A stretch of 64,000 bases of DNA from Escherichia coli (GTDB taxonomy: Bacteria; Pseudomonadota; Gammaproteobacteria; Enterobacterales; Enterobacteriaceae), in the NCBI RefSeq assembly GCF_044647545.1, contig NZ_CP172818.1. One strand, 5' to 3'. Both the position numbers and the translations under genes were made by a program. Shown here one piece after another: positions 1 through 64,000 of this stretch. How positions within the stretch are numbered: the stretch's first letter is position 1; every line of letters begins with the position of its first letter. The notes beneath the pieces were generated by a model. It saw only the letters and a list, made by a program, of their open reading frames with translations. It was not told the origin of the DNA and did not search any database.

Positions 1-449
<449 letters not shown>

Positions 450-454
450 CTACC

Positions 455-736
<282 letters not shown>

Positions 737-749
737 TTATCCTCTAAAA

Positions 750-3145
<2,396 letters not shown>

Positions 3146-3165
3146 TCAATCGCTCAATGACCTGA

Positions 3166-3648
<483 letters not shown>

Positions 3649-3654
3649 CCGCGC

Positions 3655-3660
3655 ATTATA
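3655..3660 (-). promoter_or_regulatory. Candidate -10 hexamer of the S10 operon promoter
   Basis: Minus strand reads TATAAT followed by a GC-rich discriminator (gcgcggg); no recognisable -35 lies upstream, where the sequence is an anomalous GC-rich tract. Confidence 0.45.
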
Positions 3661-3848
3661 CTGGGGGGGCGGGCCGCGCCGCGCGGGGGCGCTTGTTCGC
3701 CCTCTCTGCACGGCTGGTGTCCGGCAGTTCGGCCCGTCTCTGGTCGGTTTTTCTGGGTGAAAGGTGGCGGCCGCGCGATTTACGCGTGCCCGCCCCCCCC
3801 CCCTTACTCTGGTCAGGTCTTTTGTTCTATCATGGGAGTTTGGGCTAA

Positions 3849-4170
3849 TCGATTCCCCTGATCGGTTTAGCCGATGCGTTATGGGGGGCGATTATTGGTT
3901 ACGGCACATTCGCTGTCATTTACTGGGGGTATCGCATTCTGCGTCATAAAGAAGGATTAGGCTATGGTGATGTGAAGTTTCTCGCCGCCCCCTTGGTGCC
4001 TGGCATACATCCTATCGACTGGTTTTCCTTGCTGCCTTCATTGCTTGCCGAGCCGTAGTTCATTGGTCTGCTCATGAGAGGAAAAGAGTCATTAAAAAAT
4101 CTCCCGCTGCCGTTGTGGGAGCATCTTCTGCGCGAACTGACGGGTTTCGTTGTAGGCTGGGATAGTTATG
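3849..4170 (+). pseudogene. gspO: Decayed 3' remnant of a prepilin peptidase (GspO/PilD family) gene; no start codon, frameshifted
   Basis: Open frame 3849..4058 translates ...LADALWGAIIGYGTFAVIYWGYRILRHKEGLGYGDVKFLAA, containing the conserved GxGDVKxLAA motif; the expected following LGAW is encoded 2 nt out of frame after a C5 run at 3987..3991. Confidence 0.55.
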
Positions 4171-4181
4171 CTGGCAGGCCG

Positions 4182-4658
4182 TTAATCTTTAACTTTTATT
4201 TGTGATTGCAGGTAATTTTGTAGACCGATTTTACCGATGAGATCCAGCTCAGTTTCGAGCCAGTCAATATGACCTTCTTCATCGGCAAGGATCTCGATCA
4301 TCATATCACGGCTAACATAGTCATGAACGCTGTCGGCATACGCGATAGCCTCACGGAGATCCTTAGCGCCTTCCAGTTCTAATCGCAGGTCGGATTGCAG
4401 CATCTCCTCGACATCTTCACCAATCCCCAGTTTGCCTAAATCCTGTAAGTTGGGGATTCCTTCTAAAAACAAAATACGCTCGATATATTTATCAGCGTGT
4501 TTCATCTCATCGATAGATTCATGGTATTCGACGTCATTGAGACGCATCAGGCCCCAGTTTTTAAACATCCGGGCATGGAGAAAATACTGATTGATTGCGA
4601 CAAGCTCATTTCCCAATAGTTTATTGAGATAATTTATGATTTTAACATCACCTTTCAT
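4182..4658 (-). CDS. bfr: Bacterioferritin
   Basis: ORF contains [37 protein letters not shown]...; start set at the internal Met for a 158-aa product. Confidence 0.9.
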
Positions 4659-4729
4659 TTTTAGTCCCTCCGCTTCCACTATTAGAGCGTAGATGGGGCT
4701 AGCGGGATGTCAAAAAATAAGCGTGGGCT

Positions 4730-4924
4730 TCAGGCAATCTCTTTAAATTCTGGCATCTGCATCAACTCGTCCTGCATCACTTCGCGCGCGGCGCGAATGC
4801 ACTTACCGCATTGATTTCCCACAGGAATAAACTTACGCAATTGTTGGAAAGATTGCGGATGAAACTGACGTACTGCCTGGCGAATTTTTTTGTCACTTAC
4901 ACCATTACACAAACAAACGTACAT
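4730..4924 (-). CDS. bfd: Bacterioferritin-associated ferredoxin
   Basis: 64 aa ORF MYVCLCNGVSDKKIRQAVRQ... with Cys pattern of a 2Fe-2S BFD-like domain. Confidence 0.9.
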   Translation of the reverse strand: MYVCLCNGVSDKKIRQAVRQFHPQSFQQLRKFIPVGNQCGKCIRAAREVMQDELMQMPEFKEIA

Positions 4925-5034
4925 GATTGCTCCCGTTCAAATTCTGCGCAAAGTGTAAATGAGAATGGTTATGATTACAATAGCACAATTTTATTTGCGC
5001 CATAGTTCAGCGAGGAACGACAAAACGGGCAAAA

Positions 5035-5052
5035 AGGGCGCCGAAGCGCCCT
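5035..5052 (-). terminator. Rho-independent terminator at the end of the str operon (after tufA)
   Basis: GC hairpin agggcgccgaagcgccct; on the minus strand it is followed by a T-run, 30-45 nt downstream of the tufA stop. Confidence 0.7.
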
Positions 5053-5080
5053 TTTCAATTCAAAACTAATTAACGAGTAA

Positions 5081-6322
<1,242 letters not shown>

Positions 6323-6335
6323 TTAACCCTTAGGC

Positions 6336-8462
<2,127 letters not shown>

Positions 8463-8546
8463 TTATCTTTTAGGCGTTCAATTTAAGTAGCCCAAAGCGG
8501 GCTGCTTACTGGAAGCGCCCGCCTGGTGACTAAAACTCCGAAGGGA

Positions 8547-9032
<486 letters not shown>

Positions 9033-9113
9033 TTAATTCAGGATTGTCCAAAACTCTACGAGTTTAGTTTGACATTTAAGTTAAAACGTTTGGCCTTACT
9101 TAACGGAGAACCA

Positions 9114-9591
<478 letters not shown>

Positions 9592-9613
9592 GAAATATAC
9601 AACGATCCCGCCA

Positions 9614-9901
9614 TCACCAGGCCATCTGGCTGGAGTGCTTAACCGTAAGTCTGACGAAATCAGTATAGTCAATGGGAATGATGTCGTTCGAAATTCGACC
9701 AGTCAAACCGCGGGCAATAAGGTCTTCGTTCAGGGCATAGACCTTAATGGGGGCATTACGCAGACTTTCAAGGTAGCAGTTACCGTCAACTCCGGCAGTT
9801 ACGCCATCTTGCAATAATAGCAGTTCGTCGCCTTCACTGAGCAGACGCAGCAGCGCAGCAAAATCCGTCAGCCAGGGTGAACGATGTAATGTATGCAGCA
9901 T
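9614..9901 (-). CDS. tusB: Sulfur-relay protein TusB
   Basis: 95 aa [24 protein letters not shown]...; position directly upstream of rpsL. Confidence 0.85.
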
Positions 9902-9908
9902 AAACGCC

Positions 9909-10267
9909 TCAAAACCTCAAAATAACATCGTAGTTGGCGAGTTCGCGGCGTAAGGCATCTGCTTCGAGCGGCGTGGCTTCGACAACAAAGGGTGTCTGCG
10001 GATCTAACCCGCGTTCGCGCAGTGAAGCCGCACAAACCCAGCACTGTTCAATGTCGTACAGACCCAACAATTTAAAAGTGGCAATGTAATCACGCGCCAG
10101 CACTGCATCGGGCTTTTGTCCTGGCAGCAGCTGAAAAACGCCATCAGCTATAAAGAAGACAGCCAGATCGTCAGTTAATGCGGAAGTTGCCAGTAAAGCA
10201 TCTAAACCTTCCCGGCCTGCAGCTGTACCATGAGGCGCAGTAGAAAAAACAAACGCAATTCGTTTCA

Positions 10268-10268
<1 letters not shown>
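9909..10268 (-). CDS. tusC: Sulfur-relay protein TusC
   Basis: 119 aa DsrF-like ORF; synteny tusD-tusC-tusB. Confidence 0.85.
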
Positions 10269-11376
<1,108 letters not shown>

Positions 11377-11502
11377 GAAAAAAAACACTCCTTTTCAGGA
11401 GCCTGTCGTTAACTTTTCAGGGCAGGCTCATTAATGATGCGGGTAACTAAATTAATACAGCGGAGGTTCCGCTTTCCAGCACTAATTATATCCGGCCTGT
11501 AA

Positions 11503-11534
11503 TAAAAAAACCGCCGCCTGGTCAGGCGGCGGTT
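11503..11534 (-). terminator. Rho-independent terminator of fkpA
   Basis: Hairpin accgccgcctggtcaggcggcggtt preceded on the plus strand by an A7 run (a T-run after the hairpin on the minus strand), just past the fkpA stop. Confidence 0.7.
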
Positions 11535-11542
11535 CTTAATGC

Positions 11543-12355
11543 TTATTTTTTAGCAGAATCTGCGGCTTTCGCATCAGCTTCCGGCTTTGCATCAGCCTTC
11601 GGCGCTGGTTTCACATCCAGCAGCTCTACGTCAAACACCAGGGTAGAATTCGGTGGAATCCCCGGAACACCCGCTTTGCCGTAAGCCAGTTCTGGTGGAA
11701 TAACCAGTTTGATCTTACCGCCTTTCTTGATGTTCTTCAGACCTTCTGTCCAACCCGGGATAACACCGTCCAGACGGAAAGAGAGCGGTTCACCACGGGT
11801 GTAAGAGTTGTCGAACTCTTTACCGTCGATCAGCGTACCTTTGTAGTTCACGACAACAGTATCGCTGTCTTTCGGTGCTTCGCCTTTACCGGCTTCTACT
11901 ACCTGATAAACCAGACCAGTTGAAGAGGTTTTCACACCTTTCTCTTTGGCAAATTTCTCGCGGTACTCTTTACCTTTCGCTTCGTTATCTGCCGCGTCTT
12001 TTTCCATCTTCGCCTGAGCAGAAGACTTCACGCGAGCTTCGAATGCTTGCAGTGTCTGTTCGATCTCTTGGTCGGAGAGTTTGCTCTTATCAGCAAATGC
12101 ATCCTGAACACCAGCGATCAGCTGATCTTTATCCAGTTTGATGCCCAGTTTTTCTTGTTCTTTAAGAGAGTTTTCCATGTAACGACCCAGCGAAGCACCC
12201 AATGCATAAGCTGATTTCTGATCGTCATTTTTGAACGCTGCTTTGCTGTCAGCAGTTGTAGCAGGTTTTGCAGCTTCAGCAGCAAAAGTGATTGGTGCAT
12301 GCAGGGCAACGGCCATTGTGGTCGCCAGCAGCGTTACTTTAAACAGTGATTTCAT
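11543..12355 (-). CDS. fkpA: Periplasmic FKBP-type peptidyl-prolyl isomerase FkpA
   Basis: 270 aa ORF with signal peptide MKSLFKVTLLATTMAVALHAPITFA and C-terminal FKBP domain. Confidence 0.9.
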   Translation of the reverse strand: MKSLFKVTLLATTMAVALHAPITFAAEAAKPATTADSKAAFKNDDQKSAYALGASLGRYMENSLKEQEKLGIKLDKDQLIAGVQDAFADKSKLSDQEIEQTLQAFEARVKSSAQAKMEKDAADNEAKGKEYREKFAKEKGVKTSSTGLVYQVVEAGKGEAPKDSDTVVVNYKGTLIDGKEFDNSYTRGEPLSFRLDGVIPGWTEGLKNIKKGGKIKLVIPPELAYGKAGVPGIPPNSTLVFDVELLDVKPAPKADAKPEADAKAADSAKK

Positions 12356-12575
12356 CCATATCTCCAGGATCGGGGCATCTCACCCCAGGGTTAACTATTA
12401 TCAGAAGGGTACTATAAAGCGTTGTCGAACAAATCTACATACAGACACGCCCTATTATCATCTATTTTCAGACTCTTTTTGTTTAAATTAGTTTCGATGA
12501 CCGCGAAATGAGTGCTGTCTCGGGCAGCAAAGTTAAGTAGAATCCGCGGCGACCATTCGACAAAAGAGGTGAATC

Positions 12576-12794
12576 ATGCAGGATTTATCATTGGAAGCAC
12601 GCCTGGCAGAGCTGGAGAGCCGATTGGCTTTTCAGGAAATCACCATTGAAGAACTGAACGTCACGGTGACCGCTCATGAAATGGAGATGGCGAAACTGCG
12701 CGATCATCTGCGTCTGCTGACCGAGAAGCTAAAAGCCAGCCAGCCGTCGAACATCGCGTCGCAGGCTGAAGAAACGCCACCGCCACATTATTGA
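12576..12794 (+). CDS. slyX: Protein SlyX
   Basis: 72 aa [31 protein letters not shown]... Confidence 0.85.
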
Positions 12795-12820
12795 GGCGTA
12801 AAAAAAGCGGGGATTCCCCC
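12790..12820. terminator. Bidirectional rho-independent terminator between convergent slyX and slyD
   Basis: aaaaaaagcggggattcccccgcttttttg: perfect hairpin flanked by an A-run and a T-run. Confidence 0.75.
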
Positions 12821-12843
12821 GCTTTTTTGTCACTTTTTCGGTA

Positions 12844-13434
12844 TTAGTGGCAACCGCAACCGCCGTTACCTTTACCGCCGCAGCAGCCTTCGCCACCGTG
12901 TTCATGACCGTGATCGTGGCCATGACCACCGCAGCAACCGTCGTGGTCGTGATCGTGGTGATGATCGTGTGCACCGTGAACGTGGCCATGAGCCAGTTCT
13001 TCTTCAGTCGCTTCGCGAATCGCCACAACTTCAACGTTGAATTTCAGGTTCTGACCGGCCAGCATGTGGTTACCATCAACCACGACGTGATCGTCTTCAA
13101 CCGCAGTGATTTCAACCGGTACCGGACCCTGGTCGGTTTCAGCCAGGAAACGCATACCTACCTGCAGTTCATCAACGCCCATAAATACGTCTTTAGGAAC
13201 GCGTTGCACCAGGTTTTCGTCGTACTGACCGTAAGCGTCGTTCGCGCCAACAGCGACATCAAATTTGTCGCCAACTTCGTGACCTTCCAGCGCCGTTTCC
13301 AGGCCAGAGATCAGGGAACCGTGACCATGCAGGTAGTCCAGCGGCGCACTCACCGGAGACTCATCAACCAACACACCGTCTTCTGTACGTACCTGATAGG
13401 CCAGGCTGACCACCAGGTCTTTTGCTACTTTCAT
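12844..13434 (-). CDS. slyD: FKBP-type peptidyl-prolyl isomerase SlyD with His/Cys-rich metal-binding tail
   Basis: 196 aa ORF MKVAKDLVVSLAYQVRTEDGVLVDESP... ending ...HDHHHDHDHDGCCGGHGHDHGHEHGGEGCCGG... Confidence 0.9.
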   Translation of the reverse strand: MKVAKDLVVSLAYQVRTEDGVLVDESPVSAPLDYLHGHGSLISGLETALEGHEVGDKFDVAVGANDAYGQYDENLVQRVPKDVFMGVDELQVGMRFLAETDQGPVPVEITAVEDDHVVVDGNHMLAGQNLKFNVEVVAIREATEEELAHGHVHGAHDHHHDHDHDGCCGGHGHDHGHEHGGEGCCGGKGNGGCGCH

Positions 13435-13528
13435 GATATCTCCTGAGCATGGGAAGAATAGTGGCGCAGATTGTAGCGGAATTCTGCAGCCGTGTACTCA
13501 CTAGCTTAAAAAAACTCGGCGCATATCG

Positions 13529-13729
13529 CTAGTCCGGATGAAAAATCCCGATCACTTGCTCATCTTTGCGAACGTGATCGCGGGCTTCTTTGTCTGCTTC
13601 TCGCATCTGATGTCCGCACTTAACACATTCAACAATATCAATATTATTTTCGCGCCACATCGCCATTGAATCCTGCGCCTGACAGGCCGGGCATTTTGCC
13701 CCCGCAATAAAACGTTTTCGGATTGCCAT
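13529..13729 (-). CDS. yheV: Small zinc-ribbon-like protein YheV
   Basis: 66 aa ORF with CPAC...CVKCGH motifs; synteny. Confidence 0.8.
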   Translation of the reverse strand: MAIRKRFIAGAKCPACQAQDSMAMWRENNIDIVECVKCGHQMREADKEARDHVRKDEQVIGIFHPD

Positions 13730-13738
13730 CTTTACCCT

Positions 13739-15544
13739 CTACTCAAATTCATCCCAGCCGTCCAGCTGGCGTCGTTCTTGTTGCATTTCACGCTGGAAAA
13801 TCTCTTCCAGTTCGCGTCGGGCTTCCCTGGCGCGAGAAATTTGTACGGTATCGGCATGCATTGGGATGAGCTCTCGCAACATCCGCATATCCAGGCGACG
13901 AAAATGCAGCTGCGCCCGCTGTGCCTGATGCGGATGCATGCCAAGCGTGACCAGCGTCTTGCGTCCCAGCTCTAACGCACTGGAGAATGTCTCACGAGAA
14001 AACTGCGTCACCCCTGCCTGTAATAACTCATGCGCCTCCACACGTCCGCGCGCTCGCGCAAGAATATGTAAATGCGGAAAGTGCTGCTGGCATATTTCCA
14101 CCAGTTTCATGGTGTCTTCCGGCTCGTTACAGGTAATGACGATAGACTCAGCGGCCTCTGCACCCGCAGAACGTAAAAGATCTACCTGCGTGGCGTCGCC
14201 GTAATAAACTTTGTAGCCATATTTACGCATCAGGTTAACGGCGCTGATATCCCGCTCCAGCACGGTAATGCGCATTTTATTTGCCATCAGCAAACGACCA
14301 ATCACCTGACCAAAACGCCCAAAGCCCACGACAATGACCTGCGGTTTATCATCGTTGACCCATGGTTTTTCGTCTTCTTCTTCCGGTCCGTTAAACTGGC
14401 GGGATAGCCATTTATCTACCAGCTTCATCAGCAGCGGCGTGGTCATCATGGAAAGCGTCACCGTCACCAGCAACAGCGCCATCTGGTCGCCCTGAAATAA
14501 GCGTTGTGAAGAAGCGGTAGAAAAGAGCACAAAGGCAAACTCACCGCCCTGACTCAACACGCCAGCAAACTGCATCCGCTCTGAGCTACGCACGCCATAC
14601 AATCGCGCCAGCAGATACAGCACGAGAATTTTCACCGCCACCAGCACAACCACACTTATCACTACCCACAACAGATGGGTATAAAGCACCCCGAGGTTGA
14701 GTGACATGCCGACAGAGATAAAGAACAAACCGAGCAGCAAGCCTTTGAAGGGATCGATAGCCGTTTCCAGTTCATGGCGATATTCACTTTCCGCCAGTAG
14801 CACACCCGCAATAAACGTACCGAGCGCCATCGACAACCCCAGCGCATCCATAAACAATGCGGAACCCAACACCAGCAGCAGCGTCGCGGCGGTGAACACT
14901 TCCCGCACACCAGAAGCTGCAATAAAACGGAATACCGGACGCAGTAAATAGCGCCCGCCAATCAGCATGCCGACAAACGCCAGCACCTTCATGCCGATCT
15001 TCATCCAGTCGAAATGTTCGTCTGCCGAACCCGCCAACAACGGCACTAACGCCAGTGCCGGGATCACCGCCAGATCCTGAAACAGCAGAACCGAAAAACC
15101 TAGCTGCCCGGATTCGCTGCGATTCATCCCTTTCTCACGCATCAGTTGCAACGCCATTGCGGTTGAGGACATCGCAAGGCCAATACCACCGACCACCGCC
15201 GCCTGCCATGAGAAATGGGTCAGCATCAATAATCCCGCCAGCAACGCCGCGCTTAACAGCACCTGTGCCGCACCTACGCCAAAAATCGAACGCCGCAATT
15301 GCCAAAGCTTGGAGGGATTCAACTCCAGGCCGATGATAAACATCAGGAACACCACGCCGAGTTCCGAAAAGTGGAGGATCTCATCGACGTCGCTAATAAA
15401 ACCCAGCCCCCACGGGCCAATAGCAATCCCTGCCAGCAAATATCCCAACACAGCGCCAATCCCCAGCCGCGATGCCAGCGGCACCGCAGCCACCGCCGCG
15501 AAGAGAAACAGCACTCCTGCGAGTAAAAAATCGGAACCTTCCAT
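13739..15544 (-). CDS. kefB: Glutathione-regulated potassium-efflux system protein KefB
   Basis: 601 aa ORF with N-terminal multi-TM Na/H-exchanger-like domain and C-terminal KTN/Rossmann domain ([11 protein letters not shown]). Confidence 0.9.
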
Positions 15545-16098
15545 CAGCGGCCTCCTGGAGACAGCGGATTTGCCAGCCAGTCACCGTAGGCTCTGGCGTG
15601 GCTCGCCAGCTCCTGTGCGCTTTGCCGTCTCGCCCAGTAAATAATGATGGGACTTAACCAATGCATCCGGCACATGCCCGCCGCCAGTTCAAAGGGGCGC
15701 AGCACATCGCTCATCGGGTAGCGATTCAAGGCGTCATAACGGTAAGCACTTTCCGGCTCGCCGGTGGTAATCACGCTACGCCAGTACTTTCCCGCCAGTT
15801 GGTTTCCTCCCGGCCCGCTGGCAAAACCACGGCTTAATACCCGGTCCAGCCACTCTTTCAGTAGCGCCGGGCAGCTATAGGTATAAAGAGGATGCTGAAA
15901 GACAATCACCTCGTGCTCGCGCAGTAATGCCTGCTCTCGGGGGATATCAATAAAAAAATCGGGATAGTGCGCGTAAAGGTCGTGCACGGTAACATTGCTG
16001 AGCTGCGTAGCCGGTTTAAGCAGTACCCGGTTTGCCACCGAGTCCTGAGATTCCGGATGGGCATACAGCAGCAAAACTTTCGCTGGCTGAGACATCAT
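15544..16098 (-). CDS. kefG: KefB ancillary protein KefG (flavodoxin-like oxidoreductase fold)
   Basis: 184 aa [30 protein letters not shown]...; 1-nt overlap with kefB. Confidence 0.9.
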
Positions 16099-16225
16099 CC
16101 CCCTCCCGGTATGGTTTTTGTGTATAGTCGCTGTTTTGGGCTACCATTGCGCCCGGTGCGGCAGCTCGCCCATACATTACATTATCATAATGATAAGTTA
16201 ACATAGTCTGAACATACGGCGCCTT

Positions 16226-18139
16226 ATGATTGTTTTCTCCTCGTTACAAATTCGTCGCGGCGTGCGCGTCCTGCTGGATAATGCCACCGCCACCATCAAC
16301 CCCGGGCAGAAAGTCGGCCTGGTGGGTAAAAACGGCTGTGGTAAATCTACCCTGCTGGCATTGCTGAAAAATGAAATCAGCGCCGACGGCGGCAGCTACA
16401 CCTTTCCGGGAAGCTGGCAACTGGCGTGGGTGAATCAGGAAACACCAGCGCTACCGCAAGCGGCGCTGGAATATGTCATTGACGGCGACCGTGAATATCG
16501 TCAACTGGAAGCGCAGCTACACGACGCCAACGAACGTAACGACGGGCACGCCATCGCCACTATTCATGGCAAGCTGGATGCTATTGACGCATGGAGTATT
16601 CGCTCCCGTGCCGCCAGCCTGCTGCACGGCCTCGGTTTCAGCAATGAACAACTGGAGCGCCCGGTAAGTGATTTCTCCGGTGGCTGGCGTATGCGTCTTA
16701 ACCTTGCCCAGGCGCTGATTTGCCGTTCAGACTTGCTGCTGCTCGACGAACCGACTAACCACCTCGATCTCGATGCCGTTATCTGGCTGGAAAAATGGCT
16801 GAAGAGCTATCAGGGCACGCTGATCCTGATCTCTCACGACCGCGACTTCCTCGATCCGATCGTTGATAAAATTATTCATATCGAACAACAAAGCATGTTC
16901 GAGTACACCGGCAACTACAGTTCGTTTGAAGTACAGCGCGCCACCCGTTTGGCGCAGCAACAAGCGATGTATGAAAGCCAGCAGGAACGCGTGGCGCATC
17001 TGCAAAGTTATATCGACCGTTTCCGTGCCAAAGCCACCAAAGCGAAGCAGGCCCAGAGCCGTATTAAGATGCTGGAGCGTATGGAGCTGATTGCCCCGGC
17101 GCACGTCGACAACCCGTTCCGCTTTAGCTTCCGCGCGCCGGAAAGCCTGCCTAATCCGTTATTAAAGATGGAAAAAGTCAGCGCAGGCTATGGTGATCGC
17201 ATTATTCTCGACTCGATTAAACTGAATCTGGTCCCCGGCTCGCGCATTGGTCTGCTAGGCCGCAACGGCGCGGGTAAATCGACATTAATCAAACTGTTAG
17301 CCGGTGAACTTGCGCCAGTCAGCGGTGAAATTGGTCTGGCGAAAGGGATCAAGCTCGGCTACTTCGCCCAGCATCAACTTGAATACCTGCGCGCCGACGA
17401 ATCGCCTATTCAACATCTGGCACGTTTAGCGCCGCAGGAGCTGGAACAAAAACTGCGTGATTACCTCGGCGGCTTTGGTTTCCAGGGCGATAAAGTAACC
17501 GAAGAAACGCGCCGCTTTTCCGGTGGGGAAAAAGCCCGCCTGGTGCTGGCATTAATCGTCTGGCAGCGTCCGAATCTGCTGCTGCTCGACGAACCGACTA
17601 ACCACCTTGACCTCGACATGCGTCAGGCACTCACTGAAGCATTAATCGAGTTCGAAGGCGCGCTGGTTGTCGTTTCGCACGACCGTCATTTGCTGCGTTC
17701 CACCACTGACGATCTCTACCTGGTTCACGATCGTAAAGTCGAACCGTTCGACGGCGATCTGGAAGATTATCAACAGTGGTTGAGCGACGTACAAAAGCAG
17801 GAAAACCAGGCCGACGAAGCGCCAAAAGAGAACGCGAACAGCGCCCAGGCACGTAAAGATCAGAAACGTCGGGAAGCGGAGCTGCGTGCGCAAACCCAGC
17901 CACTGCGTAAAGAGATTGCCCGTCTGGAAAAAGAGATGGAGAAGCTGAACGCGCAACTGGCGCAGGCGGAAGAGAAACTCGGCGACAGCGAACTGTACGA
18001 TCAAAGCCGTAAAGCGGAGTTGACCGCCTGCCTGCAACAGCAAGCCAGCGCCAAATCCGGCCTGGAAGAGTGCGAAATGGCGTGGCTGGAAGCCCAGGAG
18101 CAGCTTGAGCAGATGCTGCTGGAAGGCCAAAGCAACTGA
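16226..18139 (+). CDS. yheS: ABC-F family ATPase YheS (two ABC domains, no transmembrane domain)
   Basis: 637 aa ORF with two Walker A motifs (GKNGCGKST, GRNGAGKST) and two LSGGE-type signatures. Confidence 0.9.
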   Translation: MIVFSSLQIRRGVRVLLDNATATINPGQKVGLVGKNGCGKSTLLALLKNEISADGGSYTFPGSWQLAWVNQETPALPQAALEYVIDGDREYRQLEAQLHDANERNDGHAIATIHGKLDAIDAWSIRSRAASLLHGLGFSNEQLERPVSDFSGGWRMRLNLAQALICRSDLLLLDEPTNHLDLDAVIWLEKWLKSYQGTLILISHDRDFLDPIVDKIIHIEQQSMFEYTGNYSSFEVQRATRLAQQQAMYESQQERVAHLQSYIDRFRAKATKAKQAQSRIKMLERMELIAPAHVDNPFRFSFRAPESLPNPLLKMEKVSAGYGDRIILDSIKLNLVPGSRIGLLGRNGAGKSTLIKLLAGELAPVSGEIGLAKGIKLGYFAQHQLEYLRADESPIQHLARLAPQELEQKLRDYLGGFGFQGDKVTEETRRFSGGEKARLVLALIVWQRPNLLLLDEPTNHLDLDMRQALTEALIEFEGALVVVSHDRHLLRSTTDDLYLVHDRKVEPFDGDLEDYQQWLSDVQKQENQADEAPKENANSAQARKDQKRREAELRAQTQPLRKEIARLEKEMEKLNAQLAQAEEKLGDSELYDQSRKAELTACLQQQASAKSGLEECEMAWLEAQEQLEQMLLEGQSN

Positions 18140-19161
18140 TGGCGCAGATAACAACGACCGATGCCAATGAATTTAGCAGCAGTGCTGAATTCTCCCCTAT
18201 GCGCGGCTTTAGCAATTGTCATCTACAAACCATGCTGCCGCGTCTGTTCCGTCGCAAGGTGAAATTCACCCCGTACTGGCAGCGGCTGGAGTTGCCCGAC
18301 GGCGATTTTGTCGATCTCGCGTGGAGTGAAGATCCTGCACAGGCGCGGCATAAACCGCGTTTAGTCGTGTTTCACGGGCTCGAAGGCAGTCTCAATAGCC
18401 CTTACGCCCACGGTCTGGTTGAGGCGGCGCAAAAGCGTGGCTGGCTGGGCGTGGTGATGCATTTTCGCGGATGCAGCGGTGAACCAAACCGTATGAACCG
18501 CATTTACCATTCGGGCGAAACCGAAGACGCTAGCTGGTTTTTACGCTGGCTGCAACGCGAATTTGGTCATGCGCCAACGGCTGCCGTCGGCTATTCGCTC
18601 GGCGGTAATATGCTGGCCTGTTTGCTGGCAAAAGAAGGTACTGATCTCCCGATTGATGCGGCGGTGATTGTCTCTGCGCCGTTTATGCTGGAGGCCTGTA
18701 GTTACCATATGGAAAAGGGCTTTTCCCGCATTTATCAGCGTTACTTGCTGAACCTGTTAAAAGCCAATGCCGCGCGCAAGCTGGCAGCCTACCCCGGAAC
18801 ACTGCCGATTAATCTCGCGCAGTTAAAATCGGTACGTCGCATCCGTGAATTTGACGATCTCATCACCGCCAGAATTCACGGCTACGCTGACGCTATCGAC
18901 TATTATCGTCAGTGTAGCGCCATGCCGATGCTGAACCAGATCGCCAAACCGACGCTGATTATTCACGCCAAAGACGATCCGTTTATGGATCATCAGGTGA
19001 TCCCGAAACCGGAAAGTCTCCCCCCGCAGGTGGAGTATCAACTGACTGAACATGGCGGTCATGTTGGCTTTATTGGCGGTACGTTACTTCATCCGCAAAT
19101 GTGGCTGGAGTCACGCATTCCTGACTGGTTAACAACGTATCTGGAGGCGAAATCATGTTGA
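18139..19161 (+). CDS. yheT: Alpha/beta-hydrolase family protein YheT
   Basis: 340 aa ORF containing the GYSLGG nucleophile-elbow motif. Confidence 0.85.
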
Positions 19162-19373
19162 TTCCGTGGCAAGACCTCTCCCCCGAAACGCTGGAAAATT
19201 TAATTGAAAGCTTTGTGTTACGTGAAGGCACCGATTATGGTGAACATGAGCGTACACTTGAACAGAAAGTCGCCGACGTCAAACGCCAGCTACAGTGCGG
19301 AGAAGCGGTGCTGGTATGGTCGGAGCTGCACGAAACGGTCAATATCATGCCGCGCAGTCAGTTTCGCGAATAA
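19155..19373 (+). CDS. yheU: UPF0270 family protein YheU
   Basis: 72 aa [32 protein letters not shown]...; overlaps yheT end. Confidence 0.8.
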
Positions 19374-19426
19374 CCTGCAACCGTCGGCGGACGAGATAAT
19401 AATGATAGCTAAGTCATGGAGTTACT

Positions 19427-20296
19427 ATGTCTGCCAAACATCCGGTCATTGCGGTAACAGGATCCAGCGGCGCGGGGACCACCACCACCAGCCTCGCGTT
19501 TCGTAAAATATTCGCGCAGTTAAATCTGCATGCAGCCGAGGTGGAAGGTGACAGTTTTCACCGTTACACCCGCCCGGAAATGGACATGGCGATCCGCAAA
19601 GCGCGCGACGCCGGGCGGCATATCAGCTACTTCGGCCCCGAAGCGAACGACTTCGGCCTGCTGGAACAAACCTTCATTGAATACGGTCAGAGCGGCAAAG
19701 GGAAATCTCGCAAATATCTGCATACCTACGACGAAGCCGTACCGTGGAATCAGGTACCGGGGACATTCACCCCATGGCAACCTTTACCGGAACCCACTGA
19801 TGTACTGTTTTATGAAGGTTTACACGGCGGCGTCGTCACGCCACAGCATAACGTTGCGCAGCATGTGGATTTACTGGTCGGCGTGGTGCCTATCGTTAAC
19901 CTTGAGTGGATTCAAAAATTGATCCGCGACACCAGCGAGCGCGGGCACTCACGAGAAGCAGTGATGGACTCAGTAGTGCGCTCAATGGAAGACTATATCA
20001 ACTACATCACACCGCAGTTTTCCCGCACCCATCTTAACTTCCAGCGCGTTCCCACCGTCGACACCTCAAACCCGTTCGCGGCAAAAGGTATCCCGTCGCT
20101 GGATGAAAGCTTTGTGGTGATCCATTTTCGTAATCTGGAAGGGATCGATTTCCCCTGGCTGCTGGCGATGTTGCAGGGCTCATTCATTTCCCACATCAAT
20201 ACGTTAGTGGTGCCCGGCGGCAAAATGGGTCTGGCAATGGAATTAATTATGCTGCCGCTGGTGCAACGATTGATGGAAGGAAAGAAAATCGAGTAA
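19427..20296 (+). CDS. prkB: Phosphoribulokinase homologue
   Basis: 289 aa ORF MSAKHPVIAVTGSSGAGTTTTSLAF... (P-loop). Confidence 0.85.
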   Translation: MSAKHPVIAVTGSSGAGTTTTSLAFRKIFAQLNLHAAEVEGDSFHRYTRPEMDMAIRKARDAGRHISYFGPEANDFGLLEQTFIEYGQSGKGKSRKYLHTYDEAVPWNQVPGTFTPWQPLPEPTDVLFYEGLHGGVVTPQHNVAQHVDLLVGVVPIVNLEWIQKLIRDTSERGHSREAVMDSVVRSMEDYINYITPQFSRTHLNFQRVPTVDTSNPFAAKGIPSLDESFVVIHFRNLEGIDFPWLLAMLQGSFISHINTLVVPGGKMGLAMELIMLPLVQRLMEGKKIE

Positions 20297-20350
20297 CTCT
20301 GCTATTACGCCGGATAAAATACTATCCGGCTTCACAACGGGATAGTTAAA

Positions 20351-20755
20351 TCACGCGGCAACCACTTCATACGAGTGAGTAATATTCACCGCTTTTTCCA
20401 GCATCAACGCCACTGAACAATATTTCTCAGCAGAGAGATCAACCGCACGCGCAACCGCTGCGTCTTTCAGGTCGCGACCGGTGACGATAAAATGCAGATT
20501 AATGTGCGTAAACAGGCGTGGTGCCTCTTCGCGGCGTTCAGAGGTCAATTTTACTTCACAATCGACCACATCCTGACGCCCTTTTTGCAGGATAGAAACC
20601 ACATCGATGGCACTGCAACCCCCCGCCGCCATCAACACCATTTCCATCGGACTTGGTGCTTTATCGCCTGAGTTGCCGTCCATTAAAATCTGGTGACCAG
20701 AGGCGGATTCGCCCAGAAAAGTTAACCCTTCGACCCACTTCACTCGCGCTTGCAT
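20351..20755 (-). CDS. yhfA: OsmC/Ohr family protein YhfA
   Basis: 134 aa ORF; divergent from crp. Confidence 0.8.
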   Translation of the reverse strand: MQARVKWVEGLTFLGESASGHQILMDGNSGDKAPSPMEMVLMAAGGCSAIDVVSILQKGRQDVVDCEVKLTSERREEAPRLFTHINLHFIVTGRDLKDAAVARAVDLSAEKYCSVALMLEKAVNITHSYEVVAA

Positions 20756-21056
20756 TTTTGCTACTCCACTGCGTCAATTTTCCTGACAGAGTACGCGTAC
20801 TAACCAAATCGCGCAACGGAAGGCGACCTGGGTCATGCTGAAGCGAGACACCAGGAGACACAAAGCGAAAGCTATGCTAAAACAGTCAGGATGCTACAGT
20901 AATACATTGATGTACTGCATGTATGCAAAGGACGTCACATTACCGTGCAGTACAGTTGATAGCCCCTTCCCAGGTAGCGGGAAGCATATTTCGGCAATCC
21001 AGAGACAGCGGCGTTATCTGGCTCTGGAGAAAGCTTATAACAGAGGATAACCGCGC
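20756..21056 (+). promoter_or_regulatory. crp promoter and long 5' leader region (divergent from yhfA)
   Basis: About 300 bp non-coding region immediately upstream of crp; individual sites not resolved by eye. Confidence 0.5.
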
Positions 21057-21689
21057 ATGGTGCTTGGCAAACCGCAAACAGACCCGACTCTCGAATGGTT
21101 CTTGTCTCATTGCCACATTCATAAGTACCCATCCAAGAGCACGCTTATTCACCAGGGTGAAAAAGCGGAAACGCTGTACTACATCGTTAAAGGCTCTGTG
21201 GCAGTGCTGATCAAAGACGAAGAGGGTAAAGAAATGATCCTCTCCTATCTGAATCAGGGTGATTTTATTGGCGAACTGGGCCTGTTTGAAGAGGGCCAGG
21301 AACGTAGCGCATGGGTACGTGCGAAAACCGCCTGTGAAGTGGCTGAAATTTCGTACAAAAAATTTCGCCAATTGATTCAGGTAAACCCGGACATTCTGAT
21401 GCGTCTGTCTGCACAGATGGCGCGTCGTCTGCAAGTCACTTCAGAGAAAGTGGGCAACCTGGCGTTCCTCGACGTGACGGGCCGCATTGCACAGACTCTG
21501 CTGAACCTGGCAAAACAACCAGATGCTATGACTCACCCGGACGGTATGCAAATCAAAATTACCCGTCAGGAAATCGGTCAGATTGTCGGCTGTTCTCGTG
21601 AAACCGTGGGACGCATTCTGAAGATGCTGGAAGATCAGAACCTGATCTCCGCACACGGTAAAACCATCGTCGTTTACGGCACTCGTTAA
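21057..21689 (+). CDS. crp: cAMP receptor protein (global transcription factor CRP)
   Basis: 210 aa [53 protein letters not shown]... with C-terminal [15 protein letters not shown]. Confidence 0.97.
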
Positions 21690-21701
21690 TCCCGTCGGAG
21701 T

Positions 21702-21730
21702 GGCGCGTTACCTGGTAGCGCGCCATTTTG
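21702..21730 (+). terminator. Rho-independent terminator of crp
   Basis: Hairpin ggcgcgttacctggtagcgcgcc followed by attttgttt. Confidence 0.65.
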
Positions 21731-23830
21731 TTTCCCCCGATGTGGCGCAGACTGATTTATCACCCCGATATTAACTATGCACTGCGACAAACGCTGGTGC
21801 TATGTTTGCCCGTGGCCGTTGGGTTAATGCTTGGCGAATTACGATTCGGTCTGCTCTTCTCCCTCGTTCCTGCCTGTTGCAATATTGCGGGCCTTGATAC
21901 GCCTCATAAACGTTTTTTCAAACGCTTAATCATTGGTGCGTCGCTGTTTGCCACCTGTAGCTTGCTGACACAGCTACTACTGGCAAGAGATGTTCCTCTG
22001 CCCTTTTTGCTGACCGGATTAACGCTGGTACTTGGCGTCACTGCTGAGCTGGGGCCATTGCACGCAAAATTGCTTCCCGCATCGCTGCTCGCCGCCATTT
22101 TTACCCTCAGTCTGGCGGGATACATGCCGGTCTGGGAACCGTTGCTCATCTATGCGCTGGGCACTTTGTGGTACGGATTGTTTAACTGGTTTTGGTTCTG
22201 GATCTGGCGCGAACAACCGCTACGCGAGTCACTAAGTCTGCTGTACCGTGAACTGGCAGATTACTGTGAAGCCAAATACAGCCTGCTTACCCAGCACACC
22301 GACCCTGAAAAAGCGCTGCCACCGCTGCTGGTGCGCCAGCAAAAAGCGGTCGATTTAATTACTCAGTGCTATCAGCAAATGCATATGCTTTCCGCGCAAA
22401 ATAATACCGATTACAAGCGGATGCTGCGTATTTTCCAGGAGGCGCTGGATTTGCAGGAACATATTTCGGTCAGTTTGCATCAGCCGGAAGAGGTGCAAAA
22501 GCTGGTCGAGCGTAGCCATGCGGAAGAAGTTATCCGCTGGAATGCGCAAACCGTCGCCGCTCGCCTGCGCGTGCTGGCTGATGACATTCTTTACCATCGC
22601 CTGCCAACGCGTTTTACGATGGAAAAGCAAATTGGCGCACTGGAAAAAATCGCCCGCCAACACCCGGATAATCCGGTTGGGCAATTCTGCTACTGGCATT
22701 TCAGCCGCATTGCCCGCGTGCTGCGCACCCAAAAACCGCTCTATGCCCGTGACTTACTGGCCGATAAACAGCGGCGAATGCCGTTACTTCCGGCGCTGAA
22801 AAGTTATCTGTCACTAAAGTCTCCGGCGCTACGCAATGCCGGACGACTCAGTGTGATGTTAAGCGTTGCCAGCCTGATGGGCACCGCACTGCATCTGCCG
22901 AAGTCGTACTGGATCCTGATGACGGTATTGCTGGTGACGCAAAATGGCTATGGCGCAACCCGTCTGAGGATTGTGAATCGCTCCGTGGGAACCGTGGTCG
23001 GGTTAATCATTGCGGGCGTGGCGCTGCACTTTAAAATTCCCGAAGGTTACACCCTGACCTTGATGCTGATTACCACCCTCGCCAGCTACCTGATATTGCG
23101 CAAAAACTACGGCTGGGCGACGGTCGGTTTTACCATTACCGCAGTGTATACCCTGCAACTGTTGTGGCTGAACGGTGAGCAGTACATCCTTCCGCGTCTT
23201 ATCGATACCATTATTGGTTGTTTAATTGCTTTCGGTGGTACTGTCTGGCTGTGGCCGCAGTGGCAGAGCGGGTTATTGCGTAAGAACGCCCATGACGCTT
23301 TAGAAGCCTATCAGGACGCGATTCGCTTGATTCTGAGCGAGGACCCGCAACCTACGCCACTGGCCTGGCAGCGAATGCGGGTAAATCAGGCGCATAATAC
23401 TCTGTATAACTCATTGAATCAGGCGATGCAGGAACCGGCGTTTAACAGCCATTATCTGGCAGATATGAAACTGTGGGTAACGCACAGCCAGTTTATTGTT
23501 GAGCATATTAATGCCATGACCACGCTGGCGCGGGAACACCGGGCATTGCCACCGGAACTGGCACAAGAGTATTTACAGTCTTGTGAAATCGCCATTCAGC
23601 GTTGTCAGCAGCGACTGGAGTATGATGAACCGGGTAGTTCTGGCGATGCCAATATCATGGATGCGCCGGAGATGCAGCCGCACGAAGGCGCGGCAGGTAC
23701 GCTGGAGCAGCATTTACAGCGGGTTATTGGTCATCTGAACACCATGCACACCATTTCGTCGATGGCATGGCGTCAGCGACCGCATCACGGGATTTGGCTG
23801 AGTCGCAAGTTGCGGGATTCGAAGGCGTAA
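21728..23830 (+). CDS. yhfK: Inner-membrane protein YhfK (FUSC-like family)
   Basis: 700 aa ORF with many hydrophobic segments; true start may be the Met 4 codons downstream. Confidence 0.8.
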   Translation: MFPPMWRRLIYHPDINYALRQTLVLCLPVAVGLMLGELRFGLLFSLVPACCNIAGLDTPHKRFFKRLIIGASLFATCSLLTQLLLARDVPLPFLLTGLTLVLGVTAELGPLHAKLLPASLLAAIFTLSLAGYMPVWEPLLIYALGTLWYGLFNWFWFWIWREQPLRESLSLLYRELADYCEAKYSLLTQHTDPEKALPPLLVRQQKAVDLITQCYQQMHMLSAQNNTDYKRMLRIFQEALDLQEHISVSLHQPEEVQKLVERSHAEEVIRWNAQTVAARLRVLADDILYHRLPTRFTMEKQIGALEKIARQHPDNPVGQFCYWHFSRIARVLRTQKPLYARDLLADKQRRMPLLPALKSYLSLKSPALRNAGRLSVMLSVASLMGTALHLPKSYWILMTVLLVTQNGYGATRLRIVNRSVGTVVGLIIAGVALHFKIPEGYTLTLMLITTLASYLILRKNYGWATVGFTITAVYTLQLLWLNGEQYILPRLIDTIIGCLIAFGGTVWLWPQWQSGLLRKNAHDALEAYQDAIRLILSEDPQPTPLAWQRMRVNQAHNTLYNSLNQAMQEPAFNSHYLADMKLWVTHSQFIVEHINAMTTLAREHRALPPELAQEYLQSCEIAIQRCQQRLEYDEPGSSGDANIMDAPEMQPHEGAAGTLEQHLQRVIGHLNTMHTISSMAWRQRPHHGIWLSRKLRDSKA

Positions 23831-23852
23831 TGCAGGCTAAACCATCGGATAC

Positions 23853-23892
23853 AGCGTTCACGCCGCATCCGACATCTTTTGCCTGATGCGTC
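23853..23892. repeat. REP (repetitive extragenic palindromic) element pair
   Basis: gcgttcacgccgcatccg is the reverse complement of the REP core CGGATGCGGCGTGAACGC; gcctgatgcg follows. Confidence 0.6.
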
Positions 23893-25131
<1,239 letters not shown>

Positions 25132-25201
25132 TTACGCATAAACCAATGTGAAATTATAATCACAAAATATGCATAAAAAATCACTTAATAGCAATCAGAA
25201 A

Positions 25202-25765
25202 TCAGCGATGCAGGAAATTAGCCAGCAGTTGATGTCCTTGTTCGCTGAGAATACTTTCTGGATGGAACTGCACACCTTCCAGATCCCACTGGCGATGGCG
25301 AATCCCCATAATCTCGCGGGTTTCGCTCCAGGCCGTCACTTCAAAGCACGCTGGTAATGAGTTAGGTTCCACCACCAGCGAATGGTAGCGTGTCACGGTA
25401 AGTGGATTTGCCAGCCCCCGAAATACGCCCTCACCGCTATGTGTAATCGGCGAGGTTTTGCCGTGCATGACCTTTGCGGCGCGCACAACTTTGCCACCAA
25501 ATGCCTGCGCCATTGCCTGATGACCGAGGCAAACGCCAAGAATCGGCAAGCACCCGACATAGTGGCGAATAACGTCAAGGGAGATCCCGGCTTCATCTGG
25601 CGTACAGGGGCCGGGTGAGATGACAATTTTTTGTGGTTTAAGGGCGTCGATATCCGCCAGCGTCAACGCATCGTTGCGCTTAACCAGCACATCCGCCCCC
25701 AGTTCACAAAAGTACTGGTAGAGGTTCCAGGTAAAAGAATCGTAGTTATCAATAAGCAGGATCAT
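25202..25765 (-). CDS. pabA: Aminodeoxychorismate synthase glutamine amidotransferase subunit
   Basis: 187 aa [31 protein letters not shown]... with GVCLGHQ catalytic Cys motif. Confidence 0.92.
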
Positions 25766-25796
25766 GGCGGCTCCGGTACGAAAGAACCGCGCTATT

Positions 25797-26399
25797 TTAC
25801 TCAGATTCCCCGGCTTCGCTTACCACTTTGCTAAATATCATCTGCAGTGCGGTGAGATCCCCCATTGCCCCACTCTGATTTGCCTGATTCCAGGCCTCTT
25901 TTTCGATACCCTGCCAGCTCAGTTGGTAGCCCGCATGAATCGCTAGTTGCTCGAAGAAGATCCGCTGTGCCAGACCACTTCCCACCCGGAAGGGATGCAG
26001 CACGTTGATTTCACAATAGTAATGCGCCAGCCGCTCGACGAACTTCGCTTTCTTCAGGCCAACCAGATAACCTTCTTCCTCCAGATCCTGCATCAGGGCA
26101 TTGCCCTCTTTTTCGATATAAGCAAAGTGGCAGAACGGCGTATCTCCCTGATAAATATCGACTTCGCGCAGTTGCCCCGCCCAGTCGAAAATATCCTGAT
26201 ACAGCTGGCGATGGATAGTGCGCAAATGCGGTAAACCGCGCACCAGCGGACCAAGCTCAATGGTCGCAGCACGTAGCGCCGTCATTTCGTAAGCGGCCTG
26301 TTCCAGCCGCTGCTGCTGGCGGATGTTCAGCCGGTTACGCATGATATCAAGGCCTGGATAAAGATACGGATCGCGCCCTTCGCCGAATTTATCGCTCAT
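25797..26399 (-). CDS. fic: Fic-family protein (cell filamentation protein Fic)
   Basis: 200 aa [32 protein letters not shown]...; Fic-motif region reads [12 protein letters not shown]. Confidence 0.85.
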
Positions 26400-26556
26400 A
26401 GTGCCCCCTCAGCGCTTCAAGACGCGCTAAAGCCTCTGCGGCAGTAAGAGTGACTAAAGGCATCTCGACGCCTTCAAGACGGCGACTGGCCTGGAAATTA
26501 CGATTACGCTGAAGCTCCCAGAGACGGGACTTTTGCTTATCGGTGAGTTTCTTCAC
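26389..26556 (-). CDS. yhfG: Small protein YhfG (Fic partner / putative antitoxin-like protein)
   Basis: 55-codon ORF from GTG with GGAGG-like RBS; stop overlaps the fic start; absent from the ORF track because under 60 aa. Confidence 0.65.
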
Positions 26557-26660
26557 TTGATGCCTCCCTGAACGTGTCCATTTGCCACAAGTATAAGCGG
26601 CAAATCCGGGTTACGCCGGGAGAGCAGAAGCGCGGGCAAGATTGCCCGCGCGAGAAATCA

Positions 26661-27242
<582 letters not shown>

Positions 27243-27503
27243 TTAACAAACAGAGCAGAAAAAAAGCAAGTGAAGAGATTCTAAATAGCCTTCAAGAACA
27301 AGGCCATCCCTTTACCTAATTTTACGTATCTGAAATATATGTAACCTGACGGTCACTTTTTATTCCGTGATCAAAATCACCTCTTAAAATGCAATTTAGC
27401 AACCGATTGCAATAAAACATTTAATCAGATCACAAAATCGCCTAAAATCGCCCGCTCGCGGCATAGCCCGCTATGCCATTTTATTTTTGAACGCAGGCCA
27501 ATC

Positions 27504-28685
27504 ATGACTAACAGCAATCGCATCAAGCTCACATGGATTAGCTTTCTTTCCTACGCACTGACCGGTGCGTTGGTTATTGTCACCGGGATGGTGATGGGAA
27601 ATATCGCCGATTATTTCAATCTGCCTGTTTCCAGTATGAGTAATACCTTCACCTTCCTCAACGCCGGCATTTTAATCTCTATCTTCCTCAACGCCTGGCT
27701 GATGGAAATCGTCCCGTTGAAAACGCAGTTACGTTTTGGCTTTCTCCTGATGGTGCTGGCGGTTGCCGGTTTGATGTTCAGCCACAGCCTGGCACTGTTC
27801 TCGGCGGCGATGTTCATTCTCGGGGTGGTCAGCGGCATCACCATGTCGATTGGTACATTCCTGGTAACACAAATGTATGAAGGACGTCAGCGCGGTTCAC
27901 GCCTGTTATTTACCGACTCCTTCTTCAGTATGGCCGGGATGATTTTCCCAATGATCGCCGCGTTTCTGCTGGCGCGCAGCATTGAGTGGTACTGGGTTTA
28001 TGCCTGCATCGGGCTGGTGTACGTCGCTATCTTTATTCTGACCTTCGGCTGTGAGTTCCCGGCGCTGGGTAAACATGCGCCAAAAACGGACGCTCCGGTA
28101 GCGAAAGAAAAATGGGGGATCGGCGTGCTGTTTCTCTCCATTGCGGCACTGTGCTACATCCTCGGTCAGTTAGGTTTTATCTCCTGGGTGCCTGAGTATG
28201 CCAAAGGCCTGGGCATGAGCCTGAACGACGCGGGCACGCTGGTGAGTAACTTCTGGATGTCATACATGGTCGGCATGTGGGCGTTCAGCTTTATTCTTCG
28301 CTTCTTTGATTTGCAACGCATTCTGACCGTACTGGCTGGTCTGGCTGCGATTCTGATGTACGTCTTTAACACCGGAACACCGGCACATATGGCGTGGTCA
28401 ATTCTCGCCCTGGGCTTCTTCTCCAGCGCGATCTATACCACCATCATCACTTTGGGTTCACAGCAGACAAAAGTACCGTCGCCAAAACTGGTTAACTTTG
28501 TCCTGACCTGCGGGACCATCGGTACTATGTTGACCTTTGTGGTTACCGGCCCGATTGTTGAACATAGCGGTCCGCAGGCGGCGCTGCTGACGGCAAACGG
28601 TCTGTACGCTGTCGTCTTTGTGATGTGCTTCCTGTTAGGTTTCGTCAGCCGTCACCGTCAGCATAACACCCTGACCTCTCATTAA
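27504..28685 (+). CDS. tsgA: MFS-type membrane protein TsgA
   Basis: 393 aa multi-[33 protein letters not shown]... Confidence 0.85.
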
Positions 28686-28845
28686 TTGCTCATGCCGGGC
28701 GGCACTATCGTCGTCCGGCCTTTTCCTCTCTTACCGCGCTACGTACATCTATTTCTATAAACCCGCTCAATTTGTCTGTTTTTTGTACAAACATGAAATG
28801 TCAGACAATTCCGTGACTTAAGAAAATTTATACAAATCAGCAACA

Positions 28846-28861
28846 TACCTCTTAAGGAGTA
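28846..28861 (+). promoter_or_regulatory. NarL/NarP 7-2-7 binding site of the nirB promoter
   Basis: TACCTCT-TA-AGGAGTA inverted heptamers, centred about 27 bp upstream of the FNR box, as in the characterised nirB promoter. Confidence 0.6.
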
Positions 28862-28873
28862 TATAAAGGTGAA

Positions 28874-28887
28874 TTTGATTTACATCA
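28874..28887 (+). promoter_or_regulatory. FNR binding site of the nirB promoter
   Basis: Perfect TTGAT-N4-ATCAA (TTGATTTACATCAA); TAAGGT -10 at 28909..28914; about 60 nt upstream of the nirB ATG. Confidence 0.75.
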
Positions 28888-28946
28888 ATAAGCGGGGTTG
28901 CTGAATCGTTAAGGTAGGCGGTAATAGAAAAGAAATCGAGGCAAAA

Positions 28947-31490
28947 ATGAGCAAAGTCAGACTCGCAATTATCGGTAACGGTATGGTCGGCCATCGCTTT
29001 ATCGAAGATCTTCTTGATAAATCTGATGCGGCCAACTTTGATATTACCGTTTTCTGTGAAGAACCGCGCATCGCTTATGACCGCGTACACCTCTCGTCTT
29101 ACTTCTCTCACCACACCGCCGAAGAGCTGTCGCTGGTGCGCGAAGGCTTCTACGAGAAACACGGCATCAAAGTTCTGGTCGGCGAACGCGCTATCACCAT
29201 CAACCGTCAGGAGAAGGTGATTCACTCCAGCGCCGGGCGCACCGTTTTTTATGACAAGCTGATCATGGCGACCGGTTCCTACCCGTGGATCCCGCCAATC
29301 AAAGGTTCTGATACTCAGGACTGCTTTGTCTATCGCACTATTGAAGACCTCAACGCCATTGAATCCTGCGCCCGTCGCAGCAAACGCGGTGCCGTTGTTG
29401 GTGGCGGCCTGTTAGGTCTGGAAGCCGCTGGCGCGCTGAAAAACTTAGGTATTGAAACCCACGTTATCGAATTTGCCCCTATGCTGATGGCGGAACAGCT
29501 TGATCAGATGGGTGGCGAGCAGCTGCGTCGCAAAATCGAAAGTATGGGCGTGCGCGTTCACACCAGCAAAAACACCCTTGAGATTGTGCAGGAAGGTGTC
29601 GAAGCGCGTAAAACCATGCGTTTTGCCGACGGCAGCGAGCTGGAAGTCGACTTTATCGTCTTCTCAACCGGTATCCGTCCGCGCGATAAGCTGGCAACCC
29701 AGTGTGGTCTGGACGTTGCTCCGCGTGGGGGTATTGTCATCAATGATTCCTGCCAGACTTCCGATCCGGATATCTACGCCATCGGTGAATGCGCAAGCTG
29801 GAACAACCGTGTATTTGGTCTGGTAGCACCTGGCTACAAAATGGCGCAGGTCGCCGTTGACCATATTCTTGGTAGCGAAAACGCCTTTGAAGGTGCTGAC
29901 CTTAGCGCCAAGTTGAAACTGCTGGGCGTAGACGTAGGTGGTATTGGTGATGCGCACGGTCGCACGCCTGGCGCACGTAGCTACGTTTACCTCGACGAAA
30001 GCAAAGAGATCTACAAACGCCTTATTGTCAGCGAAGACAACAAAACCCTGCTCGGTGCGGTACTGGTGGGCGATACCAGCGACTACGGCAACCTGCTGCA
30101 ACTGGTGCTGAACGCTATCGAGCTGCCGGAAAACCCGGATTCTCTGATTCTGCCGGCGCACTCTGGTAGCGGTAAGCCGTCTATCGGTGTTGATAAACTG
30201 CCGGACAGCGCGCAAATCTGCTCCTGCTTCGACGTCACCAAAGGCGACCTGATTGCTGCTATCAACAAAGGCTGCCACACCGTTGCGGCGCTGAAAGCTG
30301 AAACCAAAGCGGGTACTGGCTGCGGTGGCTGTATCCCGCTGGTCACTCAGGTACTGAACGCGGAACTGGCGAAGCAGGGCATCGAAGTTAACAACAACCT
30401 GTGCGAACACTTTGCTTATTCGCGTCAGGAACTGTTCCATTTAATCCGCGTTGAAGGCATTAAAACCTTCGAAGAACTGCTGGCGAAACACGGCAAAGGC
30501 TACGGTTGTGAAGTTTGTAAACCGACCGTCGGTTCGCTGCTGGCCTCCTGCTGGAACGAATACATTCTGAAGCCGGAACATACTCCGCTGCAGGATTCAA
30601 ACGACAACTTCCTCGCTAACATCCAGAAAGACGGCACCTACTCGGTGATCCCGCGTTCTCCGGGCGGTGAAATCACCCCGGAAGGGCTGATGGCAGTAGG
30701 TCGTATCGCGCGTGAATTTAATCTCTACACCAAAATCACCGGCTCCCAGCGCCTGGCGATGTTTGGCGCACAGAAAGACGATCTGCCGGAGATCTGGCGT
30801 CAGCTGATTGAAGCCGGCTTCGAAACCGGTCATGCCTATGCGAAAGCACTGCGTATGGCGAAAACCTGCGTGGGTAGCACCTGGTGCCGCTACGGCGTTG
30901 GCGATAGCGTCGGCCTCGGCGTGGAACTGGAAAACCGCTACAAAGGCATCCGTACTCCGCACAAAATGAAGTTTGGTGTCTCCGGCTGTACCCGTGAATG
31001 TTCAGAAGCTCAGGGTAAGGACGTGGGTATCATCGCCACCGAAAAAGGCTGGAACCTCTACGTTTGTGGTAACGGCGGCATGAAACCGCGTCATGCGGAT
31101 CTGCTGGCGGCGGATATCGATCGCGAAACGCTGATCAAATATCTCGACCGCTTCATGATGTTCTACATCCGTACTGCCGACAAACTGACGCGTACCGCGC
31201 CGTGGTTAGAAAACCTTGAAGGCGGCATCGATTACCTGAAAGCGGTGATCATTGACGACAAACTGGGGCTGAACGCACATCTGGAAGAAGAGATGGCGCG
31301 CCTGCGTGAAGCGGTAGTATGTGAGTGGACTGAGACGGTCAATACACCGTCCGCGCAGACTCGCTTCAAACACTTCATCAACAGCGACAAGCGTGACCCG
31401 AACGTGCAGATGGTGCCAGAGCGCGAACAGCACCGTCCGGCAACGCCGTATGAACGTATCCCGGTAACTCTGGTGGAGGACAACGCATGA
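28947..31490 (+). CDS. nirB: NADH-dependent nitrite reductase large subunit
   Basis: 847 aa ORF MSKVRLAIIGNGMVGHRFIEDLL... with FAD/NAD Rossmann motifs and sirohaem/Fe-S Cys motifs. Confidence 0.95.
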   Translation: MSKVRLAIIGNGMVGHRFIEDLLDKSDAANFDITVFCEEPRIAYDRVHLSSYFSHHTAEELSLVREGFYEKHGIKVLVGERAITINRQEKVIHSSAGRTVFYDKLIMATGSYPWIPPIKGSDTQDCFVYRTIEDLNAIESCARRSKRGAVVGGGLLGLEAAGALKNLGIETHVIEFAPMLMAEQLDQMGGEQLRRKIESMGVRVHTSKNTLEIVQEGVEARKTMRFADGSELEVDFIVFSTGIRPRDKLATQCGLDVAPRGGIVINDSCQTSDPDIYAIGECASWNNRVFGLVAPGYKMAQVAVDHILGSENAFEGADLSAKLKLLGVDVGGIGDAHGRTPGARSYVYLDESKEIYKRLIVSEDNKTLLGAVLVGDTSDYGNLLQLVLNAIELPENPDSLILPAHSGSGKPSIGVDKLPDSAQICSCFDVTKGDLIAAINKGCHTVAALKAETKAGTGCGGCIPLVTQVLNAELAKQGIEVNNNLCEHFAYSRQELFHLIRVEGIKTFEELLAKHGKGYGCEVCKPTVGSLLASCWNEYILKPEHTPLQDSNDNFLANIQKDGTYSVIPRSPGGEITPEGLMAVGRIAREFNLYTKITGSQRLAMFGAQKDDLPEIWRQLIEAGFETGHAYAKALRMAKTCVGSTWCRYGVGDSVGLGVELENRYKGIRTPHKMKFGVSGCTRECSEAQGKDVGIIATEKGWNLYVCGNGGMKPRHADLLAADIDRETLIKYLDRFMMFYIRTADKLTRTAPWLENLEGGIDYLKAVIIDDKLGLNAHLEEEMARLREAVVCEWTETVNTPSAQTRFKHFINSDKRDPNVQMVPEREQHRPATPYERIPVTLVEDNA

Positions 31491-31813
31491 GCCAGTGGAA
31501 AGACATCTGCAAAATCGATGACATCCTGCCTGAAACCGGCGTCTGCGCGCTGTTAGGTGACGAGCAGGTAGCAATTTTCCGCCCGTATCACAGCGACCAG
31601 GTGTTTGCGATCAGCAACATCGACCCGTTCTTCGAGTCCAGCGTGCTGTCACGCGGGCTGATTGCGGAACACCAGGGCGAGCTGTGGGTCGCCAGCCCGC
31701 TGAAAAAACAGCGTTTTCGCTTAAGCGACGGCTTGTGCATGGAAGACGAACAGTTTTCCGTCAAGCATTACGACGCGCGAGTGAAAGACGGCGTGGTGCA
31801 GCTACGCGGTTAA
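31487..31813 (+). CDS. nirD: Nitrite reductase small subunit
   Basis: 108 aa ORF MSQWKDICKIDDILPETGVCALLGDEQVAIFRP...; 4-nt overlap with nirB. Confidence 0.92.
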   Translation: MSQWKDICKIDDILPETGVCALLGDEQVAIFRPYHSDQVFAISNIDPFFESSVLSRGLIAEHQGELWVASPLKKQRFRLSDGLCMEDEQFSVKHYDARVKDGVVQLRG

Positions 31814-31937
31814 TGTTTTAACGGGAGGCACAATGCCTCCCCTTTTTGCATGGTCCTGTAATAACCTTGGTATATTGCAGGACATTTTTTAAACTTTTTG
31901 TTTTATTTTTTGTTTTTATTTTTTAAAGGATAATCAA

Positions 31938-32744
31938 ATGTTTACAGACACTATTAATAAGTGTGCGGCTAACGCTGCGCGCATTGCACGCCTGTCGGCA
32001 AATAACCCGCTCGGCTTCTGGGTCAGCTCCGCAATGGCGGGGGCGTATGTGGGTCTTGGGATCATCCTGATTTTCACGCTCGGTAATTTGCTCGACCCGT
32101 CCGTACGTCCTCTGGTGATGGGCGCGACCTTTGGTATCGCCTTAACGCTGGTCATTATTGCTGGTTCTGAACTGTTCACCGGACACACCATGTTCCTCAC
32201 CTTTGGAGTGAAAGCGGGCACTATCAGCCACGGGCAAATGTGGGCAATCCTGCCGCAAACCTGGCTGGGTAACCTGGTTGGTTCCGTCTTTGTTGCCATG
32301 CTCTATAGCTGGGGCGGCGGTAGCCTGCTGCCGGTAGATACCAGCATCGTTCACTCCGTCGCGCTGGCTAAAACCACTGCACCGGCAATGGTACTGTTCT
32401 TCAAAGGTGCATTGTGTAACTGGCTGGTTTGCCTGGCTATCTGGATGGCGCTGCGCACTGAAGGGGCGGCGAAATTTATCGCTATCTGGTGGTGTCTGCT
32501 GGCATTTATCGCGTCCGGCTACGAGCACTCCATCGCGAACATGACGCTGTTCGCCCTCTCCTGGTTTGGCAACCACAGCGAAGCCTACACGCTGGCGGGT
32601 ATTGGTCATAACCTGCTGTGGGTGACGCTGGGTAATACTTTATCAGGTGCCGTATTCATGGGATTGGGTTATTGGTATGCTACGCCGAAAGCGAATCGTC
32701 CGGTTGCGGACAAATTTAATCAAACTGAAACAGCTGCCGGTTAA
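31938..32744 (+). CDS. nirC: Nitrite transporter NirC (formate/nitrite transporter family)
   Basis: 268 aa multi-TM ORF MFTDTINKCAANAARIARLSANNPLGFWVSSAMAG... Confidence 0.92.
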   Translation: MFTDTINKCAANAARIARLSANNPLGFWVSSAMAGAYVGLGIILIFTLGNLLDPSVRPLVMGATFGIALTLVIIAGSELFTGHTMFLTFGVKAGTISHGQMWAILPQTWLGNLVGSVFVAMLYSWGGGSLLPVDTSIVHSVALAKTTAPAMVLFFKGALCNWLVCLAIWMALRTEGAAKFIAIWWCLLAFIASGYEHSIANMTLFALSWFGNHSEAYTLAGIGHNLLWVTLGNTLSGAVFMGLGYWYATPKANRPVADKFNQTETAAG

Positions 32745-32762
32745 TTACTAAGGGGTTTTTAC

Positions 32763-34136
32763 GTGGATCATTTGCCTATATTTTGCCAATTACGCGATCG
32801 CGACTGTCTGATTGTCGGCGGTGGTGATGTCGCGGAACGCAAAGCAAGGTTGCTGTTAGACGCAGGCGCTCGCTTAACGGTGAATGCATTAGCGTTTATT
32901 CCACAGTTCACCGCATGGGCAGATGCAGGCATGTTAACCCTCGTCGAAGGGCCATTTGATGAAAGCCTTCTCGACACCTGCTGGCTGGCGATTGCAGCGA
33001 CAGATGATGACGCGCTTAACCAGCGCGTCAGTGAAGCCGCTGAAGCTCGTCGCATCTTCTGTAACGTGGTCGATGCGCCGAAAGCCGCCAGCTTTATTAT
33101 GCCGTCAATTATTGACCGCTCACCGCTCATGGTCGCGGTCTCCTCTGGCGGCACCTCTCCGGTTCTGGCACGCCTGTTGCGTGAAAAACTTGAATCACTG
33201 CTGCCGTTGCATCTGGGCCAGGTAGCGAAATACGCCGGGCAATTACGCGGTCGAGTGAAACAACAGTTCGCCACAATGGGTGAACGTCGCCGTTTCTGGG
33301 AAAAACTGTTCGTTAATGACCGTCTGGCGCAGTCGCTGGCAAACAACGATCAGAAAGCCATTACTGAAACGACCGAACAATTAATCAACGAACCGCTCGA
33401 CCATCGCGGTGAAGTGGTGCTGGTTGGCGCAGGTCCGGGCGATGCCGGGCTGCTGACACTGAAAGGACTGCAACAAATTCAGCAGGCAGATGTGGTGGTC
33501 TACGACCGTCTGGTTTCTGACGATATTATGAATCTGGTACGCCGCGATGCTGATCGCGTTTTCGTCGGCAAACGCGCGGGATACCACTGCGTACCGCAGG
33601 AAGAGATTAACCAGATCCTGCTGCGGGAAGCGCAAAAAGGCAAACGCGTGGTGCGACTGAAAGGCGGCGATCCGTTTATTTTTGGCCGTGGTGGCGAAGA
33701 GCTGGAAACACTGTGCAATGCAGGCATTCCGTTCTCGGTGGTTCCGGGTATTACCGCAGCTTCTGGTTGCTCTGCCTATTCGGGTATTCCGCTCACGCAT
33801 CGCGATTATGCCCAGAGCGTACGCTTAATTACCGGACACTTAAAAACCGGTGGCAAACTGGACTGGGAAAACCTGGCGGCAGAAAAACAGACGCTGGTGT
33901 TCTATATGGGGTTGAATCAGGCCGCGACTATTCAGCAAAAGCTGATTGAACACGGTATGCCTGGCGAAATGCCGGTGGCAATTGTCGAAAACGGAACGGC
34001 AGTCACGCAGCGCGTGATTGACGGTACGCTCACGCAGCTGGGCGAACTGGCGCAGCAAATGAACAGTCCATCGCTAATTATTATTGGTCGGGTTGTTGGC
34101 CTGCGCGATAAATTGAACTGGTTCTCTAACCATTAA
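32763..34136 (+). CDS. cysG: Sirohaem synthase (uroporphyrinogen-III methyltransferase / dehydrogenase / ferrochelatase)
   Basis: 457 aa [35 protein letters not shown]... with C-terminal [15 protein letters not shown] methylase motif. Confidence 0.95.
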
Positions 34137-34144
34137 TTTAACCA

Positions 34145-34168
34145 GGGCCAGAGAATTCTGGCCTTTTT
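34145..34168 (+). terminator. Rho-independent terminator of the nirBDC-cysG operon
   Basis: Hairpin gggccagagaattctggcc followed by ttttt, immediately after the cysG stop. Confidence 0.7.
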
Positions 34169-34386
34169 CGTTTACAACTCTCTTTATATATTCAGCAGAT
34201 AAAAATACCCCCCTTAATAAATATTATCTGCTAATGGGTTATATTCACCGTTACAGCGACTTACAAAATTAAGTCATTCGTTCACTGACGCCAATTAAAT
34301 ATTCCTGTATCATTCTTAATGAGCAGTCTGCTTATATTCATATAATCAATGAATATTAATCAATATATAATACATAGGGAATGTAA

Positions 34387-34554
34387 ATGAACAAATTTAT
34401 TAAAGTTGCACTGGTAGGTGCGGTACTGGCTACGTTAACTGCATGTACTGGTCATATTGAAAACCGTGATAAGAACTGCTCTTACGACTACCTGCTGCAC
34501 CCAGCTATTTCTATTTCTAAAATCATTGGCGGTTGCGGTCCTACTGCACAGTAA
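34387..34554 (+). CDS. yhfL: Small lipoprotein YhfL
   Basis: 55-codon ORF MNKFIKVALVGAVLATLTACTGHIENRDKNCSYDYLLHPAISISKIIGGCGPTAQ with lipobox LTAC; below the ORF-track size cut-off. Confidence 0.7.
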   Translation: MNKFIKVALVGAVLATLTACTGHIENRDKNCSYDYLLHPAISISKIIGGCGPTAQ

Positions 34555-34619
34555 GTCTCTGACAGAAATTGGCTGATGCTGATTTATTGCCTGCGCCCTC
34601 GGGTTTCCGGGGTCCAGAA

Positions 34620-35705
34620 TTAAACGTCGGCAATACTCTCGCGCAAAATCCGCAATACCGTCTCTTCACCGCTGCGATTTGGGTTAATACGAATCGCGTA
34701 ATGTTCGAGTTGCGGATTCGCCTGGCGAAACGTTCCGGAAAGTCGATAAAAAAGTGGCGGAATTTCATATTTCGACTCCGCGCCCACCGGATACGGCAAC
34801 GCGCCGCGTTTCTGCGCCTCCTCCAGCACCCTGGCGGCAATCGGCTGATGAAACTCGACAATCAACACCTTCGACTGTGCATTGGCAATGACGGCGCTTT
34901 TCACTTCCGGAACTGCACCACCGTTGAGCAAGGCCAGCAACCGCTCAGATACCCCCGCCTGCACCGCGTGCATCACTGGCGCAAACACCAGCCCACGCAA
35001 GACTTCCAGCGCCTGAGCGCCCTGAATCTGGCTGCCGCCGGAATAGAGCGTGGCGCGAATACGGTTAATAACATCAGCATCGCCTACCACCGCGCCAACA
35101 CCCTCTGGCCCAAATAGCTTGAAGCAGGAAAATGTCGAGACATTCGCCCCGCATTCACAGCCAATGCTCGCCACCTTCATCACCGCATAGTTGTCATCGG
35201 TTAAGACTGGAACCCCTGCCGCGCACAACGTTGCCAGCACATCTGCCAGTACATAGCTGTCCTGCGGCTGCTGGCGCGTATGCTGCACCAGCGCCGCATC
35301 CGGTTGTTGCTCGTCGACGACCTGCTTAAGTGCCGACAGGTCATTGAAATTAGCAGTAATAAGCGTCAGCCCCATCTGCTCAATAATGACCTGAGTCGTC
35401 GGGTAAACCGGCGCGTCATGCACCAGAAGACGCTGCCCCGGTTTGAGCAAAGCCGCCAACGCCGCACGGATCGCGCCAGTACCCGCGCCCTGTACCAGCG
35501 CCGCAGCCTGTGCGTGAAACGCGTCAGCCAGCACCTGTTCCACACGCTGGGTAATGCGCGGTTGATTCAGTCCCGGCGTTAATCCCAAATCACCGCAGGT
35601 AAGAAATTCGCTACCAGGAAAATGGCGACAAATGCTATCCACCAGCGCAAACTGCTTTTGCTGCGCCTCAATAATCGTCAGGCTTTGCAGAGGAAACGTC
35701 TTCAT
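34620..35705 (-). CDS. yhfS: PLP-dependent enzyme YhfS (uncharacterised)
   Basis: 361 aa ORF; last gene of the yhfZ-yhfS same-strand block. Confidence 0.8.
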   Translation of the reverse strand: MKTFPLQSLTIIEAQQKQFALVDSICRHFPGSEFLTCGDLGLTPGLNQPRITQRVEQVLADAFHAQAAALVQGAGTGAIRAALAALLKPGQRLLVHDAPVYPTTQVIIEQMGLTLITANFNDLSALKQVVDEQQPDAALVQHTRQQPQDSYVLADVLATLCAAGVPVLTDDNYAVMKVASIGCECGANVSTFSCFKLFGPEGVGAVVGDADVINRIRATLYSGGSQIQGAQALEVLRGLVFAPVMHAVQAGVSERLLALLNGGAVPEVKSAVIANAQSKVLIVEFHQPIAARVLEEAQKRGALPYPVGAESKYEIPPLFYRLSGTFRQANPQLEHYAIRINPNRSGEETVLRILRESIADV

Positions 35706-35716
35706 AGGTGCCTTCC

Positions 35717-37021
35717 TTAAGCCGGAACGAACAGGCCAAGCCAGTAAAGAACATTCAGCAGAATACCGGTGATCATTACTGCCACGACCGGTGCCGCCAT
35801 TTTCTGTACCGGACGGCCCAGGGATTCGTTGAGGAAGTAAATGGCAACTGCGATAGAGAATCCGGTATAACCCGCCATTTTAATTGCTGCGAAAATCGAA
35901 CCGACCAGCAACGCCACTTCCATCAGCATATTCATGGCGTTACGGATGTTATCCGACGCATTACGCACCGACGGGTAGCGCCCCAGCCATTTGCCGATCG
36001 AACGAAGCAGCAAGACTTCCGCCGAAATAACCACTGCGCCTAATACCGCTGCAACCATCGGATTCGGCGAGAGATAGCCCACCGCATAAACAAAGGTAAA
36101 GCCCGCAACTGCATATACGCCGGTGGCTAACGCGGTGGTGGCAATCAACGGCACAAAACCCAGTCCGCGCATAAATTCCGCCAGAGCTGCCTGGTTGATT
36201 AGTGTTTGCGATTGTTCCGGCGTTACGCCTGCGGAGTACGCTTTCTCCAGAGTGAAGATCGACACTTCACTACCGGCGAAAATCTTCATGCTGGCAACGG
36301 CGGCAATCAATGCTCCCACGATGGCGATATACGGTAAGTTTTTGATAATCCGTGACGTGCGTTCTTCAAACACCGAAAGCCCGCTGGCATCAATGTCATT
36401 TTCATCACGATGACGCAGGTCGTGAGTTATCGCGATCCCCAGCAGCATCACCATACCAATAAAGATTTCGATGGATTCAGGGTTAAGATGTGGGAAATAG
36501 TGCACGACGACCACACGGGTCATCAGTACCACCACGGCGGCGATCAGACTTTGCTTCCAGCCAAACTGGTAGAAAATCGCCACCAGCGGGAAGAGTGCAA
36601 AAGCTGAAACCACCGGCGAGCTTAATTCCCCGAGGCTACCTAATACATCCACCGGTAGCGCGGTCAGCAGCTGGTTTACTGGCAACAGACAGGTGAGGAT
36701 CAACACGCCCCAGATAGCGCCAAGACCAAACGCCATCAGGCTGTTTATCGCCAGTACGCCGAGGATATCGGTAGGAAGAAAGAGTAACCATGCGTTGAGC
36801 AGCCCGGTTTTCAGGGTAAAAGAGATCCCCACCGAGGCCACAAAACCAATGCTCAGACCAAAAGCGATACTCCCCGCCTCGCGACGGTTCATATAGCCTT
36901 CAATCAGTTGTGGCAGGATCGGGCGGATACCGTCATGAAAAACGGCCGCCGAGCGATGCGCCAGAAGCGATGTCATACCCGTCAGGCACGCCACCACGAT
37001 AATCTGAATATACAGATCCAT
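35717..37021 (-). CDS. yhfT: Multi-pass membrane protein YhfT (putative transporter)
   Basis: 434 aa ORF, strongly hydrophobic throughout. Confidence 0.8.
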   Translation of the reverse strand: MDLYIQIIVVACLTGMTSLLAHRSAAVFHDGIRPILPQLIEGYMNRREAGSIAFGLSIGFVASVGISFTLKTGLLNAWLLFLPTDILGVLAINSLMAFGLGAIWGVLILTCLLPVNQLLTALPVDVLGSLGELSSPVVSAFALFPLVAIFYQFGWKQSLIAAVVVLMTRVVVVHYFPHLNPESIEIFIGMVMLLGIAITHDLRHRDENDIDASGLSVFEERTSRIIKNLPYIAIVGALIAAVASMKIFAGSEVSIFTLEKAYSAGVTPEQSQTLINQAALAEFMRGLGFVPLIATTALATGVYAVAGFTFVYAVGYLSPNPMVAAVLGAVVISAEVLLLRSIGKWLGRYPSVRNASDNIRNAMNMLMEVALLVGSIFAAIKMAGYTGFSIAVAIYFLNESLGRPVQKMAAPVVAVMITGILLNVLYWLGLFVPA

Positions 37022-37032
37022 AGTCGTGCCTT

Positions 37033-37386
37033 TTATTTCAGATGGTTAATCAGCATCGGAATCGCGTGTTCAACGTGCTCAACGGAAAGGCCAAACGCCA
37101 CTTTTCCTTCAGCGATCATTTTGGCGATATGTTCGTCTTTCGCTTTAATGCCCGGTTTGGCAATGGTGCAACTTTTGTTATAGCCAATCACCGCGATGGC
37201 AATCGACAATGCCGCGCCCGCACCGGTATTACACGCACCGATGTAGTAATCCAGTTGCCCGGATTTCACTTTCATTGCCGCTTCCATGTCGTTGTGAATG
37301 AAAACTTCGAAACAGCCAGGAGCCGTCGCTTCAATGGTTTTTTTAATCTGCTCACGCTGTAAGCCTGCAACACCAATCTTTTTCAT
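37033..37386 (-). CDS. yhfU: Small uncharacterised protein YhfU
   Basis: ORF ...MKKIGVAGLQREQIKKTIEATAPGCFEVFIHNDMEAAMK...; start placed at the internal Met (117 aa). Confidence 0.75.
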   Translation of the reverse strand: MKKIGVAGLQREQIKKTIEATAPGCFEVFIHNDMEAAMKVKSGQLDYYIGACNTGAGAALSIAIAVIGYNKSCTIAKPGIKAKDEHIAKMIAEGKVAFGLSVEHVEHAIPMLINHLK

Positions 37387-37396
37387 GAGTCTGTCC

Positions 37397-38275
37397 TTAT
37401 TGGAAAAATTGAGAGGGATTTTCACGTAACATCACATCCACATCGGCCTGACTGAATCCTGACTGGCGCAATTGCGGAATAAAGGTGGTCAATAAAAAGT
37501 CATAGCCATAACCACCGTTGGCTTTTAAATGAGAGCGCCGCGTAATATCCATCGACAGCATGACGCGGTTCAGCAACCCACGGTCACGTAGCGCATGGAG
37601 CATCGCAATCCGCTTTTCGTCCGGGTAGTAACTGTTCTTGCCGATGGTGTCGAACTGCACATACGCGCCGAGATCGATCATCTTCAAAATGTTGTCGAGA
37701 TTGTCTTTCAGATCGCAGTGGCCGACGGTGACGCGCGAAAGATCAACTCCGTGGGCTTGCAACAGAGCCAGTTGCTCCAGCCCCATGGTGCTAAAAGAGG
37801 TATGCGTGGAGATCGGACGTCCGGTCTGGTTATGTGCCAGCGCGGCGGCAATAAACACCTTCTCTTCCAGCGGCGTAATCTTCCCTTCGCTGGAGCCGAT
37901 CTCCGCGATGATCCCGGCTTTCAGCTCCGTGCCATCGATACCCTGCTCAATTTCATCGACCATCTCCTGCGCCAGTTCCTGCACGCTGCGGGTCGCCACA
38001 TGTTCCGGGAAAAACGCGTCCTGGTAATAACCGGTACAGGCCACCACGTTGATCCCGGTTTCGCGCATTACATCGAGCATAAATTGTGCATTGCGCCCCA
38101 TGTAACGGTTGGTCATCTCAATCACATTACGCACACCCAGTGCCATCAGGTCGTTCATCTCCTGGCAAATGAACGCATACTGATCAAGGCGGCAGTCCAC
38201 GTTGTTTTTAAAGCCGGAGAGATCAATATGCAGATGCTCATGGGCCAGGGTGTAGCCCGTTGAATCAAAACTCAT
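37397..38275 (-). CDS. php: Phosphotriesterase-homology protein (amidohydrolase superfamily, binuclear metal centre)
   Basis: 292 aa [25 protein letters not shown]... with HxH motif. Confidence 0.85.
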
Positions 38276-39498
38276 AGGGTGTCTCCTGCAAACCGGAGGG
38301 AGGAAAGAAAAGAGCGACCATTTTGTGGCGGTGGCGCACGGAAAAATTCACACACGGTAGCGCCCACATCGGAGAGCGTGGTGCGAACACCAAGCTGCGT
38401 GGCAGCCAGGCCTTGCTGATAAACCAGCACCGGCACGACTTCGCGGGTATGGTGGCTGTGACCGATTGTCGGATCGTTACCGTGATCCGCCATCACGACC
38501 AGGCAATCATCTGGCTGCATCGTCTCAACCAGGAGAGCAAGATTACGGTCAACGACCTGCAAACGTTCGGCATAACGTGCGACGTCTTCTGCGTGACCAG
38601 CGAGGTCGGTTTCCTGAATGTTGGTGCAAATAAACGCTGTCTGATGGGTGATAAATTCGTCGAGGGTGATATCCATAATCCGCTGGCTATCCACCAGGTT
38701 TTGCCAGCTCACGCCATAAGGATTGTTGACGATATCTGCCACCTTACCCACCAGCACGGTTGGCACGCCTGCTTCATACAGTTTTTGTGGCACCTGCACT
38801 TTTTCATCGACGCCATAGCCCATATGCACGACCTGGAAACCGTTGTCATAAGCGCCAGAACGCGGCGCGTTGATGCCAATAAAGCGCCCTTCTTTGCTTT
38901 CTGCGGCATCGAGAATGCGTTGACTGTCGGTTAACAGGCCGCCAAATGTAATGACCCGCCCGACCGGTACCTGCTCACGCACGATACGACCAATTTTGAT
39001 TGCGTCGTCAAAAGAGACCACAGAGAGATTGGCGGTGATGTTATAGACCTGGCCTAAATCCGCCTCGAGATTATCGCCAATCGCAACCGCCTGATTGACC
39101 CACAGAAATTGCAACTCTTCGCCACGGCGCTCCACCTGCCAAGCGGCGGAAACTAATGCCTGCTCAACACGGTCAATCACATCGCGAAAAGGCATCCGCA
39201 GCGGCGGTAACGGGCGCGTGCCTAAAATTTCCTGATGCCCCATAAAGGTATCGCCACCTTCATGTTGCAGCTCTGCCACACCCCAGGTTGCGGAGTCTGA
39301 CGGCTGCATATCACCTGGCGCATAACCCAATGCGTTGATTAGCCCCAACTTCTCCAGCGTTGGTAGCTGCAAATGCGGCAGCTGGCTCAGGATGTGACCA
39401 CAAGTATTCGCCCCGGCATCCTGTGGACGCACCAGCGTGACATCTTTCATTGCGCCTACGCCAAAGCTATCAATCACTAACACCACAAATCGCGCCAT
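38272..39498 (-). CDS. yhfW: Phosphopentomutase-like metalloenzyme YhfW
   Basis: 408 aa ORF with [16 protein letters not shown] metal-binding motif typical of DeoB-like mutases; 4-nt overlap with php. Confidence 0.8.
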
Positions 39499-40661
39499 TA
39501 CGCCCCCAGAGAGTTTCCAAGACTGTCATAACGACCGACGATTTCCGGTTCGCCACGGTGAATACCGGACAGCAACACCACATCGCTACGGGTGACAAAA
39601 ATCTGCGTGCGAAAACAGAGCACTACTGCACTGCTTACCGGAAACTCGCCTGCCAGCGGCAGGGTGTAGTCGATACTGCTGTCATCCACAGTTTTGAGAT
39701 TGGTTTCAGTAATCTTTTGATTTTCTGGCGTAAACACCAGCGCATGTTGCGCGTGACCACGACGGTAGTAACCGCCGCCGTAGCAGTAGCTGTCGCCACG
39801 GAAATGATGGGAGATTTCACTTAACCAGAGCATCGCGATACGTTCAGGCTGATCGCCCTGCTGGTTTGCCGGAATAGTGCCCGTCAGCGCATGACCGGGT
39901 TCGGCATGAGTCACACCGTATTCCGCCAGCAATGGCAGCGAAGTGCAGCTGGTCGCTGAAGGCGCGTTCAGTTGCTCAATCGCAATACCAGATTTCGCCA
40001 GTTGATCCCGTGCTTGTACCAGCGTGTGAAGATTCGGTGTCGGCAAAACTTTCCCGACAGCTTCATCCCAAAGCAGGCAAGGGAAATGGGTAAGTCCAGC
40101 TAAATGCAGCCCCGGCAGTTTCTTAATTTCAGCAACCACCTCGTGCAGCGAATGCTGTACAAAACCGCTCTCCTGCCCCGGATAAAGAAAATCATCGTCG
40201 CTATAAACTTTGAGCAGCACAGACTGCACACGTCCGGCCTTCACCGCTGCCGCAGAAACTTCCCGCGCTTTGTCGAGAGTAAACACGGTGATGACGTCGG
40301 TTCCCTGTGCAACGGCGTCAACCACCTGATGACAAGGGATTTGTACCAAATGCCCCTGATGCGCCACCGGCAAACCAGCGCGGCGCATGACTCGCGCCTC
40401 TTTGTAATCCACCGCCACAATGCCGCTGTAGCCTAATGCCAGCAGTTTTTCCGCCAGCCACGGATTACGACCAAACTGCTTGGTCATCAGATACAGTTCA
40501 ATGCCGTAAAGCCGCGCCGTCTCAATCAGCCGCTTACCGTTTTCCAGTATCTGATCCACGTCGATCACCCAGCTGTCCGGGGCGATCTTGCCCTTTTGCC
40601 ACAAACTTAGTGCGGCGGAAATTAGCGCCGGGTTCTGGCGTTTCAATGCTTCTACAAACAT
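39498..40661 (-). CDS. yhfX: Alanine-racemase-fold PLP-dependent protein YhfX
   Basis: 387 aa ORF; 1-nt overlap with yhfW. Confidence 0.8.
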
Positions 40662-40744
40662 CTTGTTGCCTCGTTTCTGTTCCTTGAATTAAATATTCAT
40701 TTTTTTGAATATTTAGGTTGTGCGACGTGGATTTGTCGGGAGCT

Positions 40745-41107
40745 TCAAACCTCTTCGTTAGCAGCCATCCATAATCCATAAAGGTTGGCCAGCAAATAGC
40801 CTTCTTCACACGGGTTAACTTCCAGTGCAAATTCCTTCAACAACACCTGATGCAATTGCACAACGGCTTGCCAGTGGCTGGATTGCGCCAGTTCTGCCAG
40901 CAATTCGTTATCCAGCGGCTCTATTTCTTCACCGCGGCGACTGCGCATCAGTGCGCTCGCCATATGTGTCATCGCCATCGTTCCTTGCTCACTGCGCACT
41001 GGCAGATGGAACTCTGTTTCCAGTACGTTGACGACCTGCATCATGCCTTTGCAGATGTCCTTATCAATAACGCCTGCCTCGCAAAGCAGGTTGAGTCTGG
41101 TTTCCAT
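40745..41107 (-). CDS. yhfY: Small PRD-like protein YhfY
   Basis: 120 aa ORF METRLNLLCEAGVIDKDICKGMMQVVNVLETEFHL... Confidence 0.75.
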   Translation of the reverse strand: METRLNLLCEAGVIDKDICKGMMQVVNVLETEFHLPVRSEQGTMAMTHMASALMRSRRGEEIEPLDNELLAELAQSSHWQAVVQLHQVLLKEFALEVNPCEEGYLLANLYGLWMAANEEV

Positions 41108-41123
41108 TTCAGATGCCTTTCAT

Positions 41124-42029
41124 TTAATAACTGGGTTCCTGTTCCCCACTCACCACTCGTTGTTGATGGGCAAGCAGGGCCTGTTTATCAACCACTGCAC
41201 GCAGCAGTTGTTGCATTGGGTAATCATCGACTCGCGTCAGGACCACGGCTTCGGTGGCCTGTAAAAATCGCGGATCGTCTGTGAGCGGCGTCGCTTCTAA
41301 TCCCAGCATGGTCAGTTCGTTTTCCGCCACCACGTTCCAGATCACCGCATCGACATCGCCTTTAACAATGCGTTGTAAACTCTCGTGATAAGAGAGATCG
41401 ACACGTTCCACATCACTATCGCCAAAAAAGACATCGGTCATGATTTTCTGATCCGCCGAACGGTTATCCAGCCCCACGCGCTTCACGTTTGCGGACTCGC
41501 CTTTACGGCAAATCAACTGGTGCTCGCCAACGTAGGTGTGCGGCCCCAACTCCAGCGCGAGGCATAAGCCTTTTTGCGTGAGATAACTTTCCGCCGCCAG
41601 TCGGGAAACAACCGCCATGTCATACACGCCGTTAAGTAAACACTCCACGCGAATATCCGCGCCGCGCATATGCGCATAGTAAAAAGGAATACCATCAAAC
41701 TGAGCTTTCAATCCGCTCGCCAGGCCTTCGTACAAACGGGTATAGGGCAAGGGCATCGCGCACACCACATTGTTGATATCTACATGAGTCAGCAATGCTT
41801 TGTTATCCATCTCGACCAGATAACTGCCATTGCGCCCACGGCGTTCAATCCGTATCGCTCCGCTTGATTCCAGCGTTTTCAACGCGGCCTGCGTCAGGCC
41901 AACCGATGAACGGCATTCAGTTGCCAGCTCATCTATGGTTTTCAGTCGATTACCGCACTTTTCACCCAACAAATAACGGGCCAGTGTCGTGATAACGACG
42001 CCTTCTTTTTTGATAAACGTTCGACGCAT
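41124..42029 (-). CDS. yhfZ: Putative transcriptional regulator YhfZ (N-terminal wHTH plus ligand-binding-like domain)
   Basis: 301 aa ORF MRRTFIKKEGVVITTLARYLLGEKCGNRLKTIDELATECRSSVGLTQAALKTLESSGAIRIERRGRNGSYL... Confidence 0.75.
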   Translation of the reverse strand: MRRTFIKKEGVVITTLARYLLGEKCGNRLKTIDELATECRSSVGLTQAALKTLESSGAIRIERRGRNGSYLVEMDNKALLTHVDINNVVCAMPLPYTRLYEGLASGLKAQFDGIPFYYAHMRGADIRVECLLNGVYDMAVVSRLAAESYLTQKGLCLALELGPHTYVGEHQLICRKGESANVKRVGLDNRSADQKIMTDVFFGDSDVERVDLSYHESLQRIVKGDVDAVIWNVVAENELTMLGLEATPLTDDPRFLQATEAVVLTRVDDYPMQQLLRAVVDKQALLAHQQRVVSGEQEPSY

Positions 42030-42147
42030 AATATATTTTCAATAAAATGAATGTTTATATCTTCATTAAAATGAAGATAAGTGGCAACTGTGAGATGTGG
42101 AAACGGCGAGGTGCTTCACATTTTTTCGGATTATTGCAAATGAGGAT

Positions 42148-42173
42148 AAAAAAACCGGGTTTCCCCGGTTTTT
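42148..42173 (-). terminator. Rho-independent terminator of trpS
   Basis: aaaaaaccgggtttccccggttttt hairpin with flanking A and T runs, between the trpS stop and the yhfZ start. Confidence 0.7.
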
Positions 42174-42188
42174 GGCATTAATGTTAAA

Positions 42189-43193
42189 TTACGGCTTCGC
42201 CACAAAACCAATCGCTTCGTACACCGCTTTCAGCGTACGAGAAGCGTGTGCACTGGCTTTTTCCGCGCCGTCTTTCATCACCTGTTGCAGGAAGGCTTCA
42301 TCGTTGCGGAAACGGTGATAACGTTCCTGCAATTCAGTCAGCATACCGGAAACGGCATCAGCCACTTCGCCTTTGAGATGACCATACATCTTGCCTTCGA
42401 ACTGTTTTTCCAGTTCCGGGATGCTCTGGCCCGTTACCGCAGAAAGGATATCCAGCAGGTTGGAAACGCCCGCTTTGTTCTGCACATCGTAGCGAACTAC
42501 CGGCGGCTCGTCGGAGTCAGTGACCGCACGTTTGATTTTCTTCACTACCGATTTCGGATCTTCCAGCAGGCCGATAACGTTATTGCGGTTATCGTCAGAC
42601 TTGGACATCTTTTTGGTCGGCTCCAGCAGCGACATTACGCGCGCGCCGGATTTCGGAATAAACGGCTCCGGCACTTTAAAGATCTCGCCATACAGCGCGT
42701 TGAAACGCTGGGCGATATCGCGGCTCAGTTCCAGGTGCTGTTTCTGGTCTTCACCCACCGGTACCAGATTAGTTTGATACAGCAGGATGTCCGCAGCCAT
42801 CAGCACCGGATAGTCAAACAGACCAGCATTGATGTTCTCGGCATAACGCGCAGATTTATCTTTAAACTGCGTCATGCGGCTCAGTTCGCCGAAGTAGGTA
42901 TAGCAGTTCAGTGCCCAGCCTAACTGTGCATGTTCCGGCACGTGGGACTGAACAAAAATGGTGCTTTTCTCAGGATCGATACCACAAGCCAGATACAAGG
43001 CCAGCGTATCCAGCGTCGCTTTACGCAGCTTCTGTGCATCCTGGCGCACGGTGATCGCGTGTTGGTCAACGATACAGTAAATGCAATGGTAGTCATCCTG
43101 CATGTTTACCCACTGACGCAGCGCACCCATGTAGTTACCAATGGTCAATTCACCTGAGGGCTGTGCGCCACTAAAAACGATGGGCTTAGTCAT
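42189..43193 (-). CDS. trpS: Tryptophan--tRNA ligase
   Basis: 334 aa [32 protein letters not shown]... with KMSKS motif. Confidence 0.95.
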
Positions 43194-43944
43194 TTTTCGA
43201 TTCCTGATTTTCGCTATGCGGAAGCCCTAATGCGGGCAGAAGGTCATTTATAGACTGATAAATTACATCAGGCTGGCTGAGATCGATAGCCTCGCCGTAG
43301 TTATATCCGTAGGTTAAGCCAACTGATGGGCAACCTGCCGCTTTTGCTGCCTGAATATCATTGCGTGAGTCGCCAACAAACAGCATCTGTTGTGGAGCAA
43401 TTCCCATCCGCTCAGCCACCAGTAACAGCGGGTCCGGATGCGGTTTTTTGTTTTGCACATCATCACCACCAATTACCACGCTGAAGTATTTGGCGATATC
43501 TAAGGCTTCGAGCAGCGGCGCGACGAACGGCGTCGGTTTGTTGGTGACCAGACCTAGCGGCAGGCCTTTAGCCTGCAATGCGCCCAGCGTATCGGCAACG
43601 TGCGGGAACAAAAACGTCCCCTCTTCGGCAACCTCGCCATAGTAGCGATCGAACAGTTTACGCAGAATACGTACTTGTTCTTCTGCCGGAATGTCGTCAT
43701 CAACGGGCGGTTTACCCATTGTTTTACGCAGAGTCGCACGTTCCTGACGCGCCCAGGTCAATGCGCGCTCCATCAGAACATCTGCGCCGTTACCAATCCA
43801 GGTTATAACGCGTTCTTCACCTGCGACGGGCAACTCCAGCGCATACAGCGCCATATCTACTGCGGTAGCCAAGCCAGGAGCACTGTCCACCAGCGTACCG
43901 TCGAGATCAAAAGCGACGCCGCGAATATCTTCAAACTTATTCAT
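43186..43944 (-). CDS. gph: Phosphoglycolate phosphatase (HAD family)
   Basis: 252 aa [27 protein letters not shown]... Confidence 0.92.
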
Positions 43945-44614
43945 GACTTACCTTTGCCAGTTCACTGCGCATTTCATCAATGACTTTTTTGTAGTCTGGC
44001 TGGTCGAAGATTGCCGAACCAGCAACAAACATATCCGCGCCCGCCGCAGCGATTTCGCCAATGTTGTTCACCTTCACGCCACCGTCCACTTCCAGTCGAA
44101 TGTCAAAGCCAGACTCGTCGATACGACGACGTACTTCGCGCAGTTTATCCAGTGTTTGAGGAATGAAAGACTGACCGCCGAAACCAGGATTAACGGACAT
44201 CAGCAGGATCACATCCAGCTTATCCATCACGTAATCCAGATAGCTCAGCGGTGTCGCCGGGTTAAATACCAGCCCCGCTTTACAGCCATTTTCTTTAATC
44301 AGTTGCAGCGTGCGGTCAACATGCTCGGAGGCTTCTGGATGAAAGGTAATGATGCTGGCACCAGCGGCAGCGAAATCAGGCACAATGCGATCGACGGGTT
44401 TCACCATCAGATGTACGTCGATAGGGGCGGTAATGCCGTAGTTACGCAAGGATTTCAGCACCATTGGCCCAATCGTCAGATTGGGAACATAGTGGTTATC
44501 CATGACGTCAAAATGCACGACATCAGCGCCAGCTGCCAGGGCTTTTGCGGTATCTTCACCCAGGCGGGCAAAATCAGCCGACAGAATTGAGGGGGCAATC
44601 AAATACTGTTTCAT
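43937..44614 (-). CDS. rpe: Ribulose-phosphate 3-epimerase
   Basis: 225 aa [50 protein letters not shown]... Confidence 0.95.
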
Positions 44615-44631
44615 CCGCTTCTCCTTGAGAA

Positions 44632-45468
44632 TTATTTTTTCGCGGGTGAAACGACTCCTGGTTTGTACAAAGCCAGCAGTTCGTCCACCTTTTTACGTGT
44701 GCCGCCGTTGCTGCTTATACTGCGTCGAACTTTGACGACATGCAATTTTGCGCGCTGATACCACTCACGCGTTAACATCGTATCGTGATTGGAGATCAGC
44801 ACAGGAATATGGCGATCAACCAGACCTTCGGCGATCTCCGCCAGATGCGCTTGTTGTTCAAGCGTAAAACTGTTTGTGTGATACGCCGTAAAGTTGGCGG
44901 TCGCAGACAGCGGTGCATAAGGCGGATCGCAATAGACGACGGATGCATCATCTGCGCGTGCCATGCTATCGGCGTAAGACTCACAATAGAAAAAGGCATT
45001 CTGCGCTTTTTCAGCGAAGTGATACAACTCTGCTTCCGGGAAATAGGGTTTTTTGTAGCGGCCAAACGGCACGTTAAACTCACCGCGCAGATTGTAACGA
45101 CACAGGCCGTTGTAACCGTAGCGGTTCAAATATAAAAACAGTACCGCCCGACGGAACGGATCCTGGCTTTTGTTGAACTCTTCGCGGAACTGATAGTAAA
45201 CCTCGGCGCAATTTGTTTCGGGAACAAACAGCTCGCGTGCGGCCTGTACGTACTCATCAGTACGCATTTTCACAATGTTATAGAGACTGATCAGGTCGCT
45301 ATTGATATCGGCAAGGATATAACGAGAAAAGTCGGTGTTGAGAAACACCGACCCGGCACCTACAAAAGGCTCAACCAGACATTCGCCCTTGGGCAAATGC
45401 CGTTTAATATCATCAAGCAGGGGATACTTGCCCCCTGCCCACTTCAAAAAAGCGCGATTTTTCTTCAT
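44632..45468 (-). CDS. dam: DNA adenine methyltransferase (GATC)
   Basis: 278 aa [29 protein letters not shown]... with DPPY catalytic motif. Confidence 0.95.
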
Positions 45469-45574
45469 GCTGACTAACTAATTACACCTTCTCCGGCTGT
45501 GGAGAAAGCTCCGACAGCATCCAGCGCTTCAGGCAACTCCCGCGATGATAAACCATTGCGGGAGATAACCTTGA

Positions 45575-46861
45575 TTACTTCAGATCGGCCTGTACCTGAC
45601 GCAGCGGTTTCGCCCACGGGTTTTTGGCCTGGACATCGGCTGGCAATGTAGATACCGCTTTTTTCGCCTCTTCTTTCGAAGCGTACACGCCAGAAACCAG
45701 GACATACCACGGCTGACCATTACGCGTCGTTTCATAGACAACGTAGTTTTTCAGATTCTCTTTCTTCGCCCAACCGTTCAGGTTGTCGTAGTTAGAGGAA
45801 CTGCTCAGCTGCAGAGTGTAATGGCTGGACGGTGCCGATTTCAACGAACCCACATTACCTGCGGTCTTCCCTCCAGCGGCTGGTGTTGCCGTGGTTTGCG
45901 CCGGGGATGCCGTCTGTACTGGAGCCGTAGTTGCGGTCTCTTTTGGTGCTGGCGTAGAGGTCGCAGCCGGTGCCTTCGTGCTTGCCACAGGAGCAGCTGG
46001 TTCAGTACGCTTCGGCGTCTGTGCTACCGGCTTCGGCTCCGTTTTCACGGTTGCTTGCGGTTTTTTCGGTTCAATCACCGCCTGCTGGCGAGCTGGACGC
46101 GTAGTGGCCGGACGTTCAGCGGTTTGCGTTTTCGCCGTGTCACGCGATGCATTGCCATTGCGAACAGGCGCGACCGTCGCGGGTTCAGTCGGCAACGTGG
46201 AATTGACCGCCACATTATTCAACTGTTGCTGATTTTGTGGCTGGGTCAGCGCATTGTTCAGGTCACCCTGCACTTCAACACGTTGTTGACCATCCGTTGC
46301 CGCCGGGGTTTGCCCTTGAGTCGGCGTAGAAGAGATCGGCGGCAGAGAAACATCCTGCTGAGTATTTTCCGCAGACGTGGTTCCCGGCGCTGGCTGCACA
46401 CCATTCGCCTGATCGGTCGCATTGCCTGCAAGATCAATACTCTTCTCGCCAGACGCGGTTTGATCGCTGGAAGAGGTCGAGGGGGCTTTTAGCGCAGAAC
46501 CGATACCGATGATCAACAGTAGGAGAACCAGAATGCCGACCCCCATCATCATATACTGACGAGAAGCGGGTTTACTGGCTGCTTTTTTGCGCTTACGCGG
46601 ACGACGCTCTACGCGCTCTTCATCCACGATTTCATCTTCGGATTCGTCAATTTCTTCTTCGATTTCCGGCTCATCATTGCGCTCTTTTTGCGCACGAGTC
46701 GGACGGCGATCGTCAGTGTCATCAAGTTCAATATCATCAAAATTGATCTGCGGTTCGCCACGTTCAGTACGCTCAGAACGTTCAGAAGATTGACGAGAAC
46801 GACCAGTACGACGATCGCTGGGATCGGGTTTCAGCTCGTCTTCTGGTTTGAATTCATCCAT
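45575..46861 (-). CDS. damX: Cell-division protein DamX (SPOR domain, low-complexity periplasmic linker)
   Basis: 428 aa [30 protein letters not shown]...; Gln/Pro/Thr/Ala-rich middle; C-terminal SPOR-like domain. Confidence 0.9.
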
Positions 46862-46952
46862 TTAACACCCCACTAAAAGGTTAATGCTTACCACGTTGCA
46901 ATTAACCTGAAGCTAATAGACCGCTTGATAAGCGGCCTGACCTTTCTTGTTG

Positions 46953-48041
46953 TTACGCTGATTGACAATCGGCAATGGCGTTAAGAACAAGCTCGTGCGA
47001 AACGCCGCTGCGAACTTCACTCTTACCAATTGCCAACGGAAGAATTAAGCGCATCTCTCCCGCAAGGACTTTCTTGTCACGCAGCATATGCGGTAAATAC
47101 GCCTGCGCAGACATTTCGCGCGGCCCATTGACCGGTAACCCAGCCCGCGTGAGCAGGGTTATAATACGCTGCGTTTCGGCAGAACTAAACTGCCCGAGAC
47201 GTTCCGACGTCCGCGCCGCCATCACCATACCCGCAGCAACCGCTTCACCGTGTAACCAATTGCCATACCCCATTTCAGCTTCAATGGCATGACCAAAGGT
47301 GTGTCCCAGATTCAGTAAAGCACGTAACCCGGTTTCGCGCTCGTCGGCGGCGACAACTTCTGCCTTCAGTTCACAACAACGGCGAATACAGTACGCCATT
47401 GCCGGACCGTCCAGACGCAACAACGCATCCAGATTCTCTTCCAGCCAGTTAAAAAACGCACCGTCAAGAATAATGCCGTATTTGATGACTTCTGCCAGCC
47501 CCGACGCTAACTCACGCGGGGGAAGCGTTTTCAGACAGTCGAGATCCACCACCACTGAAGCAGGCTGGTAGAACGCGCCAATCATGTTTTTACCGAGGGG
47601 ATGGTTGACCGCAGTTTTGCCGCCAACGGAGGAATCGACCTGCGACAGTAACGTCGTCGGGACTTGAATGAAACGTACACCGCGCTGATAACTCGCCGCC
47701 GCAAAGCCGGTCAGATCGCCCACTACGCCGCCGCCAAGCGCCACCAGCGTAGTATCGCGACCATGCGGCTTTTGTAACAACGCCGTAAAGACGGTATCGA
47801 GTACAGCCAGGCTTTTATACTGCTCGCCGTCAGGGAGGATAACGCTATCGACGTTAACACCCGCCTGTTCAAGTACGCCGCGGACCTTATCGAGATACAG
47901 AGGAGCCAGGGTTTCGTTGGTAACCAACATGACCTGCTCGCCCGATTTCAGCGGTAAGAATGAAGCTGGTTCATTAAACAAACCAGATGCGATGGTAATT
48001 GGGTAACTACGTTCCCCGAGAGTAACGACAATCCTCTCCAT
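46953..48041 (-). CDS. aroB: 3-dehydroquinate synthase
   Basis: 362 aa [34 protein letters not shown]... Confidence 0.95.
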
Positions 48042-48097
48042 AACGCGACATCCACCTTAATTACTGTACCCGCAGACGAGTGTATATAAAGCCAGAA

Positions 48098-48619
48098 TTA
48101 GTTGCTTTCCAGCATGTGAATAATCTGGTTTGCGACCACTTTAGCGCTTTGATCATCAGTACGAATGGTCACGTCGGCAATCTCTTCATACAGCGGATTG
48201 CGTTCATTGGCCAACGCTTCCAGAACTTCACGCGGCGGTGTTTCAACGTGCAGCAACGGGCGTTTTTTATCACGCTGCGTGCGTGCAAGTTGCTTTTCGA
48301 TGGTCGTTTCAAGATAAACGACAACGCCACGTGCGGAAAGACGGTTACGCGTTTCGCGGGATTTCACAGAGCCGCCGCCAGTAGCCAGCACAATACCCTG
48401 TTTCTCGGTCAACTCATTGATGACCTTTTCTTCGCGATCGCGGAAGCCTTCTTCGCCTTCTAAATCGAAAACCCAGCCCACATCAGCTCCGGTTCGTTTC
48501 TCAATCTCTTGATCGGAATCGTAAAATTCCATATTGAGTTGTTGAGCTAACTGGCGCCCAATAGTGCTTTTTCCGGCACCCATAGGCCCAACCAGAAAGA
48601 TATTGCGTTTCTCTGCCAT
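48098..48619 (-). CDS. aroK: Shikimate kinase 1
   Basis: ORF contains [36 protein letters not shown]...; start set at this Met (173 aa). Confidence 0.92.
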
Positions 48620-49019
48620 TTTTTCGGTACTACTAAGACTATTCGTTAATGATAAACCCGCTTCGCTCAGAGAGCGCCGCAGGACATGAACTGAAACCTC
48701 ATAAGATATTGCGAGAGTCAGACTGAAAATTATCTCAATACTCCAGCGGGTTTGGCAACTGAATAAATCACCCATCCCTCTGCATATCTGGTCGCTGCAA
48801 GCGCGCTGCCTTGCTACCACCGCTCTGGCGATAAATCACCGGGTAAGATTAGCGTAAAAAAGACAGCAAAATGCCGCCTGAATGATAAATCATCATCATG
48901 GAACGCAGGCAGCGAAGAGCACCAACTCTCAAATCGGTACTCCTTGTATGCTAAATACCTGCGCGCGTCAAATAGATGAAACACGTTCAGCGTAAAAACA
49001 TTACCGCTTTTACGGCTGT

Positions 49020-50258
49020 TTACTCACTGGAAACCAGTCGTGGCGTGATAAACACCACTAACTCGCGTCGTTCATCTTCTTTTCCGTCATGACGAAATAA
49101 TTGCCCGAACCAGGGAATGTCGCCAAGCAACGGTACGCTATCCTGACCCGATTTATTTTTACGGGTAAAAATGCCGCCCAGCGCCAACGTTTCTCCGCTT
49201 TTGACCTCGACCTGCGTTTCGATCTCCTGCTTATCAATCGCCAGCACTTCGCCATCTGCCTGCTGTAGCACCTGCCCCGGAACGTTCTGGCTGATGTGTA
49301 ATTTCAGCCGGATGCGACCTTTTTGTAACACCGTGGGCGTGACCTCCATCCCCAGGACGGCCTCTTTAAATTCCACCGACGTCGCGCCACTTTCCCCGCT
49401 GGAAACCTGATATGGAATTTCGCTCCCCTGTTTAATGCTGGCAGGCTGAAGATGTGAGGCCAGCAGACGCGGACTGGCGATAATATCCAGCTGCTGTTTT
49501 TGTTCGAGCGCGGAAAGCTCAAGATCCAGTAAACGTCCGTTGATGCGTCCAATGTTAAAACCGACATGCGTTGTCGCCGTCGCTACGGAGAGGTCGCTGC
49601 CAAGCGTGGTGACTTGCCCAACGCCACCAGCTTGTTGCGCATCAGCCAACGTCCATTTCACGCCTAACTCACGCAAACTTTTTTCATTAATGGTGACAAT
49701 ATGCGCCGAGAGCTCAACCTGCCCGACCGGCAGATCCATTTGCGCTACCCACTGTTCAAGCGTGCTTAACGCCGTTTTGTTATCTCGCAGCAAAAGGCGA
49801 TTGGTGCGTTTATCGACGGTCATACTCCCTTTGGCACTCAGTAGCTTCTCCCCAGCTTTCGCCAGCTCTCCGGCGTCGGCGTATTGCAGAGTAATATTGC
49901 GATTTTCCAGCGGCAGATTTGCCTGCGCCCGCGCCTGCTCCGCTTCCTGACGGGCGATATTGTCATTCTGCCAGGCAATGGAATGCACTGAGAGAATGTT
50001 GCCCTCCTGGCGCGTTATCAGTCCGGCGCTTTTCACTACAGTTTGTAGTGCCTGCTTCCAGGGAACATCTGTTAGATGTAACGACACCGTACCGCTGACG
50101 TCTGGCGACACCACCAGGTTCAACTTCTCCTGTTCAGCCAGCGCCTGCAACACCTGAGCTACCGGAACGTCATCCACCATCAGTGTCACTTTTTGCGGCT
50201 TTGCCGCCTGTACGCCGGGTATCAGCATCAACAGTAGTGCGGCTATCCATTGCTTCAT
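49020..50258 (-). CDS. hofQ: Secretin-family outer-membrane protein HofQ (competence / type IV pilus-like DNA uptake)
   Basis: 412 aa ORF with signal peptide and C-terminal secretin domain (...VVFITPRLV). Confidence 0.88.
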   Translation of the reverse strand: MKQWIAALLLMLIPGVQAAKPQKVTLMVDDVPVAQVLQALAEQEKLNLVVSPDVSGTVSLHLTDVPWKQALQTVVKSAGLITRQEGNILSVHSIAWQNDNIARQEAEQARAQANLPLENRNITLQYADAGELAKAGEKLLSAKGSMTVDKRTNRLLLRDNKTALSTLEQWVAQMDLPVGQVELSAHIVTINEKSLRELGVKWTLADAQQAGGVGQVTTLGSDLSVATATTHVGFNIGRINGRLLDLELSALEQKQQLDIIASPRLLASHLQPASIKQGSEIPYQVSSGESGATSVEFKEAVLGMEVTPTVLQKGRIRLKLHISQNVPGQVLQQADGEVLAIDKQEIETQVEVKSGETLALGGIFTRKNKSGQDSVPLLGDIPWFGQLFRHDGKEDERRELVVFITPRLVSSE

Positions 50259-50574
50259 TTGTATCTCCTTGCCGTTGCCACAACCATTGTGGCGGTTCGC
50301 AGTTTGTCCCGGTACCCAGCGTTAGTACGTCTGGCGTCAGCTGTAAAATTGTCCAGCCGTTTTCCAGCACATCGTTTTGCTGCACCCGTCGCCATTTCTT
50401 TTGCCCGTCTTTTATTACACCGATGATGCGCTCGCCTCGCCCTACTATCCCCTGATAGCGCCACTGGCTAAGTTCGCTAATCCGGCATAGATCTTCCGGC
50501 GGTTTAAAAGGGTCACGCATACCGGTTAAAAGGCACAATGCAATACCTGCCAACAACCAGCGTTTACCCCTCAT
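50170..50574 (-). CDS. hofP: DNA utilisation protein HofP (pilus-assembly PilP-like lipoprotein)
   Basis: ORF ...MRGKRWLLAGIALCLLTGMRDPF...; start at internal Met; overlaps hofQ start. Confidence 0.75.
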   Translation of the reverse strand: MRGKRWLLAGIALCLLTGMRDPFKPPEDLCRISELSQWRYQGIVGRGERIIGVIKDGQKKWRRVQQNDVLENGWTILQLTPDVLTLGTGTNCEPPQWLWQRQGDTNEAMDSRTTVDADTRRTGGKAAKSDTDGG

Positions 50575-51004
50575 GCGGCGTCTCCAGTTGTAGCGTGAAC
50601 AAAAGATCATCACCTTCCACGCTTAACGAAAAACGGCTCACGCTGACGTTGCGCTCTGCCAGCCGTGTAAATGCCGACGGCACTGCTTCCCACAGCGTTT
50701 TCAACGCCAACTCACCTCCCTGCGCGGATGGATGCCAGGAAACCAGTTGCGCGCCGGGCAACTGAAAATCCAGTGGCGAAAAGGGCAGCGTTTTTTCTTC
50801 GCTGAAGGGAGTGGTGTCTACCAGGCGATACAGTGCGGCCCACTGCTGGTGATGACTCGCCCGTAGTCGAATTAATGCGTCGCTCTCTTCCTGGTGTGTC
50901 GATGACAGAAAAATGAGCGTAACTAACATCATCAACCAGAATGCCCAGCAAAGCTGGCGGAGGCGGGGTGATGCGGCGAACCACCAGTCAAAGAGCATGT
51001 CCAT
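50564..51004 (-). CDS. hofO: DNA utilisation protein HofO (PilO-like)
   Basis: 146 aa ORF with N-terminal TM helix; synteny. Confidence 0.75.
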   Translation of the reverse strand: MDMLFDWWFAASPRLRQLCWAFWLMMLVTLIFLSSTHQEESDALIRLRASHHQQWAALYRLVDTTPFSEEKTLPFSPLDFQLPGAQLVSWHPSAQGGELALKTLWEAVPSAFTRLAERNVSVSRFSLSVEGDDLLFTLQLETPHEG

Positions 51005-51527
51005 CGCTAACCTTCCTTGTTAACTGATACTCAAATTGCCAGCGTCCCTGCGCATCCTGCTGCGTGCCCCCCCGCTGATTGAGATGAAAAAAAGCATCCT
51101 GACAGAGTGACGTTTCCAGCGCGTTTAACGCGGTAATGCTTGTTGTCAGCCCCTTGATCTCCAGCGTTCCCTGCTGCCAGCTTATCGTTGTCAGCCAGGC
51201 GTGCTCGGGTAAAAGCGCCGCCAGTGCTTCCAGCGCAGATTGCCAGTCGCGGGTAAATTGTCGCTGGCGCTGCCTTTGCAAACGCTGTTCGCGTAACTGC
51301 TGTTGCTCCAGCAAACGTGGTTTCGTTATCTGTAAGCTGTGGGCAAGTTGTTGTTCCGCCTGAAGCAAAACGGCGTTTACGCGTGCTTCGGCGTTGCTTG
51401 TCAGACGCAGTATTAGCGTAATCCCGACGGCCAGCAGCAGAGGCGCAACGAACATCAGCAACCAGAAACGCAGAAAAGCGGTCCGGCGTTGCTGTCGCCA
51501 GGGCAAAAAATTAATTGGCGGGTTCAT
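50988..51527 (-). CDS. hofN: DNA utilisation protein HofN (PilN-like)
   Basis: 179 aa ORF with N-terminal TM helix and coiled-coil; synteny. Confidence 0.75.
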   Translation of the reverse strand: MNPPINFLPWRQQRRTAFLRFWLLMFVAPLLLAVGITLILRLTSNAEARVNAVLLQAEQQLAHSLQITKPRLLEQQQLREQRLQRQRQRQFTRDWQSALEALAALLPEHAWLTTISWQQGTLEIKGLTTSITALNALETSLCQDAFFHLNQRGGTQQDAQGRWQFEYQLTRKVSDGHAL

Positions 51528-52306
51528 CAGTTCGCCTTCCCTAGCGCCAGCCCCAGCGCGATGGCAAAGTCTCCACCTGGCGGCGGTAGCGGCGGCTGAC
51601 GAACAGAAACGGCCTCCCAGGGATCAAATCCGCCTTCGCCACATAGCGCGACGCTTTCGGGATCAACGGATAACGCTGCCGCCAGCTCCTTCGCGCTAGT
51701 CATCCCCACCGCCAGTTTGCGCCCCCAGCGATAGCGCGTCGCCCACAGCCACTGTTCGTTATCACGCCAGGCCAGACATTGCTGATGAGAAGGTAAAAAA
51801 GGCAGGAATCGCTGTAATGCACTGGCATCCGGGGTGATCGCGCTAACATGAACACGCAACCTTTCTGCCAGAGTAAGCAGCGTTGCCAGCTCTTTGCTTT
51901 GCGCGGCAGTCACGTTATAGGCGGGACTGAGTGAGTCTTCGCTGTAATCGAAGCGCAGGGAGTCCGGATCCATATCCAGTTCACGGGCCATCGTCCCGGA
52001 CAGCCAGGCCGTTTGCTCCCGCTCACCAAGGGACATCGACGGGCGCGGAAATGACCGCTGTAATGTGCGACTGGCGGGAAACGCCAACATAATGTGATGA
52101 CGCTGCGGCAGTTCGCGGCTCCACGGTAACAACGTGTTAGCCAGCCGCTGCGCATCAACAATCCGCCCATCTTTGATAATGTCATTCTCCAGCGGCAACC
52201 GCCACCAGCGTTGCAAAAAGCATTCTTTTGCGCCCCGCACGATCGCAACCGCTACCGCTTCTTGCTGTTGTAAATGCAAACCAATTTGCCAGATCTTAAA
52301 TGCCAT
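51527..52306 (-). CDS. hofM: DNA utilisation protein HofM (PilM-like actin-fold ATPase)
   Basis: ORF ...MAFKIWQIGLHLQQQEAVAVAIV...; start at internal Met (259 aa); divergent from mrcA. Confidence 0.8.
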   Translation of the reverse strand: MAFKIWQIGLHLQQQEAVAVAIVRGAKECFLQRWWRLPLENDIIKDGRIVDAQRLANTLLPWSRELPQRHHIMLAFPASRTLQRSFPRPSMSLGEREQTAWLSGTMARELDMDPDSLRFDYSEDSLSPAYNVTAAQSKELATLLTLAERLRVHVSAITPDASALQRFLPFLPSHQQCLAWRDNEQWLWATRYRWGRKLAVGMTSAKELAAALSVDPESVALCGEGGFDPWEAVSVRQPPLPPPGGDFAIALGLALGKAN

Positions 52307-52401
52307 TGTGATGATCTCCTTATCACCCGTCACTCTGACGGGTATATCAATGCGTCTGGCTTGCCTTTATACTACCGCGCGTTTGTTTATAAACTGCCCA
52401 A

Positions 52402-54978
52402 ATGAAACTAAATGGGAAATTTCCAGTGAAGTTCGTAAAGTATTTTTTGATCCTTGCAGTCTGTTGCATTCTGCTGGGAGCAGGCTCGATTTATGGCCTA
52501 TACCGCTACATCGAGCCACAACTGCCGGATGTGGCGACATTAAAAGATGTTCGCCTGCAAATTCCGATGCAGATTTACAGCGCCGATGGCGAGCTGATTG
52601 CTCAATACGGTGAGAAACGTCGTATTCCGGTTACGTTGGATCAAATCCCGCCGGAGATGGTGAAAGCCTTTATCGCGACGGAAGACAGCCGCTTCTACGA
52701 GCATCACGGCGTTGACCCGGTGGGGATCTTCCGTGCGGCAAGTGTGGCGCTGTTCTCCGGCCACGCGTCACAAGGGGCGAGTACCATTACCCAGCAGCTG
52801 GCGAGAAACTTCTTCCTCAGTCCAGAACGCACGCTGATGCGTAAGATTAAGGAAGTCTTCCTCGCGATTCGCATTGAACAGTTGCTGACGAAAGACGAGA
52901 TCCTCGAGCTTTATCTGAACAAGATTTACCTCGGTTACCGCGCCTATGGTGTCGGTGCTGCGGCACAAGTCTATTTCGGTAAAACGGTCGACCAACTGAC
53001 GCTGAACGAAATGGCGGTGATAGCCGGGCTGCCGAAAGCGCCTTCCACCTTTAATCCGCTCTACTCAATGGATCGTGCCGTCGCGCGGCGTAACGTCGTA
53101 CTGTCGCGGATGCTGGATGAAGGGTATATCACCCAACAACAGTTCGATCAGACACGCACTGAGGCGATTAACGCTAACTATCACGCGCCGGAGATTGCTT
53201 TCTCTGCGCCGTACCTGAGCGAAATGGTGCGCCAGGAGATGTATAACCGTTATGGCGAAAGTGCCTATGAAGACGGTTATCGCATTTACACCACCATCAC
53301 CCGCAAAGTACAGCAGGCCGCACAGCAGGCAGTACGTAATAACGTGCTGGACTACGACATGCGCCACGGCTATCGCGGCCCGGCAAATGTGCTGTGGAAA
53401 GTGGGCGAATCGGCGTGGGATAACAACAAGATTACCGATACGTTGAAGGCGCTGCCGACCTATGGTCCGCTGCTGCCTGCCGCAGTCACCAGCGCCAATC
53501 CTCAGGAAGCGACGGCGATGCTGGCGGACGGGTCGACCGTCGCATTGAGTATGGAAGGCGTTCGCTGGGCGCGTCCTTACCGTTCGGATACTCAGCAGGG
53601 ACCGACGCCGCGTAAAGTGACCGATGTTTTGCAAACGGGTCAGCAAATCTGGGTTCGTCAGGTTGGCGATGCATGGTGGCTGGCACAAGTGCCGGAAGTG
53701 AACTCGGCGCTGGTGTCGATCAATCCGCAAAACGGTGCCGTTATGGCGCTGGTCGGTGGCTTTGATTTCAATCAGAGCAAGTTTAACCGCGCCACCCAGG
53801 CACTGCGTCAGGTGGGTTCCAACATCAAACCGTTCCTCTACACCGCGGCGATGGATAAAGGTCTGACGCTGGCAAGTATGTTGAACGATGTGCCAATTTC
53901 CCGCTGGGATGCAGGTGCCGGTTCTGACTGGCAGCCGAAGAACTCACCACCGCAGTATGCCGGTCCAATTCGCTTACGTCAGGGACTGGGCCAGTCGAAA
54001 AACGTGGTGATGGTACGCGCAATGCGGGCGATGGGCGTCGACTACGCTGCAGAATATCTGCAACGCTTCGGCTTCCCGGCGCAAAACATTGTCCACACCG
54101 AATCGCTGGCGCTGGGTTCAGCGTCCTTCACCCCAATGCAGGTGGCGCGCGGCTACGCGGTAATGGCGAACGGCGGCTTCCTGGTGGACCCGTGGTTTAT
54201 CAGCAAAATTGAAAACGATCAGGGCGGCGTGATTTTCGAAGCGAAACCGAAAGTAGCCTGCCCGGAATGCGATATTCCGGTGATTTACGGTGATACGCAG
54301 AAATCGAACGTGCTGGAAAATAACGATGTTGAAGATGTCGCTATCTCCCGCGAGCAGCAGAATGTTTCTGTGCCAATGCCGCAGCTGGAGCAGGCAAATC
54401 AGGCGTTAGTGGCGAAGACTGGCGCGCAGGAGTACGCACCGCACGTCATCAACACACCGCTGGCATTCCTGATTAAGAGTGCCTTGAACACCAATATTTT
54501 TGGTGAACCAGGCTGGCAGGGTACTGGCTGGCGAGCAGGTCGTGATTTACAACGGCATGATATAGGCGGAAAAACGGGTACCACTAACAGTTCGAAAGAT
54601 GCGTGGTTCTCGGGTTACGGTCCGGGCGTTGTGACCTCGGTCTGGATTGGCTTTGATGATCACCGTCGTAATCTCGGTCATACAACGGCTTCCGGAGCGA
54701 TTAAAGATCAGATCTCAGGTTACGAAGGCGGTGCCAAGAGTGCCCAACCTGCATGGGACGCTTATATGAAAGCCGTTCTTGAAGGTGTGCCGGAGCAGCC
54801 GCTGACGCCGCCGCCGGGTATTGTGACGGTGAATATCGATCGCAGCACCGGGCAGTTAGCTAATGGTGGCAACAGCCGCGAAGAGTATTTCATCGAAGGT
54901 ACGCAGCCGACACAACAGGCGGTGCACGAGGTGGGAACGACCATTATCGATAATGGCGAGGCACAGGAATTGTTCTGA
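52402..54978 (+). CDS. mrcA: Penicillin-binding protein 1A (bifunctional glycosyltransferase/transpeptidase)
   Basis: 858 aa ORF (true start may be the GTG 8 codons in, giving 850 aa) with EDSRFYEHHG glycosyltransferase motif and SxxK, SxN, KTG transpeptidase motifs. Confidence 0.93.
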   Translation: MKLNGKFPVKFVKYFLILAVCCILLGAGSIYGLYRYIEPQLPDVATLKDVRLQIPMQIYSADGELIAQYGEKRRIPVTLDQIPPEMVKAFIATEDSRFYEHHGVDPVGIFRAASVALFSGHASQGASTITQQLARNFFLSPERTLMRKIKEVFLAIRIEQLLTKDEILELYLNKIYLGYRAYGVGAAAQVYFGKTVDQLTLNEMAVIAGLPKAPSTFNPLYSMDRAVARRNVVLSRMLDEGYITQQQFDQTRTEAINANYHAPEIAFSAPYLSEMVRQEMYNRYGESAYEDGYRIYTTITRKVQQAAQQAVRNNVLDYDMRHGYRGPANVLWKVGESAWDNNKITDTLKALPTYGPLLPAAVTSANPQEATAMLADGSTVALSMEGVRWARPYRSDTQQGPTPRKVTDVLQTGQQIWVRQVGDAWWLAQVPEVNSALVSINPQNGAVMALVGGFDFNQSKFNRATQALRQVGSNIKPFLYTAAMDKGLTLASMLNDVPISRWDAGAGSDWQPKNSPPQYAGPIRLRQGLGQSKNVVMVRAMRAMGVDYAAEYLQRFGFPAQNIVHTESLALGSASFTPMQVARGYAVMANGGFLVDPWFISKIENDQGGVIFEAKPKVACPECDIPVIYGDTQKSNVLENNDVEDVAISREQQNVSVPMPQLEQANQALVAKTGAQEYAPHVINTPLAFLIKSALNTNIFGEPGWQGTGWRAGRDLQRHDIGGKTGTTNSSKDAWFSGYGPGVVTSVWIGFDDHRRNLGHTTASGAIKDQISGYEGGAKSAQPAWDAYMKAVLEGVPEQPLTPPPGIVTVNIDRSTGQLANGGNSREEYFIEGTQPTQQAVHEVGTTIIDNGEAQELF

Positions 54979-54984
54979 TTAAAA

Positions 54985-55005
54985 AGGCGCTTCGGCGCCT
55001 TTTTC
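54985..55005. terminator. Rho-independent terminator after mrcA (A-run/hairpin/T-run, potentially bidirectional)
   Basis: aaaaaggcgcttcggcgcctttttc immediately after the mrcA stop. Confidence 0.75.
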
Positions 55006-55146
55006 TGTTTGCTGACAAAGTGTCACTTTATTTATACCGGATACGGCGTGAACACGTTACCCGTCTGGCAACATCTAGAAAAATCAATATATTGCAGGAG
55101 CCGCACAGGCCTGATAAGCATTGTGCATCAGGCAAAGTTCACGCAT

Positions 55147-55707
55147 TTACAACCGCCCCTGCCCCTTCAACCATTCGCGCACGAGGAAAAGCGCGCTGAC
55201 ATTACGCGCTTCGTTGAAGTCAGGGTCTTCCAGCAAATCCATCATATGCGCCAGCGGCCAGCGCACCTGTGGTAGCGGCTCTGGCTCATCGCCTTCCAGC
55301 GATTCCGGATAGAGATCTTGCGCTACCACGATATTCATTTTGCTGGAAAAGTAAGACGGCGCCATGCTGAGCTTCTTCAAAAAAGTCAGATCGTTCGCAC
55401 CACATCCCACTTCTTCTTTTAGCTCGCGGTTAGCGGCTTCGTAGACGCTTTCACCCGGATCAATTAATCCTTTCGAAAAACCTAATTCGTAGGATTCCGT
55501 TCCCACTGCGTATTCGCGGATCAGGATCAGGTGATCGTCCACAATCGGCACAATCATCACTGCTTCCCGGTTAGTTGGACGCATTCGTTCATAAACACGC
55601 CGCACGCCATTGCTGAACTCCAGATCCACGCTTTCGACGGTAAACAGTCGGGAACGGGCTACAGTTTCAACATTCAGAATGGTGGGTTTTTGTAATGATT
55701 TGCTCAT
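55147..55707 (-). CDS. nudE: ADP compounds hydrolase NudE (Nudix)
   Basis: 186 aa ORF with Nudix box GLIDPGESVYEAANRELKEEVG. Confidence 0.9.
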   Translation of the reverse strand: MSKSLQKPTILNVETVARSRLFTVESVDLEFSNGVRRVYERMRPTNREAVMIVPIVDDHLILIREYAVGTESYELGFSKGLIDPGESVYEAANRELKEEVGCGANDLTFLKKLSMAPSYFSSKMNIVVAQDLYPESLEGDEPEPLPQVRWPLAHMMDLLEDPDFNEARNVSALFLVREWLKGQGRL

Positions 55708-56026
55708 CGTGGGATCTATGCTGTGAAATCAGCGGTTATTGTGCGATATCGGACACGCTTTCGGCAATGTGAATTGCATGTTATTTACATTTATGTAACT
55801 TATTAAATAATCATCCTCAAATCAAATTAAAAGTCAATAGGTTGAAATAACTCCAGGAATTTGCTGATATTCCGCCTTCAGAGGGTTTGCTATGATCAGC
55901 GGTTACTGTGATGTGCTTAATGATGCTCAAGTTAAACTCCACGCTTGCCGATAGCCAACCGCAGAATCATGTATTGTGTCCGGTGCGACTGACCACGCCT
56001 GACAGACTAAGTAAGATGGGGAAAGC

Positions 56027-58162
56027 ATGAGCACCATTGTGATTTTTTTAGCTGCTTTGCTGGCCTGCTCACTACTTGCGGGATGGCTGATAAAAGTGCG
56101 ATCCAGGCGGCGTCAGCTGCCCTGGACCAACGCCTTCGCGGATGCGCAAACGCGTAAACTCACACCTGAAGAACGTAGCGCCGTTGAAAATTATCTTGAG
56201 AGCCTGACGCAGGTATTACAGGTGCCTGGCCCAACGGGAGCCAGCGCGGCACCGATCTCTCTGGCGCTGAATGCCGAAAGCAACAACGTCATGATGCTGA
56301 CACACGCTATCACGCGTTACGGCATCTCTACCGACGATCCGAATAAATGGCGTTACTACCTCGATTCGGTAGAAGTCCACTTGCCCCCTTTCTGGGAGCA
56401 GTACATCAACGATGAGAATACCGTTGAACTGATTCATACCGATTCGCTGCCGCTGGTTATTTCACTCAACGGTCATACGCTGCAGGAGTACATGCAGGAA
56501 ACGCGCGGCTATGCCTTGCAACCTGTTCCGTCAACACAGGCGTCGATTCGCGGGGAAGAGAGTGAGCAAATCGAGCTACTCAATATTCGCAAAGAAACGC
56601 ATGAAGAATATGCGCTAAGTCGTCCGCGCGGGCTGCGCGAAGCGTTGCTGATTGTCGCCTCCTTCCTGATGTTCTTTTTCTGCCTGATTACCCCGGATGT
56701 ATTTGTTCCGTGGCTGGCAGGCGGCGCGTTACTGCTGCTGGGCGCAGGACTGTGGGGGCTATTCGCGCCCCCGGCAAAATCCTCCCTGCGGGAAATTCAT
56801 TGTCTACGCGGCACACCCCGTCGTTGGGGATTGTTTGGCGAAAACGATCAGGAACAGATCAACAATATTTCACTCGGTATTATCGACCTGGTCTATCCCG
56901 CACACTGGCAGCCCTACATTGCTCAGGATCTTGGTCAACAAACCGATATCGATATCTATCTCGACCGCCACGTAGTGCGTCAGGGGCGATATCTTTCGCT
57001 GCATGATGAAGTAAAAAACTTTCCGTTACAGCACTGGCTGCGCAGTACGATTATCGCTGCGGGCTCGCTACTGGTGCTGTTTATGCTGTTATTCTGGATC
57101 CCGCTGGATATGCCGCTGAAATTCACCCTCTCGTGGATGAAAGGCGCGCAGACCATTGAAGCCACCAGCGTGAAACAACTGGCTGACGCTGGCGTGCGGG
57201 TTGGCGATACATTGCGTATTAGCGGTACGGGAATGTGTAATATTCGCACTTCCGGTACCTGGAGCGCGAAAACCAACTCACCTTTTTTACCGTTTGACTG
57301 CTCGCAGATCATATGGAATGACGCCCGCTCATTGCCATTACCAGAATCTGAACTGGTCAACAAAGCGACGGCATTGACCGAAGCAGTTAATCGCCAGCTG
57401 CACCCTAAACCGGAAGATGAATCTCGCGTCAGCGCCTCATTACGTTCAGCAATTCAAAAATCCGGCATGGTATTGCTTGATGATTTTGGCGACATAGTAC
57501 TGAAGACAGCGGATTTATGTTCTGCCAAAGATGACTGTGTGCGACTGAAAAATGCGCTGGTCAATCTCGGCAACAGTAAAGACTGGGACGCGCTGGTAAA
57601 ACGCGCCAACGCCGGGAAACTCGATGGCGTGAATGTGTTATTACGCCCGGTGAGTGCGGAATCACTGGATAACCTGGTGGCAACCTCCACCGCGCCGTTT
57701 ATCACGCATGAAACGGCGCGAGCGGCACAATCACTAAACAGTCCGGCCCCCGGTGGATTCCTGATTGTCAGCGACGAAGGCAGCGATTTTGTTGATCAGC
57801 CCTGGCCTTCGGCATCACTTTACGACTACCCGCCGCAAGAACAGTGGAACGCTTTCCAGAAACTGGCACAAATGCTGATGCATACGCCGTTTAACGCCGA
57901 AGGTATCGTCACAAAAATCTTCACTGACGCCAATGGTACGCAGCATATTGGCCTTCATCCGATCCCGGATCGTTCCGGTCTGTGGCGCTATCTCAGCACC
58001 ACTCTGCTGCTACTGACGATGCTGGGTAGCGCCATTTATAATGGCGTACAGGCCTGGCGTCGTTACCAGCGTCATCGTACTCGCATGATGAAGATTCAGG
58101 CCTATTATGAAAGCTGCCTGAACCCACAACTGATCACCCCTTCAGAAAGCCTTATCGAATAA
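56027..58162 (+). CDS. igaA: Inner-membrane protein IgaA (YrfF), negative regulator of the Rcs phosphorelay
   Basis: 711 aa ORF MSTIVIFLAALLACSLLAGWLIKVRSRRRQ... with several TM segments. Confidence 0.88.
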   Translation: MSTIVIFLAALLACSLLAGWLIKVRSRRRQLPWTNAFADAQTRKLTPEERSAVENYLESLTQVLQVPGPTGASAAPISLALNAESNNVMMLTHAITRYGISTDDPNKWRYYLDSVEVHLPPFWEQYINDENTVELIHTDSLPLVISLNGHTLQEYMQETRGYALQPVPSTQASIRGEESEQIELLNIRKETHEEYALSRPRGLREALLIVASFLMFFFCLITPDVFVPWLAGGALLLLGAGLWGLFAPPAKSSLREIHCLRGTPRRWGLFGENDQEQINNISLGIIDLVYPAHWQPYIAQDLGQQTDIDIYLDRHVVRQGRYLSLHDEVKNFPLQHWLRSTIIAAGSLLVLFMLLFWIPLDMPLKFTLSWMKGAQTIEATSVKQLADAGVRVGDTLRISGTGMCNIRTSGTWSAKTNSPFLPFDCSQIIWNDARSLPLPESELVNKATALTEAVNRQLHPKPEDESRVSASLRSAIQKSGMVLLDDFGDIVLKTADLCSAKDDCVRLKNALVNLGNSKDWDALVKRANAGKLDGVNVLLRPVSAESLDNLVATSTAPFITHETARAAQSLNSPAPGGFLIVSDEGSDFVDQPWPSASLYDYPPQEQWNAFQKLAQMLMHTPFNAEGIVTKIFTDANGTQHIGLHPIPDRSGLWRYLSTTLLLLTMLGSAIYNGVQAWRRYQRHRTRMMKIQAYYESCLNPQLITPSESLIE

Positions 58163-58226
58163 CACGTTTGCGCGGCAGGTTATGCTACCCTGTCGCGCAA
58201 ATTGCTTCACTCTGGAGATTTCCCTC

Positions 58227-58895
58227 ATGCATATCAACATTGCCTGGCAGGACGTAGATACCGTTCTGCTGGATATGGACGGCACGTTGCTCGACCTCGC
58301 CTTCGATAACTATTTCTGGCAAAAGCTGGTGCCTGAAACATGGGGCGCGAAAAACGGGGTTACGCCACAGGAAGCGATGGAATATATGCGCCAGCAATAT
58401 CACGACGTACAGCATACGCTAAACTGGTACTGTCTTGATTACTGGAGTGAGCAACTGGGTCTGGATATCTGTGCGATGACCACCGAGATGGGACCGCGTG
58501 CCGTACTGCGTGAAGATACCATTCCGTTTCTTGAGGCACTGAAAGCCAGCGGTAAGCAGCGAATTTTGCTCACCAATGCGCATCCGCACAACCTGGCGGT
58601 AAAACTTGAGCATACCGGTCTGGACGCACACCTTGATTTATTACTTTCCACCCACACATTTGGTTATCCGAAAGAGGATCAGCGGTTATGGCATGCGGTG
58701 GCCGAAGCTACGGGTCTTAAAGCTGAAAGAACACTGTTTATTGATGACAGCGAAGCGATTCTCGATGCTGCCGCGCAATTTGGTATTCGTTACTGCCTCG
58801 GTGTGACTAATCCTGACTCCGGGATTGCCGAGAAACAGTATCAACGCCATCCGTCACTGAATGACTACCGCCGCCTGATCCCCTCGCTAATGTGA
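58227..58895 (+). CDS. yrfG: HAD-family nucleotidase YrfG
   Basis: ORF ...MHINIAWQDVDTVLLDMDGTLLD...; start at internal Met (222 aa); HAD DxDGT motif. Confidence 0.88.
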   Translation: MHINIAWQDVDTVLLDMDGTLLDLAFDNYFWQKLVPETWGAKNGVTPQEAMEYMRQQYHDVQHTLNWYCLDYWSEQLGLDICAMTTEMGPRAVLREDTIPFLEALKASGKQRILLTNAHPHNLAVKLEHTGLDAHLDLLLSTHTFGYPKEDQRLWHAVAEATGLKAERTLFIDDSEAILDAAAQFGIRYCLGVTNPDSGIAEKQYQRHPSLNDYRRLIPSLM

Positions 58896-58905
58896 AGGAG
58901 ACGCC

Positions 58906-59307
58906 ATGAAAGAAAAACCTGCTGTTGAGGTTCGACTGGATAAATGGCTATGGGCTGCCCGTTTTTATAAAACCCGCGCGCTGGCCCGTGAAATGATTGA
59001 AGGCGGTAAGGTGCATTACAACGGGCAGCGCAGCAAGCCGAGCAAAATCGTCGAGCTGAATGCCACGCTCACTCTGCGCCAGGGAAATGACGAACGCACG
59101 GTGATTGTAAAGGCGATTACTGAACAGCGTCGCCCCGCCAGCGAGGCAGCCTTGCTGTATGAAGAGACTGCGGAAAGTGTAGAGAAACGCGAAAAAATGG
59201 CGCTGGCACGTAAACTTAATGCCTTAACCATGCCACACCCGGACCGACGCCCGGACAAAAAAGAGCGCCGCGACCTGTTACGATTTAAACACGGCGACAG
59301 TGAATAA
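58906..59307 (+). CDS. hslR: Heat-shock protein Hsp15 (ribosome-associated, S4-like RNA-binding)
   Basis: 133 aa ORF MKEKPAVEVRLDKWLWAARFYKTRALAREMIEGGKVHYNGQR... Confidence 0.9.
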   Translation: MKEKPAVEVRLDKWLWAARFYKTRALAREMIEGGKVHYNGQRSKPSKIVELNATLTLRQGNDERTVIVKAITEQRRPASEAALLYEETAESVEKREKMALARKLNALTMPHPDRRPDKKERRDLLRFKHGDSE

Positions 59308-59325
59308 CTGTCACCTGCAAGAGAG

Positions 59326-60210
59326 ATGATTATGCCGCAACATGACCAATTACATCGCTATCTGTTTGAAAACTTTGCCGTTCGCGGCGAACTGGTAACC
59401 GTTTCGGAAACCCTGCAACAGATCCTTGAGAATCACGATTATCCGCAGCCCGTTAAAAACGTGCTGGCAGAACTGCTGGTTGCGACCAGCCTGTTAACCG
59501 CTACGCTGAAGTTTGATGGTGATATCACCGTACAGCTGCAAGGCGACGGTCCGATGAATCTGGCGGTTATTAACGGTAACAACAACCAGCAGATGCGCGG
59601 TGTAGCGCGCGTGCAGGGAGAAATTCCAGAAAATGCCGACCTGAAAACGCTGGTCGGCAATGGTTACGTGGTGATCACCATCACCCCGAGCGAAGGCGAA
59701 CGCTATCAGGGCGTGGTGGGTCTGGAAGGTGATACCCTGGCGGCCTGCCTGGAAGATTACTTTATGCGTTCTGAACAGCTGCCGACGCGCCTGTTTATTC
59801 GCACCGGCGACGTAGACGGCAAACCGGCTGCAGGCGGTATGTTGTTGCAGGTAATGCCTGCGCAAAATGCCCAGCAGGACGACTTTGACCACCTGGCGAC
59901 GCTAACCGAAACCATCAAAACCGAAGAACTGCTGACTTTACCGGCAAACGAAGTGTTGTGGCGTTTGTATCACGAAGAAGAGGTGACGGTTTACGATCCG
60001 CAGGATGTGGAGTTCAAATGCACCTGCTCGCGTGAACGTTGCGCCGACGCGCTAAAAACGCTGCCGGATGAAGAAGTCGATAGCATCCTGGCGGAAGATG
60101 GCGAAATTGACATGCATTGTGATTACTGCGGTAACCACTATCTGTTCAATGCGATGGATATTGCTGAAATCCGCAACAACGCGTCTCCGGCAGATCCGCA
60201 AGTTCATTAA
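59326..60210 (+). CDS. hslO: Redox-regulated chaperone Hsp33
   Basis: [20 protein letters not shown]... with C-terminal zinc centre CTCSRERC...CDYCGNHY; true start probably the Met 2 codons in. Confidence 0.92.
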
Positions 60211-60218
60211 TGAGTATG

Positions 60219-60246
60219 TCCGGCAGAGAGGGCTCTGCCGGATTTT
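60219..60246 (+). terminator. Rho-independent terminator of hslO
   Basis: Hairpin tccggcagagagggctctgccgga followed by ttttacg. Confidence 0.65.
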
Positions 60247-60257
60247 ACGACGTAATG

Positions 60258-60286
60258 GCCTGATGCGCTGCGCTTACCAGGCCTAT
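60258..60286. repeat. REP element
   Basis: gcctgatgcgctgcgcttaccaggcctat matches the REP consensus family GCCTGATGCG...AGGCCTAC. Confidence 0.6.
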
Positions 60287-60343
60287 GAAATAAATCGCAA
60301 GTTATTTTGGTCAGATACAGCGTCGTATCCGTTAAAAGCGTTG

Positions 60344-62068
60344 TCACTTACTTAAGTTTATTTCCAGCGTTTCACCATCTACCGTCAGATCGCGCCACGC
60401 TTTAGGCCTCGTCCCCAGCTTTCCATCCTTCGCAGCAGCGAGTAATTTTTCTTTCGTTATTTGGCGCGGAAGTAAACTCATATCAAGCGCGTCCCATTCT
60501 TTTCTGGCTGAGTCAAAGCCATAGACAATGACTCTGTCATCATTAAAAGCAAACAGGATCCGCTCCGCCTGACCATCACTATTCAGATCTTGCTCGACCA
60601 GTACGCAGGCGTCTTTTTCAATACAGGTCATCACGTTATAGCGATCCTGGATTAAGGCCGACCAGAATGTCGCATCCGGTTTACCAGAACCTGGGGCAAT
60701 TAACACATTATCGGCTAATACTTTTTCCGATACCTGTTCCTGAAGATGTTGCTCTCCATCTAACGCCATCAGCAGATCCCGCGCGCGTTTCGGGTCTTTC
60801 ATAAACCCGGCATCGCTTTTCAGCGACTCAAGCGCCGCACGTCCATAGCGACCGCTCTGTTCGAGCATGTAGATAGTTACCTGGTCTGGCGTGTTTTTGC
60901 CGCTCTGATAACGCGCCATATGACTGTTCACGCTAATGCGCATACTGTCCAGCACCGGCGAATTAAGAAGCACCAGCATTACCAACACCAATAACGAAAC
61001 CGCAAAGTTCACTTTGCCCTGAAGATCAAGGGGATTTTGCCCTTTACGCCAGACGATACTGACAAAATACCCCAGTGACCATACCAGTAACACCAGCACC
61101 GCCAGCGCGCCCTGCAAGCGGTCGACAGTCCAGCCGTACTGAGCGACCCGCAGCCATAACGCCCAGGCGGCGACGAACACATACAGCGGAGCAACCAGCA
61201 AAGCGGTTTTAATCAGGCAACGCAACGGCCCCGTCCAGGGAAGAGACGCTTTTTGCGGATCGCGGACAATAGCCATTAAGATCAATTGCAAAAAGGCCAG
61301 CGTTAACAGCAACCCAGCGGCGGAGATGTGGCGAGAAATCGCGCTCAGGCCCGTAAACGGCAGGGTGATAATAAACATCAGGGTTAGCAATGATACTAAC
61401 GGCAGCAACCCCGTGGCGATTAACGTGAACAACTTTTGAATAGAGTCGATTAAACGTGACTGTGTACGCGCGAGGATCACCGCCAGTGCGGTAACCAGAC
61501 CTAACGTGAGATAAATAAACCAGTCGGTTGCAAAAAAGAGCGTTTTGAAAAACGTGATGCCAACAAGTTTAAACAACTCACTCCACAGTAAAAGCACCAG
61601 CCACGTCAGGCCATTGGCGAGAAAAATCACCAGTAATATAAGTACATTATGCCATACTGACTGGTAAAAATAGCGATAGCGGCTACTGTCATTGCGGATG
61701 CGAAGGCTTTGTTGTATCCACGGTAGCAACAACATTGCCATCAGCAGCAGATAGCAGCCAAAATCCCAAAGCGCCTTTTCAGCTCTCCAGGGGTTCATGC
61801 CATCAATTTGCCACTTTAGCCAACCGCTCATCCCTAGCGTGGCAATAAACACCAGCGCCAGCCATCCCCAAAGGCGCTTCTGTTTAAAGGAGATCACGGA
61901 GAAGAGTAAAACGGATGAAAACGCGACGGTCGCAGGCACGCCATAAACAATCCAACTGAGATTTTTTCCTGCAAGCCAAGCGATCAGCAGGTAGCAAACC
62001 AGACCCTGAAGTAATCCGGTAGCAATCATCCCCCAACGTGTTGCGGGTGAAAGTTCAACGCTATCCAT
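60344..62068 (-). CDS. yhgE: Large inner-membrane protein YhgE (DUF4153-type)
   Basis: 574 aa ORF with many TM segments followed by a soluble C-terminal region. Confidence 0.85.
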
Positions 62069-62312
62069 GTTAGTTATCCAGAATCAAAAAGTGGGTTAAT
62101 TATCGCATCCGGGCCGTAGTATTTTGCTTTTTTCAGAAAATAATCAAAAAAAGTTAGCGTGGTGAATCGATACTTTACCGATTGAATTTGCATCAATTTC
62201 ATTCAGGAATGCGATTCCACTCACAATATTCCCGCCATATAAACCAAGATTTAACCTTTTAAGAACATTTTCCACACCTAAAATGCTATTTCTGCGATAA
62301 TAGCAACCGTTT

Positions 62313-62328
62313 CGTGACAGGAATCACG
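62313..62328 (+). promoter_or_regulatory. Candidate cAMP-CRP binding site in the pckA promoter region
   Basis: cGTGAcaggaaTCACg resembles TGTGA-N6-TCACA; about 120 nt upstream of the pckA ATG; pckA is a known CRP-activated gene. Confidence 0.3.
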
Positions 62329-62446
62329 GAGTTTTTTGTCAAATATGAATTTCTCCAGATACGTAAATCTATGAGCCTTGTCGCGGTTAACACCCCCAAA
62401 AAGACTTTACTATTCAGGCAATACATATTGGCTAAGGAGCAGTGAA

Positions 62447-64000
62447 ATGCGCGTTAACAATGGTTTGACCCCGCAAGAACTCGAGGCTTATGGTATCAGT
62501 GACGTACATGATATCGTTTACAACCCAAGCTACGACCTGCTGTATCAGGAAGAGCTCGATCCGAGCCTGACAGGTTATGAGCGCGGGGTGTTAACTAATC
62601 TGGGTGCCGTTGCCGTCGATACCGGGATCTTCACCGGTCGTTCACCAAAAGATAAGTATATCGTCCGTGACGATACCACTCGCGATACTTTCTGGTGGGC
62701 AGACAAAGGCAAAGGTAAGAACGACAACAAACCTCTCTCTCCGGAAACCTGGCAGCATCTTAAAGGCCTGGTGACCAAACAGCTTTCCGGCAAACGTCTG
62801 TTCGTTGTCGACGCTTTCTGTGGTGCGAACCCGGATACTCGTCTTTCCGTCCGTTTCATCACCGAAGTGGCCTGGCAGGCGCATTTTGTCAAAAACATGT
62901 TTATTCGCCCGAGCGATGAAGAGCTGGCAGGTTTCAAACCAGACTTTATCGTTATGAACGGCGCGAAGTGCACTAACCCGCAGTGGAAAGAACAGGGTCT
63001 GAACTCCGAAAACTTCGTGGCGTTTAACCTGACCGAGCGCATGCAGCTGATTGGCGGCACCTGGTACGGCGGCGAAATGAAGAAAGGGATGTTCTCAATG
63101 ATGAACTACCTGCTGCCGCTGAAAGGTATCGCTTCTATGCACTGCTCCGCCAACGTTGGTGAGAAAGGCGATGTTGCGGTGTTCTTCGGCCTTTCCGGCA
63201 CCGGTAAAACCACCCTTTCCACCGACCCGAAACGTCGCCTGATTGGCGATGACGAACACGGCTGGGACGATGACGGCGTGTTTAACTTTGAAGGCGGCTG
63301 CTACGCAAAAACTATCAAGCTGTCGAAAGAAGCGGAACCTGAAATCTACAACGCTATCCGTCGTGATGCGCTGCTGGAAAACGTCACCGTGCGTGAAGAT
63401 GGCACTATCGACTTTGATGATGGTTCAAAAACCGAGAACACCCGCGTTTCTTATCCGATCTATCACATCGAAAACATCGTTAAGCCGGTGTCCAAAGCGG
63501 GCCACGCAACTAAGGTTATCTTCCTGACTGCTGATGCTTTCGGCGTGCTGCCGCCGGTTTCTCGTCTGACTGCCGATCAAACCCAGTACCACTTCCTCTC
63601 TGGCTTCACCGCCAAACTGGCTGGTACAGAGCGCGGCATCACCGAACCGACGCCAACCTTCTCCGCCTGCTTCGGCGCGGCATTCCTGTCGCTGCACCCA
63701 ACTCAGTACGCAGAAGTGCTGGTGAAACGTATGCAGGCGGCAGGCGCGCAGGCGTATCTGGTTAACACCGGCTGGAACGGCACTGGCAAACGTATCTCGA
63801 TTAAAGATACCCGCGCCATTATCGACGCCATCCTCAACGGTTCGCTGGATAACGCAGAAACCTTCACTTTGCCGATGTTTAACCTGGCGATCCCAACTGA
63901 ACTGCCGGGCGTAGACACGAAGATTCTCGATCCGCGTAACACCTACGCTTCCCCGGAACAGTGGCAGGAAAAAGCTGAAACGCTGGCGAAACTGTTTATC
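62447..64000 (+). CDS. pckA: Phosphoenolpyruvate carboxykinase (ATP), 5' 518 codons (gene continues beyond window end)
   Basis: ATG at 62447 with AGGAG RBS; translation [36 protein letters not shown]...; frame open to the window end, so not in the ORF track. Confidence 0.92.

Follow-up and report, generated by a model that had tools for sequence, protein, structure and literature searches.

The yhfZ-yhfS cluster of E. coli is already well known and is still without an assigned function. We propose, at a probability of roughly 45%, that it encodes a YhfZ-repressed, PTS-coupled catabolic pathway for a carbohydrate derivative that bears an amino group and carries a hydrolysable ester or amide. 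Coupling to the PTS is probable, and the nutrient is most likely amino-sugar-like. No substrate or pathway for these genes is documented in the literature searched, NCBIfam (June 2026), RefSeq names or PDB titles, as the original prediction had stated. Three findings are new to this analysis: a putative operator, TTCA-W6-TGAA; the lack of any solved structural relative of YhfT; and links of the cluster, in several lineages, to HPr, Enzyme I or cellobiose-type PTS genes, the last missed in the original prediction.

Eight ORFs occupy the minus strand at 34620-42029 of the window, the whole 64-kb stretch of DNA analysed, in the order yhfZ-yhfY-yhfX-yhfW-php-yhfU-yhfT-yhfS (Table 1). The RefSeq annotation of FDAARGOS_497, a 99.9% identical strain, has the identical eight genes. 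As claimed earlier, yhfX and yhfW overlap by 1 nt and yhfW and php by 4 nt; the gaps are 16 nt (yhfZ/yhfY), 10 nt (php/yhfU), and 11 nt (both yhfU/yhfT and yhfT/yhfS), and the only sizeable one is the 83 nt between yhfY and yhfX. The mechanical ORF for yhfU opens at GTG 37425, and the RefSeq ATG was used for its length. Comparison with a divergent E. coli gave dN/dS values of 0.016-0.175 across all eight genes, i.e., purifying selection similar in strength to that on trpS, gph and rpe. Given these values, and a gene set that recurs in 80 genomes of four phyla, the eight ORFs are genuine coding sequence and not chance ORFs.

Table 1. Genes and control elements of the yhf cluster (window coordinates).
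Feature	Position	Strand	Description
trpS intrinsic terminator	42150-42173	-	AAAAACCGGG-N4-CCCGGTTTTT, then T run; perfect 10-nt inverted repeat
CRP-like site	42105-42120	-	TGTGAAGCACCTCGCC (TGTGA-N6-TCnCn), ~84 nt 5' of yhfZ ATG
Operator O1 (putative)	42058-42079	.	Perfect palindrome TATCTTCATT-TT-AATGAAGATA
Operator O2 (putative)	42038-42051	.	TTCAATAAAATGAA; begins ~22 nt 5' of yhfZ ATG
yhfZ	41124-42029	-	301 aa
yhfY	40745-41107	-	120 aa
Operator O3 (putative)	40690-40715	.	Perfect palindrome TAAATATTCA-N6-TGAATATTTA, yhfY/yhfX gap
yhfX	39498-40661	-	387 aa
yhfW	38272-39498	-	408 aa
php	37397-38275	-	292 aa
yhfU	37033-37386	-	117 aa, counted from RefSeq ATG
yhfT	35717-37021	-	434 aa
yhfS	34620-35705	-	361 aa

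At least 5059 of 5426 complete E. coli genomes carry the cluster, so that it is not peculiar to this strain, as had been said; a contiguous copy is missing from about 7% of them, and some assemblies hold truncated or fused versions. Genome-neighbourhood comparison found the same genes clustered, in shuffled order, in the Enterobacterales, Vibrionaceae, Fusobacteria, Clostridia and Bacillales, with no further universally conserved neighbour. The recurrent set is yhfZ, yhfU, yhfT, php, yhfX and yhfW, usually with yhfY, and yhfX accompanies yhfU and yhfT in nearly all loci. The gene yhfS, absent from Yersinia, Vibrionaceae and several Clostridia, is an accessory, optional member, and some lineages lack yhfW or php, yhfW being absent from several Yersinia. 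The co-travel of the genes across phyla agrees with the self-contained module of uptake, catabolism and regulation that had been predicted, and we read the cluster as such a module, catabolic and horizontally mobile.

The trpS terminator bounds the yhf control region upstream. The TGTGA of the CRP-like site is invariant, and the TC six bases further nearly so, among 12 aligned sequences of 11 genera, the upstream flank being otherwise without conservation. It is this conservation that supports the site, the frequency of the bare pattern in the window not being above chance, and it suggests activation of the control region by cAMP-CRP. The three putative operators have identical TTCA-W6-TGAA cores, at 42062-42075 in O1 and at 40696-40709 in O3 (TTCATTTTTTTGAA). 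O1 is kept at about -47 relative to the yhfZ ATG throughout Enterobacteriaceae, and O2 lies 24 bp from it, centre to centre. The three occurrences in the window, against 0.03 expected, all fall within yhf control regions, two before yhfZ and one before yhfX. Within 150 nt upstream of yhfZ orthologues, TTCA-N6-TGAA has a density of 6.6 per kb versus 0.06 per kb elsewhere, an enrichment of about 100-fold over a background taken from 1.5 Mb of loci; it was found there in 29 of 30 non-Yersinia Enterobacterales, 14 of 18 Vibrionaceae and 5 of 9 Yersinia. Sites with an AT spacer are almost confined to the regions upstream of yhfZ, yhfX, yhfY, yhfU or a yhfZ-adjacent Vibrio PTS operon. A search of the Firmicutes yhf loci found no such motif.

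In the yhfY/yhfX intergenic region, O3 and the ribosome-binding site are the only blocks conserved across about 10 genera, and O3 is presumably the control site of an internal promoter driving yhfX through yhfS. A RegulonDB-derived table lists the unit yhfX-W-php-U-T-S, without yhfZ and yhfY; promoter and terminator scans gave results at chance level. Because of the conserved O3 in the 83-nt gap and the RegulonDB-derived unit, the simple eight-gene operon of the original prediction is improbable, although its genes and junctions stand. More probably there are two regulated promoters, PyhfZ and PyhfX, perhaps with some read-through across the gap.

Pfam and NCBIfam bore out all the earlier domain assignments. 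YhfZ combines a winged HTH (HTH_41) with the YhfZ_C ligand-binding domain, whose structure, 2OZZ, is titled 'hypothetical' in the PDB, and it scores 373 bits against NCBIfam NF041241 (cut-off 260 bits). We presume that YhfZ is a repressor that binds O1-O3. YhfY is a stand-alone PRD-type protein in which His48, Ala52, Arg55 and Glu101 are invariant in an orthologue alignment, the PRD His-Ala-Arg signature being retained; Pfam PRD was found on the orthologues in two other loci (L008 and L089).

YhfT is a polytopic membrane protein of a small family (PF10797) with no structural relative among solved structures; it is presumed to be a permease and is probably a transporter of a type so far undescribed. 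YhfU, previously described just as a small protein, is indeed small, but is not an incidental member. It is a DUF2620 protein with the RpiB/LacAB fold and an invariant Cys52 within a glycine-rich loop; among known structures it resembles ribose-5-phosphate isomerase B and LacAB most closely, and LMW-PTP and PTS EIIB more weakly. The yhfU and yhfT genes are neighbours at all loci of the genome scan; of the five metagenome or distant loci, four show the same adjacency and the fifth (L091) is without yhfU. In one locus (L006) they occur as a pair alone. YhfU is an obligate partner of YhfT.

The PTS links are found in other genomes. L077, L079 and L080 have an HPr gene directly 3' of yhfW, and L073 has an Enzyme I gene that overlaps the yhfW end; such adjacency is seen in only 4 of the 13 Firmicutes loci. 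A Lac/Cel-family EIIC gene is within the cluster of L008, and in Vibrio and Photobacterium a Cel-type IIB-IIC-IIA operon with the same operator motif stands beside yhfZ or a yhfZ paralogue. The gene immediately 3' of the cluster is nagB (above the curated cut-off) in four of five Bacillales. Against the PTS-coupled reading, neither E. coli nor any other proteobacterial yhf cluster encodes an EIIA-type protein or a PTS general component, nagB is linked to the cluster in a single order, the motif is not found in Firmicutes, and YhfZ binding is sequence-predicted. Some neighbours also point elsewhere, i.e., ATP-grasp genes in L089, and the phosphatase, nucleotidase and nucleosidase genes discussed below.

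YhfX is a fold-type III (alanine-racemase-like) PLP enzyme (Pfam Ala_racemase_N and YhfX-like_C; structure 4KBX, titled 'uncharacterized'). YhfW is a phosphopentomutase-like metalloenzyme of the alkaline-phosphatase superfamily (NCBIfam PRK12383); on comparison with Bacillus cereus phosphopentomutase 3M8W, the catalytic motifs all align and the cap domain is divergent. Php is a binuclear-metal amidohydrolase of the phosphotriesterase (PTE) family (Pfam PTE, NCBIfam PRK09875; structures 1BF6 and 4LEF). The motifs quoted earlier for Php (HEHLH) and YhfW were found, and the metal ligands H12, H14, E125, H158, H186 and D243 of Php, numbered as in the 1BF6 literature, are readable in the sequence. 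Php reportedly (Nemmara et al., Biochemistry 2018) hydrolyses phosphorylated acetyl esters only and no lactones, its substrates being acetylated glycerol-3-phosphates, with an absolute requirement for the phosphate group and low catalytic efficiency. That activity, the PTS links and nagB agree with the phosphorylated or ester-containing amino compound of the original prediction. Overexpressed Php supplies a phosphorylated C4 keto-acid pool (PMC3010111), and PTER, its mammalian homologue, is an N-acetyl-taurine/beta-alanine deacetylase (PMC11374699, PMC13311154). YhfS is a fold-type I PLP enzyme (Pfam Aminotran_1_2 and YhfS-like_C; structure 4J8L).

In the pathway that we propose, YhfZ would occupy the three palindromes, two overlapping the yhfZ promoter region and one before yhfX, and would repress yhfZ-yhfY, its own unit, together with yhfX-yhfW-php-yhfU-yhfT-yhfS; binding of a pathway intermediate to its C-terminal domain would lift the repression. 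cAMP-CRP would activate through the conserved TGTGA-N6-TC. For uptake, YhfT would form the membrane channel, with the small cytoplasmic YhfU as co-worker. Phosphoryl groups would pass from Enzyme I to HPr and on to the invariant Cys52 loop of YhfU, and YhfY might be an intermediate phosphoryl carrier or a sensor signalling transport status to YhfZ. If YhfU receives the PTS phosphoryl group, the substrate would therefore enter the cell phosphorylated. Judging by their families, Php would strip the phosphorylated intermediate of an acyl or ester group. YhfX would use PLP to racemise, epimerise or eliminate at the carbon that bears the amino group; YhfW would move the phosphate from one hydroxyl to another, and YhfS, if present, would perform a second PLP step. 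The product would reach central metabolism as hexosamine-6-phosphate/fructose-6-phosphate or pentose phosphate.

An unlikely alternative does without the PTS: the pathway would serve an amino compound of ribosyl or nucleoside-like character, e.g., S-ribosylhomocysteine, a ribosylated amine or an aminoacyl-nucleoside. Uptake would be left to YhfT as a conventional secondary carrier; YhfW would be a genuine pentose-phosphate 1,5-mutase, YhfU would form a subunit of an RpiB-type sugar-phosphate isomerase in the cytoplasm, and the PLP enzymes would dispose of the amino-acid part. Phosphopentomutases are indeed the closest characterised relatives of YhfW, and YhfS weakly matches the Met-gamma-lyase/CGS family of Cys/Met metabolism and OSHS sulfhydrylase. 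PhoC and e(P4) 5'-nucleotidase (periplasmic phosphatase) genes follow yhfT in Enterobacter sp. BIGb0383 and Pluralibacter, and an MTA/SAH nucleosidase adjoins a distant YhfT homologue, but no true yhf cluster has a nucleoside phosphorylase or hydrolase. The RpiB-like fold of YhfU would also fit, and Cys52-x-Thr54 pairs with RpiB Cys66-x-Thr68 in an alignment that is not significant. YhfU, however, falls some 30 residues short of RpiB in length, is assigned to the RpiB family by neither Pfam nor NCBIfam, and in that one alignment has no counterparts of the catalytic N-terminal Asp-His, His-Asn and C-terminal arginines of RpiB. The constant YhfU-YhfT adjacency, also as a lone pair, suits a transport partner better than a soluble enzyme; the HPr, Enzyme I and PRD links would go unexplained, and several Yersinia do without yhfW. 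Distinctly less plausible is a route like Salmonella dga for D-glucosaminate or galactosaminate, or their lactones or N-acyl forms. A 2-amino-2-deoxy-aldonate would be phosphorylated as it enters. The task of Php would be to open a lactone or lactam, or to strip an N-acyl group, and that of YhfX to epimerise the alpha-amino acid centre or dehydrate it; YhfS would be a DgaE-like ammonia-lyase, and a host aldolase would cleave the keto-deoxy-sugar phosphate. YhfS and YhfY weakly match TIGR03576 and TIGR03582 (a PRD protein) of the EF_0829/AHA_3910 cluster. These TIGRFAMs derive from a Firmicutes/Aeromonas cluster of the same overall architecture as yhf, in which a KDPG-type aldolase, an amidohydrolase, membrane proteins and a small glycine-rich 'SFCGS' protein are also encoded. 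Fold-type III PLP enzymes include beta-hydroxy-D-amino acid dehydratases and aldolases, and Php weakly matches phospho-furanose lactonase; Php is said, however, not to hydrolyse lactones. Moreover, yhf clusters have no aldolase gene, yhfS is dispensable in numerous lineages, YhfW would have no obvious role, and nagB in Bacillales indicates an amino sugar rather than an amino-sugar acid.

We consider it very unlikely that the cluster recovers glycerol phosphate esterified with aminoacyl or acetyl groups from the envelopes of Gram-positive bacteria. Examples would be teichoic-acid units with D-alanyl or GlcNAc substituents and the head groups of lysyl/alanyl-phosphatidylglycerol. Php would cut the ester, YhfX would racemise the freed D-alanine or basic amino acid, and YhfW would shift the phosphate of glycerol between positions 1 and 3, turning sn-glycerol-1-P into sn-glycerol-3-P. 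This would suit the sole reported Php substrates, the alanine-racemase N-domain of YhfX and its nearest named relative, ornithine racemase (a weak match), the terminal-to-terminal phosphate shift of phosphopentomutase chemistry, and a Bacillales nagB able to manage GlcNAc. The low reported efficiency of Php, however, suggests promiscuity; with a substrate phosphorylated from the outset, the PTS, HPr and PRD links would have no explanation, and glycerol-phosphate dehydrogenase or glycerophosphodiesterase genes are never in the cluster. The idea is largely an inference. That the cluster is cryptic or decaying, with no present physiological role in E. coli, is hardly credible. The literature searched yields no phenotype or inducing condition, and the truncated, fused and missing copies would fit decay, but purifying selection on all eight genes is strong and comparable to that on trpS, gph and rpe, the operators and CRP-like site are kept across genera, and the cluster is maintained in four phyla.

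The ORF listing showed eight minus-strand ORFs filling exactly 34620-42029, as the original prediction had it, and the 1-nt overlap of yhfX with yhfW and the 4-nt overlap of yhfW with php were both correct. The remaining junctions are gaps of 10-16 nt, with the sole exception of yhfY/yhfX, which are separated by 83 nt. The domain calls made earlier from the sequence were each borne out by Pfam and NCBIfam. For yhfU, a mechanical ORF call gives a GTG start at 37425 and a product of 130 aa, overlapping the end of php (37387-37425). RefSeq and the orthologue alignment back the ATG at 37386 (MKKIGVAG...).

Genes of the yhf cluster, the adjoining yhfL, and putative regulatory sites
Feature	Coordinates	Strand	Product length	Pfam/NCBIfam assignment or position
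yhfZ	41124-42029	-	301 aa	HTH_41 + YhfZ_C
yhfY	40745-41107	-	120 aa	weak PRD match
yhfX	39498-40661	-	387 aa	Ala_racemase_N + YhfX-like_C
yhfW	38272-39498	-	408 aa	Metalloenzyme (PRK12383)
php	37397-38275	-	292 aa	PTE
yhfU	37033-37386	-	117 aa (RefSeq start)	DUF2620
yhfT	35717-37021	-	434 aa	PF10797
yhfS	34620-35705	-	361 aa	Aminotran_1_2 + YhfS-like_C
yhfL	34387-34554	+
TTCA-W6-TGAA core	42062-42075			upstream of yhfZ
TTCA-W6-TGAA core	42038-42051			upstream of yhfZ, 24 bp from the core at 42062-42075
TTCA-W6-TGAA core	40696-40709			upstream of yhfX
CRP-like site (candidate)	42105-42120

The locus is not new, because its genes have long been known as E. coli y-genes; they are among the best-conserved E. 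coli genes without a known function, a recognised open problem more than a surprise. The window is 99.9% identical to strain FDAARGOS_497, in which RefSeq names the same eight genes, with trpS on one side and yhfL/cysG on the other. Nor, as anticipated, is the cluster novel to this strain, since the yhf region was matched at a coverage of at least 80% in 5059 of 5426 complete E. coli genomes. Compared with the divergent E. coli strain TW08637, dN/dS was 0.016-0.175 for all eight genes, and trpS, gph and rpe fell in the same range. The view that the cluster is a cryptic remnant made of pseudogenes is contradicted by these low values, and it was rejected on that account. In the same comparison dS is uneven along the cluster (0.357 for yhfS and 0.209 for yhfW; 0.068-0.082 for yhfY, yhfX, yhfU and trpS), and identity to the window reaches at least 99% in just 82 of 5427 records, most being at about 95.5%. 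The uneven dS and the few near-identical records suggest old allelic lineages or recombination within the cluster.

Full-text literature searches yielded no substrate or pathway for the yhf genes, and neither NCBIfam release 20 (June 2026) nor the current RefSeq product names give the proteins a function. Four of the proteins have crystal structures (YhfS, 4J8L; YhfX, 4KBX; the YhfZ C-domain, 2OZZ; Php, 1BF6 and 4LEF), and the PDB entries are titled "uncharacterized", "hypothetical" or "homology protein". The original statement that no substrate had been assigned therefore holds for all these sources. A literature match to b3379 turned out to be a plasmid name, and one to b3380 was a gap-filling guess at E 0.47. 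The sole experimental fact on the cluster found in the literature is that php overexpression rescues a pdxB deletion, via a route yielding 2-oxo-3-hydroxy-4-phosphobutanoate (PMC3010111).

The distribution of the cluster was studied with a genome scan seeded by a 12-sequence YhfT alignment, which returned 80 loci; a 34-sequence YhfT alignment held no stretch conserved enough to serve as a search seed. Gene orders in the fetched loci (numbered with the prefix L) were assigned by comparing ORFs with the eight proteins of the window. YhfT belongs to a small family, of which 1.84 billion proteins contain 305 representatives at 50% identity. Clustering of all flanking ORFs in the fetched loci gave no further universally conserved neighbour, and the frequent neighbours cysG, nir, trpS, gph, rpe and dam are plain enterobacterial synteny. 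The same genes thus recur in the 80 loci without any other universal neighbour, in agreement with the earlier suggestion of a self-contained module, and the yhf cluster is a mobile, self-contained module. The recurrent set consists of yhfZ, yhfU, yhfT, php, yhfX and yhfW, mostly accompanied by yhfY, and yhfS is accessory. Reduced forms include yhfU-yhfT alone (L006), yhfU-yhfT-yhfX-yhfW in Enterovibrio (L061, L067, L070; no regulator, PRD protein or php), yhfW-yhfX-yhfU-yhfT (L090), and PRD-yhfU-yhfT-php-yhfS-yhfX (L089). Given these reduced forms, yhfU-yhfT is the most tightly linked unit, and among the enzyme genes yhfX stays with it most consistently. None of the enzymes in the set is required in all lineages. 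In several Yersinia (L041, L044-L048, L051, L052) yhfW is lacking from an otherwise intact cluster. The distant cluster at L089 11815-15917, which has no mutase gene, is followed by three consecutive ATP-grasp genes.

The control regions of the cluster contain two perfect palindromes with 10-nt arms, TATCTTCATT-TT-AATGAAGATA upstream of yhfZ, at 42058-42079, and TAAATATTCA-N6-TGAATATTTA in the yhfY/yhfX gap, at 40690-40715. Both share the core TTCA-W6-TGAA, which occurs exactly three times in the 64-kb window against 0.03 expected. In the fetched loci the density of TTCA-N6-TGAA is 6.6/kb in the 150 nt upstream of yhfZ orthologues versus 0.06/kb elsewhere. The motif is carried by 29 of 30 non-Yersinia Enterobacterales, 14 of 18 Vibrionaceae and 5 of 9 Yersinia; none of 13 Firmicutes has it upstream of yhfZ, and related palindromes likewise do not recur there. 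Sebaldella has three copies around yhfZ, of which the upstream one starts too near the ATG to be included in the count. Sites with an AT-rich spacer are found almost exclusively upstream of yhfZ (about 70), yhfX (16), yhfY (3) or yhfU (2), or of a cellobiose-type PTS operon adjoining yhfZ in Vibrio. When both control regions were aligned across 10-11 genera, the operator cores stood out as conserved islands amid unconserved DNA. YhfZ itself is a GntR-type regulator (PF14502, HTH_41, plus PF14503, YhfZ_C), scoring 373.5 bits against the NF041241 equivalog, for which the cut-off is 260. Judged from these sequence data, YhfZ probably binds the TTCA-W6-TGAA palindromes.

The most economical reading of the operators is that YhfZ would autoregulate yhfZ-yhfY through the palindromes upstream of yhfZ and control a second promoter driving yhfX through yhfS, and that cAMP-CRP would act as activator; the start sites and the extent of read-through we infer. 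A RegulonDB-derived table lists php, yhfS, yhfT, yhfU, yhfW and yhfX as one unit, without yhfZ and yhfY (PMC4448311). Six of the junctions are overlapping or no longer than 16 nt, and it is the 83-nt gap that bears the conserved operator. The CRP-like site, a TGTGA with TC six bases on, is proposed only because the TGTGA is invariant across the aligned genera; matches to the CRP consensus with at most two mismatches number 31 in the window against 27 expected, which is no enrichment. Promoter and terminator consensus scans gave counts equal to the shuffle expectation, so that neither a start site nor a convincing internal terminator could be assigned. A weak hairpin follows yhfS, with z -1.3 and lacking a U tract. 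An Rfam scan (34000-42400, E<=1) gave no family, and therefore no riboswitch or leader.

YhfU has a cysteine, Cys52, that is invariant in 28 orthologues, within the glycine-rich motif DYYxGAC(N/E)(T/S)G(A/G)G(A/G)A. Because both single-sequence and profile searches against PDB sequences reached RpiB only at E 0.3-0.9, a fold search was needed, and this assigned YhfU the RpiB fold, which has three alpha/beta layers; its cysteine follows strand 3. The Cys52 loop aligns with the Cys-Gly-Thr catalytic loop of E. coli RpiB in a profile alignment that is not significant; in this hhalign comparison, solely the Cys-x-Thr loop and the AFG strand align. We take the RpiB catalytic set to be an N-terminal Asp-His, Cys-x-Thr, His-Asn and C-terminal Arg residues. 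Counterparts of the remaining catalytic and phosphate-binding residues were not found in the YhfU alignment, and YhfU, with about 30 residues fewer than RpiB, stops short of the C-terminal arginines. By sequence YhfU does not belong to the RpiB family, as Pfam gives DUF2620 only and NCBIfam no match. It also differs from RpiB/LacAB in length (117 aa versus 148-212 aa in four matched chains) and in being genetically tied to a membrane protein. YhfU is thus RpiB-like in fold only. The membrane protein, YhfT, has no sequence or fold similarity to any known EIIC family. YhfT and YhfU probably form an uptake unit. YhfY has the PRD signature, with H48, A52, R55 and E101 invariant (the first three in 23 orthologues), and the second canonical His is found solely in Firmicutes. 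The Pfam PRD model, PF00874, recognises the YhfY orthologues in loci L008 and L089; E. coli YhfY itself has no Pfam match, and reaches 28 bits with TIGR03582, for which the cut-off is 69.

Several loci link the cluster to the phosphotransferase system (PTS). An HPr-family gene lies directly 3' of yhfW in three Clostridia loci (L077, L079, L080), and a fourth, L073, has a complete Enzyme I gene overlapping yhfW at its end. In the metagenome locus L008 a YhfZ fragment opens the cluster and a Lac/Cel-family EIIC closes it. A Cel-type IIB-IIC-IIA operon that includes a DUF7916 gene is found in Vibrio and Photobacterium, either diverging from yhfZ or adjacent to a second yhfZ paralogue; it bears the same TTCA-N6-TGAA motif, and is probably a further YhfZ-type regulon. 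Such operons lie at L054 4258-7153, at L062 17211-19778 and 20577 onward, and in L065; the DUF7916 product is a TIM-barrel with faint similarity to the DeoC/LacD aldolases.

These appended or co-regulated PTS genes are one likeness to systems made of a PTS permease and a PRD regulator (BglF/BglG, LicT, Lac/Cel EIIABC). The others are a membrane component paired with a small cytoplasmic protein, the invariant cysteine in a glycine-rich loop, a PRD signature with a conserved histidine, and downstream enzymes that act on phosphorylated substrates. The PTS gene links, the PRD protein and the protein bearing the cysteine loop together make phosphorylation of the incoming substrate by the PTS the best single explanation, which we nevertheless hold only tentatively. 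Against it, PTS components are absent from all the proteobacterial yhf clusters, EIIA genes were found in none of the yhf clusters, and the YhfU cysteine is not at the EIIB position, where the P-loop follows strand 1. Further differences are that YhfT matches no EIIC, that the PRD of YhfY stands alone instead of forming part of an antiterminator or activator, and that the DNA-binding regulator is a GntR-type wHTH protein. A bolder form of the explanation, which we consider rather unlikely, is that YhfT-YhfU-YhfY constitute an undescribed PTS permease family, the enzymes behind it forming a new route for an amino-sugar conjugate derived from the gut or environment. YhfT would then be a membrane component with a new fold, RpiB-fold YhfU would carry a phosphocysteine instead of a classical EIIB, and YhfY would either replace EIIA or couple transport to the repressor YhfZ.

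Among the enzymes, YhfW has all the catalytic motifs of the phosphopentomutase DeoB from B. cereus (3M8W), including HTRE. The two share the alkaline-phosphatase-superfamily core, the Asp/His metal residues and the Thr nucleophile motif (GDT..GH), residues that presumably serve as metal ligands and nucleophile in YhfW as in the phosphopentomutases. The cap is divergent and aligns poorly, residues 176-239 being unaligned, and YhfW falls short of both the DeoB equivalog TIGR01696 (144.8 bits, cut-off 341.2) and PRK05362 (181.7 bits, cut-off 256), passing only PRK12383, the YhfW-type model itself. In no locus did yhfW occur alongside deo genes, and deoB is a separate gene in E. coli. Retention of the motifs, divergence of the cap and failure at the DeoB cut-offs together predict that YhfW is a phosphomutase of altered specificity. 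YhfX, a fold-type III PLP enzyme (PF01168, the Ala_racemase_N barrel, plus PF21279), matches no defined racemase, with 35 bits for Orr against a cut-off of 480. YhfS, with an aminotransferase-fold domain (PF00155 plus PF22475), is far below the cut-off of every specific NCBIfam model, the best being Met gamma-lyase (38.8 versus 549.7 bits).

Php belongs to the PTE family (PF02126), shares the TIM-barrel binuclear-metal amidohydrolase fold, and matches 1BF6 and 4LEF at 1e-193 and the PLLs and PTE at 1e-40 to 1e-29. The translated sequence has the binuclear-metal ligands H12, H14, E125, H158, H186 and D243, of which Glu125 presumably stands where PTE has a carboxylated lysine. Php lies below the cut-offs of the OPH equivalog (101 versus 500 bits) and the phospho-furanose lactonase equivalog (97 versus 630). 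In work by Nemmara et al. (Biochemistry, 2018) Php reportedly acted on phosphorylated glyceryl acetates at a modest efficiency and with a requirement for the phosphate group, and hydrolysed no lactone in vitro. The helical insertion of eukaryotic PTER (residues 35-75 in sponge PTER) is commonly missing from bacterial phosphotriesterases. Mammalian PTER is a hydrolase of N-acetyltaurine and N-acetyl-beta-alanine (PMC11374699, PMC13311154), so that deacetylases acting on small anionic compounds are also found in the PTE family.

On the substrate, neighbours confined to particular lineages point in different directions. A nagB gene, above its curated cut-off, lies directly 3' of the cluster in four of five Bacillales, suggesting a hexosamine-6-phosphate product and pointing to an amino sugar. 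An amidase-signature-like gene of 343 aa lies between yhfT and yhfS in Sebaldella (L063 11347-12378), and Clostridium citroniae has a 768-aa YhfT-amidase fusion (AFDB entry G5HJH7); both point to a possible amide bond in the substrate. The yhfS position, 3' of yhfT, is occupied in Enterobacter sp. BIGb0383 and Pluralibacter gergoviae by genes for secreted acid phosphatases (L042 11341-13044; L039 11339-12154), namely periplasmic PhoC class A and/or an e(P4) 5'-nucleotidase lipoprotein. At L091 8001-9978 a 26%-identical YhfT homologue without a DUF2620 partner is followed by an MTA/SAH nucleosidase gene, which may be coincidence or may mean that the wider YhfT family carries ribosyl compounds. 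The phosphatase and nucleosidase neighbours hint at a nucleoside or pentose-type compound. A D-lactate/D-2-hydroxyacid dehydrogenase gene is near the cluster in two Firmicutes (L080 15468-16502; L076 5233-6195), and in L076 a gene for a ComB-like 2-phosphosulfolactate phosphatase follows nagB.

The reading we prefer, at a probability of about 45% for the whole scheme, is a repressor-controlled uptake and catabolic pathway for an amino-group-bearing carbohydrate derivative. Uptake would phosphorylate the substrate. Of the enzymes, Php would cleave off an ester or N-acyl group, YhfW would move the phosphate to another position, and YhfX would carry out PLP chemistry on the carbon bearing the amino group, with YhfS contributing a second, optional PLP step. 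That the substrate is of the amino-sugar class specifically is, taken alone, doubtful. One rival is a pathway for ribosyl compounds with an RpiB-type isomerase. The YhfU fold and the phosphatase and nucleosidase genes are in keeping with it; set against these are the missing RpiB catalytic residues. Another rival is salvage of glycerophosphate esters, to which the activity attributed to Php would be suited, modest as it is said to be.

A third rival is an aminoaldonate pathway like that of Salmonella dgaABCDEF, the D-glucosaminate PTS. The dga genes and the uncharacterised EF_0829-EF_0839/AHA_3910 cluster (TIGR03576-TIGR03582), whose composition is presumed, share an architecture with yhf: small PRD and glycine-rich proteins, one or more membrane proteins, and amidohydrolase-superfamily and fold-type I PLP enzymes. 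The scores behind this link are far below the cut-offs, for YhfY as already described and for YhfS with TIGR03576 (22 versus 304 bits). In addition, the yhf cluster has no aldolase, and dga/EF lack its fold-type III PLP enzyme and its phosphomutase. Overall, yhf would work like a repressor-controlled sugar-catabolic PTS operon, yet it fails every specific family test that would name a function: EIIC for YhfT, RpiB (beyond the fold) for YhfU, DeoB for YhfW, OPH or phospho-sugar lactonase for Php, and the defined PLP enzymes for YhfX and YhfS.

The cluster becomes open to direct testing through its operator, its PTS links and the fold of YhfU. Now that the operator is defined and a repressor is probable, derepression and reporter construction are feasible, Cys52 of YhfU offers a testable phosphotransfer hypothesis, and the substrate classes are reduced to a short list. 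If the PTS coupling is real, there would be a new permease family in a system whose E. coli members are considered completely catalogued, and a function for DUF2620, PF10797 and a bacterial relative of PTER, the mammalian enzyme regulating feeding and obesity. The identity of the nutrient would reveal a near-universal niche resource common to E. coli and many gut, marine and soil bacteria.

In many E. coli strains, including TW08637, yhfL and yhfS are separated by the fructoselysine operon frlABCDR, which is also the neighbour of yhf in K-12. Like yhf in the proposed scheme, frl is an amino-sugar-conjugate catabolic operon with a GntR-type regulator; the two have no homologous genes. Since yhf is intact in the window and in FDAARGOS_497 despite the absence of frl, and is present without frl in many genera, the adjacency is not functional evidence, and a functional link was rejected. 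From the cysG stop to the yhfS stop (34136-34620) the window retains solely yhfL and a low-GC spacer (0.39). About half of the sampled rows of the genome ranking align only from query position 814 onward, the part before it matching elsewhere in the record, in line with the presence of frl in those strains. On the other side of the cluster, the trpS-yhfZ spacer is 159 nt in the window (42030-42188) and 268 nt in TW08637 (L002 16418-16685). A BIME/REP "attenuator" cluster has been described in front of yhfZ in enterobacteria (PMC2965389), and the additional spacer DNA in other strains is probably this repeat.

Follow-up and report, generated by a model that had tools for sequence, protein, structure and literature searches.

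Gene content and integrity of the hofMNOPQ locus

The analysed window, a stretch of 64,000 nucleotides of an Escherichia coli genome, harbours the hofMNOPQ region at positions 49020-52306 of its minus strand, where five open and overlapping genes are located. The following genes and neighbouring features were assigned:

52426-54978, plus strand: mrcA (PBP1a), GTG start, the 5' end of which carries the hof control region
52307-52425, no strand: divergent hofM-mrcA intergenic region of 119 bp (sequence comparison)
51527-52306, minus strand: hofM, short PilM-like cytoplasmic actin-fold protein, 259 aa (AF2 fold and Foldseek)
50988-51527, minus strand: hofN, PilN-like bitopic inner-membrane protein, 179 aa (Pfam PilN, 4.8e-10)
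50564-51004, minus strand: hofO, putative bitopic inner-membrane protein of the PilO/GspM-like type, 146 aa (Pfam PF25319)
50170-50574, minus strand: hofP, PilP-like periplasmic protein, 134 aa (Pfam HofP PF10748, 5e-79)
49020-50258, minus strand: hofQ, outer-membrane secretin, 412 aa, ATG to TAA (Pfam, NCBIfam and PDB matches)
49003-49016 and 48861-48879, minus strand: two terminator-like hairpins 3' of the hofQ stop codon (consensus scan; 3 found versus 4.8 expected by chance)

None of the five ORFs contains an internal stop codon. The genes overlap by 1 nt (hofM/hofN), 17 nt (hofN/hofO), 11 nt (hofO/hofP) and 89 nt (hofP/hofQ), the last 89 nt of hofP covering the start of hofQ. The original prediction of five full-length genes with overlapping boundaries, divergent from mrcA across the 119-bp spacer, was thus confirmed. 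It had also placed the operon downstream of aroKB, which does not hold: aroK (48098-48619) and aroB are encoded on the hof strand 400 bp past the hofQ stop codon, and the hof genes are therefore transcriptionally upstream, coming "after" aroKB in plus-strand coordinates only. In Pseudomonas, ponA is presumably divergent from pilM, with aroK downstream. The terminator-like hairpins precede a promoter-like site of aroK at 48729-48758, the matches of both the promoter and the terminator scans occurring at chance frequency. A small ORF in the hofQ-aroK spacer (TTG start, 27 codons, following a conserved AAGGAG) was rejected, only three of its residues being kept in Salmonella.

A comparison with a K-12-like strain and with the B2 strain NU14 revealed the same gene lengths and coordinates, and neither indels nor premature stops; the K-12-like strain differs by 3-24 substitutions per hof gene. 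The operon of E. coli K-12 (yrfD-yrfC-yrfB-yrfA-hofQ; b3395-b3391) has the same five genes, lengths, overlaps and flanks at approximately 98% nucleotide identity, and no position differs in the two spacers (hofM-mrcA and hofQ-aroK) or in the first 215 nt of mrcA. The 31 amino acid substitutions are distributed over HofQ (4), HofP (3), HofO (8), HofN (11 of 179 residues, R142C and S146F among them) and HofM (5). The DNA of the locus is 100% identical to that of E. coli FDAARGOS_497. While 5425 of the 5426 complete E. coli genomes contain the locus, the allele present here belongs to a minority group, with at least 99% identity in only 158 of the 5426.

The locus represents the well-known hofMNOPQ operon of E. 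coli (formerly yrfDCBA-hofQ) in its usual form, and it is intact. Since the operon is near-universal among sequenced E. coli, its intactness is unsurprising. Like nearly all E. coli, the strain keeps the outer-membrane and scaffold core of the cryptic competence system, which is already known and matters little. The earlier description as intact applies to the hofMNOPQ operon only, whereas the other components of the uptake machine (ppdD-hofBC, prepilin peptidase, comEA, comEC, dprA and sxy) are encoded outside the window. As the genes of the pilin, the ATPase, ComEA/ComEC and Sxy are located there, uptake requires the operon, but the operon does not suffice for it. The degraded gsp locus that had been noted in the same window was also recovered: the stretch between rpsJ and bfr lacks an ORF of the 155-aa size, and in the closest reference this stretch contains only a 155-aa prepilin-peptidase ORF, chiA being absent. 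Of a prepilin peptidase of the gspO/hofD type, the window contains a degraded remnant.

Predicted components of the secretin and the inner-membrane scaffold

HofQ exceeded the cut-offs of the Pfam families Secretin (1.8e-47, 161 bits), Secretin_N (45 bits) and STN (37 bits) and matched the NCBIfam models NF007851 HofQ (856 bits, cut-off 598) and TIGR02515 PilQ (448 bits). The matches in the PDB comprise PilQ of V. cholerae (6w6m, E 2e-74) and the N-terminal domains of HofQ (2y3m). The C-terminal Secretin domain, the N0 domain (STN) and the N1 domain (Secretin_N), together with the PilQ structures, bear out its assignment as a PilQ-type secretin. HofQ is considerably shorter than PilQ chains (412 aa compared to 714-901 aa), which are matched only over their C-terminal parts. 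Its N-terminus, MKQWIAALLLMLIPGVQA-AKP, reads as a putative signal peptide.

Single-sequence searches of the PDB matched none of the other four proteins, for which profiles and predicted folds were needed. The AF2 model of HofP has a core (residues 30-105) with pLDDT values of approximately 85-90, and the ten best Foldseek hits of the model in the PDB were PilP or the HR domain of the GspC-family protein LspC (E 8e-4 to 0.15, TMt at most 0.70). The best match of a profile search was PilP of M. xanthus (E 0.043). HofP is therefore considered, with moderate confidence in the predicted fold, to be the PilP-like protein that had been proposed, with a beta-sandwich HR-type domain. The RDPF motif, C30 and C92 are invariant in nine species. 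Residues 11-14 (IALC) may constitute a lipobox, atypical in having L at position -1; most of the other species carry L in place of its cysteine (C14), and this lack of conservation sets HofP apart from the type IVa pilus systems.

A PilO-like nature of HofO is suggested by Pfam, through the HofO EspM-like domain (PF25319; 2.5e-25, 88.8 bits); HofO matched neither PilO in Pfam nor any PDB sequence. A weak T2SSM match was detected in the orthologues of Lelliottia and Huaxiibacter.

For HofN, the Pfam match to PilN (39.8 bits, cut-off 22.8) and the profile match of residues 1-141 to PilN of M. xanthus (3jc8, E 8.5e-6) agree with its description as PilN-like. In PilN an N-terminal motif of the I-N-L-L-P-W-R type binds PilM (PDB 2ych and 5eou). 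HofN begins with MNPPINFLPWR, and N6, L8, P9, W10 and R11 of this NxLPWR motif are invariant in nine species. The PGAP annotation labels HofN of this genome merely as "PilN domain-containing protein"; as the NCBIfam HMMs cover only HofQ, this name is not explained by an HMM cut-off.

HofM had no match to PilM_2 (PF11104) in Pfam, the only hit being T2SSL with 17.3 bits, below the cut-off of 25.5. Its AF2 model (pLDDT 86, pTM 0.83) retrieved PilM structures in Foldseek (5eoy, 5eou and 2ych; E 1e-13 to 1e-11, probability 1.0) and also the cytoplasmic domain of GspL/EpsL and FtsA, in line with the actin fold that had been predicted. Since orthologues with approximately 50% identity carry precomputed PF11104 PilM_2 matches, the homology to PilM holds, yet HofM represents a short and divergent subgroup. 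It is approximately 100 aa shorter than PilM (about 350 aa), so that ATP binding and motor coupling may differ, and its size is nearer to that of the cytoplasmic GspL domain (TMt 0.61-0.67 compared to 0.42-0.56). HofM and HofP share only 7-21% sequence identity with their PDB homologues. As a by-product, the predicted folds support HofM as a short PilM/GspL-like and HofP as a PilP-like protein. The PilMNOPQ systems of P. aeruginosa, M. xanthus and Thermus share with the locus the secretin, the PilP- and PilN-like proteins, the putative PilO-like protein and the PilM-like actin fold.

The hofM-mrcA region and candidate CRP-S operators

The following features were assigned around the start of hofM and in the 5' end of mrcA:

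52316-52321, minus strand: Shine-Dalgarno sequence AAGGAG, 9 nt 5' of the hofM ATG (sequence)
52325-52343, no strand: perfect 7-bp palindrome ACCCGTC-AGAGT-GACGGGT just 5' of the hofM ribosome-binding site (sequence)
52457-52582, no strand: published yrfD (hofM) promoter fragment, CRP-binding in vitro (primers yrfDF/yrfDR, PMC1635313, 0 mismatches)
52472-52493, minus strand: candidate proximal CRP-S operator TAAATCGAGCCTGCTCCCAGCA in mrcA codons 16-23, the best core match (6/8) within the EMSA fragment
52553-52574, minus strand: candidate distal CRP-S operator ATCTGCATCGGAATTTGCAGGC in mrcA codons 43-50, core TGCAT-N6-TTGCA with C6 and G17

The intergenic region is identical to that of the K-12-like strain, differs at one position from NU14 and is near-invariant across nine Enterobacteriaceae. 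As TAAGGAGATC is near-invariant in nine species, the ATG at 52306 is favoured as the start of hofM over the upstream GTG at 52333. Escherichia, Salmonella, Citrobacter and Intestinirhabdus all retain the palindrome, which shows a single compensatory change (C-G to U-A). The covariation of this hairpin is not significant (71% of cells paired; 240 of 500 shuffles score as well), and the fold of the hofM leader showed no unusual overall structure (z = -0.12).

It had been proposed to look for a CRP-S site in the hofM-mrcA spacer. No such site is present there, a search for TGCGA-N6-TCGCA with up to two mismatches giving no match in 52307-52425; the same scan yielded 28 matches in the whole window versus 46 expected by chance. 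Instead, the published CRP-binding fragment lies entirely within the coding sequence of mrcA, in its first approximately 150 nt, and is identical to the K-12 sequence. In K-12, CRP shifts this fragment in an EMSA, and Sxy induces yrfD 16-fold in a CRP- and cAMP-dependent manner (PMC1635313).

The positions of the two candidate operators are derived from the mapping of the primers, the "-246" given in a figure legend (PMC1635313) and a half-site scan, a CRP-S site being taken as a CRP site of 22 bp in which C (or G) occupies position 6 and G (or C) position 17. Both candidates fit this C6/G6 rule, although singly they are no better than chance (core matches of 5-6/8 occur at 0.3-2% of positions). 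The 3' edge of the distal candidate is 247 nt from the hofM ATG, which fits the "-246" site (Cameron and Redfield 2006, PMC1635313). In the nine-species alignment the core half-sites of the proximal candidate are invariant, whereas the distal candidate has an invariant left half and a right half that varies in distant genera. Two predicted CRP-S sites in Enterobacteriaceae compare to one in the H. influenzae and V. cholerae systems, and the H. influenzae site likewise overlaps an upstream ORF (PMC1635313). As a second by-product, CRP-S operators of this operon are to be sought inside mrcA and not in the spacer.

A stretch of approximately 150 nt (roughly 52345-52493) hardly varies among the nine Enterobacteriaceae. 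In codons 1-25 of mrcA, synonymous-codon identity between E. coli and Salmonella is 0.87 (0.57 gene-wide), and 0.78 if Kosakonia is also included (0.38 gene-wide). This conservation, which includes synonymous sites of mrcA, is consistent with overlapping functions. With the hofM promoter and the two candidate CRP-S operators in the first approximately 50 codons of mrcA, hof transcripts driven by Sxy and CRP would start inside mrcA. It appears rather unlikely that such transcripts, running antisense to the ribosome-binding site, the 5' UTR and the probable promoter of mrcA, couple the induction of the DNA-uptake pilus to a down-regulation of PBP1a; if true, this would be the enterobacterial counterpart of the validated antisense RNA AsponA of P. 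aeruginosa (PMC4180829).

The sole Rfam match in a scan of 48000-53000 was to asponA (14.7 bits versus a gathering threshold of 113, E 0.39). It was rejected as a member of the family and serves as an analogy only; most likely the signal comes from the opposite strand, where the conserved coding sequence of PBP1a is located.

The control region between hof and mrcA is far better conserved than the hof proteins themselves.

Selection on the operon and its presumed role in DNA uptake

We consider it highly probable (approximately 0.93) that the canonical hofMNOPQ operon is the enterobacterial counterpart of pilMNOPQ of the type IVa pilus and of comABCDE of Haemophilus, with an uptake mechanism as follows. 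A HofQ multimer would form the secretin channel in the outer membrane, through which the PpdD pseudopilus may act and double-stranded DNA may reach the periplasm. HofP would couple, by its PilP-like beta-domain, the N-terminal domain of the secretin to an inner-membrane heterodimer of HofN and HofO. The actin-fold protein HofM presumably clamps the cytoplasmic N-terminus of HofN (NxLPWR) and would thereby connect the HofB/HofC motor and platform with the scaffold. Expression, near-absent in laboratory culture, would be activated by cAMP-CRP together with Sxy through weak CRP-S operators within the 5' end of mrcA. How the machine assembles, transports DNA and is expressed in this strain is inferred from homology and from published work, the use of DNA as nutrient and the regulation by Sxy and CRP having already been described for K-12 (PMC1635313, PMC3330819).

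The order mrcA, divergent hofMNOPQ, aroK-aroB, with all five ORFs open, was also found in eight other lineages of the Enterobacteriaceae (Salmonella, Kosakonia, E. fergusonii, Citrobacter, Intestinirhabdus, Yokenella, Lelliottia and Huaxiibacter). The genes hofM, hofN, hofO and hofP are much less constrained than their neighbours. Pooled dN/dS of the hof genes is 0.23-0.26 versus 0.025-0.044 in neighbouring genes. Individually, hofQ shows 0.06-0.10 and the other four genes 0.19-0.76, the fastest-evolving being hofO (0.48-0.76), compared to 0.02-0.08 in the flanking genes. Between E. coli and Salmonella HofM, HofN, HofO and HofP are 46-66% identical, versus 93-97% for MrcA, AroK and AroB.

Such values would be expected if the operon were a decaying relic whose frames are still open while hofM, hofN, hofO and hofP drift, so that the machine no longer works in this lineage and only hofQ, or nothing, is under selection. 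Pointing in the same direction, all three substitutions of hofP relative to the K-12-like strain are non-synonymous, truncated or fused HofM proteins occur in public E. coli and Shigella data (192 aa and 201 aa; HofM-HofN fusions of 438 aa), one complete genome lacks most of hofQ owing to a rearrangement at barA, and transcription of the operon in LB is low or below detection (PMC1635313). However, dN/dS stays below 1 in each gene whose substitutions are numerous enough for an estimate. Across nine species, in which HofN, HofO and HofP fall to 33-50% identity, the frames, the overlaps, the Shine-Dalgarno sequence and the spacer of 119-120 bp are all kept, which would not be expected without selection for the proteins. 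Taking furthermore into account the invariant NxLPWR motif of HofN, the invariant RDPF motif and two cysteines of HofP, and the K-12 hof alleles that are functional in uptake assays (PMC3330819), decay of the machine seems very unlikely.

A main role other than DNA uptake, such as an adhesion pilus of PpdD (similar to the haemorrhagic coli pilus) or another function of the secretin, with uptake as a side activity, seems extremely unlikely. PilMNOPQ is a generic alignment and secretin module in which nothing except the N-terminal domains of HofQ is specific for DNA; the role of hofQ in virulence is the subject of a study on uropathogenic E. coli (PMC2649431), and no natural chromosomal transformation has been observed unless Sxy was artificially expressed (PMC3330819). 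Sxy-dependent uptake nevertheless requires hofQ, being abolished by hofQ::kan (PMC3330819), and the operon belongs to the CRP-S/Sxy regulon alongside other competence homologues (PMC1635313). Both roles can coexist, and the content of the window favours neither.

For the preferred assignment to DNA uptake the closest parallels are comABCDE of H. influenzae and pilMNOPQ of V. cholerae, which correspond to the hof genes in order and roles and are both controlled by CRP-S sites plus Sxy/TfoX. In contrast to these naturally transformable species, E. coli takes up DNA only when the expression of Sxy is forced (PMC3330819). A further by-product of the analysis is a measure of the weak constraint on hofM, hofN, hofO and hofP.

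Integrity, prevalence and neighbourhood of the hof operon

As the original prediction had stated, the region 49020-52306 of the window carries five full-length, overlapping hof genes, a placement that proved correct to the base according to the open reading frames and the RefSeq annotation, which lists exactly the same five genes.

Genes of the hof operon (hofMNOPQ, formerly yrfDCBA-hofQ)
51527-52306, minus strand, hofM, ORF of 259 aa
50988-51527, minus strand, hofN, ORF of 179 aa
50564-51004, minus strand, hofO, ORF of 146 aa
50170-50574, minus strand, hofP, ORF of 134 aa
49020-50258, minus strand, hofQ, ORF of 412 aa

From hofM to hofQ the genes overlap by 1, 17, 11 and 89 nt, and no internal stop was detected in any of the five ORFs. 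The K-12-like strain and the B2 strain NU14 share these gene coordinates and lengths. The comparison with orthologues for premature stops and frameshifts found the frames open, with 3-24 substitutions per gene and no indels relative to the K-12-like strain.

From 34614 to its end the window matches the chromosome of the closest reference, FDAARGOS_497, at 100% identity, and to the left of 34614 it departs from it in three small patches only. At the yhfL-yhfS junction (34587-34614) five single-base deletions relative to FDAARGOS_497 occur inside an otherwise identical 30-kb stretch; either local sequence divergence or a difference in assembly may account for this small patch.

Intactness of hofMNOPQ is the rule in E. 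coli and no exception worth flagging, the operon being matched in 5425 of 5426 complete genomes (3.55-kb query, coverage of at least 80%). In the sole partial case found, a rearrangement with a junction to barA has removed most of hofQ. Public data on E. coli and Shigella also contain HofM proteins that are truncated or fused. The allele group of the window is a minority (158 genomes at an identity of at least 99%, the others at 95-99%). The locus is thus a known, near-universal E. coli operon that had been identified correctly and is nothing new in itself.

The predicted divergent arrangement with mrcA, the gene of PBP1a, was confirmed (GTG start at 52426, 119 bp between the genes). In contrast, the location of the operon downstream of aroKB holds in plus-strand coordinates only; by direction of transcription hof lies upstream, the minus-strand order being hofM-N-O-P-Q, a 400-bp spacer and aroK-aroB-damX-dam. 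The arrangement igaA-nudE-mrcA <> hofMNOPQ > aroK-aroB was also found in Salmonella, Kosakonia, E. fergusonii, Citrobacter, Intestinirhabdus, Yokenella and Huaxiibacter, while Lelliottia shares the core from mrcA to aroB and differs in the genes beyond mrcA. All eight lineages have five open, overlapping hof genes and a hofM-mrcA spacer of 119-120 bp.

The non-coding hofQ-aroK spacer (48620-49019, 400 bp), in which no features are annotated, shares at least 99% identity in 5424 of 5425 E. coli genomes, unlike the adjoining hof operon with only 95-99% in most of them, and shows no differences to the K-12-like strain and NU14. Across genera it is conserved in two blocks only, which are probably promoters and leader of the dam operon.

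Conserved blocks of the hofQ-aroK spacer
Block 1, directly after hofQ, TTGACG...AAGGAGTACCGATTTGAG
Block 2, last ~160 nt of the spacer, TTGCCA-18-GATAAT promoter-like site and aroK leader

Families and predicted folds of the Hof proteins

Based on the protein sequence, HofQ is a textbook PilQ-type secretin, as predicted: it matches the Pfam families Secretin, Secretin_N and STN, NCBIfam HofQ (856 bits) and PilQ of V. cholerae (6w6m, E 2e-74). The PilN-like nature of HofN is likewise borne out by Pfam PilN, by the match of a profile from nine species to M. xanthus PilN (E 8.5e-6) and by an invariant N-terminal N-x-L-P-W-R motif. HofN of the window differs from that of K-12 by 11 substitutions in 179 residues, R142C and S146F among them, and its PGAP label (50988-51527) reads 'PilN domain-containing protein' only and not HofN. 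Since the NCBIfam HMMs gave no match to either HofN allele, some other rule must stand behind this difference in naming.

The actin-like fold of HofM was beforehand the weakest of the family claims. Pfam returned only a sub-threshold match to T2SSL, and a sequence search of the PDB gave no match; PilM_2 is present in orthologues of about 50% identity. An AlphaFold2 model built from 28 orthologues (pLDDT 86, pTM 0.83) matched PilM structures (E 1e-13 to 1e-11), followed by cytoplasmic GspL/EpsL and FtsA, and these matches therefore support the predicted actin-like fold. HofM has about 100 residues fewer than PilM, and coverage by its model is better for cytoplasmic GspL (TMt 0.61-0.67) than for PilM (0.42-0.56).

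HofP passes Pfam HofP, and the ten best PDB matches of its model core (pLDDT about 85-90) are PilP or GspC-type HR domains, which lends moderate support to its predicted PilP-like character. Its RDPF motif and two of its cysteines do not vary between species, unlike the presumed lipobox cysteine of the E. coli protein, which is not conserved. For HofO, the match to the Pfam HofO (EpsM-like) family and weak T2SSM matches in orthologues suggest the assignment.

Control region within mrcA

The Hof proteins diverge quickly, whereas their control region is nearly frozen. Identity between E. coli and Salmonella amounts to 66% for HofM, 47.5% for HofN, 46.5% for HofO, 61% for HofP and 86% for HofQ compared to 93%, 97% and 93% for the flanking MrcA, AroK and AroB. 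Within E. coli the pooled dN/dS of hof is 0.23-0.26 versus 0.025-0.044 for the neighbours and reaches 0.48-0.76 in hofO, all based on small counts and, in hofP, confounded by overlapping frames. In contrast, about 150 nt from a palindrome 5' of the hofM Shine-Dalgarno sequence to mrcA codon 23 (about 52345-52500) are almost invariant in nine species of Enterobacteriaceae, and mrcA codons 1-25 reach synonymous-codon identities of 0.87 and 0.78, the gene-wide values being 0.57 and 0.38. This fits overlapping regulatory functions, but the promoter and the translation-initiation signals of mrcA itself could explain it equally well.

The palindrome itself (perfect 7 bp, ACCCGTC AGAGT GACGGGT, 52325-52343) lies 3 nt 5' of the hofM Shine-Dalgarno sequence. 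Escherichia, Salmonella, Citrobacter and Intestinirhabdus all retain it, with one compensatory pair and a loop that varies, but a covariation test on it was not significant. It could serve as a protein-binding site or fold into a stem-loop at the 5' end of one or other of the divergent mRNAs.

No CRP-S site was located in the hofM-mrcA spacer, where the original prediction had suggested searching for one: a search for TGCGA-N6-TCGCA with up to two mismatches gave no site there. Two CRP-S sites, one at -246, have been predicted in the yrfD (hofM) promoter, a PCR fragment with both was weakly shifted by CRP, and yrfD was induced 16-fold by Sxy in a CRP- and cAMP-dependent manner (Cameron and Redfield, PMC1635313). 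The yrfD primers of that study match without mismatches at 52457-52582, wholly within the mrcA coding sequence. A half-site scan of this fragment gave two candidates.

Candidate CRP-S sites in 52457-52582
52553-52574, distal, ATCTGCATCGGAATTTGCAGGC, edge 247 nt from the hofM ATG
52472-52493, proximal, TAAATCGAGCCTGCTCCCAGCA

Both follow the rule of PMC1635313, which allows C or G and never T at position 6. Judged by raw sequence match alone, both score no higher than chance, and the case for them therefore depends on conservation and on the experiments in K-12. The fragment does not vary between the window, the K-12-like strain and NU14, and nine species share an unchanged proximal core and an unchanged left half of the distal core.

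The sole mildly novel angle of the locus is that a hofM transcript starting inside mrcA would possibly be coupled in antisense to PBP1a expression, by analogy with AsponA of P. aeruginosa, an RNA antisense to the ponA 5' end (PMC4180829). The likeness is one of genomic arrangement, with an antisense transcript that would run towards pilM or hofM. A sub-threshold match to Rfam asponA (RF02812; 52555-52580, minus strand; E 0.39; 14.7 bits versus a gathering score of 113) falls on the distal CRP-S candidate and most likely reflects conserved PBP1a coding sequence.

Presumed DNA uptake and partner genes

HofQ is required for Sxy-dependent uptake (PMC3330819), and hofQ mRNA is higher in DNA-containing media (PMC9273947). 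What this analysis itself observed are the intact genes, their families, folds and synteny, and the published control fragment in the window; the mechanism is proposed by homology. HofQ would form the outer-membrane pore, bridged by HofP to HofN and HofO; HofM would clamp the HofN N-terminus and itself link to HofB/HofC; a PpdD fibre would carry DNA to the periplasm, with ComEA and ComEC homologues or nucleases acting next.

The hof operon by itself is not a complete machine, and the window holds no partner genes save crp. Processing of PpdD needs a prepilin peptidase, and a loss in the rpsJ-bfr interval therefore bears on hof. FDAARGOS_497 retains there a 155-aa ORF of a prepilin peptidase (gspO/hofD-type), whereas the window has a small-indel cluster and a ~157-bp deletion at this patch, where no comparable open frame was found. 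Another copy, pppA outside the window, would have to stand in. The window lacks chiA and the gsp (T2SS) locus (rpsJ-bfr interval, ~3480-4200, and also ~5015-5030). The gene of the hof activator, crp (21057-21689, plus strand, 210 aa), is intact and lies about 30 kb from hof.
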